Shown piece by piece: positions 1 to 64,000 of a DNA stretch of 64,000 nucleotides (positions within the stretch are counted from its first letter, which is position 1; each line of letters starts with the position of its first letter). Below the pieces are notes generated by a model. That model was not told where the DNA came from, ran no database searches, and saw only the letters and a list, made by a program, of their open reading frames with translations. A program made the position numbers and the translations under genes. This DNA comes from the human T2T-CHM13v2.0 reference genome, Homo sapiens, in the NCBI RefSeq assembly GCF_009914755.1, contig NC_060930.1. One strand, 5' to 3'.

Positions 1-44
1 TTTATTGACCATATATTGATTTCCTCTTTTGTGAAGTGTTTTTT

Positions 45-263
45 CTTTTGTTTTTAGAGAAAGGGTCTCACTCTGTCACTCAGGATGGAGCACAGTGGTG
101 TGCTCATAGCTCACTGTAACCTCGAACTTTCTGGGCTCAAGTGATCCTCCCGCCTCAGCTTCTGGAACAACCAGGATTACACATGCACACCACCATACCC
201 AGCTACTTTTTTGTTGTTTTTTTTTCGTAGAGACAGAGTCTCACTTACGTTGCCCAGGCTGGT
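45..263 (-). mobile_element. AluJ, partial
   Basis: Alu consensus similarity. Confidence 0.8.
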
Positions 264-339
264 GAAATTATTTTTCTTCTGTCCATTTTTCTACTGTATT
301 GTCTTCTAACTGAATTTGCAATATTTGCAAATATTCTCT

Positions 340-1430
340 CCCCTTGTACAGGTTAAATAGTTGCAAAACATACAGGTAAAATATCCATAAATATTTCCTC
401 CCATTCTACAGGTTGTCTCTTCACTCTGCTGCTTGTTTCCTTTGCTGTGTAGAAGCCTTTTATTAGATTGGTGCAAAAGAGAGATTTTTGCTGTTTAAAA
501 GAAAAAAAGGCAAAAGCCACAATTACTTTTGCACCAACCTAACAGTTTAATCTAGCCCCATTTGTCTATTTTTGTTTTGTTGCCTATGCTTTTGAAGTCT
601 TAGCCATAAGATCTTTGCCTAGACTAAAGTCGAGAAGCATCCTCCCCTCATTTTCTTCTAGTAGTTTTATAATTTGGGGTCTTACATTTAAGTCTTTAAT
701 CCACTATGAGTTTGATTTTTTTATTATGTGATTGATAGTGGTCTAGTTTCATTCTTCTGCATATGGATATCCAGTTTTCCCAGCACTATTTATTGAAACA
801 GGTGTCCTTTCCCCCATGTAGGTTCTTGACACCTCTGTCAAATTTAGTTGACTATGAACACATGGATTTATCTCTGCTATTTTCTAATACCTTTACAGGT
901 TTCTATATAGGACTTTAGTCTACTTAAATGTGGCTACTTCGTAGGAGTTCAAATGTATACCCAATGTCCCAGTAGCATTTCTTGAAAAGCTGACTCCTTC
1001 CCCATTCTGCAGAGCCATGCTCACAAATCAAGTGTCCACAGACGTATAGATCAGTTTGGGGATCTCTGTTCTGTTCCATGGGTCTACTGATTTGGTGTTA
1101 TAAGTCAAGACATATGATAGGGCTCTCCAACCTTGTTCTTCTTCTAAAGTGTGTTACCTACTTGGTCCTATGCGTGTTTATATAAATTATAGATTCAGCT
1201 TCAAGGTATACACACATACACAACCTGTTTGATTTGGATTGGGACTGTATTATAGCTAGAAATCAACTTGGGGATAAATTTACATCTTTACAATATTGCG
1301 GTTTCTAAACAATGAATACGATTTCTATTTTCTTGGGTCTTCTTTAATATCTCTCAATAAAAGTTTACAATTTTCTCTATAATGGTCATGCATACACATA
1401 CTCTACTAGGTTTATTCCCAGATACTGATT
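340..1430 (-). mobile_element. Old L1 ORF2 3' fragments
   Basis: Typical antisense L1 text (ctagtttcattcttctgcatatggatatccagttttcccagcac); boundaries approximate. Confidence 0.75.
463..542. mobile_element. MADE1 (Hsmar1 MITE) nested in L1
   Basis: 80 bp; TIRs TTAGATTGGTGCAAAAG...CTTTTGCACCAACCTAA; TA on the left flank. Confidence 0.85.
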
Positions 1431-2297
1431 CTAAGTACCTTTAGCATCATCCTTTAAACTGCTGCTAGAGTTGGATTTCTGAAACCTAAATCTGATTAGG
1501 TTTCATTGTTTAAAATCTATCAGTGTCTCTTTCCCCCTGCTTAGATGATCAAGTCCAAATTCCTTATCATGACACATTCGGCCATAACTTATCTTTCTAG
1601 TCTCACTCTCTTGCATGTACTGTACCTTCAAGATACTCCAAACATTACCAGCTGATTCCCTCTTTCATGCCTCTTGTACATGCCAGTCCCTCCAACTGGA
1701 ATGATCTCCTTATCTATCTCCTGCCGATTTCTATTAATCTTTCAAGATTAGACAAATGATACCTTCCTAAGAAAGGCTTCCCTGTTTCCCTAAGAAGAAC
1801 CAGCCGTCCCTTTCTTTCAGCTGGATCTTCAAAAATGGGTAATATGGAAGGGCATTTAAAGTAGAAGAAAAGAGTATAAACAAAGGCATTGGAGCAAAAG
1901 AATATAGGGGATTCAATTTTGCTAAAGTATGAAAGGAAGTAGTAAGAAATAATACCGGTAAGTTATATTGGTATCAAAGCACACAGTGATTTTCAGAGGG
2001 TTCCATATTAAACAATAAAGATTTCCTAAGTTAACAAAGACAGAAAAACCAAAGGATTTTAGATATGGTCAAACGTGTACTTTAGGAAGATTAACGTGGC
2101 TATGTTACATAAGATAAACTGATAGAGAGCAGGAGGAGGATGGGAATCCAGGAGACTAGATAGGAAACTTAGTACAGTTCAAATAAGAGGCAATGAAAAC
2201 TGAACTAAGGAAACAGTAAAGGGAATGAAGAGGAAGACATGAGTTAGACACCAAATAGGAAAAACGTACAGAATCTGGGAACTAAAAACATGTGTAA

Positions 2298-2578
2298 GGC
2301 AGGGCATGGTGACTCACACCTGTAATCCCAGCACTTTGGGAGGCTGAGGCAGACGGATCACTTGAACTTAGTTCAAGACCAGCGTGAGCAACACGGTGAA
2401 ACCCCATCTCTACTAAAAATACAAAAATTATCTGGGTGTGGTGGTGCACACCTGTAGTTCTCAGGAGGCTGAGGTGGGAGGAATGCCTGAGCCCAGAAGG
2501 CAGAAGTTGCAGTGAGCTGAGATCACGCCACCGCACTCCAGCCTGGGTGACAGAGAGACTCCATCTCCAAAAAAAAAA
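2298..2578 (+). mobile_element. AluS
   Basis: Dimer with A tail; atgtgta repeated on both flanks. Confidence 0.9.
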
Positions 2579-2757
2579 GATGTGTAGTGAGAGCATGGGA
2601 GAGAAAATCTAAGAGGTAATGGTAAAATTTCAAGCATGGCTGAAATGACTGTAGTATCATTAACAGAATTACACGTTGGTTCTGAAAAGATGATAGATCA
2701 GATGGTGACGTCCAACTGGGTATTAGAAAGGTACAACTAAAGGTCAGACTACATTTA

Positions 2758-3033
<276 letters not shown>

Positions 3034-3301
3034 TTATATATAGGTAAAGATTAAAATAATAGGTTCTGTGGAGACTGGCAAGAGGAAAATTGAGGACAGA
3101 GCTTAGAAAACACCTATATTTATGTGTATAGAGATAAAGGAGGATTGTGTAGGATGAAAATGTAGTGATAGGACTGAAACAGTTAAGAGAATAATATGCA
3201 ATAATGAATGCCAAAGGCAAAGAATTTCTAAAGGGAAGAATGCTGCAGAGGAGGTCAAGAAGACTGAGGAGTGAGATGTCTCTGTTAACAATGAGATCAC
3301 T

Positions 3302-3642
<341 letters not shown>

Positions 3643-4930
3643 TTAAGGAACAGTTTTTAAAACAGAATGGAGGCATGCCAGGGGTTTATGGGATGATTCT
3701 TTGGAAAATTTCAGACTACCATTTATTTAATTGAATCCTTTGTTATATTTCTATTTTTTATACATGTACTTGTAATGTATGTACTATATTAGTGGTTAGA
3801 GAAGATGATCTATCTGGATTTCTGCTGAACTTGTTGCTATTTAGACAAACTATAATAAATAATTCATCCAAAAGTGATAGCTGAAATTAAGTGCTCAAGT
3901 ATTACAACACAAAAACACTTTCTGAAACATGATCTTCAGGAAATACTAACTTCAATCTCTAATAGTAAAAATATAATAAGGTCTTCAGTATCCCAGCAGA
4001 CTGTGCTTTGACTACAGATTCTATATCTGTCATAATAAAAATTAATATTTTAAAAAATAGACCAAATATAAGCTTTCTCACACATCTTAATTTCCTTTAC
4101 AATAGTACTAGTAGAAATAAGGCAATCTACTAACTGCAAAATGGTTTTACTAATTATAAAGTTACTTTGAAATTAAAGATCAAGAAACTAAATTATTTTT
4201 CTGTTACTAATGAAAAATTCAAAACAAATTAACAATGATATTCAAAGCAGAAATATTTCCACAATCTCATGTGTACATTCTATGCCAGTTTTATAGCCAA
4301 CAATTAAACTTTAAATAAAATTCATGTACAGAAGTACCATGAAATGAAATTTGCTCAGAATGACAGATTAATTCAAGTTAATTAAAAGCTAGTTTATACA
4401 AAGTTTACTTACCTAAATAACTACTACAAGTGACCCAAAAATTAGGTTTTAAGGAATATTTGTAATGCTTTATAATACAAAATGAGGAAGAGCATGATAT
4501 AACTTAAAGACGTGGAAAAATGCAACTGTCTTAAACTAAGTTAAATGTTAACAGATCTAGTCTTTTTGAGATATTTAATGACAAATTTCAAATAACACAG
4601 CTATTCATATACTGTATGATGAAAACACTGATTCGCATATGCTAAAAATACCATCTCTACTTTTCTTATATTTAAATTTAACAAAATAAATTTATAAATA
4701 CATTGACTAATGTAATTTTCTGTGATGACAAATGGCTAGAAGTGACTGCTTAAATAATCAGAACTCAAAATGGACAGATTAAGGTCAGCATCTGACAATT
4801 TATCTCTAAATGCAGAAATAAGGGCCCTCGGAGTTTACCATAGGCTATACTATATATTTTTCTAAGTTAATCTGAAAATGCTGATTCTTTTCAGCTTATT
4901 ATCTTATAATGATTCTTTAAATTGACTTAC

Positions 4931-5042
4931 CAAGATTTACATCTGGTAGTATCTTATCAAGAAATTGTGTTTCCCCACCATTAGGGGAAAGAAAGTCTGC
5001 CAGAAGTTGACTATTACTCAGTTCTGGATGCTGCAGAAGTTT
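4931..5042 (-). CDS. SNX14: SNX14 exon 21 (112 nt) [37 protein letters not shown]
   Basis: tcaag| acceptor, |GTAAGT donor. Confidence 0.95.
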
Positions 5043-5199
5043 CTTGAATGAACAAAAAAAACGGAAAACACAGTTTAGAAATCTAGAGGAGTAGTCAAAA
5101 CTGTATTTTAATTTCTTTAAATTTTAAATCCCCAAAAGCTACTTTATATTTAAAATAATAACAAAGCAACTGCATTTTTAGAGGGAAGAATATAGGATA

Positions 5200-5415
5200 G
5201 TAGGTAAGACCTTGGCCTTTATAGTCAGATATGAATGGGTTCGAATCCTGGCTCTTCCACATGCTAGCTAAGTGCCACTAGAAAAGTTCCTAAATTGCCC
5301 AAGAGTCAGTTTCCTAACTTATAAAATGAGAATAATGACACTACCTATAGTATTGTTATATAAAGCATTTAGCACAGTATCTGACACACAGGAAGTAAAA
5401 CTAAACATTAGCTAC
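5200..5415. mobile_element. MIR
   Basis: gggttcgaatcctggctct...tcagtttcct...aaaatgagaataat MIR core. Confidence 0.75.
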
Positions 5416-5592
5416 TATTATTTCCAGTTTCTCAACTATAGAAAAAAATGATAGCATGATACAGCTGTCCTGATAAATTTTTAAAAGTCGGCATAAAGGG
5501 TTTTGCAGAAAACTAGATGGGGAAATGTGAAATAACTTGAAAAATCTGTTGTCTGTTCTTCCTGCAACACTGTTTTCTAATAAGATAACATG

Positions 5593-5899
<307 letters not shown>

Positions 5900-7066
5900 A
5901 CTTTTAAAAGCCAAAATTAACCCAGTCTTAATAGTTTCCTAACTATGAAAGTCACAAAACTTTATAAGCAGAAATCTACATTAAAAATTTAATTTAAATC
6001 CATATTACAAGAAAATATTTCTTCCAGAGTGAAGTACTCTAGTTTGTAGAAATAATTAGCTGGTTCAAATAATGAGTTAATAGTATCAACAAAAACATAG
6101 CTTTGTGTTTTAACCAAACATCCTTGCAGTAGTTAATTATTATTTCATATTTCAATTTTCATATCACCAAAAATTTATACAGAAGATACCTATATATATA
6201 TATTTTTTTTTCAACTTAGGGTTGAAAGCATTCAACAGTTCAGAGACAGGAAATAAAGTGTAAATACTCCTTTATACTGCTGAGTATTTTTAATTTAAAA
6301 GTCTTTCTTTTTGGCTAGGAAGCATCCAAATTTAACTGAATGAAAAATTCTTAAAAAATATAAAATTCCATGCCCAAATAAAGTATTTTTTTAACAAATT
6401 GAAAGTATCCTCCCTTGTAAGCACTTGATAAAGAAAGATGTTTATTAGTCTTGGAGAGCCTGATGTCTCAAGTAACTTTTATGATGACTGTACCATGTAT
6501 TTAAATAATACACCCATACATTTTAACATAATGTAACGTGCACACACTGAGAAAAATGGAATTCAACTCCACGTAGCAAATAGTAGAGTTGATCCCAGGA
6601 AATTGGAAAAATATCTATAAACCCAAAAGAAAAGGGACTGAGGAATAACATAGGAGAGAAGACTCCAAAGTTCAGAAAAAGCTAAACACAAAAATCAAAC
6701 AGAAAACAGAACAAACAGTAACAAATATTCTAAGAATACTATCCAGTATTCTTCAAATGCATCTAATCTTTTACACCAAGTTCCTTTTTTTAATGTCCTA
6801 TACAAAGTTGTAACTAGCCTAAAACTAAGTAAAGATTTTTCTTCCCCTAAGAAAATATCTTGCATTTCATTCAATTTGGAGGGAGGGTAAGTAATATACT
6901 TTTGACAAAAATTCATTCTAAAATTCACAAGGAAAAATATTTTCTAAATTAAAATCTACATGGACAGGTATTTATAAACCAAAGAACATATACACAAGAG
7001 AAAAAGAGACAAATTAGAGAATGCTATGATTAGCAACATTTGGAATTAATACAGTTGATGTTATAC

Positions 7067-7167
7067 CTGTAGATATTCTTGGAACTCTTCCCTCTTTGAC
7101 TTTAAGAATTCATAATTTTTGGGGCCAATGATCCTCTTAGAAGGAAGCTGGGCATCAGGAAATGCAC
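7067..7167 (-). CDS. SNX14: SNX14 exon 20 (101 nt) [33 protein letters not shown]
   Basis: tcag| acceptor, |GTATAA donor; PX LPxK motif. Confidence 0.95.
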
Positions 7168-7578
7168 CTGAAATTAGTATATATTATAGTTATTACTGTG
7201 TTCTGCTACTATTTTTAAAACCTTAAATTAGGTTTTAAAATTTACTATGGCACATTCAGATTAGCAATACTGCCTTGTACAGATGTGACATTACTCTTTG
7301 AAAATCTTCACAAAACCAGAGAGCTTCAAGTCAGAAGTCCAGACCAAAGAACTTGAGTCTACTGATAAACAAAATATTACTCTTGTAACAATCACTGTTT
7401 GACACAGATTTTTTGGCTTTCTATCCTAGTAAAACAGCTTCAAAAAATTATTATGAGATTTTTTTGAAATTGGTGAGATTCTACTAGACAAAACCTTACT
7501 AAAGAAATAACTAATTTCTCACAGGGAAAAAAGATAGCATCTTGTCAATGCTATATAAATGGCTTAAAATCACAATGT

Positions 7579-8060
7579 AGGCTGGGTGCAGTGGTTCACA
7601 CCTGTAAGCCCAGCACTTTGAGAGGCCACAGCGAGCAGATCACTTGAGGTCAGAAGTTCAAGACTAACGTGATATAAAACCCCATCTCTACTAAAAATAC
7701 AAAAAAATTAGCCAGGCGTGGTGGTAAATGCCTGTAATCCCAGCTACTTAGGAGGCTGAGGCAGGAGAATCGCTGGAACCTGAGAGGTGGAGGTTGCTGG
7801 GAGTTGAGAGCACACCACTGCACTATAGCCTGGGTGACAGAGTGAGACTCACCTCAGAAAAAAAAAAAAAAGGCCACCAACATGATGAAACCCTGTCTCT
7901 ACTAAAAATACAAAATTAGCTAGGTGTGGTGGCACATGCCTATAATCCCAGCTACTCGGGAGTCTGAGGCAGGAGAATCACTTGAACCCAGGAGGCAGAG
8001 GTTGCCAAGATCTCTGTGGTGAGCCAACATCGTGCCACTGCACTGCAGCCTGAGCAACAA
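7579..8060 (+). mobile_element. Full Alu followed by a 5'-truncated Alu
   Basis: Alu 7579-7871, then a second copy starting near ccaacatgatgaaaccc. Confidence 0.88.
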
Positions 8061-8222
8061 GAGGGAAACAAGGAAATGAAGGAAGGAAGGAAATAAGGAA
8101 ATGAAGGAAGGAAACAAGGAAACGAAGAAGAAAGGAAGGAAACAAGGAAACGAAGGAAGAAAGAAAGGAAGGAAACAAGGAAATGAAGGAAGGAAACAAG
8201 GGAAGGAAGGAAGGAAGGAAGC
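8061..8222 (+). repeat. GA-rich (GGAA/GGAAACAA) simple repeat from an Alu tail
   Basis: Seen directly. Confidence 0.95.
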
Positions 8223-8996
8223 AAGCATGAATGTGCTTTCTCAGATAGGGCTGGCTTTAGAAATTTTAGCATCAAAAAAGAAAAGTATGGAGATAAATTG
8301 TCTTCTCTCAGCCTTAAACAAAAAAAGTAGTTTTCAGAGAAAGAACGAGGATGGTACTGCACCAGATTGGTAGAGAGAAAGATAAAACCATTTGAACACA
8401 AGTACAAACTCAAAATCTATGCAAAAATATGGAGTGGGACCTTATATTCTTTATCTTCCTATAATAATCATCCTTATCACAGGCTTTGCTCTTACAGCAG
8501 GGACAGGAACGTTCCTTACCCTTCTCAATAAAAACCAACCTGAATTTGGATCAGGGGACACTCTACAGAGCTTTTCTAAAATAAAAAGATTTAGAACACA
8601 CAAATAAAATTCACCAAGCTAAATACAAAAAAAAATAGCTGGAAATTCTTTATAACTATATCCTTGATATTAACCAAAATAAATACATTGATGAGACAGG
8701 AAGAACGAAAAAGAGTAAATAGAGAACCCTTTCTAAAATATAGTTTTAAAATAGCTATTTTTAAATTTTGATTTTATTTAAAAAAAGCATAAATGTACAT
8801 TGCAAGAACTTTAAATATACAGATAAATAAAAATAAGATAAACAGTACATTTCCGTTATCAATGAAAGTATACACAAGCATCAATGTTGTATTTCTTGTA
8901 TTTCAATTACTTAAAATAAAAAAATTAATCTGGTGTCATAGTTTTAAAGAATGCTAATGCTGAAATGTAATGTTTTATCCAAAAAGAATAACATAC

Positions 8997-9080
8997 CATG
9001 AAATTCTGTTAGTTTTGATTCAAGTACATAGAATTCAAGATATCTTCTATAGACAGACCAATGTTCAGGCTCGTGTCCAA
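8997..9080 (-). CDS. SNX14: SNX14 exon 19 (84 nt) [32 protein letters not shown] motif
   Basis: acag| acceptor, |GTATGT donor. Confidence 0.96.
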
Positions 9081-9166
9081 CTGTAAATTGAGTACACACA
9101 CACTGAGTAACAAATAATTTCAAAACCTAAAAGAATGCCATATTTAAAACATTAAGAATACAAAGC

Positions 9167-9565
<399 letters not shown>

Positions 9566-9779
9566 TTACCTAGAAGTGACTGATAAATTTCATCTATTTA
9601 TGAAGTTATCTCAAATATACTTTTTCTATAACAGAATCAGAGCTGACAGAAACTTTAAAATATCATGCAATTATGATTATTTTTAAAATATCACCAAAAT
9701 GATGTATTTCATAAGTTTTTTTTATTGATTTGGGGTTTCTCAAATATTTACCATATTGTCCTAATTTAATATAGTATAG

Positions 9780-10205
9780 AGCAGTACTATCCAATAGAAC
9801 TTTCTGCAGTTACGAAGATGCTCCATGGATCTGCATTAATATAGTAGCTACTAGCCACATGTTGCCACTGAGTACTTGAGAGGCAGCTAATGCAACTAAA
9901 GAACTGAAATTTTAATACAATTTAATTTGATTTTAATTACCACATGCAGCTAGTGGCTACTAAATTGGGCAGCACATAGTAATGGTTTAAAGAGTAAGTC
10001 TGGAATCAGACTGCCTGTTCTAATCCCAGTTAACCCCACCCCCATTTACCATGTGGCCTTGAACAAATAACACCACTGTATCTTACAGTGCTTAGATGTA
10101 GAATAACAATAATTGTGTCTATCACATAAAATAATCCACATAAAGCACTTCTGTACAGTGCATAGCACAGAGTAAATACCTCATAAATGTTAACTGTTAT
10201 TGTTA
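9780..10205. mobile_element. MER3-like hAT element followed by MIR
   Basis: tccaatagaactttctgc...tagccacatg...ctagtggctac motifs, then a MIR-like tail. Confidence 0.7.
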
Positions 10206-10548
10206 ACATCTAACATCAATCTACCATAGATTTGAGAATGCAGTAGATCGAGTGAACCAATACCACAATCATCCAAAACAACACTTCTTTCTATTTAGAA
10301 AAAACCAACCTGATCACAACATATAAAGCAAATCGTAGTTTTCTTCAACACTGGTCTTAAAAGATCCATAGCATATTTAGGCTAGGTTTTTAATGCTGAA
10401 ATTGTTATTTTGTTATCCGTATAAAATCAATATACTAAATGATATACTTTTTTTCTCCCTCATAATCATGGTTTCTAAGAGCACATTACATTGACAGTAG
10501 AAGTCTGCAGCACTGTTGACAAAAATTATCTTTAAAATACAAGCTTTT

Positions 10549-10870
10549 GGCCCAGCACAGTGACTCACACCTGTAATCCTAGTACTCTAGGAGGCCAAGG
10601 CAGGAAGACCGCTTTGAGCCCAGGAGTTTGAGACCAGCCTCAGCAACATAGTGAGACCTTTTCTCTACAAAAAAATTTTAAAATTAGCTGGGCGTGGTGA
10701 CATGCACCTATAGTCCCAGCTACTCAGGAGGCTGAAGTGGGAGGATCACTTGAACCCGGGAAGTTGAGGCTGTAGTGAGCCACAGTCATGCCACTGCACA
10801 CCAGCTTGGGCAACAAAGCAAGACCCTCTCTCAAAAAGAAAAAAAATTAAATTAAAAAATAAAATAAAAG
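10549..10870 (+). mobile_element. AluJ
   Basis: Alu dimer with J-type features. Confidence 0.88.
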
Positions 10871-11672
10871 TTTTAAGATTTTTTGGTTTTTATTTTTGAA
10901 TTACTGAGCCATGAACTATTATAATTTATGTTAAATGATTAACCTTTTAAGATAAAGCATAAAAATTAAAAATAGTTGTCTTAAAGCAAAAACAAAAGTA
11001 TATTCCAAACAAAACTAAGTTTGATATGGAAATCTGACTCTATTATTGACAATGGTTTAGCTGTCCACCTGTCAGAATGCTGAAAGAACAGCAACTACTA
11101 AGACTGAACAGCAACTCCAGCAAAATCAGGCAGTATGGTCTAAGACCTGGACAGAAGATGCTGCCTGATATTTAATTATGACAGGAAAAATTATAACTAG
11201 CTACTCTGGGCATTCTTCCCTCCCAATTCCTATGTCTCATGTTCTTGAAACAGGATCAACTTCTGAGGAAAATCAGAAAACCTAATACTTTTTGAAAAAT
11301 AAGTAAGAATAATTAGCACTGATCTTCACACTACTACTTAGTTATCCTCTCAAAACCACTTTCTAACATTGCCACTTTTTTTCCTTCTTTCCTCATAACT
11401 CCCTCTTCCTGAGCTCAACTTTATTTTCTGCTCATCATTCTCTAAATGTGGTGCTTTTCGTTACACTCACTGCCCCACTTCTTGGAAAAAGTGCAAAGTG
11501 GTGACTATTTTATTTTTTAATTTGATTTCTTTTTATCAAGTTACAAGTAGGACTTTAAAGTGGTGACTGTTTATCCTGCTACATACAGATACTGTTAAAC
11601 CCGGTCTCTATTACAGTCTATACCTGACATAACCGAAAGAAAAAATATGTCAAAACATGAAGAAGCTTGTAA

Positions 11673-12007
<335 letters not shown>

Positions 12008-12403
12008 TAATTAGCCCACAAAATGGGTGAGAGAAAACGCTGTCTTAATTAAACTAGAATAATACCTGATACAGTGCTATATGGATTAATGATAATTAAG
12101 TAAGTGCAATGGCTAATGATGGCAACAAAACCATTAAAAGAACATTGCATTGAATGCCTGATGGACTGTCAGGTGTCTAGCAGGCATCACTCAATAAGTG
12201 TTGATTGAATTAGTTAATTAGTTACTGCTATGAAGATAACCTAGGACATCCTAAGCTTTCTTTCAATTTTCTGTTCTGGACACTTCTCTTTTGGATATGC
12301 AGCCATATTTGTTAGTTAGAAGTGGCAAAATGTTTATCATACCTGATAACAACAGACTCATTCATGGGCATCTTTTAAGAAAGGTGCTCAGAAAGCTTCC
12401 TAC

Positions 12404-12605
12404 CTGCTCTTCTATCATTTCTTTCAACATCAATACAAAACACAGGAATTCTTTCTTTTTTCTCCTTCCTTTCAGAGGAGGGATCCTCAAAAAAGTCTAC
12501 ATATGGAATGCTAATTTTCCATGCAGCAAGGTTTCGGGGAGTATTAGGTGTGCTCACAGCCTCCACTGGAGAATCATCTTCCATTACAACAATACCTTCT
12601 TCAAT
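12404..12605 (-). CDS. SNX14: SNX14 exon 18 (202 nt) [11 protein letters not shown]...ERNDRRA, start of PX
   Basis: Inside ORF 12375..12674; ccag| acceptor, |GTAGGA donor. Confidence 0.96.
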
Positions 12606-12837
12606 CTGGAAAAAAATTACCAGGATGAATTTAATATTCCCAATACCTTTAGAACTACAGCATATGAGATACAAGTATAAAGTAATATGCCCATATCAAT
12701 TGATAATTTTTAAGACCCTGAAAGCTAGGTGATATTAAATTTTCTACTGAAAAAGTAAAGGTAAAAAGTTAAAAACTAACAAGTTACTAGCATCAACTCC
12801 AAGTTTTCTTACATCATCTGTATATGAAAATATAATA

Positions 12838-13070
12838 GGCCGGGGACAGCGCCTATAATCCCAACACTTTCAGAAGCTGAGGTGGGAGGATTGCTTGGGC
12901 CCAGGAGTTTGAGACTAGCCTGGGAAACACAGAGCAAGTAGGCACTGCTGCCAAATGATCACAACAAGGGTTCTGAAAGATAATGTCAGGCTGGGCGCAT
13001 TGGCTTTCACCTGTAATCCCAGCACTTTGGGAGGCCAAGGTGGGTGGATCACCTGAGGTCAGGAGTTCAA
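12838..13070 (+). mobile_element. Alu left-monomer fragment plus a TSD-flanked 5' Alu stub (12989-13070)
   Basis: Alu similarity; aagataatgtc repeated around the stub. Confidence 0.8.
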
Positions 13071-13833
13071 GATAATGTCTCCTAAGTCTCCAATAAGACA
13101 TCCTAAATGTCCATCTTAGGATCACAAACCAATTTAGGATCACTCGGCAGTGAAACTGGAAACTTCTCTTTTCCCTCAACTTCCTAAACAAGACAAAGAG
13201 GATTCCCCAAGGTCCCACGGCTTAGAACTAGCACAGTGTCTTCTAAATTCTAAATGGCATCATCTTAGTCTGCGTTAGCACCTTACTGTCCCTGAGTTTT
13301 CCCTTGATAGTATTAAACATTAGTTTGCCTGCTTCTCCAACTTTCTGTTACTACTATCTTTAATCCCAATCAAGAATTTCCTTCTTCCTTGGGTCACTAT
13401 AAAACAAAGCAAACTCTCTCAGCTTTTTAAAGATAGCCTCCTATTCCTAAAGCTAAAGTACAACTTGTGTATCAAGCAATTGGGAAGGCAAAAAATAAAA
13501 AATACATCTTCTTCCACAAAAAATTATGTTTTAAAAGTTCATAATAACACGGTTAAATACTTTTGTTATAATATCGAATAGAGAAAAGATAGCAAACTAT
13601 ATATAAAATGTAGTCTACAGGGGTGAAAAGGGAAAGTTTTTTTTTTTTTTTTTTAAAGAAAATCACCAAACTATTAATAGAAGCGGTTTCTGGGTGGTAG
13701 ATATGCACGTACGTGGCATTTAAATTTTTTCCACTGTTCTATATTATTAAAAAACTGAGAATATGCTTAAAATTAGAAAACATAAACATTATTTTGAAAA
13801 AGACTTTCTCTGATCTACTTTCTTCTATCCATA

Positions 13834-14119
13834 CTTTTTTTTTTTTTTTTTTGAGACAGGCTTTTATTCTGTTACCCAGGCTGTAGTACAGTGACACAAA
13901 CATGGCTCACTGCAGCCTTGACCTCCTGAGCTCAACTAATCCTCCCAAGTAGCTACGACTACAGTTGGGCACCATCACACCCAGCTAATTTTTTAATTTT
14001 TGTAAAGACAGGGTCTCACCATGTTGCCCAGGCTGGTCTTGAACTCCTTGGCTCAAGCAATCCTCCTGCCTCAGTTTCCCAAAGTACTGAGATTACAAAT
14101 ATGAGCCACCACACCCAGC
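13834..14119 (-). mobile_element. AluJ
   Basis: Poly(T) plus Alu body. Confidence 0.88.
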
Positions 14120-14138
14120 ATAAAACTACCCACACCAA

Positions 14139-14432
14139 GGCTGGGTGCAGTGGTTCACGCCTGTAGTCTCAACACTTTGGGACTACAGGTGGGTGGATCA
14201 CGAGGTCAGGAGTTCAAGACCAGCCTGGCCAACATGGTGAAACCCCATCCTTACCAAAAAAAACCACAAAAATTAGCTGGGCATGGTGGCGGGCGCCTGC
14301 AACCCCAGCTACTCAGGAGGCTGAGGCAGGAGCCCGGGAGGCGGAGGTTGCAGTGAGCTGAGATCGTGCCATTGCACTCCAGCCTGGGTGACAGAGCAAG
14401 ACTCCGTCTCAAAAAAAAAAAAAAAAAAAAAA
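14139..14432 (+). mobile_element. AluS
   Basis: TSD actacccacac. Confidence 0.9.
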
Positions 14433-15597
14433 TTACTACCCACACTTACAGGGAAAAAATAAAGGCATAAAAAAACGGCTTTATTTGAATTAATAAAAAA
14501 AGGTTTAAATAAGATTTTATTCCATTTAAATTATTATGAAGAATCAGTGACCCTTACATGAAGGCAATGGGACAAAGGTCAAAAGGAAGGGGTAAAGAAA
14601 AGGGTTTACTCCTGTCACCCCACCTTTCCTCCTTCTTGGTCATCATCAATCCAATCAGTACTAAACACCCCTTTTATACCCACGTTAGTGAATTTCTTAA
14701 AGCCGAGGTCTACGTCTTAATCATCTTTTCATCCCCAGTGCCCAGGGTCATTAAAAGGCAAAATGAGAATCCAAGATCTCTATTCAATAAAAATAAAAAG
14801 TACAAATGAGACAATACTTGCCTTTATGGGACTATGTGATAGGAAAGACAATCATAACACGTAACTTGAAATACATTATGGTATAAGCTTTAACATACGA
14901 TATAATAGGGACACAAAAGGAGGAAATGTTCAGTTCAACTTGGGGATTTGGGTAAAGGTTTATGGGGAACAGTTGCATTTTGAAGGATGCCTATGAATTT
15001 TCTAGGTCAATACACAAATGAAGGGCATTTCAAGCAGGACAAAAATACAGAGAAATAAAATAGGATGGTAAGTAAAATGTTTATATAAGTCAACTGGAAA
15101 TCTTGTTAAAATGCAAATTGATTCAGTAAGTCTAGGATAGTGCCTGAGATTCTGTATTTATACAAGCTTCCAGGTAATGCCAATGCTGCTTGTCAACAGA
15201 CTGTAGTTTAAGTAAGCAAGGAGTTAGAGCATCTATTAGCAACTCTGTATACCTGGAGTACATGGTGGGAAAAAGGTAACATCAGAATTTGAAGCTTAAC
15301 CAAAAGACGGTAAACTGCTTGACTATTAGAAGTATCTCAGCTTAACAGGAACTATTCTGCCTTAATAAGCAATAACACAGTTCTCAGGAATTTTAAAAAT
15401 TAGATTCACGTCATGAAACTATCACAACTAATGAAAGAATGAGAAATACAAAGGAAGTCTGAAGTAAGAAGATAAAGGTAAAGTATTAAACAGAATACAC
15501 AGATTCTCCAAAAAAAGGAAAATAATGAGTATATCTAATTTTTATGTCATAGTAAGTCTGAAGTTATAAATAAATCAAATTGATACATTTTACTTAC

Positions 15598-15730
15598 AAA
15601 ATCATCTTCACCTTCAGCTACACCATAATTAGGCAACATAGCTCCCTCCATTGTGGTACTTTTGAATACTCCTTTAATTTTGCTACCTATTCTGCTGATT
15701 CCAAATGATTCTCCCCTTTTCTGTGTGTTC
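15598..15730 (-). CDS. SNX14: SNX14 exon 17 (133 nt) [17 protein letters not shown]...AEGEDDF
   Basis: Inside ORF 15547..15762; tcag| acceptor, |GTAAGT donor. Confidence 0.96.
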
Positions 15731-16472
15731 CTGAATATTAAACAAAAATGTATCAAGTACATAGCAAATTATCACAACAGTCTAGTTTATTGAAAACCAT
15801 TATTAAAAAAAAGAAAAACAGTTTTGAAAATGATAAACTAAAGGTATAGCTAACATAACTTTTGGAGTTTTCATACACGGATTAAGTATCAACATCTCAG
15901 AAGTCAAAAATGACACAGTATTTAAAGTTTAAATTTGGTGGATGAATAAATGGGACAATATTTATTTATAAACACTCAAAATTTACCTAGTATTAACTTC
16001 AAAATATTAACAGGATTAGAATTTTTAAAAGATGAGAGCCCCCTAGTGGAATATAGTTCTTATTGCAATATTTCAAAATAGATTAAAAAATGCTTAAGAT
16101 CTGTTCAAAACCAAAAACATCCCTTTAGAGTAACTGGACTAAAATTATGCGACAGAAAAAAAAAACATTAAACTATTACTTTCTCAGTACTTCATTTTCA
16201 GATGGAACTTTAAGAAAAAGAATAGTGCCAAAGGGAAAGGTTAGCAATGAGCACAGGGATAAAAGCAAATGTAGCCCAAGGAAGCAGTCTGCTCTGCCAT
16301 AAATATTAAATGTTGGTTTTGCCATTTTTTTAAGCTGAATTTCTGAAAGCAGAAATAGCTGAAAAGCAACAAGACAAATAAGCCAAAAGTAGCAAAAATG
16401 TCCGTTAGCCTGCTACCCAATGTTTCAGCAATTAAAACCGTAACTTTTATCCAATTTAAAAGTCATGCTCAA

Positions 16473-16740
16473 GGCCAGGCACAGTGGCTCACACTTGTAA
16501 TCCCAGCACTTTGGAAGGCCAAGGCAGGCAGATGACCTGAGGTCAAGAGTTCGAGACCAGCCTGGCCAACATGGCGAAACTGCGTCTGTACTAAAAATAC
16601 AAAAATTAGCCGGGCGAGGTGGCAGGCACCTGTAATCCCAGCTACTAGGAAGGCTGACACAGAAGAATCACTTGGACCCGCAAGATTGCACCACTGCACT
16701 CCAGCCTGGGCAACAGAGTGAGGCTCCATCAAGAAAATAT
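16473..16740 (+). mobile_element. AluS with right-arm internal deletion
   Basis: Alu similarity. Confidence 0.87.
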
Positions 16741-17643
16741 ATATAAAATAAAATAAAGTCACGTTCACTATGTAATACTGCTCTTACAACCGATATCCAA
16801 ATAAAAATAACTACTTTAAAACCTGAGAAAGTTTGTTTTGAATGCTTAAGTGTATAGCTATTACTCCTATGAGAAAAATTAAGTTATCTACTGAAATAAT
16901 ACAATTACAGAAAGAAAATTAATCAAGTTTCAAATACACCAATATGTAGTAATGTGTATTTTACACACATCCAAGAAGTAAATCAAACTTCTGGAAAAAC
17001 ACTAATAATAAGTAGTAAGCAGTAAAAGGGGTACTTAAACTAGATTATTTTATCTAAACAAACATACAATTAGGGTTTTTTTTAATCCAGAATTGTAGAC
17101 ACAATTGTCCTTGATTTAAAAAACATTTCCCAAGACATAAAAATGTTAACAAAATATTTTTAAAATCTCTAGACTCTAGATAGTTTATTCCAGTCTCTAC
17201 AACATGGATACTATAAAACAATGGGGGTTGTTGAAATCTAAAAACTCTCACTTATGATTATTATGCCCAGAAATACAGAAACATCATACTTATTTTAAAA
17301 AAAGTTCTTTAAACATAGTTCTAAAATTAATTTAGCAAAATCAACAAGAACAAAAATGAGTCAACAGCCTTAAAATACAAGATACTGACAAATTAAACAA
17401 TGAAAATATCTTTAAAGTATCAGGACATTTTTATTTTATGATGGCATATCATGCTATTTCAAAAAGGAGGTATGTAGAATAAAAGTAGGTATTCATTTTA
17501 AAAGATTATCCTAAATAACTAGGATATAATGGCAGTTAATACCACAGTGTTCCATTTTTTTCCTTTTTATTTGTATTAGGTTGTTCACAATGTACTTTCT
17601 AAAAACATTTAATACTGAAAAGAATCACATGCTCAAGACTTAC

Positions 17644-17670
17644 CGAAAATCATCCAAACTTAGGCTACCT
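17644..17670 (-). CDS. SNX14: SNX14 exon 16, 27-nt microexon (R)GSLSLDDF(R)
   Basis: ttgcag|AGGTAGCCTAAGTTTGGATGATTTTCG|GTAAGT; symmetric phase 2-2. Confidence 0.92.
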
Positions 17671-18744
17671 CTGCAATAACAGGTATGTGAAATAATATAA
17701 GGAGAGGAAAGAAAGAAAGCCCAGATATTATATAAACTTCATTTTAGAACACAAAACAAAATTTAAAAGCTTCAGAAGTTACACAGGTGTATAACATTCA
17801 TTTTTGCAAAGGGAAGAAATCTTCATGAATAAGGTGATAAAGGTAAGATAAACGCACATAGCTGTCTTTTGTGTTTGGATGAAGTCTACATTACTAAAAA
17901 CGGTTCTTAAAAATTAAATATGTTTTCTCTTGGGTGACATGGAAAAAAATTAAATATATCAGGAAATAACTGACTTTTTTCTACATAATTAAAAAAGGTT
18001 CTTAGAAATTAAATATCCAGAAATAATTCTGTCTTTTCTTTGTCCTTAGGCATACCATTTCTTTCATGCAGTGGAAAGTATGCAGAGACTGAGCCACCAA
18101 AAACCTGGCATGGCACAAAAAACAAACCCATATTTTCCAACATTAAACTTGTGTTCATGTTAGACAGAATCATTTATGCTTCACGTTTTTAGGTTGAGTA
18201 AAAAAATATGTTTTAAGCTAAGAAGCACAGTTAACAAAAGATCTCTAAATATTAAAAAACAAAAGTTGTACTTTAAGTATACAATGAAACAGAGAACATG
18301 ATAAATAATATGCATTAGAATTTTACTTTGAAAATATAAAATGTAGACATAAAATATATGAATACATATTTTATGTAATTTAAGTCATGTAATAGCAAAT
18401 TAACAAAGCTATTCTAAATTTCCAATGAAAGAATGTTAAGAAACTCTTTTAACTTATTATATATAGGTAAATAAATCATTAAGTATCACAGAAGCAGAGT
18501 CCTGACAAGACTGATAGTTAACTATTAAAATCAGATCACCATAAAGAAAAACATACTTTAAAAAGTCATAATCAGTATCCAGAATGAAAAGAACCCATAT
18601 AACCTGTCTTTTTTATATTTTAAAGCCAACAAAATTAGTACCTTAATATGCTGAAAATAATCAAGTGTTCTAAAAGTAGCCAAGAAGGCTTTTCATCTCT
18701 GAAGTTATGACCTTGACTTAGATTTAACCACGAAGCAAGCTTTT

Positions 18745-19067
<323 letters not shown>

Positions 19068-19802
19068 ATCTACCAAAGCAGGCTTTTAAGGTCACAGAAC
19101 CACTTCCCCTTAAATGGTCCTAGAAAAGGGCATGTCATTAGCTCCACGTCCTGGTATGAAACTCCAAACATCTTATGTCTATAAACAGGGATAAATTCTA
19201 CCTGCTTCTCAAGTATGCCAGTACATTTGAGGAAACTCCTTGGAAAAGAATTCAAATGCAAGAAAAGGCATGTGGCCTGGGCAAAGAACGCTATTTTAAA
19301 TAGCATGAATATGATTTTTGTTAAATAACGTCTAAGTTTCACGGCTGTAACATAAATTTTTAGGAAAAAGTTACAAAGTGGTATTTTTGCAAATAATCCT
19401 AAAGGCATTTCTACCTTTCAGAAAAGTTATTACATGTATACTACTTCTACTGAGGCATTAAATCAGAATTAATATTCAACATTCAAAAAAACATCTATTC
19501 CCATAACACTTGGTTACGTCAAGAAATACAATATATTCTCCTCGTGGCTAAGGTTTTCACATTTTCCCTTGTACTAACTATCTAAAACATTGCCCCATTT
19601 CTTGACTTATCTACTTTTCTCTTTGTAGTACATATCCAATTTATTTATGTTTATTAGATACTTGCTCAAATTGGAAGGTGTCTAGATGTTTGTGTCAATT
19701 TTGTACACATATTAGGTAAATGAAATGATCAGAAATGAAAATGAAAGGTAAATGAAATGATTCATTTACCTTATATATAATAAGTTAAAAGAGTTTCTTA
19801 AC

Positions 19803-20098
19803 TTTTTTTTTTTTTTTTTGAAACAGTCTGGCTCTGTCACCCAGGCTGGAGTGCAGTAGCACGATCTTGGCTCATTGCAACCTCCACCTCCTGGGCTCGA
19901 ACAATTCTTCTGCTTCGCCTCCCAAGTAGCTGGAATTACAGGCATGTGCCACCACGCCCAGCTAATTTTTGTATTTTTATTAGAGATGGGGTTTCACCAC
20001 GTTGGCCAGACTGGTCTCAAACTCCTGACCTCAAGTGATCCCCACGTCTCGGCCTCACAAAGTGCTGGGATTACAGGCGTGAGCCACCGTGCCCGGCC
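19803..20098 (-). mobile_element. AluS
   Basis: Poly(T) plus Alu body. Confidence 0.9.
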
Positions 20099-20790
20099 AT
20101 TAACATTCTTTCATTGGAAATTCAGAATAGCTTTGTTGATTTGCTATTAAGTGACTTAAAACATATATTTATTCATATATTTTATGTCTACATTTTATTA
20201 TTGGAAGGTGTTGAGAGCAAATCTATAAATCTACAGAATAGATTTATAGATTTGATGTCTGTATCAATTTTGTACATGTAACCTTGCAAACACAAATTAG
20301 AACACTAATTATCCAGTTTATAAATGGATAAAGATTTTCTCTTCTATTACCTTTCTTTAGGTCATTTAACTGTACACTTAGATTTCCAGAGCCAAAAAAA
20401 AGAAAGAAATAAACATCCCTCCACTTTTGTACCCAGTAAGCACTCTTAAAAAAAAGTTTTCTCTAAAACGTTTAATTCTGAGTTATCTGTGGATGCCACT
20501 TATGCATTCAGTCCCTAGTCTCCAATAAAGCTGGTAATCAAAACTAATATATATTCATTATGAGATTAACAAGGCCACATTATGTATCTTGTTAAAATTT
20601 TTCTAAAAGAATTTCAGGCATTTTCAGATCACCATATAGAATACAGTTCTACAATTCACTAGTAAAATGCCTTGTGAACTCATATAACAATGGAACCACA
20701 TATTCATTCAGAAAAATAGCTAATAAAGACAATGATGCTATCATAGAATGACTGGCATCAGCAAGTTCAAAAACAAAACATACAACCTAC

Positions 20791-20849
20791 CTGTTCAATT
20801 TTGAATTGCGTGTTGGTGATTCTGCACCTCTTAAAAGTTGTCTGAAATA
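20791..20849 (-). CDS. SNX14: SNX14 exon 15 (59 nt) YFRQLLRGAESPTRNSKLN
   Basis: aaag| acceptor, |GTAGGT donor. Confidence 0.94.
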
Positions 20850-21041
20850 CTTTAAAATAACAAATAATAATTATCATTTATTACACTTACAATTAACATT
20901 AAAACATGTTACCTTAGTTTACTACTTTCCAGTTTTGGGAAAAAAAAAAAGCTATCTCAATCAAGTGAATACAGACATGGTCAACTAGGGTAAGGATGAA
21001 AATATTGCAAATGCAGATGATTTCCACAGGTTTGTAAATAA

Positions 21042-21871
<830 letters not shown>

Positions 21872-21987
21872 TAATCTTGTCTTATTTTTCTATTTATTTT
21901 GTTATTTGAATCACTCATCTAATGATATCAAAGCTACTATTAAATTATGTATAAAAATCCTCAAACAAGGTTAATATTTTGACTTAC

Positions 21988-22112
21988 CTCATCACTATGG
22001 CAGAACATAGGAGTAAATACATTCTCCAAAAGGGAAAGAACATGTTCATATGCTTCAAAAAGACATCTCATAGTTTGAAGTTTCACAACATCTATGTATG
22101 GGCCTTCAGCAA
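21988..22112 (-). CDS. SNX14: SNX14 exon 14 (125 nt) [16 protein letters not shown]...PMFCHSDE
   Basis: Inside ORF 21961..22155; atag| acceptor, |GTAAGT donor. Confidence 0.96.
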
Positions 22113-22410
22113 CTATTAAAAAAATTCTACTGTAGAAATTATTTATAAATAGCATAAATATATACAGTTCTAAAACGTTTTACTGAAACTCCACTGAAAC
22201 ACACTAGATTGAGAAATTAGACCAACCAAGCTCTAGTTCTGACAAATACATAAAGTATAAATAAGTTTTTTCTTTAAAGCTTTCATCTCATTAGTAAAAT
22301 AGAATAATAGCTGCCCATGTACTGCAGCTAGCCACTGCAATAATAAACAGAAAATAAATGGAAAAACTGTAAGAGTGCTAAATAAGTCATTCTTATCGTC
22401 TTTGACTTAC

Positions 22411-22566
22411 TTCTTTGAATCTCTTCTACAATGAAGGGATCAAATCTAATTTTGTCAATACTTTCATCCAAACAGTATGTTTTATAAATCTTCTGCAATT
22501 CTTCATGAAGAGACAGCATTTCATCATTTGATAATTCTGGTCGTAAAATTCTATCATTAAATTCCT
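22411..22566 (-). CDS. SNX14: SNX14 exon 13 (156 nt), RGS domain [11 protein letters not shown]...IVEEIQR
   Basis: Inside ORF 22328..22573; ttag| acceptor, |GTAAGT donor. Confidence 0.96.
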
Positions 22567-23322
22567 CTAACAAATGAGGGAATGAATAAGAAAAAATAAT
22601 TTTAATATATAATTATTCATAAAAGCTTCAGTCCCATTCTAATTGTAGCCAATACTAACAGCAGCAATTAGAAGCAATCTAATTCATCTAAGTTTTTAAA
22701 AAATATTTGAGAATAAAATAACTACTCAATAAAAGAGAAATGCAATCAACCAGTTTTTATACATTAATAGAAAATATGTAAATACATAAATACCAATACA
22801 AATTTTGCTAAAATTCAAAACACTAAACACACTTCTAATAGTTTCCTTAAAGAATATTGAATTTATTATACCAAAAGTCTTTTATTATTTTGAGATCTGA
22901 TTTACTAAATAAAAATAAAAATGAAGACTTTTTTTAGTCCCAATCAATGTTTTTAAACAATATTTCTATCATGAACGCTGCAAACTAGTGGCAGAACTGA
23001 GTTTGAACAAATGAATGTTTATTCCAAAATAAAAGATGGTAGTATTATGATAGCCAAAATACCAATTGCTTTTTCTTTTTATTTCAGGATGTGTTAATAA
23101 GGAGTTTACCTTTTACTTCTTAATCATTCAAACTGAAACATAAAGGGGAAAAAAGGGAGTTAAAAAAAAAAAGCTGGAATACAGGATATAAGATTTGTGA
23201 GGCAACAGAATATAATTGCCATTCCTGTATGAGTTAACATGCATATAACTGGAGTTGTTAAAGAAGAGAAAATGGGGCAGGATATTTGAAAAGACAGCCA
23301 GGAATTTTCAAAATTGATTAAA

Positions 23323-25140
<1,818 letters not shown>

Positions 25141-25486
25141 AAGTTATATTTTAAAAAGAAATTAAATGCATTAAAAACAATATTTTCAGTCTATAAAGTT
25201 TCTTATAAATCCAATAATCTATAATGCTACAGAGCTTATAATTAAAATGAGGTATTCTTATATTTGATAATTTAGTCAAAACAATCCTTTACAAAAACTG
25301 TGAAAAAGTGATATTGACATGGGCTACAGTTTGGGTTTTTAATATATTTTCATTATACTGTACTTTTAGTATTTTTTTTTTCTGCTACTAGGATTTGAAT
25401 GAAGTTAGTGACAGATTATTTCCCAATCTGGAAAGAAGTGGGCACTTGAGAGAAACCCACATATGCTCTTAGAAAATCAAGTATAT

Positions 25487-25913
<427 letters not shown>

Positions 25914-25917
25914 TCAC

Positions 25918-26032
25918 CCACAGTCAAACAAAACTGCAACACGTGCACTGCGCCTTCTTGTTTCAGAAAGTTCATAAAACGAAATAAAAGATCTTGTTGC
26001 TCTCTGATTTGCTTCAATTCTAACTTCAGCAC
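25918..26032 (-). CDS. SNX14: SNX14 exon 12 (115 nt) [38 protein letters not shown], start of RGS
   Basis: tcaag| acceptor, |GTGAGG donor. Confidence 0.95.
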
Positions 26033-26122
26033 CTTGATATAAGAGAAAGATTAAGTTTAAGCTATATAAATGAGTTCTAAAATTGTTTATATCAAAAAGG
26101 TGTTATTGCTGAAAATTCTTAC

Positions 26123-26203
26123 AGATGGCTTTTTATTTCTAGGTTCTGCAAATTTCTGCAAGAATGGAACCAAAGGAGAAGCCGGTTCAGTTGCTTTTTC
26201 AGG
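26123..26203 (-). CDS. SNX14: SNX14 exon 11 (81 nt) [27 protein letters not shown]
   Basis: caaag| acceptor, |GTAAGA donor. Confidence 0.94.
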
Positions 26204-26311
26204 CTTTGAAAGAAAGAGAATTATTAACTCAGTAAAATTCCCACTTGATTTGACATACAAAATCAAAATTCAATGCAATCTGAAGTGTTTTCTAATATAT
26301 TCAATACTCAC

Positions 26312-26356
26312 TGGACGGTCATCTATGAAGATGATAAGCAAATGATTCACAGTATC
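26312..26356 (-). CDS. SNX14: SNX14 exon 10 (45 nt) DTVNHLLIIFIDDRP, end of PXA
   Basis: ctag| acceptor, |GTGAGT donor. Confidence 0.94.
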
Positions 26357-26634
26357 CTAGTGGAAAATAATAAACATAAGTCAAAATAATTCCACTACTG
26401 TATTCTCCCCAGAATTCTCATAACTTGTATCATATTATGTAAGTTTCTAGAAAAATGAAAAAATAAATGGAGCAGTAGCAAAAAATCTGCACATATGTAT
26501 TACAGCAGGAGTTTTTTTACATCTACAAAACAGGTTCTTAACCTTTGTGAAAATGGGCAAATAAAAGCTATTCTGATTTTGGCATTTAAAATATTTCTAA
26601 ATCATTCTTGTTTCTTCAAAATCTCACTGGATCA

Positions 26635-27093
26635 AAGGTAGAAGCATCCAAAGTGTCCATCAATGGATGAACAGATAAGCAAAACATGTTATACACATAC
26701 AATGAAATATTACTCAGCCTTGAAAAGGAAGGAAATTCTGACACATGCTACAACATGGATGAACCTTGAAGACACTATGCTAAGTGAAATAAGCCAGTCA
26801 CAAAAAGACTAATACTTATGATTCCACTTATATGTGGTACCCAGAGTAGTCAAATTCATGGAGACAGAAAGCAGAATGGTGGTTGCCAGGGGGGGCTGGA
26901 GGGAGGAAGGAATGAGGAGTTATTGTTAACAGATGCAGAGTTTCAATTTCATAAGATGAAGAGTTCTGGAGATGGGGAATGGGGATGGTTGCACAACAAT
27001 ATGAATGTTTTCAGTATCACTGACTATATACATAAAAATGTTTAAGATACTAAATGTTATATTAAGTGTAATTTGTAACAATTTAAAAAAAAA
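26635..27093 (+). mobile_element. 5'-truncated L1MB-type 3' end with A tail
   Basis: aaggaaattctgacacatgctacaacatggatgaaccttg...; candidate TSD overlaps the exon 9 donor. Confidence 0.85.
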
Positions 27094-27106
27094 TCTTAAG
27101 TCTTAC

Positions 27107-27182
27107 TGGATCAGCTAGGAAATCCAAAGAAGGAAGGAACACAGAGCCAGACAGAATCTCTCTTATAAGTAAGGTCAGAGAT
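27107..27182 (-). CDS. SNX14: SNX14 exon 9 (76 nt) [25 protein letters not shown]
   Basis: ccag| acceptor, |GTAAGA donor. Confidence 0.95.
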
Positions 27183-27492
27183 CTGGAAAAAGAAATAATA
27201 ATAATTGTTTATATTTAGTGATTTATATTAGTTCTTAACTTTCAAGTGCATGTGAATTACGTAAGGATCTTGTTAAAATGGAGACTATAATTCAGTAGGT
27301 CTTGGTTAGGCCCTAAAAGTCTGCATTTCTAACAAACTCTCAACCAATGTTCATGCTACTGGTTTGCAGAACACACGTTGAATAGCAAAGAGTTAGAGTT
27401 CTTACTTGGCTAAAATAGAATATTACTTAAGAGAAGAAAAAGTATTCCCTTAACAGGAGGAACTTGGGGGACATTAGGAAAAACTCTCTATC

Positions 27493-27817
<325 letters not shown>

Positions 27818-28528
27818 CTAAGAATACTTAAATGTTTATTATATATTTAAATTAATGTTTAATGTAATTACCTTATAATCATATTTACTATTATAAACTA
27901 GTCTAGTATAAAAATCATGTAATCAAAATATTAAAATATTTTTAAGAACCACATAAAAATTTTAAACAAAAAGTAGTATTTAAAGTACATCACTTTAAAT
28001 ATCACTAAAAATAAGCCATGGTTACTCCTCTAAGGGTTATTAGGGTAAGAGTAACAAGGTAACTTATGGAATAATCTAAACATGCTCCAGCCAGAAAAAG
28101 GGAGAACAGACTAGATGACCTCCAATTCTTTTTCCCAGCTGGATACCTTGAAACATAAACTCATCTATATAGTTTGTTCAAATGTTTCTGCCTATTATAG
28201 TTATAATGTGCATGTCTTTAAAGGGGAACACCAATGAAATAAAATATAATGGCATAAAAAATTAATTTTATTCATATTTATATTTTATGTCCAAGATCAG
28301 TTTTAAAGAAAAATTCTAAGCTACACAACACACCACAAATAGCACTTAAATTGGCATTTTAAGACCATAATTAATAAATTATATATTAATAACTTAATAA
28401 ATTTTTTCAAATGAAAAGCTATTCATAGGCTAACCTCAAATTTTAGCATATGCCTATCATAACCAAAAATAGCAATATACATATGGCATGTTATGCAAAT
28501 ACTATTATATTGTCTAGTCTTTTTATAC

Positions 28529-28685
28529 CTGCAGTCTGTTGCTTTAGGAGGCAAAATATAAGGAAAAAGCAGTTCAGTAAGTTTCCTTAAATAGTGCAAT
28601 TCATCTCTTCGACTTCTCAAAGCAACATGAAGCTCTGGACCATATTCTTCTAAAGCAGCTTGCTGTAAAAACTCTGTATTTTTTA
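28529..28685 (-). CDS. SNX14: SNX14 exon 8 (157 nt) [22 protein letters not shown]...PPKATDC
   Basis: Inside ORF 28423..28728; atag| acceptor, |GTATAA donor. Confidence 0.96.
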
Positions 28686-28730
28686 CTATAGAGATTAAAG
28701 ATAAATATTGAAACAAGTTAAGTGACATTA

Positions 28731-29036
<306 letters not shown>

Positions 29037-29294
29037 TCATTCCTTTCCTAGCCTCTTTTCAATGTGCATTCTTTATTAGAAGCCTGCTTAGTTTGCAATA
29101 AATTGATAAATGGACCCTTTGCAAACAAGAATTTAAACTTACGCCTCTACAAGTTATATAAAATAATAGCAAATGATTAAGTGGAAAAAATTAGAGAAAA
29201 CAACTTTTACAACTTCTAGCACACATAAGGCTTTTGTTGCCAAATCCTGTATCTTCTTTCTCCTCTCCAAAAGCAAAAACTATCTTACTCAAAA

Positions 29295-29923
<629 letters not shown>

Positions 29924-29945
29924 TAACCTTTTAAAGCACGTACAC

Positions 29946-30533
29946 TATCAAAATATGCCCTCAGCCCTCAGACAAAATGGACTCCCCCTAGCTGAGAAAC
30001 TGAAATTTAAAATAGATCCAGGCCACCATAGCTCGTGAGGAAGCAGTTATATACTCTGTGTTCTCAGAAAGATGCTATGAAACTTTTTCATACGACCTCC
30101 CTTTCTACAATCAAGCAAAACCAGTTCCTGCTGTTGGGAGCCAAGATGAACTGTGGCTGGAAACTCCCTCCCACTAGAAGCCATTTAAAGAAACATCTGT
30201 CAGATTCCTGGTTTGGGGCCTGGAAACCAACCAATCAGGGCTCACCTAAACCAACCAATATAAGCTCACCTGTCCCAGCCAATCAGCATTCAGCTGTATC
30301 AACCAATCAGAACTCAGCTGCACTGACCAATCAGATTTTAATCCTTCATCTGCATAAACAGGCCTGATTGAGAACCTGGGAAGGAACTTTTGCTATGAAA
30401 CCAGAACTCTCTCTTTGTTCTCTGGAATGCAGCCTTGTTTCACACTGAAGGCTATGTTTTCCTGGTTTGCAAACTGTTCCCTGAAACAAAGTCTCTTTAC
30501 TCTCAAATTCCTTTTCAGAGAACTTGTGTTCAC
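29946..30533 (+). mobile_element. ERV1 solo LTR, MER31-like, with a CCAAT cluster
   Basis: Ends ...ttttcagagaacttgtgttcaCA; five CCAAT boxes; family name from memory, left boundary approximate. Confidence 0.7.
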
Positions 30534-30761
30534 AATAGAATATGGCTTCACTGGTTAAGCTCTGGATCTTCTGCCCCATGCAGAGGACATAGGAAATATA
30601 AAACTATTTAAAGTAGAAACCCATGAAAGGATAGATTTCTTAATAAATACTGATGACAAAAGTTATGTTAGCAAAGTTTTCTTTTAGACCTGGCAATAAC
30701 TAGTATTTTCAAATGTAAAATTAATAGTATTGTCTCCTTTTTATAGACCTCAAAAGACTAA

Positions 30762-31111
<350 letters not shown>

Positions 31112-31237
31112 GGGAATCTTAACCCTAATTCAATAGCATTTATTTTAGAACTATTTCCTTCTGTTTTTATTGAAATAGAATGCAAGCATATTCATACACA
31201 AAAAAAGGCATTATATGCATTGCAACAGTGTGAGTAC

Positions 31238-32024
31238 TGAGATGGAGCAGCAATCCCTCTTAGGGGCCTGCTAGGACCCCCAGCATGAAAATAAAGAAAA
31301 AACTTATGAGTCCCAAGGGAAATTGCAGGCACCTAAGCTAGCCCTACAACCAGCAATTAGGAAAGTGAGTGAATAACCTGCTAAACAAGAAAATAATAAC
31401 ATAAACAATTGCCCCAAGTAAGCCAGAGTCACAAGATGTTTGGTTCCCTACAGAAACTAAAGATAAAATTATAACATATATCTTTGAATTATTTTTCAGA
31501 AACCTGGACCCCCATTAGATAGAAAATGCCAACCACTGTCACGTAGACCTCAAGGAGGAATTGAGGACTGAACTCTAACCACCGTTCTTTGTTCTAAATT
31601 TCTTCCTGAGGGGCCTGGAGAGAGTTACACCCACAGGCCAAGCCTTAACATTCCTTTCTGCTAACCCCAGGTTTTTAGACAAAGCCTTGCTTTCTTAACC
31701 AATGCAAACCAAAGACTCTTTGAATCCACCTGTCACTTGTAAGCCCTCACTCACTTCAAGATATCCCCGCTTTCTGAGTCAACCCATGTATAACCCTTCA
31801 TGTACTGACTTACAATTTTACATGTAATTTTGCTTTCATGAAATTTACCCCAAGTCTAAAAACCCTTGCTTGTATGCCACTGGGGAATTCAGGTCGTAAG
31901 CATTAGCTGCCTGTTCTCCTTGTTAGCAATAAATGCCTCACGTTCCCTTGCTGAAAATCCCAGTGTCAGTGCTTGCTTTTTTTCTGCACACTGGGCAAGC
32001 AGACCCGAGTTCAGTTTGGCAACA
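31238..32024 (+). mobile_element. ERV1 solo LTR (MER39-like)
   Basis: TG...CA termini, 4-bp TSD GTAC at 31234-31237 and 32025-32028, AATAAA near the 3' end. Confidence 0.85.
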
Positions 32025-32307
32025 GTACTAAGAAGGTAAATCAAGGCTATCTGCATTTGTGGGTTTAAAGCGGGATTAGCAAAGAACATAGTTTTTATAA
32101 AAAACGCATTTTAAATTATTTGCCAAGCTTTTCTCCATTAGAATTTGGGGCATGGGTCTTTTAGAAATTTCTATCGTGAGCATAAAAGTCAGAAATCTCT
32201 GCACAGTATCTTAGCACAGTAAGCTGTGCTAAGTCCCAGCTCTGCTTCTTTATTGATAAGATTTTGAACAAATGAAACAATCCCTTTCAGCCTTAGAATC
32301 TGTATCA

Positions 32308-32643
<336 letters not shown>

Positions 32644-33029
32644 TCATAATGTAATATAGAAAAGTAATTACAATATTTGGTGTGATTAAGCATTCACACA
32701 TAATATATAAATTAAATCACCAGATTGGAATCTACTCAGCACCTGTCAGACATAAGGGATTTTTAAAATCCAAGGTGATAAGAAATTAAAGGAAGCAGGC
32801 AAAATATTTTAAAGTGGGGGAAAACACCTTAACGGGGAATATAAGCAAAACAGAGTGCTGGAATACAGAGCATGGATTAATCTCCACTGATCACCAGTAT
32901 ATTTAATGCCTAATCAGTTGGCAGTTTTCAGAACACAAAAGGAAAGGTCCACAAAATCCATGATAAAGAGATATCTTCAGGTTGAAAGTCTGGAGTAAGA
33001 TCCCACACAATCATTATCCAATTTAAGTT

Positions 33030-33142
33030 TATATATATATATATATGTAGCTATACATATGTATATAAATGTTGAATATACACATATATTCATATATTTC
33101 ATATACACACATGTGTATATATATACACACACATATATATAT
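33030..33142. repeat. (TA)n/(CA)n degenerate microsatellite
   Basis: Seen directly. Confidence 0.9.
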
Positions 33143-33624
33143 TCAACATTTCTAAGAGCCATGGAAGTACTTACATAGACAACTTCTATATAACGCCTAT
33201 TCTCAAGAAGATTAAGCAGAGAATGCCAAGACAGTAAAGACAACTATGGATGAAGAAATGAAACTTTACTTCCTGAATTATGCTCACATGTAGAGCCAAA
33301 GAACTTAGAAAACAAATTTATACATTAAATGAAAAATCAAAAATTTGAAAACTTTTTTTATAAGTCTAATTTACTATCATGATATTTAGAACACTGGGAT
33401 CTTGGGATAAAATAAGAGCCCTCCTAATTCTCTGAGCCTTTACTTCTATGGACTTCATTAATTATGATGATTACAATGTTATTAATGAATGCAATCTAGC
33501 ATTTTAGGGTGACTTTATAATTGAGGATGATTTTTTACATGAATAGTAGCAAATAAGCAACCCCTCTCACAAAAATTCAATGATAAATTTTAATCAAATT
33601 TGTTTATATATATATCATTCTCCT

Positions 33625-33905
33625 TTTTTCTTTCTTCTTTTTTTCAGACAGGGTCTTGCTCTGTTGCCCAGGCTGGAGTGTAATTGGGTGATCATAGCTC
33701 ACTGCAGTCTCAAACTCCTGGGCTCTAGAAATCCTCCTGCTTCAGCCTCCCAAGTAGCTAGGACTTACAGGCACATGCCACCACACTCGGCTAATTTTTT
33801 TATTTTTTTGTAGAGACAGGGTATCACTATGTTGCCCAGGCTTGTGTCAAACTCCTAGGCTCAAGTGATCCTCCAGCTTCAGCCTTCCGAAGTGCTGGGA
33901 TTACC
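33625..33905 (-). mobile_element. AluJ
   Basis: Alu similarity. Confidence 0.85.
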
Positions 33906-34077
33906 AATGTGATATATATACAACGTCACTCTCATAGAGACAAAGCAATTTGGGGATTTTACTAAACTCATCAATTCTACTAAAAGTTAAAAGATGATTC
34001 CATTTATTCATAGTCTGAGAGGCTTCTTGTCTTTGTCTTTAGAACAAAATTAAAACTGTATTAAAAATACTTCCCCC

Positions 34078-35010
<933 letters not shown>

Positions 35011-35088
35011 AAAGAAAAATACTTTTCCTATACGTTCTTCTGACAGTAAAGTAGCCTTTACAACACAACAATTAAGTTATGTGTACTT

Positions 35089-35581
<493 letters not shown>

Positions 35582-36782
35582 TGAAAGTAAAATTATTTTT
35601 ACTTGTTATAAGATGAACACAGAATAATTTTTAAATATATAATTTAAAATAATTCTCATATCTGAGGAACTATTCATATCAAAGGGCAAATAAACTAATA
35701 ATTTCATTTAACTTCAAATCTACCTATAGCATAATTTCCCAAAATGCTTTTTGATTAAAATAATTGATACTATGTGGGGGGAAAAAATGGTTCCATGCTC
35801 AAATGAATTTGGAACATGATAGGTTAAAGTTAAAGCTATTTCACTGCTGTAGGACTACCCAAAGCTTTTGGTGTACTCCTACCTATGGGAATTTCTACAA
35901 GGGGAATACAATAAACAAAAAATATGACCGTGAAACCTCTTCTGGTCATATGGTCATGTGTGTAGAGTGGTACTCTGCAGAACATACTTCAGAAACCACT
36001 GACAAAAAAGAATACCAAATGCGAATACAAGGAAAATCTCAGTTTCATGAACTAAGTACAGCGCATAGAAGTAGTTTTGTTAAAAAGAAACATTTTAGAG
36101 CTTGATCTTAGAGCATGAAAAGTCTCAAATGAGGATTCCACTCATTCACTCAGAAAAGATCCTGCAGGATATGGTAAGAAGGAAAGGAGGAAAGGAAAGA
36201 AGGGAAAACATTTAATGAACATATGCTATGTGCAAATCATGACAGGAAAAAGGACAGAACATACATGAGAAGCAGCAAGCAGGTCATCCTGGCCAAAGCA
36301 TAATATAGTGAAAGACAAGACTAGATCTAATATCTGACTAGATAGAAAAGGATTTAAATACACAGTTTAGATGCTATGACAGTCACTAAATTTGTTTTTT
36401 TTAGTAGAAAGACAACATGAGACTTGTCATATCATAAAAGCAACCTTGTAGCAATATAAAGGATGGGCTAGAATAGGTCAAAACCATTGAAACCATTAAG
36501 GAGAAAGGGTGAAGAGAAATGAAAGATACTTCAGAGAAATAGATTACCATTCAAAACTGATTAAGAGTGTCAGCAGTAAAGTTAACTTTTATTTTAATTT
36601 TTAAAGGCTCTCAAGTTTTCACACATTAACAAACTACTGAAAGACATTTCAGTTTAAGAGAATACTCTCGCATCAACTGTGAATATGTAAGTTAATTAAT
36701 CAGTACTCATATTTAGATATTTCGGGTGAAAATTGGTGTATAAAAACAAAATTACTCAAACTGTAGTAGAAAACTGTATTAC

Positions 36783-36867
36783 CTTTCTGTCTGGCTTTAA
36801 CTATCACTTCTATATGCTTCATTGCTGCTTTTAATAGTTTCTTGGTTATAATAGATGGAATATCCAC
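36783..36867 (-). CDS. SNX14: SNX14 exon 7 (85 nt) [28 protein letters not shown]
   Basis: ctag| acceptor, |GTAATA donor. Confidence 0.95.
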
Positions 36868-37261
36868 CTAGAAAAATTCAAGATTAAAACTTTTAAAATA
36901 ATTATCACTAAGTTACAATGGCAGGTACACTACAATTATGATATTGGAATATATCTTAAAAATTAGAAGTATTCAGAATCTTTCAAAAATAACACTTTAT
37001 ATTCCTGCATCATACTAACTGTAACATTAGATAATTTTTTTACCCACAGTACTGAAAATTAATCTTAATATGTATACCTTAAATACTAAATCTTTCCCAC
37101 AAAATAGTATCTTTACTCCTAGCTTCTTTACGTGTTCTTTGTATTAAATGCGTTCAAGGAAAACTCCAGTAACTTATTATCCCTTTGATGCTGTACATTT
37201 GTGATTAGTAAGAAATTAGTTGAAAATGAACTTCTTCATTCAGCTTATGAGATAAATCCTG

Positions 37262-37580
37262 GTTTGTTTTTTGGGTTTTTGTTGTTTTTTGAGACAGGGT
37301 CTCACAGCAGCTGCCCAGCCTGGAGAGCAGTGGCACCATCTCACTGCAGTCTCAGTCTCCCGGGCTCAGGTGATTCTCCCACCTCAGCCTCCTGGGTAGC
37401 TGGGAATACAGGCGCATGCCACCACGCCCAGCTAGTTTTTTGTAGTTTTTAGTAGAAACGGGGTTTCGCCATGTTGCCCAGGCTGGTCTCCAACACCTGG
37501 ACTCAAGTAATCCACCCACCTCAGCCTCCCAACAGCCTCCCAAAGTGCTGGGATTAAAGGCATTAGCCACCATGCCCAGC
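37262..37580 (-). mobile_element. AluJ
   Basis: TSD aatcctggttt. Confidence 0.87.
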
Positions 37581-37849
37581 ATGAATCCTGGTTTCAAGAT
37601 ATATGGAAACACCCTATTTTAGAATAAAATTAAGTTTCATCATTCCCCACCAAGATTTTTCAACCTAAAGGCTAGAAGCTGCAGTGATCATGGTAGGTTA
37701 GTGAGGGAGGGCTGAGGGCTTATATGCACATGCAGAAAACAGGAAAAAAAAAAAACTAAAAATAAATTATAAATAAATCAACAAAAAGCATATTTATTAG
37801 ACTTCAACAGGCCCGTCTTCCACCATAAAACTTAATATATTATATATTT

Positions 37850-38120
37850 CCTTTATCAAAGGCATGAGAAAATTCCATCACAACAGTGTTAATTTTTCAA
37901 TTCTTTTTAAATTCCATATTAAGGGAACAAAATCCCAGGGTGATAAATCTAGTAAGTATGATGGATCATAAACCCCCAAATTTTAATGATTTGCTGATAA
38001 AACCCAGATCAAACATGTTCAGTAAGAGGCGATATTTTTGCTAGTATTATACCTCATTGAAAATAACATCACTCTTCATTTGCCCTTGGCCACTTGGTAC
38101 TCGCTTATAAATTACTCTCA
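37850..38120 (-). mobile_element. Degenerate Tc1/mariner transposase C-terminal remnant
   Basis: 37929-37967 (minus) reads DPSYLLDLSPWDF, resembling HPPYSPDLSPxDF. Confidence 0.6.
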
Positions 38121-38524
38121 TATTTATCAAATAAACAAGATGTTATAGTTTTCAAACATTTTGTAAAATCTTGTTTTCTGAGAATACTCAGTAAGATTTT
38201 TATTTGTAAGTTCCACTTTAGGGAATTCAGGTCAGAATTAAAATGGTAAAATAATGGGTTTGTCACTAAACTTTGATTTTTAAAAAATTGTAGACCCTAA
38301 ATGATTCTTTGTTTTCATTATTCCCAAACTTCCAATTTACATTATGCAGGCAACAGAATCATGAACAGAACATTGTAGAAGGAATAAGATGACCAAGGCC
38401 TAATCTTTTGCCCATTAACATTTGCTAACACTTTGACAAAGTTAATACCTTTCTATAAAATGAATATAATAATGACCCATTTATCTTCCAGGATAGTGAC
38501 GCAGATAAGAGCCACAGTATAATT

Positions 38525-39470
38525 CAGAAAATTGAAGAAAATATTTTGCAAATCATTTATCTGATAAAGGACATGTATCCATATAAGTAACTTTTACAAC
38601 TCAGTAATAAAAAAATAACCCAGTTAAAATGCAGGTAAGGAATTTGAATGGACATTTCTTCAAAGAAGGCAGACAAATGGCAAATAAGCATAAAAGTTCT
38701 CAACATTATTGGCATCAGGGATATGCAATTCAAAGCCACCATGGAATATCATGTCACATATACTAGGATGGTTAGAATAAAAGAGTGAGATTATAAATAG
38801 TTCTGGCAAGGATGTGGAGAAATTGAGATCCTCATACACTGCTGATGGGAATGTAAATGGTGGAGCCACTTTGGAAAATAGTCTGGCAGTTACTCAAAGT
38901 GTTAGACATAGAGTTTTTGATCCAGCAATTGTACTCCTATGTATATACCCAAGATAAGTGAAAATATATATCCGACAAAAAAAAACTTGTATACAAATGC
39001 TAACAGGTACATAACAGACAAAAGGTAGAAACAATACAAATATCCATCAACTGATGAATGGATAAACAAAATGTAGTACATTCACACAATGGAATATTAG
39101 CCATAAAAAGAATGAAATATTGATACATGCTACAACATAATATGGATAAACCTTGAGAACATTATGCTGAGTAAAAGAAACCAGTCACAAAAGGCCACAT
39201 ATTGTATGATTCCATGTATATGAAATGTTCAGAATAGACATCCAAATCCATAGATATACAAAGTAGATTTGTGGTTGGCTATGGATGAAGGGATAGAAGA
39301 GGTGATGTTTATGGCTAGAGGGTACAAGGTCTCTTTCTGGGTGATGAAAATGTTCTAAAATTGACTATGGGGATGGTTGTACAACTGAATATGCTAAAAA
39401 CCATCAAATCATATACTTCAAATGGGTGAATTACATGGTATGTAAATTATATCTCAATAAAACTATTAAC
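38525..39470 (+). mobile_element. L1MB-type ORF2 end and 3'UTR
   Basis: Typical L1M text, ends tatctcaataaa. Confidence 0.82.
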
Positions 39471-39536
39471 AAACTACATACATATATATCTATAAACCAC
39501 TCCAAGTATGAGGTGCTATTAATTTAGAATCCACTA

Positions 39537-40207
<671 letters not shown>

Positions 40208-40624
40208 CTAACGTTTATTAGCTAACCGTAATATGGCAATCAAAATTAATTTTGATAAATCAATTTTTACTTATTCCAAAGTATAACTTAAATGGTTTGT
40301 CATCAACCAATTGATATTTCTTACTCTTTCATTCCACTTAAATATTATGAGTCAATTTCCCTAGACTGTCTGTTAAACAATGTGGTGACTGTTTATCAAC
40401 TATTTTCAAAAGTGACAAAAGCTACATGCAATAGAAAAAGACAAATATAAAGAAGTGCATGGGAAAAAAAATCAGCATCAGCCCACCACCACACTAAGAG
40501 TTAACAGTGATAAGGAGGTATATGTCCTTAATATATGTATTAGCAAGCTTTAATATATGAACTTTGTTTTCAAAGTAGAAAAATACCACACATATTAGTT
40601 TCCAGCCTGTTCATTTGCCTGTTT

Positions 40625-41190
40625 CTTTTTTGTTTTTTTTTTTTTCCTTTTTCTTTCCAACTTTTATGTTAGGTTCAGGAAGTACATGTGCAGGCTCATT
40701 ACATGAGTAAACTGCATGTCATGGGGGTTTGGTGTACAAATTATTTCGTCACCCAAGTAATGAGCACAGTACCCATAAGCAGTTTTTTTATCCTAATCCT
40801 CCTCCCACTCTCCACCCTCAAGTAGGTCACCATGTCTATTGCTTCCTTCTTTATGTCCACGTGTACCCAATGTTTAGCTCCTACTTATAAATGAGAACAT
40901 GCAATATTTGATTTTATGTTCCTGTGTTAATTCACTTAGGACCAGCTACATCCATGTTGCTGCAAAGAACATGATTTCATTCTTTTTTATGGCTGCGTGG
41001 TATTCCATGGAGTATATGTACCACATTTTCTTTATCCAGTCCACTACTGCTGGGTATCTAGGTTGATTCCATGTCTACAATTTATATTCCTTTGAATTCT
41101 GTTCTAAGTTCTTTCAGAAATCTCCAAACTGCTTTCCACAGTGGCTCAACTCATTTGCATTCCCACCAGCAGCATATGAGCATCCCCTTT
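40625..41190 (-). mobile_element. L1PA/PB 3' fragment
   Basis: T-rich tail plus antisense L1 3'UTR. Confidence 0.8.
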
Positions 41191-41316
41191 ACTTGACTAT
41201 TTAAGATAAATATTTTCCCTTGAAAATAAGTATTATTCTACAAAATGATTGTTCATGGCCGTGTAGAATTCTGTAATTAGGATGTATTATATTTACTCAA
41301 TTAACAATCTTAGTAG

Positions 41317-41691
<375 letters not shown>

Positions 41692-42199
41692 GGAGTATAG
41701 ATTTTTTTAAGTCTTAATAAAGATTACCAAACTGCCCTCAAATGTGAGAACTATACCAATTTGAATTTGAACTTGTTTTCCATACATCACCATTACTAGA
41801 TATTAACACTCTTTTTTACCTTTCCCAGTCTGATAAGTAAAAGAATAATATCTCATTAAAAACATATTTATTTGCTGTGAGACAACATACTTTCAAGTGT
41901 TCATTGGCCATTTTGTATCTTTTTTTTGTGAACTACTGTACGTTTTTTGCATATCTTTTCTCTAGCAGTTGACTATATTGTTCACTTCTCAGATAGGTAT
42001 AGAGTAATTTAACAAGATTAATCTTTATTTTATTACTAGTGGCAGAGATATTATATATTAATAAATTCTCAATACGTTCAATATGTCAATACTGAACTGA
42101 CAAAGCAGTAGAAAAGTGTGTGTGTCTACAGACAATATACTACAAATATATATAGGCAATGATACAAATATGCACAAAATACAGCTCGAGAAAAATATT

Positions 42200-42539
<340 letters not shown>

Positions 42540-42580
42540 TTACTCAATAAATCCATCTAACTGGAACATGACTTTTTTCT

Positions 42581-43328
42581 TTTTTATTATTATTATACTT
42601 AAAGTTCTAGGGTACATGTGCACAATGTGCAGGTTTGTTACATATGTATACATGTGCCATGTTGGTGTGCTGCACCCGTTAACTAGTCATTTACATTAGG
42701 TATATCTCCTAATACTATCCCTCCCCCCTTCCCCCACCCCATGACAGGTCCTGGTGTGTGATGTTCCCCACCCTGTGTCCAAATGTTCTCATTCTTCAAT
42801 TCCCACCTATGAGTAAGAACATGCGGTGTTTGGTTATCTGTCCTCATGATAGTTTGCTGAGAATGATGGTTTCCAGCTTCATCCATGTCCCTACAAAGGA
42901 CATGAACTCATCCTTTTTTATGGCTGCATAGTATTCCATGGTGTATTTGTGCCACATTTTCTTAATCCAGTCTATCACTGATGGACATTTGGGTTGGTTC
43001 CAAGTCTTTGCTATTGTGAATAGTGCCGCAATAAACATATGTGTGCATGTGTCTTTAGAGCAGCATGATTTATAATCCTTTGGGTATATACCCAGTAATG
43101 GGATGGCTGGGTCAAATGGTATTTCTAGTTCTAGATCCTTGAGGAATCGCCACACTGTCTTCCACAATGGTTGAACTAGTTTACAGTCCCACCAGCAGTG
43201 TAAAAGTGTTTCTATTTCTCCACATCCTCTCCAGCACCTGTTGTTGCCTGACTTTTTAATAATTGCCATTCTAACTGGTGTGAGATGGTACCTCATTGTT
43301 GTTTTGATTTGCATTTCTCTGATGGCCA
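42581..43328 (-). mobile_element. 5'-truncated L1PA (PA4-6-like), sense to SNX14
   Basis: ORF 42844..43314 is the ORF2 C-terminus; TSD gaacatgactttttt. Confidence 0.92.
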
Positions 43329-43514
43329 GAACATGACTTTTTTCTATAGCTGTCTTTTCATTTCTAATTTCTACAAACCAAGATAACTAAGCATTAAAAT
43401 GAAAGAAAGCAAAACTGATCGATGGATCAAAAATTATTCACTAATTTTTTAACCTAAAAAAATGAAGACAAAGCAAATACACATGGTATAGGATAAAGTA
43501 AAAATAAGGTTTAA

Positions 43515-43815
<301 letters not shown>

Positions 43816-44138
43816 TCAAATAATCTTCTAAAAGATACACTTAGAAAGAGTAAGACCTAATATTTGATAGAGCAGGGTGAGTATAGTCAAAAATTTAATT
43901 GTACATTTAAAAGTAACTGAGTATATTTGGATTGTTTGTAACACAAATGATAAATGCTTGAGGGATAGATACCCCATTTTCCATGATGTGATTATTACTT
44001 ACTACATGCCTGTATCAAAGTATCTCATGTACCCCACAAATATGTACATTTGCCATGTACTCACAAAAAATTGTTTTAAATCTCTTTCATTAAATGATAA
44101 AGCCCCAAATTCCCAAATTTCTCATTAAAAATATATAC

Positions 44139-44226
44139 CTTGTGAATCCTTCTTATTAAGACAGATGCAAAAAAACGTAATGTTATTCTCAGTTCATCAA
44201 CAAAGGATTCATCATCTGTCACATCC
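44139..44226 (-). CDS. SNX14: SNX14 exon 6 (88 nt) [29 protein letters not shown]
   Basis: gaag| acceptor, |GTATAT donor, frame continuous. Confidence 0.95.
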
Positions 44227-45215
44227 CTTCAATAAGGAGAAAAACAAATATTCAGAAGTTCAGAGAAATACAGTTTCACCTTCTACAATCCAAGGGAAAA
44301 TTTTCCTTTTTTCTGTTTACTTAAGCTACTTTCTTTTTTCATTTACAAATAATACATTTCATTGCAGAAAAAAAGACATGTACAAAAAATAAAACAAACA
44401 TCTACCATAATTCTAGCATCAAGACATAATCACTATTAACTAAATTGTAACATATATTTCCTTGCAGACATACACGACTACAGTCTTATTTTTACAATAC
44501 TGAGATTATGTTCTAAGCAACACCAAAGAAAGTTCAAAGAAATAAAACAATGAATAATTTTGGAGAAGCAATAGAATTAATACAAAATTTTTAAATAGTT
44601 TAAAATACTTATAAAATAAATTCTAAAAGTTAAAACAAAAAAATGTGTGCTCTATTTGAAAAAGAAATTAAATGAACTGAAACTCAGACATTTTGTAAAA
44701 CAGAAATTCTGACAACCTTCAACTGAGGAGTTACTTTCATTTTCCTGATGTTTGGAGGGCCCTAGAATTAGAACACTTCCCTAATCAAAGGCAAGAAAAG
44801 AAAGAATGATGATATCTTGAACTCAAAGACGGTGTTGTTAACTTTCTTGGCAGAATAGGAAAGATAATTGTATCAACCATGCTTCCCACTGTTAACCCTA
44901 CAGAAGGGGATATTACAGCATCAATAGCTACAACTGAGAAGAAAGTATACTTTCACACTTAGAAATACAACTAGATTTTATGTCGAAAGTGTCGTAATGA
45001 GAGATGGGAGAAGGTAAGGGAGTCTTCACAAAAGGATTCATTTTACAAAAGGCCTCACCATCAGCTTTAGTTAAATGGCAAATGCCAGATATTTAACACA
45101 GAACCAAATGTAAATTTACATAGCTCTCCAGGAAAATATGGCATAGAAACGATATTAAATTTGTCTTAAACACTCTGGGTGAATTCAACTAGTAGCATTT
45201 TTTTTTTTTTAATTA

Positions 45216-45533
<318 letters not shown>

Positions 45534-46035
45534 TCAAAATATACTGAATCAATATAAAATCAGGGTAGATGTCATTAAACATCATATGTATAAGCCATGG
45601 AGGTATAAGTGTTCAAATATATATTAAACACATGATGCTTATTTAAGAAAATATGTATTTATTAAATGATATAAGTTGGATCTCTCTAATTTCAAAATAG
45701 ATTTCTGTCAAATCTAAAGTATTTTCTGTATCTTCAAAAGCACAAGGCCCTTGCACGTACATGGCATACACCAAAAACAAAGGTACTTGGGGAAAAAAAA
45801 ACCATTAATTCTCCAGGAAAAGTACTGAAGCTATCTTTCAATTTAATGAAATATGTGAATACAGATTCCCCTCCAAAAGGTACAATTATTTCAAATGTGA
45901 AAACTGTATACAAAATTATTAAATCACTACATTTAGGAGTGATAAGGAATTCTACAAGTTACTTTTCTTTCAAAACACAGCCTAAGTTTTCTTCCTCTTT
46001 ACTATCACCAAATTATTAATTGACTGATGCCTACA

Positions 46036-46257
46036 TCAGTGGTTCTTAACTAGGGCCAATTATGCCTTCCAGGTCATATCTGGCAACCTCTGAAGACATT
46101 TTTATTGGTCACAACTGGTGGCAGAGATGTCTGTTACTAGTATCTAATGGGAGAGGTCAGGGGTGCTAATTATCATGTAATGCACAGTACTGCCCCCAAA
46201 ACAAATAATTATTTTGGCTAAAAGGTCAACAATGACAAAGTTGAGAAATCCTGGTCT
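46036..46257. mobile_element. MER20 (hAT)
   Basis: cagtggttcttaac...gttgagaaatcctg termini. Confidence 0.75.
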
Positions 46258-46340
46258 ACATGAAAAACATGTCATTAGCATGCTTAACTTAATAGTATTC
46301 ACTGTATCACAGAAAAAAAGATCTTATAGAAAGAACATAC

Positions 46341-46384
46341 CTGTACCACGGATAAACAAAGTTTTCCAACACTAATTCAAGAAC
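46341..46384 (-). CDS. SNX14: SNX14 exon 5 (44 nt) VLELVLENFVYPWY
   Basis: gcag| acceptor, |GTATGT donor; PXA FVxxWY motif. Confidence 0.95.
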
Positions 46385-46507
46385 CTGCATAAACAATTAT
46401 TTTTTAAAGAAAAATAAAATTAATTAGTTTTTGGAAAATAAATGGTACCATTTGGGAATATGTAACATTACCAAGAAACAATTTTATTATCACAAATAGT
46501 GACAGTA

Positions 46508-46808
46508 GGCGGTGAGCAGTGGCTCACACCTGTAATCCCAGCACTTTGGGAGGTCAAGGCAGGTGGATGGCTTTAGCTCACGAGTTTGAGACCAGCCTGG
46601 GTAACATGATGAAACCCTGTATCTACAAAAAACAGAACAATAAGCTGGGTGTAGTGACGTGTACCTGTATTCCCAGCTATTTGGGGGGCTGAGGCAGGAG
46701 TATCGCTTGAGCCTGAGAGGCAGAGGTTACAGTGAGCCAAGATGTTGCCACTGTACACCAGCCTGGGCGACAGAGTGAGACTCTGTCTCAAAAAAACAAA
46801 AAACAAAT
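46508..46808 (+). mobile_element. AluJ/S
   Basis: TSD caaata(gt/ac)gacagta. Confidence 0.87.
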
Positions 46809-47764
46809 AACGACAGTAATATAATACTTTCACATGACAAAATGTATATTTCATCCTTATGTGAATGAGGATCAAAGAAAACATATGAGAAAACACTTGG
46901 AAAATCATAAAAATTCCACAAATAGAAAAACTTATTATTAGAATGACATGCACATATTTCTAAATATTCCCATAATCAAACAAAAAGTTAAATAAATTGT
47001 TCCTGACTCTGAAGCTTAACTGAACCAAAAACGTGCTATGGAAAGAAGAAACAGAGCAAGTTAGTCCTTTCCATTCCTAACTTTATAAGTCAGTATTTTC
47101 AGAATACAGTGAAGAAACAAGCAGCTAAGATTTATGTAAGGGGTCAAAATTAGGTGTTAGTGGTTACCTCTGAAGGGAGTATAGTGGCTAGAGAGGAACA
47201 TAAAGGGGAGTTCTGGGATGCCGGTAACGTTTTGTTTCCTGATCTGAATGCTGGTTACACACATATGTTCGCTTTGCGAAAATTTTACCTGTACACTCAA
47301 ATCAGTACATAAGTTATATAAGTGAAAAAGTAACAAAACAAAATAAAACAAACCCTGGGTGTTAAATCTTCCATTTCTTGGATTTGGGTGTCGCAGTATG
47401 TCATAATTTTTACAAGGAGTTGCAACATTGGGCAGTAACTTACAAATGCAGTAGGGAGGGAACAAAACGACATATCTAATCTAATGCTTCCAAAATCAGA
47501 TCATATATTTTCTCTGGCAGCAATAATAAAGTTTGTGAATTCTCTAGTTTAAATATTAAGTGAACAATAATTTAGACATTTTAGTACAAAAACTAAGCAT
47601 TGTTTATATGTGTTGGGAAATGAAAATACATATAAACAGGGATAACAATGAATAGGATAGAGAGAACAGACTAGAACGAGTTATCATTAAACATTTCTTC
47701 TTCCTTTATTTCCCACATCCAGCCAATCACCAAGTCCTACTGATTTTATATCCTAAGTAGTGCT

Positions 47765-48067
<303 letters not shown>

Positions 48068-49204
48068 GGGTACTCATTTTCTTACCCCTTATACTGCAGC
48101 AATGGCCTCTCAACTCCCTGCTTCCAAGCTCACTCCCTTCCATCCTAAATAGAGTTGCCAAAGTAACCTAAAACATACATTTGACCACATCATCCTCTTG
48201 CATGAAATCCTCAACATATCAAACCTGAATATATGAAAATAAGAAAGGTATAAATTGCACTGATTTTGAAGGGGACCTGCTGGCATGCAGCAGCTGCATC
48301 ACTTCCTTTTCACTCCCAGTGTACCCTATGAGTCACATGTGAAAATTCAAGAAAATCACTGACTTCCAGAATCAATTAATCTAAGCTCCATCAGCATAGC
48401 CCTTAAAGTCATTTGATAGTCTCATTTCTAAAGGGCCACATAAAATCCTGATTAAGAACTTAACCAGACCTGAGTTTTTTATTGAGTTCTGTAATCAACC
48501 AAATATGAAACTTGAGAAAATTATTAAAATTCTAAATTTCATTTACCTTTGGTAAAATTATCAATAATAGTACCCACTTCATAGGTTATACATAGATTAC
48601 ATGAAATAAAGAATGAGCTTAGCACAATGCCTAATATACAGTAAGTAAATCATTAAATATTAGCTACTAGAATATTGTTTCCTCATTGCCCACATCCTCC
48701 CTCACATTTTACTCTCCAGTTTGCTGAACATCCCACCTTGTTTCAAGCCTCTCTTTCCTTTTGAAAGCTCTACTCAAATCCTGAAATACCCTTTCCCACA
48801 CTATTAGTCTGGCAAACCTCTAGTTCTCCGATCTGATTTCCCTCTCAATAGTTATGAACTTCTCCTCTATACTAATTCTATATACCTTAATTTTTTTCCA
48901 TTATTGCCTGCATTAAATTATATTGTGATTACCTGTTTATATGCCTGCCTCTACTTCTAGACTAAAGTTCCTGGTAGAAAGGGACCATATCTTCACTTTT
49001 AATCACTAGGGCCTAGCCCAGTTCCTACCTATAAGATATCAAAATATGTTTTTAAATGTGAGAGCTAATATTTACTGAGCACCAGTATGTGCCAGGTACT
49101 GGACCAAGGGTTTTATACAAGTCCTTTCATTTTTATGAATGAATGACATGTCAAAGACACAAATAATACTCTTGTTAGAAGTTTTCTTCAACAGACCTCA
49201 ACTT

Positions 49205-50259
<1,055 letters not shown>

Positions 50260-50943
50260 TTAAGCGGGATTCAGATGCTATTCTTCAACTAATTAACATC
50301 CAATTTGATTCAATACACTTTGATCAGCTACCAACAATATACGTGACCTGATACTTGGTGCTAGGAACAAATGAGACTCCATTCCTTGCCTTCAAGGACT
50401 TGAGTGTTTTGTCAAATCCACTGAGAAGACAAGTCTTTAAAACAACTAAAACATGTTACCAAAAAGATACACATGAAATCTGACTATAACAAAGATAAGA
50501 GAACATGCTTTCCATTCCTGTATTATGCAGAAATACTGAAAAATATCCCATTCCCTACTCTACCCTTCAGTTAGTGTCAAAACTGGGGTCATAATTCAGT
50601 AAGCTATATATTGATTTGCTCCTTGCAGTCCAGGGTTCCTTTTGGAATTACAAAATGATATTTCTGCTGCGCTATCATAAAGATGACTGTTTTCATCTTT
50701 ATGACTGTTTCGGGTAAACCAGTGCTTTCCTTAGCTGAAAATGTCTAAATTAAACATGAGATTCAAAAACATTTCTAGCTTACTACTCAAGTTGTTTAGT
50801 CTGCAATAATCAACTGCCTCAGAACTGATTTAAGTGACATGTATTAAGATGCTCCATGATTAAATTTTTTGATTAAAAATTCTGGAAAATTTTTCCACAG
50901 GCATTTAACATTTTCTGTTAATAATATTAATTAAATCAGTTAC

Positions 50944-51022
50944 CTCTGAGAGAGATGCATCAACCTTGGAAGAAATTTTCAGGTCTAGCCATGGCTGGTA
51001 GTTTTCAAGTAGCAAAGAAGGC
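50944..51022 (-). CDS. SNX14: SNX14 exon 4 (79 nt) [26 protein letters not shown], start of PXA
   Basis: ctttag| acceptor, |GTAACT donor; follows an 82-nt intron. Confidence 0.95.
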
Positions 51023-51104
51023 CTAAAGAAAAATTATACAACTAAATCACTTGAAATCCAAATGTAATTAGAAGGATCAACAAATAAAAAAATATTTAAC
51101 TTAC

Positions 51105-51181
51105 CTATGTCGTTTACATTTCACTTTACCACAAACAGCACAGCTATGACCTTGAGGAAATAATTCCTGAAGTCCTAACTG
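51105..51181 (-). CDS. SNX14: SNX14 exon 3 (77 nt) QLGLQELFPQGHSCAVCGKVKCKRH
   Basis: tttttag|CAG acceptor, |GTAAGT donor, frame continuous. Confidence 0.95.
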
Positions 51182-51481
51182 CTAAAAAAGGAAAATGAGA
51201 GGTGGTGGGGAGATCCATCTTTACATAACATCTTTATTTAAAAGAATCAACTTTTCAGAAGTTTTTAAAATCAATGTATAAATTCAAAGAACATTTTTTG
51301 TCTACTTTAACAGTGAAATCTTTCTTTGTAATACATAATACTGGCTAAACTAAACCATCAGAGAAAAAAATACCACATGAAATGCCTTATAATACCTAAG
51401 CCAAATTTCCAAGCTTAAAGTTAAAATCAATTGTTATGATCACTTAAAAAAAATTCAGTCTATATTTGAAAGTGATAATTT

Positions 51482-52312
51482 GGCCAAGCACAGTGGCTCA
51501 CACCTATAATCCTAGCACTCTGGGAGACCGCGGTGAGTGGATGGCTTGAGCCCAGGAGTTTGAGGCCAGCCTGGGAAACATGGTAAAACCCTGTCTCTAC
51601 AAAAAAAATTCAAAAATTAGACAGGTGTGGTGGCACATGCCTATAATCCCAGCTACCCAGGAGGCTGAGGTGGGAGGATCACCTGAGCTCAGGAGTTTGA
51701 GGCTGCAGTAAGCCGTGATCCTGCCACTGCACTCTAGCCTGTGCAACTCTAGCCTGTCTCAAAAAAAGGAAGAAAGAAAAAAGAAAGTGACACTCTACTG
51801 CAAAGGCATAATAAGAAAAAACTATTTTCTCTTTCTCCAAAATCTTGAATTCAATGACAAAGGTACGAGGTAACTATTACAGTTCCTGATCAAATATGGG
51901 GCACCACGTTCAGTTGTGTTTCCTCTGAGTAGAAATACCAACAAACCCAAGACAAGATACTACACCAACTTAAAGAATTATTAAGCCTTAAAGATATCCC
52001 ACTAGGCCAGGCGCAGTGGCTCACGCCTGTAATCCTAACACTTTGGTAGGCCGAGGCAAGTGGATCACCTGAGGTCAGGAGTTCGAGACCAGCCTGGCCA
52101 ACACAGCAAAACCCCGTCTCTACTAAAAATACAAAAATTAGCTGGGCCTGGTGGCGTGTGCCTGTAATCTCAGTTACATGGAAGGCTGAGGCAGAAGAAT
52201 CACTTGAACCTGAGAGGCAGAGGTTGCAGTGAACCAAAATGGCGCCACCGCACTCCAACCTGGGTGACAGAGCAAGACTCCATGTCAAAAAAATAAAAAG
52301 GAAAAGGAAAAG
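51482..52312 (+). mobile_element. AluJ (51482-51785) and AluS (52004-52312)
   Basis: Alu similarity; second has TSD aaagatatcccacta. Confidence 0.88.
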
Positions 52313-53065
52313 ATATCCCACTAAACCCTAATCTACAGACCAGAACCTTGCTTTACAGAGATAGACTCACCACATTACCACCCTTCATTAAATTTCAGAA
52401 ATAAATTACTTTGGTTATATAAACTGCCTAATTATATCTCTGTTTCTATGAAGCACACAAACATTTAAGAATTTAATAGGATTAGATCATTTAACCCAGA
52501 ACTTCCTCAGTCTGTGCCTCAGAATCAGCTGGAAAGCTTCTAACAAGTACTGATTACAAGGCTCTAACCCAGAACTATTCAATCAAAATCTGGTAGTACA
52601 CCCCAGGAATCTGTATTTTTTAATTCCCCAGGAGATTTACTGTACAACCAGCTTTGAGAACCTGTGATTTAATTTATTGTCCTCACGGTTAATAGAGGAC
52701 ACCCTAAAATTGTGGATTCCAACTTTCTGAAACTTTTGTACCATATTTTCTTTTTATAGCTCCTCTAAGAGAATTGTATACCTTAAAAGCATACACATAT
52801 ACAAATCTTATTTTGAAAATTTTCTAATAGACTTCCATTATTAAATAAAATTGGATGGATTTTTTTATAATAATAAAATCATTTTATAATAAAATCACTG
52901 CTTTTAGCAGAGTACCTAAAAAAAACAAAAAAAAAAAAAGAGAAGAAATTGAAAGAAAACAAATTTTGTAAATTAAAAAAATATACTGCTTTAGCAGGCT
53001 TTCAAATAATAAACAGCTTAGGCTCATATACATTGATTCTTAACAATAAGAACACATAATTTTAC

Positions 53066-53186
53066 CTTGGGTTTGTATTTTATTGTGAAGAATATATTTG
53101 GTAAGAGAGAATCAGGTCCTAGTGAGCAGTAGAATGTGACAACTCCAGCAACAAATGACCAGAAGATCATTAAAATATGAATATAC
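53066..53186 (-). CDS. SNX14: SNX14 exon 2 (121 nt): second TM segment [40 protein letters not shown]
   Basis: Manual translation matches recalled SNX14; taag| acceptor, |GTAAAA donor. Confidence 0.95.
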
Positions 53187-54007
53187 CTTAAAAATAAATG
53201 AAAATAATTATTACAACCAAAGAAAATGCCTAATTCTAAGTTACCGCTTCACTGACTTAACAAGCATTCATTAAGCACCTACAATATCAGATTGAAGCAA
53301 TTTTTCAAATTATGATTAATTTTTTGTAATGTATTAAATACAAGAATCATAAGATGTATGCTATCAAATACATATTTCATTTAAAGGATAAGGAAGCATA
53401 AATGATCAATATTTCATAATTGGTACCTATGTTTAACTAGTCTATACTACATTCTTCCAGAATACCTTCTGATGATATTGTAGTATTCATATCCCAACAA
53501 AATTCTGATTATTTTTCACTACATCAAAAAAATTTTACTAAGTACCTATTTTGTTATAGACAGAGGTAGGCCCTGGGAATACAGTGAGGAACTGCACTGC
53601 ATAGTCTCTACCTGCATGGAAAACACAGTCTAGTAGTGGTGATACGTAAGTAAAAATAAGCACAATACTATGTGATCACACATGTGATATTACGACAGAA
53701 AGTCTGTGTGATATGGGAATACCACAGGCTGATTAACCCAAATTTGAAAAGAACAGAAAAGTTTTTTCAGAGAAAGCAATATCTACAGAAAAACTTAAAG
53801 GGTAAGTAGGAACAAATAAACAGAAGAGGATAGGATAGAGGTATGGGAGACTGGAGAAGAGGCAGGGGAATTCAAACTTGAGAGAAACACATGGGCTTAG
53901 GTCTGTGTGAGCACACTTCCAAGGAAGAAGGCCTTAAGATGAATCTAAAAGCAAAAGCAGAAGCCAAATAATATAGTGTGATATAATGGGCAATGTGTGT
54001 CTTAATA

Positions 54008-55006
54008 CAGGTAGTCCTCACATTGCACAGTTCTGATATGCAAAAATTTCAGATACCATGATTGTGCTAAATAACACCAGTCCCCCACAACACAGTTCAA
54101 ATGCCAATGACCACAGTATTATTTATTAACTGTGAGTAACTGTATAAAGTACAAACTCTGCTAACTCATCAGTCCACAAATCACTATATAAATAACAGAT
54201 GTGCATCATGATCAGGGACCAATCACATCAGTTCTGTCAGTGACTGGTCACTCACTGCACATTGTTATTCTTTAGTGCATGCACAGACAGGAAACCATGG
54301 AGTTGTGTTACCTCCCTGTCTCCCAATAATAAATCTGCAATACACTTTACAAACATGGACTTTGGCCCACAAATATTAAAGAGAAACAAAGAAATGAACA
54401 GTGGTAATGCAAGAAGTAAAATTCAAATCAAATGTAAATGAAGTACAGAAGAAATAGCTGACTGTGGGAATGATGACAATGCTGCTGTTCAACAGATTCT
54501 ATGCAGCCAGACAAAGGTAGTGAACTTTTTGACAACAATGAGAAGAGTGGTTATGGCACAAGGATGAAAATGTCCCAGAAGAAGTGACACCAGCAAAGGA
54601 ACTTTTGGAGATTTCACAACATTGGATAAAACATTGAAAGTTGATCCAAACTTAGGAGTATGGTAATTCACCTATGCATGAAAAAGATATTCGCTCCATA
54701 TCCCATGTTATCGGATGAGAAGAAGACAAACACTGTTTAAGTTACTCTTAATATGTTTTTTACAAAGAAATATAACACTTTAATTCTCAATGTTTCTAAT
54801 GTTTAAAATTACAGTGTACTACTCACTTTACTATTTTTTTCATTTCCCTATACTATTATAACTGACAATGAGAGTTTTCAATGTCTTGACAAAATTTTTT
54901 AAAACTCAATCGTAATTTTCCCATTGACTGAAACCATTTTGCACAGTTTCTGCTTGCACAATCATTTTTACAGACCCTCACTACCAGAGAAACCAGGGAC
55001 TGCCCG
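54008..55006. mobile_element. Tigger-type (TcMar) DNA transposon derivative, about 1 kb
   Basis: TA|CAGGTAGTCCTC ... GGGACTGCCCG|TA terminal inverted repeats with TA duplication. Confidence 0.8.
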
Positions 55007-55179
55007 TATTATCTTACAAGAAAATGCACTGTAGGGATCTAATAATTTGTAGACTCAGTAGAGACTACAATCCCTTCTGCAAAGTGTTCTTTCTTTACAC
55101 TCTATTCATGAAGTTCAAATGGGAATAAGAGCTTTTATCTCCCTAAGATTCTATCTCCCTCACTCAAGACTGGATTAAG

Positions 55180-55650
55180 AATAGACAAAACGATGACAAC
55201 AACAACAAAATAGGCCAATCATAGCATCTTCTTCCCTACCTACAGCTGACTGGTTCAGGGATGGACACCATCTGAGACAACCTAGTGAGTAACAGGCATT
55301 TGAAACACAGTAAATTGCACGAACTGACAGAGTAAACTGCATGAACTGGGGTCCAACCAGTCTCATTCATCTCATGATAGTAGAAATGTGAAGCTGTAAT
55401 AAAACTGACAGCCATATGCTTTGTCACTTAAAGGAAAGCGGAGTGAGAAGAGAATGATGCCAGAATTCAGAGAGGAGAAAAAGGAAGGGGAAGAAAGTAT
55501 TGGCAGTATTCCAAATCCTGCTTCCATGTGTTTCTGGGGCCCAGCTACACTCCAGTTATTTCTGCACTTACAAAACCTTCCAAGGCTTGCCCTTTGTTAA
55601 ACCTAGTGTGAGCTGAGTTTCTGTTATCTACCATCAAGAGTCCTGAGTAA
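55180..55650 (+). mobile_element. MaLR (MLT1-like) LTR fragment
   Basis: gactggttcagggatggaca...gagtttctgttat...caagagtcctgagtaata. Confidence 0.55.
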
Positions 55651-55937
55651 TACCTATGAGACAATTAAGAGATTTAAGAAGATTTTAAAAAATTTTCAAG
55701 AGTTTTCAGAAGGATATCATTAGATTAAATAATAGGAAGACCATTCTGGATGAAATATGGAGAATGGCCTAGACTGGAAACACACAGCCTAGTTAGAAAA
55801 CTGTTGCAGTAATCTATGAGAGTCAGTGATGGCCTAAACTAGGGAAGAGACTTAGAGATCTTAAAAAGTGAATTATTTTGTGAGACACTGGGAGGAAAAA
55901 TCAAGAGGATTAAGTAGTTGATTAGATGTGAGCAGAA

Positions 55938-56294
<357 letters not shown>

Positions 56295-57648
56295 TCAGAT
56301 ATTTTAAAACACGCTACACAGAAATGTTCCACAAGCACCTAAATATTGGGTAGTCTCAATCTCTGGAGAGAATATGGGCTAAGGATAAAGGTTTAGAAAT
56401 TATCAACATAAATATCACTGAAGCCATAGGAATAAATGACATGACCCAGGGAGAATCTACAGAGTTAAAAAAGAAATGAGCATAAGATATTTAAGAACCA
56501 GGCAGAGGAAAAGAAATCTATAAAGGAATCAAGTAATTAGAAGAATTGGAAAGAAAACCAAGGGTCGAGTCATAAAAACTGGCAAGGTCAAACACAAACG
56601 AACAAACAAACAGAAAAAAAAATACTACAGAAATGAAGTGGACAACATGACCAAATGTTTGTAAAATAAAAATTGAGAGGTGTCCATTAGTTTTCACAAT
56701 AAAAGAGGCACTGATTAACCAGGCAAAAACAATTTTAGAATGGCAAAAGGCTACAACGGATTGAGGAGTGAGATGGAGGTGAGGAAGTGGGATTGGTAAA
56801 TGTAGATAATTCTCTTTCTAAATAAAAGGAGAGCTAACACAGTAACTGGAGGGGGAGAGTAAGTTAAGGTTTTTGATTAAAAACCTGATCACATTTAAAT
56901 GGTGATATAGGAGAAAAGGAGGCAAGAGGGAAAGAAGTACAAAAAAAGAAATAATGCGTAAATACTATCTTACAGAAGGTAGGAGTTGTTAGGATTCAGA
57001 ATCTACATGGAAGAAACAGTTATAAATGAGAGAAATGTCTCTTTCCCAACACCACACAGGATGCATAGAAGGATGAATATGCAGTTACATTTGTAGATTT
57101 GGTAACAAGAATTAAAAGCCATATAATGGCTTTTATATAGAACAGGAGATCCTGAGAGTAAATGACAAAGGTAGCATGACAGAGAGTAAATAACAGAGGT
57201 TCTAGAAGACTGGGGAAATTCTGACACAGTTGCCACAGAGAAGGGAAGAGGGGGGTATCCTGGGGAACTGCTGGACATTACTGAGGCTGAAGACAATGAA
57301 CTTTCAGTTGTGGGATCTTTTCCAGCAGCATTCAGTTTTCAGAATATGAACCTAAAAAAAGCAAACAGCATCAATGATCCCAGATTTGGATTCTGACAGG
57401 CGAGTAGAATGGAAGGGATGGAGTTAAAGATACTAGAAATAGACTGCATGAAATGACTGATGGACCAAGCTATCTGTCTAAGCTAGACTGGCTCTAAACT
57501 GCATCAGAAAGTAAACTAACAACAGAAGAGGGACAACATACAGAAAGAAAGCAGGGTCAGGAGACTGAAATGTCAAGAAGCAGGGACAGTGTGACTGACT
57601 AAATGAAAGAAGTTGACACTGGTGAGTAAGTGACATATTTGATTCTTA

Positions 57649-57955
<307 letters not shown>

Positions 57956-57972
57956 GATTTCAGAGGTAAACA

Positions 57973-58125
57973 GCTGGCATGCCACATACCCAAGGATGGC
58001 CTGGCCATCATCACCCAAGTGACCAACCCCAAAGAAGACAAGAGCCAGGTGCCGGGCATGGGCAAGAAAAATACCTGTTCACTACAGAGATAACTGAAAT
58101 GACAGCCAAGCAAAAAGCAAAAAAA
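57973..58125 (+). pseudogene. Short retrocopy of CTDSPL exon 1 plus an unknown tail
   Basis: 57992-58069 translates KDGLAIITQVTNPKEDKSQVPGMGKK versus the recalled CTDSPL N-terminus MDGPAIITQVTNPKEDEGRLPGAGEK; A-rich end; GTAAACA on both flanks. Confidence 0.8.
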
Positions 58126-58145
58126 GTAAACAAAAGAACCATAAG

Positions 58146-61100
58146 GAGAGAGAGAGGCAGAACAAGATAGCCAAATAGAAGGCTCTCATCATCCTCCCCA
58201 CAGGAACACCAAATTTAACAACTATCTAAACAAAAAAAACCTTCATAAGAATCAAAAACCAGGTGACTGATCACAGTACATGATTTTAACTTCATATTGC
58301 TGAAAGAGGCATGGAAGAGGGTAGCAAAGGCAATTCTGAAATTGCCAATACCCTTTCTGCAGCCCCCAGAAGTGGCCACATGTCAAAGGAAAGCACACGG
58401 CTTGAGAGAGGGACAACACAGTGATTGTGAGAATTTGCACTGAAACTCAGTGCTGCCAACACCAGGAAGAACTTAGCCGATGCCCAAAAAGAGGTCATTT
58501 ACACGTGTCCTGGCCAGAGGGCAACTGCTCATCCCAGTAGTCCAAACCTGAGTTTCAGCAATCCTTGACACCACAGGTTAAAGTGCTCTGAGTTCTTAAA
58601 TAAACTTGAAAGGTCTTAAGTAAACTTGAAAGGCAGTCTAGGCCACAAGGACTGTAACGCCTAGGCAAGTCCTACTACTGTGCTGGGGCTCAAAGCCAGT
58701 GGACTTGGAGGGCATGTGAACTAGTGAGACATCCTGTGGGGAGGATGATGAGAGCCTTCTATCTGGCGATCTTGTTCTGCCTCTCTCTCTCCTTATGGTT
58801 ATTTTGTTTACCAAGGCAGCTAAGGGAAGGCTTGTGAAACCCCTCTCCAAGTCCCAGGCAGTGCAGCTTGCAGGTCCGAAAGAGACCCTTTCCCTCTGCT
58901 TGAGGAGAGGAGAGGGGAAAGTAAAGATAACTCTGTCTTTCAACTTAGATACCATCTCAGGGACAGGAAGACAGGGAACTGGGCAGAGTAATGAGGCCCT
59001 CATTCCAGGCCCTAGCTCCCAGACAACATTTCTAGACACACCCTGGGCCAGAAGGAAACCCACTGCCTTTAAAGGAAGGACCCATCCTGGCAGGATTCAT
59101 CGTCTGCTGACTAAAGAGACTTTGGACTGAATAAAACAGCAGCAGTAACCAGGTATTCACACAGTAGGTCTTGGGTAAGACTGAGGTATGCCGGCCTCAG
59201 GTGTGTCTAGCACATTCACTGCTCTGATGGCTACAAAGAGAGACTTCTTCTGCTTCAAAAAAGCAGAAGAAAAGGTAAAGGGGATGTCGTCTTACAGCTC
59301 AGGTACCGGCTTGGCCAGTGGGGTAGAGGACCAAGAGGGCTTTTGGGGTCCCCAATTCCAGGCCTTGGCTCTTAGATGCCATTTCTAGACCTACCCTGGG
59401 CCAAAGGGGAGTGCATTGCCCTGAAAGGTGAGTTGCAGGCCTGGCACCATTCACCACAAGCTGACTAAGGAGGCCTTGGGCTTAAGTAAACATTGACAGT
59501 AGTAGTTAGATTGATAGAGTCTAGCAGCACTCCCATGGGCTTATGGTGGTAGTTGACACGGAGAGAGGCTCTTTTGCCTGGGGAAAAGGAAGAGTGGTAA
59601 GGATTTTGTCTTGTGGTATAGGTGCCAGCTCAGCCACAGTAGAATAAAACACCAGGTAGATTTCTAAGGTTTCCAACTCCTGGTCCTGGCTCCTGGATGG
59701 CATCTCTGGAACCACCCCATATCCAGGGGAACTTGCCACCCTGAAGGGAAGGACACAAGCCTGGCTGGCTTCACCACCTGCTGATTATAGAGCCCTAACA
59801 TAGTCAGTAGCCAGATAGTGGTTACAGTGGGCCTTGGATGAGACCCAGCGCCTGTGCTGGCTTCAGGTCTGACTCAGCACACTCCTACTCCTGGTGGCCA
59901 AAGGGTTATTTGTGTCACCCCTCCCCCAGCTCCAGGAAGCTCAGCACAGAGAGAGACTCCATTTGATTGGAGGAAAGTGGGAGAAGAGAACAGGAGACTC
60001 TACCTGGTAATCCAGAGAATTCTTCCAGATTTTATCCAACACCACCAAGGAGGTACCTCTGTAAGTCTGCAAGAACCACAGCGTTACTAGGCTTGCAGTA
60101 CCCCTTAATGCAAATATGGCTGCATTGACCAAAAACATAGATGATACCCAAATCCCTTCGAATACCAGGAAAGGCTTCCCAAGGACAGGAAACAAACAAG
60201 CCCAGAATGCAAACACTACAATAAATAACTCTTCAATACCCAGACACTGAAAAACATCCACAAGCATCAAGACCATGAAGGGAAACATGGCTCACCAAAC
60301 AAACTAAATAAAGCACGAGGGACCAATCCTGGAGAAACAAAGATATGTGACCTTTCAGATGGAGAATTCAAAATAGCTGTATTAAGAAAACTCAAAGAAA
60401 TTCAAGATAACACAGAGAAGGAATAAAGAATCCTATCAGATAAATTTAACAAAGAAGCTGAAATAATTAAAAGAATTAAGCAAAAATTCTGGAGTTCAAA
60501 AATGCAACTGACATATAGAAGAATGCATTAGAGTCTCTTAATAGTAGAAGTGATCAAGTAATAGAAAGAATTACTAAGCTTGAAGACAGGCTATTTGAAA
60601 ATACACAGAAAAGACAAAAGAACAAAATAACAAAACACAACTAAAAGATTGAAAAAATAGCCTTGAAAGGGCAAATCTAAGAGTTACTGGCCTTAAAGAG
60701 GAGGCAGAGAGACAGATCAGGATAGAAAGTTTATTCAAAGGGATAATAACAGAGAACATCCCAAACCTAGAGAAAGGTATCAATGTTCAAGTACAAGAAG
60801 ATTAGGAACACCAAGCAGATTTAACCTAAGGATGACTACCTGAAGAAATGTAATAATTAAACTCCCAAAGGTCAAGGATACCAAGAAAGGATCCTAAAAG
60901 CACCAAGAAAAAAGAAACAAATGACATACAATGGAGCTCCAACGCATCTGGCACCAGATTTTTCAGTGGAAACCTTACAGGTCAGGAGAGACATAGGATA
61001 TAAAGTGCATGACATATTTAAAGCGCTGAAGGAAAAAAACTTTCACCCTAGAGTAGTATATCCAGCAAAAATACCCTTCAAACATGAAGGAGAAATAAGG

Positions 61101-61200
61101 ACTTTCCCAGGCAAACAAAAGCTGAGGGATTTCATGAACACCAGACCTACTGTACAAGAAATGTTAAAGGTAGTTCTTCAATCTGAAAGAAAAAGGAAAA
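58146..61200 (+). mobile_element. Older L1 (L1PB-like) 5'UTR and degenerate ORF1
   Basis: gaggcagaacaagatagcc 5' end; ORF 60921..61232 resembles the ORF1p C-terminus (YPAK..F..EGEIRTF..KQKL). Confidence 0.82.
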
Positions 61201-61236
61201 ACCCTATATTCATCAGACATAAAGAACACTGAAAAC

Positions 61237-64000
<2,764 letters not shown>

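What the first reader, a model, noticed from the sequence alone, without database searches (positions are those of the whole stretch)
57966..58132. Retrocopy of CTDSPL exon 1 joined to a non-exon-2 tail: possible fossil of an unannotated short isoform
Seen: 57992-58069 reads KDGLAIITQVTNPKEDKSQVPGMGKK, with an unbroken AIITQVTNPKED match to the recalled CTDSPL/SCP3 N-terminus (MDGPAIITQVTNPKEDEGRLPGAGEK). Many differences look like CpG decay (CCG>CTG, CGG>CAG, GCG>ATG), and the start codon is now AAG. Similarity stops at about 58070, where I recall CTDSPL exon 1 ending. About 40 nt of unrelated sequence follows (in frame TCSLQR*), then an A-rich tract at 58111-58125. GTAAACA flanks the unit on both sides (57966-57972, 58126-58132). 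Established: L1-mediated retrocopies keep the 3' end of an mRNA, so a copy of only the 5' end is atypical. Inference: the template was a short CTDSPL transcript spliced to a cryptic terminal exon in intron 1, or one primed internally on an A-tract.
Basis: partly seen in the sequence, partly recalled or inferred. Interest (0 to 1): 0.8.

Follow-up and report, generated by a model that had tools for sequence, protein, structure and literature searches.

The report
CTDSPL exon carried by an L1
An old L1 jumping gene inside an SNX14 intron carries at its front end a spliced piece of the unrelated gene CTDSPL, a rare but already described kind of hitch-hiking that here also marks where the lost parent L1 probably sat.

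Summary
Window 57981-58069 matches CTDSPL exon 1 on chr3 (73/89). The match stops at the exon's splice donor. The "tail" matches one place in the genome, 23.6 kb downstream in the same gene and strand, starting 0-3 nt after an AG.

The A-rich tract and the 3' GTAAACA are templated by the chr3 intron, so they are not a poly-A tail or a target-site duplication. The chr3 match continues to 58145 and abuts the canonical 5' end of a + strand L1 that leaves the window. The 5' GTAAACA overlaps the duplication of a later Alu.

Best reading (0.7): a spliced 5' transduction. An L1 once lay in the CTDSPL intron and was transcribed from the CTDSPL promoter. Exon 1 spliced to a cryptic acceptor about 72-75 nt upstream of that L1, and the RNA retrotransposed to chr6. 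The source L1 is absent from chr3 today. No duplication flanking the whole unit could be shown.

This class was catalogued by Law & Burns (2026). CTDSPL is not in their text or held supplements. It is a new member of a known kind, of modest interest.

The parts
57648..57662 (+). 5' copy of the target-site duplication of a later Alu (AAGATTTCAGAGGTA)
   Evidence: Repeated at 57955-57968, directly after the Alu A-tail (read by eye).
57663..57954 (+). Alu element with A-tail, inserted after the chimera at its 5' junction
   Evidence: Alu-like sequence ending in an A-run at 57945-57955 and flanked by the duplication above. The name Alu is from recall of the family. No repeat library was available.
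57966..58070 (+). Copy of CTDSPL exon 1: about 26 nt of 5' UTR plus codons 1-26, up to the exon's last base
   Evidence: 57981-58069 matches C3:37866352-37866440 at 73/89. Whole-genome E is 2.8e-16. An ungapped extension to about 57966 shows 14 of 15 positions identical or G>A/C>T. One of 370 control offsets scores as high. chr3 continues with gtgagg after the last matched base.
58071..58145 (+). Copy of a piece of the CTDSPL intron, 23.6 kb downstream of exon 1.
   Evidence: 58075-58145 matches C3:37890044-37890115 at 63/72. This is the only other genomic match. On chr3 the piece is preceded by tatttcttttaatcacaaAGtAG. Bases 58071-58074 align ungapped to chr3 with 3 transitions, read by eye.
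58146..64000 (+). L1 element. It runs from its canonical 5' end through a 5' UTR of about 2.1 kb, ORF1 remnants and the ORF2 reverse-transcriptase region. It leaves the window and ends in an A-rich tail about 227 nt beyond it (L034 about 693-727).
   Evidence: 35 of 39 other genomic matches to 58126-58420 begin at query position 16 or later, i.e. window 58141 or later. In 29 of 29 fetched copies the upstream flank is unrelated. Pfam finds Tnp_22_dsRBD in 60861-61232 and RVT_1 in 61467-62198 and 62199-62423. The 3' UTR and tail were read.
58732..58811 (-). Inverted duplicate of 58126-58205, i.e. the last 20 nt of the CTDSPL intron piece plus the first 60 nt or so of the L1, inserted into the L1 5' UTR
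   Evidence: 77/80 identity to the direct copy. All 10 of 10 family copies compared are collinear across this point and lack 65-96 nt that the window has.

Best explanation
This is a spliced 5' transduction, also called an mRNA/L1 chimeric insertion.

Proposed sequence of events, roughly 35-50 million years ago:
1. A full-length, sense-oriented L1 sat in the long intron downstream of CTDSPL exon 1, at about T2T chr3:37890115/6.
2. Transcription from the CTDSPL CpG-island promoter ran through it.
3. The exon 1 donor was spliced to a cryptic acceptor about 72-75 nt upstream of the L1.
4. The resulting RNA (exon 1, intron flank, L1, poly-A) was reverse-transcribed into an SNX14 intron on chr6 by the L1 machinery.
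5. The chr3 source allele was never fixed and is gone.
6. The chr6 copy decayed, most heavily at its CpGs.
7. An Alu later landed at its 5' junction.
8. An 80-nt inverted duplicate of the intron/L1 junction was later inserted into the L1 5' UTR.

Shown: the three segments, their order, their strand, and both junctions to within a few bases.
Inferred: the former presence of an L1 on chr3, and insertion of the whole unit in one event.
For: 1. Exon 1 copy. It ends at the annotated-looking donor (GAAAG|gtgagg on chr3).

2. Next segment. It has a single genomic match, in the same gene, on the same strand, 23.6 kb downstream. It lies before the phosphatase-domain exons, which start at C3:37968802. 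It begins 0-3 nt after AG dinucleotides that follow a pyrimidine-rich run.

3. Junction with the L1. The chr3 homology continues to 58145 and meets the L1 within about 3 nt of where other copies of the family begin. There is no A-tail and no duplication between them.

4. Inverted duplicate. The copy at 58732-58811 contains that junction. This shows that the intron piece and the L1 were already joined when it formed.

5. Geometry on chr3. The 14 nt before the inferred L1 position read AAAAGAAGCGTAAG. That fits an L1 target-site duplication beginning at an A-run. In an A-rich stretch this is only weak support.

6. Published precedent, Law & Burns, Cell Genomics 2026. I read passages and one section. 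They report 17 mRNA/L1 5' chimeras, mostly a first exon in sense orientation on a near-full-length L1, upstream of long introns. In their RAP1GDS1 case, exon 2 is spliced to a cryptic acceptor 15 bp upstream of an intronic L1PA2.
Against: - No source on chr3. No L1 lies at or next to C3:37890115 today. In the 106 kb from exon 1 to the first phosphatase-domain exon, a BLAST with the whole L1 found only three ORF2 fragments and no 5' UTR or ORF1.
- No duplication around the whole unit. The 5' and 3' flanks share no significant similarity (score 13, which every one of 30 shuffles equalled or exceeded). The two short candidates are weak.
- One-event arrival rests on the seamless junctions alone. 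No other species could be examined.
- The acceptor junction is blurred by a 1-2 nt indel, so the AG used cannot be fixed.
- That the chr3 piece lies in intron 1 rests on recall. Exon 2 was not located.
Confidence: 0.7

Rival explanations
1. Template switch during reverse transcription. The L1 enzyme copied an L1 RNA from another locus to its 5' end. It then jumped onto a CTDSPL RNA (exon 1 spliced to a cryptic intronic exon) and copied that to its 5' end. No L1 ever sat in CTDSPL.
For: - No source L1 is present in the CTDSPL interval.
- The L1 part starts at its canonical 5' end, where a jump would occur.
- Chimeric retrogenes made by template switching are described. I saw the search listing. 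Figure 7 legend of Law & Burns lists the mechanism.
Against: - The CTDSPL RNA would need a 3' end, or an internal landing point, exactly at chr3:37890115. That is 5 nt past a GTAAG, with no poly-A and no obvious reason.
- Loss of a polymorphic source L1 is the expected fate of most new insertions (inference).
Confidence: 0.17
2. One reading: a free-standing processed retrocopy of a short CTDSPL isoform (57973-58125), with its own poly-A tail and GTAAACA duplications, that happens to lie next to an L1.
For: - An A-rich tract lies at 58111-58125, and GTAAACA occurs on both sides.
- The tail does map after an AG in the CTDSPL intron.
Against: - The A-rich tract and the 3' GTAAACA are present in the chr3 intron itself.
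- The chr3 homology runs on through them to 58145.
- The 5' GTAAACA overlaps an Alu duplication.
- The copy abuts the L1's first bases with nothing between.
Confidence: 0.03
3. Trans-splicing or RNA ligation of CTDSPL exon 1 onto a separate RNA that carried the L1.
For: Law & Burns favour trans-splicing for chimeras whose gene loci lack an intronic L1, which is 15 of their 17.
Against: - Between exon 1 and the L1 lie about 75 nt of the same gene's intron.
- The acceptor RNA would therefore itself have to come from an L1 sitting in that intron.
- This removes the reason to invoke a second molecule.
Confidence: 0.07

Closest known systems
RAP1GDS1/L1PA2 chimeric insertions (Law & Burns, Cell Genomics 2026, PMC13174262; passages read)
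   Same: Upstream gene exon(s) are spliced from their donor to a cryptic acceptor a short distance upstream of an intronic sense L1. The spliced RNA was then retrotransposed. The new copy therefore reads exon, short intron flank, L1.
   Different: - There the source L1PA2 is still in the intron, it has a promoter-disabling 5' UTR deletion, and two offspring are known.
- Here the source is absent from the human genome.
- The flank is about 75 nt rather than 15.
- The L1 5' UTR is collinear with its family apart from a later inverted insertion.
- Only one copy exists.
The other mRNA/L1 5' chimeras of the same catalogue (MAP3K13, FHIT, PALLD, CREM and others; section read)
   Same: First exon in sense orientation on a near-full-length L1. 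The exon ends at its donor. A long downstream intron follows. No intronic L1 is present today.
   Different: - In those cases the exon is joined directly to L1 sequence.
- Here an intronic flank lies between them, which argues for cis-splicing on a lost intronic L1.
- CTDSPL and SNX14 are absent from the paper's text and from the 6 supplement files held.
SVA_F1, the MAST2 exon 1 5' transduction (search listing only; details recalled)
   Same: A CpG-island first exon is captured by splicing at the 5' end of a non-LTR retrotransposon.
   Different: That element is an SVA, the acceptor lies inside the element, and the chimera founded a subfamily. Here the element is an L1, the acceptor lies in the flank, and no progeny were found.
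U6/L1 and other chimeric retrogenes (template switch or ligation; listing, passages)
   Same: A cellular RNA copy is fused in sense to the 5' side of L1 sequence within one insertion.
   Different: Those usually carry a full-length small RNA joined to a 5'-truncated L1. Here a spliced pre-mRNA fragment is joined to a 5'-complete L1.
Classical processed pseudogene
   Same: An RNA-derived, intron-less copy of exon sequence, decayed at its CpGs.
   Different: It has no 3' end of the mRNA, no poly-A tail of its own and no duplication of its own.

Membership tests
LINE-1 element | ORF1 protein domain | tested here: met
   Pfam Tnp_22_dsRBD, E 4.2e-22, in 60861-61232.
LINE-1 element | Reverse-transcriptase domain | tested here: met
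   Pfam RVT_1, E 5.8e-24 in 61467-62198. A second match in 62199-62423 is weak (22.5 bits, below the 29.6-bit cut-off).
LINE-1 element | Endonuclease domain in ORF2 | tested here: not met
   Only 234 nt separate the ORF1 remnant (ends 61232) from the open frame holding RVT_1 (starts 61467). That is too short for the domain. This copy therefore has an internal deletion. Only 5 open frames were scanned.
LINE-1 element | 5' UTR shared with other genomic copies, starting at the family's 5' end | tested here: met
   2060 first-look candidates, of which 40 were scored. 35 of 39 non-self matches start at window 58141 or later. 29 of 29 fetched copies have unrelated upstream flanks.
LINE-1 element | 3' A-rich tail | tested here: met
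   An A-rich tail follows the 3' UTR at L034 about 693-727, about 200 nt beyond the window.
mRNA/L1 5' chimeric insertion (spliced 5' transduction) | Unique non-L1 sequence abutting the L1 5' end, in sense orientation | tested here: met
mRNA/L1 5' chimeric insertion (spliced 5' transduction) | The 5' piece maps to gene exon(s) that end at a splice donor | tested here: met
   The match ends at the last base before gtgagg on chr3.
mRNA/L1 5' chimeric insertion (spliced 5' transduction) | Splice acceptor at the downstream partner | tested here: met
   On chr3, AG dinucleotides at L003 1493-94 and 1496-97 lie 0-3 nt before the first matched base, after a T-rich run. The exact AG is not resolved. 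No splice-site scoring was done.
mRNA/L1 5' chimeric insertion (spliced 5' transduction) | One target-site duplication and endonuclease motif flanking the whole unit | tested here: inconclusive
   No significant similarity between the flanks. Best candidate: TAAGATTTCAGA (57647-57658) against TAAGCATTCAGA (L034 743-754), 10/12, but 17 nt beyond the tail. 112 of 300 shuffles score as high.
mRNA/L1 5' chimeric insertion (spliced 5' transduction) | Both parts arrive together in a multi-species alignment | not testable with these tools
   Only the human assembly is held (header).
mRNA/L1 5' chimeric insertion (spliced 5' transduction) | Source L1 present in the donor gene (needed for the cis model, not for membership) | tested here: not met
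   No L1 5' UTR or ORF1 in C3:37866001-37972000. There are 3 HSPs, all to ORF2 fragments.
   The A-rich tract aligns to chr3 intron sequence.
   The 3' GTAAACA lies within the chr3-templated sequence. The 5' GTAAACA overlaps an Alu duplication.

The most novel reading that the evidence does not exclude
The 75 nt of CTDSPL intron kept between exon 1 and the L1 are the footprint of a vanished intronic source L1. If so, this copy is direct evidence that 'orphan' mRNA/L1 chimeras, whose gene loci carry no L1 today, can arise by ordinary cis-splicing on a polymorphic L1 that was later lost, rather than by trans-splicing. It would also record a host CpG-island promoter driving an L1 with an otherwise intact 5' UTR.
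Probability: 0.6. Interest if true: 0.45.

Novelty: new member of a known kind. Interest (0 to 1): 0.35.

Why it matters
- It settles the finding. The odd copy that holds only the 5' end of an mRNA is explained, because an L1 provided the 3' end.
- It adds an apparently unlisted case to a small catalogue of 17 cases in hg38.
- It is a useful case. The retained intron flank separates cis-splicing on a lost intronic L1 from trans-splicing. That catalogue leaves this question open for 15 of its 17 loci.
- It shows that a cryptic acceptor in the CTDSPL intron was used at least once in the germline of an ancestral primate.
- It has no evident bearing on present CTDSPL or SNX14 function.

Tried and rejected
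- **Duplication around the whole unit.** I ran local alignments of the pre-Alu 5' flank against the 3' flank.
  - Nothing exceeded the shuffles.
  - Two short candidates are recorded but not accepted.
  - In one search my join of the pre-Alu flank was off by one base on each side. This was corrected.
- **Extra transduced sequence upstream.** I asked whether 57582-57662 could be part of the insert. Window 57440-57662 has no second match in the genome even at E up to 10, so I treat it as native flank.
- **3' transduction.** L034 728-1300 matches only old L1-like repeats, at 67-90% identity over stretches of about 40-210 nt. No near-identical source was found, so I dropped the idea.
- **Source duplication at the 3' end.** L034 715-747 resembles chr3 L003 1540-1573 (score 25; 3 of 300 shuffles as high). 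The same stretch against the window's own copy of that piece scores 16 (247 of 300 as high). Both sequences are A-rich, so I do not rely on it.
- **L1 family includes the GTAAACA... leader.** Rejected.
  - Four of 39 matches start at query positions 3-6.
  - In the three I could inspect (L009, L021, L032) the upstream is merely A-rich flank.
  - The fourth (C7:149856423) had no locus and was not inspected.
- **Literature search for the phrase with a prime sign.** It was not possible. A search without the sign gave one paper, which I did not read.
- **CTDSPL gene structure.** The search gave 7 listings. None was read, and the position of exon 2 remains unchecked.

Full report
**Observation**

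The region was read and translated. Window 57992-58069 gives KDGLAIITQVTNPKEDKSQVPGMGKK, followed in frame by NTCSLQR and a stop.

A search of the window's own assembly (T2T human) with 57957-58125 returned three places only:
- the window itself;
- C3:37866359-37866440, + strand, 84% identity, E 2.8e-16;
- C3:37890044-37890092, + strand, 88% identity, E 7.5e-8.

The first chr3 place holds an ATG-led frame that translates to MDGPAIITQVTNPKEDEGRLPGAGEK. It is followed by gtgagg.

My own alignment gives 57981-58069 = C3:37866352-37866440 at 73/89. Of the 16 mismatches, 14 are transitions, and by my count 9 are CpG transitions. This fits a methylated, decaying copy of a CpG-island exon. The start codon now reads AAG.

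**The tail**

Window 58075-58145 aligns to C3:37890044-37890115 at 63/72. That is 23.6 kb downstream of the exon 1 donor, on the same strand.

Pfam NIF-domain exons on the same strand lie at C3:37968802, 37975581, 37979886 and 37984922. The piece therefore lies between exon 1 and the catalytic exons. I recall this interval as the long first intron, but I did not locate exon 2.

On chr3 the piece is preceded by tatttcttttaatcacaaAGtAG. The join to exon 1 thus falls 0-3 nt after an AG that follows a T-rich run. A 1-2 nt indel in an A-run prevents choosing between the two AGs.

- The A-rich tract (58111-58125) and the GTAAACA at 58126-58132 both have counterparts in the chr3 intron.
- The alignment runs through them to 58145.
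- They are therefore templated. They are not a poly-A tail or a duplication.
- The upstream GTAAACA (57966-57972) overlaps the 3' copy of a 14-15 nt duplication, AAGATTTCAGAGGTA (57648-57662 and 57955-57968). That duplication flanks an Alu at 57663-57954.
- An ungapped extension of the exon 1 alignment shows 14 of 15 positions of 57966-57980 either identical to chr3 or changed G>A/C>T. Only 1 of 370 control offsets in the same GC-rich region scores as high.
- The CTDSPL-derived part therefore probably starts near 57966, about 26 nt upstream of the ATG.

**What follows 58145**

The downstream sequence is a + strand L1.
- Pfam finds the L1 ORF1 dsRBD-like domain in 60861-61232 and RVT_1 in 61467-62198.
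- A genome search with 58126-58420 gave 2060 first-look candidates, of which 40 were scored. Of the 39 non-self matches, 35 start at query position 16 or later, i.e. window 58141 or later.
- In all 29 fetched copies the sequence upstream of a point 8-20 nt before the shared GAGCAAGATGG motif is unrelated to the window and to each other.
- Four matches start at positions 3-6. In the three I could inspect, the upstream is simply A-rich flank.

The L1 therefore begins at about 58145-58148, at the family's normal 5' end. It is joined directly to the CTDSPL intron piece.

The L1 runs off the window. Its 3' UTR and A-rich tail end about 227 nt beyond it (L034 about 693-727).

**One unit or two**

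The junction is seamless. An 80-nt inverted duplicate at 58732-58811 copies 58126-58205, which spans the last 20 nt of the intron piece plus the first 60 nt or so of the L1, at 77/80. All 10 of 10 family copies compared are collinear across that point and lack the extra 65-96 nt. The intron/L1 junction therefore existed when this duplicate formed.

I could not demonstrate a duplication around the whole unit.
- The flanks share no significant similarity.
- The best candidate, TAAGATTTCAGA against TAAGCATTCAGA, is 10/12 but lies 17 nt past the tail and is matched by 112 of 300 shuffles.
- The 3' flank runs into an old L1-like repeat.
- The 5' flank is unique in the genome.

**Mechanism**

The simplest account is a single primary transcript from the CTDSPL promoter through an L1 then lying in the intron at C3:37890115/6. 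Exon 1 was spliced to a cryptic acceptor 72-75 nt upstream of that L1, and the RNA was then retrotransposed.

- The 14 nt before the inferred L1 site on chr3 begin with AAAA. This is the geometry of an L1 duplication, but it is weak evidence in an A-rich stretch.
- Against the model, the human chr3 has no L1 at that site. It has no L1 5' UTR or ORF1 anywhere in the 106 kb examined, only three ORF2 fragments.
- Loss of an unfixed source is expected for most insertions. That is inference.

The main rival is a template switch from the 5' end of an unrelated L1 RNA onto a CTDSPL RNA. That requires an RNA end or landing site at an arbitrary intronic base with no poly-A.

Trans-splicing does not remove the need for an L1 in the intron, because the intron flank is part of the copy.

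**Age (rough)**

- The intron piece differs from chr3 by 12.5%.
- The exon copy differs by 7 of 89 outside CpG transitions.
- The L1 5' UTR is 76-85% identical to its nearest relatives.
- At the 0.17% per Myr used by Law & Burns, this suggests some 35-50 Myr.
- The inverted duplicate has 3 differences in 80, where about 10 would be expected if it dated from the insertion. It looks several-fold younger.

**Comparison with print**

Law & Burns (bioRxiv 2025; Cell Genomics 2026, PMC13174262) catalogue 17 mRNA or lncRNA/L1 5' chimeras in hg38. Most have a first exon in sense orientation on a near-full-length L1. Six end exactly at donors, and the downstream introns are long (section read).

Their RAP1GDS1 case has the same architecture as here. 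A donor is spliced to a cryptic acceptor 15 bp upstream of an intronic L1PA2, and that source is still present (passages). For 15 of the 17 loci no intronic L1 exists, and they lean towards trans-splicing.

CTDSPL and SNX14 do not occur in the text or in the 6 supplement files held as text. My estimated hg38 coordinate strings do not occur either. Stored supplement files may be cut, and my coordinate offset is an estimate.

**Verdict**

This is a real and well-defined feature. It is a new member of a known, recently catalogued kind. Its particular value is the retained intron flank, which points to a lost intronic source L1.

Noticed in passing
window 58732-58811 (against 58126-58205): An 80-nt inverted duplicate of the CTDSPL-intron/L1 junction is inserted into the L1 5' UTR, replacing about 4 nt, with a 2-nt CC overlap at its left edge. 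Identity is 77/80, so it appears much younger than the insertion. It looks like a fold-back or template-switch repair event.
   Followed up: partly
window 57648-57968: An Alu sits exactly at the chimera's 5' junction. Its 14-15 nt duplication starts at the same TT/AAGA site that is the best candidate for the L1's own nick site. The site may have been used twice.
   Followed up: partly
window 61233-61466: The L1 lacks the ORF2 endonuclease region. The ORF1 remnant ends at 61232 and the frame holding RVT_1 starts at 61467. Whether this deletion was already in the retrotransposed RNA is unknown.
   Followed up: partly
window 60004-60066, - strand: The alternative SNX14 exon listed by the hub lies inside this L1's 5' UTR, antisense to the L1. 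It has canonical sites: ct at 60067-68 and ac at 60002-03 on the + strand. This is an L1-derived exon.
   Followed up: partly
L034 728-1313 (C6:86802228-86802813, just beyond the window): Directly after the L1 tail come 38 nt of unclear origin, then an old L1 ORF2-like fragment, and further on a pure A18 run at L034 1296-1313. The old fragment begins within about 40 nt of the younger L1's end, and the 5' flank shows none of it.
   Followed up: partly
L034 715-747 against L003 1540-1573: The end of the L1's A-rich tail resembles the chr3 intron piece just upstream of the inferred source site (score 25; 3 of 300 shuffles as high). It may be a remnant of the source's 3' duplication, or merely A-rich chance.
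   Followed up: partly
window 59002-59055 and 59355-59407: There is a diverged direct repeat of about 350-nt spacing inside the long L1 5' UTR (81% over 54 nt). Family copies show the same kind of secondary matches.
   Followed up: no
L003 1560-1572 (C3:37890103-37890115): On chr3 the piece ends in AGC|GTAAGA, which resembles a splice donor. The chr6 copy keeps the GTAAG as ATAAG (a CpG change), so the RNA was not spliced there.
   Followed up: no
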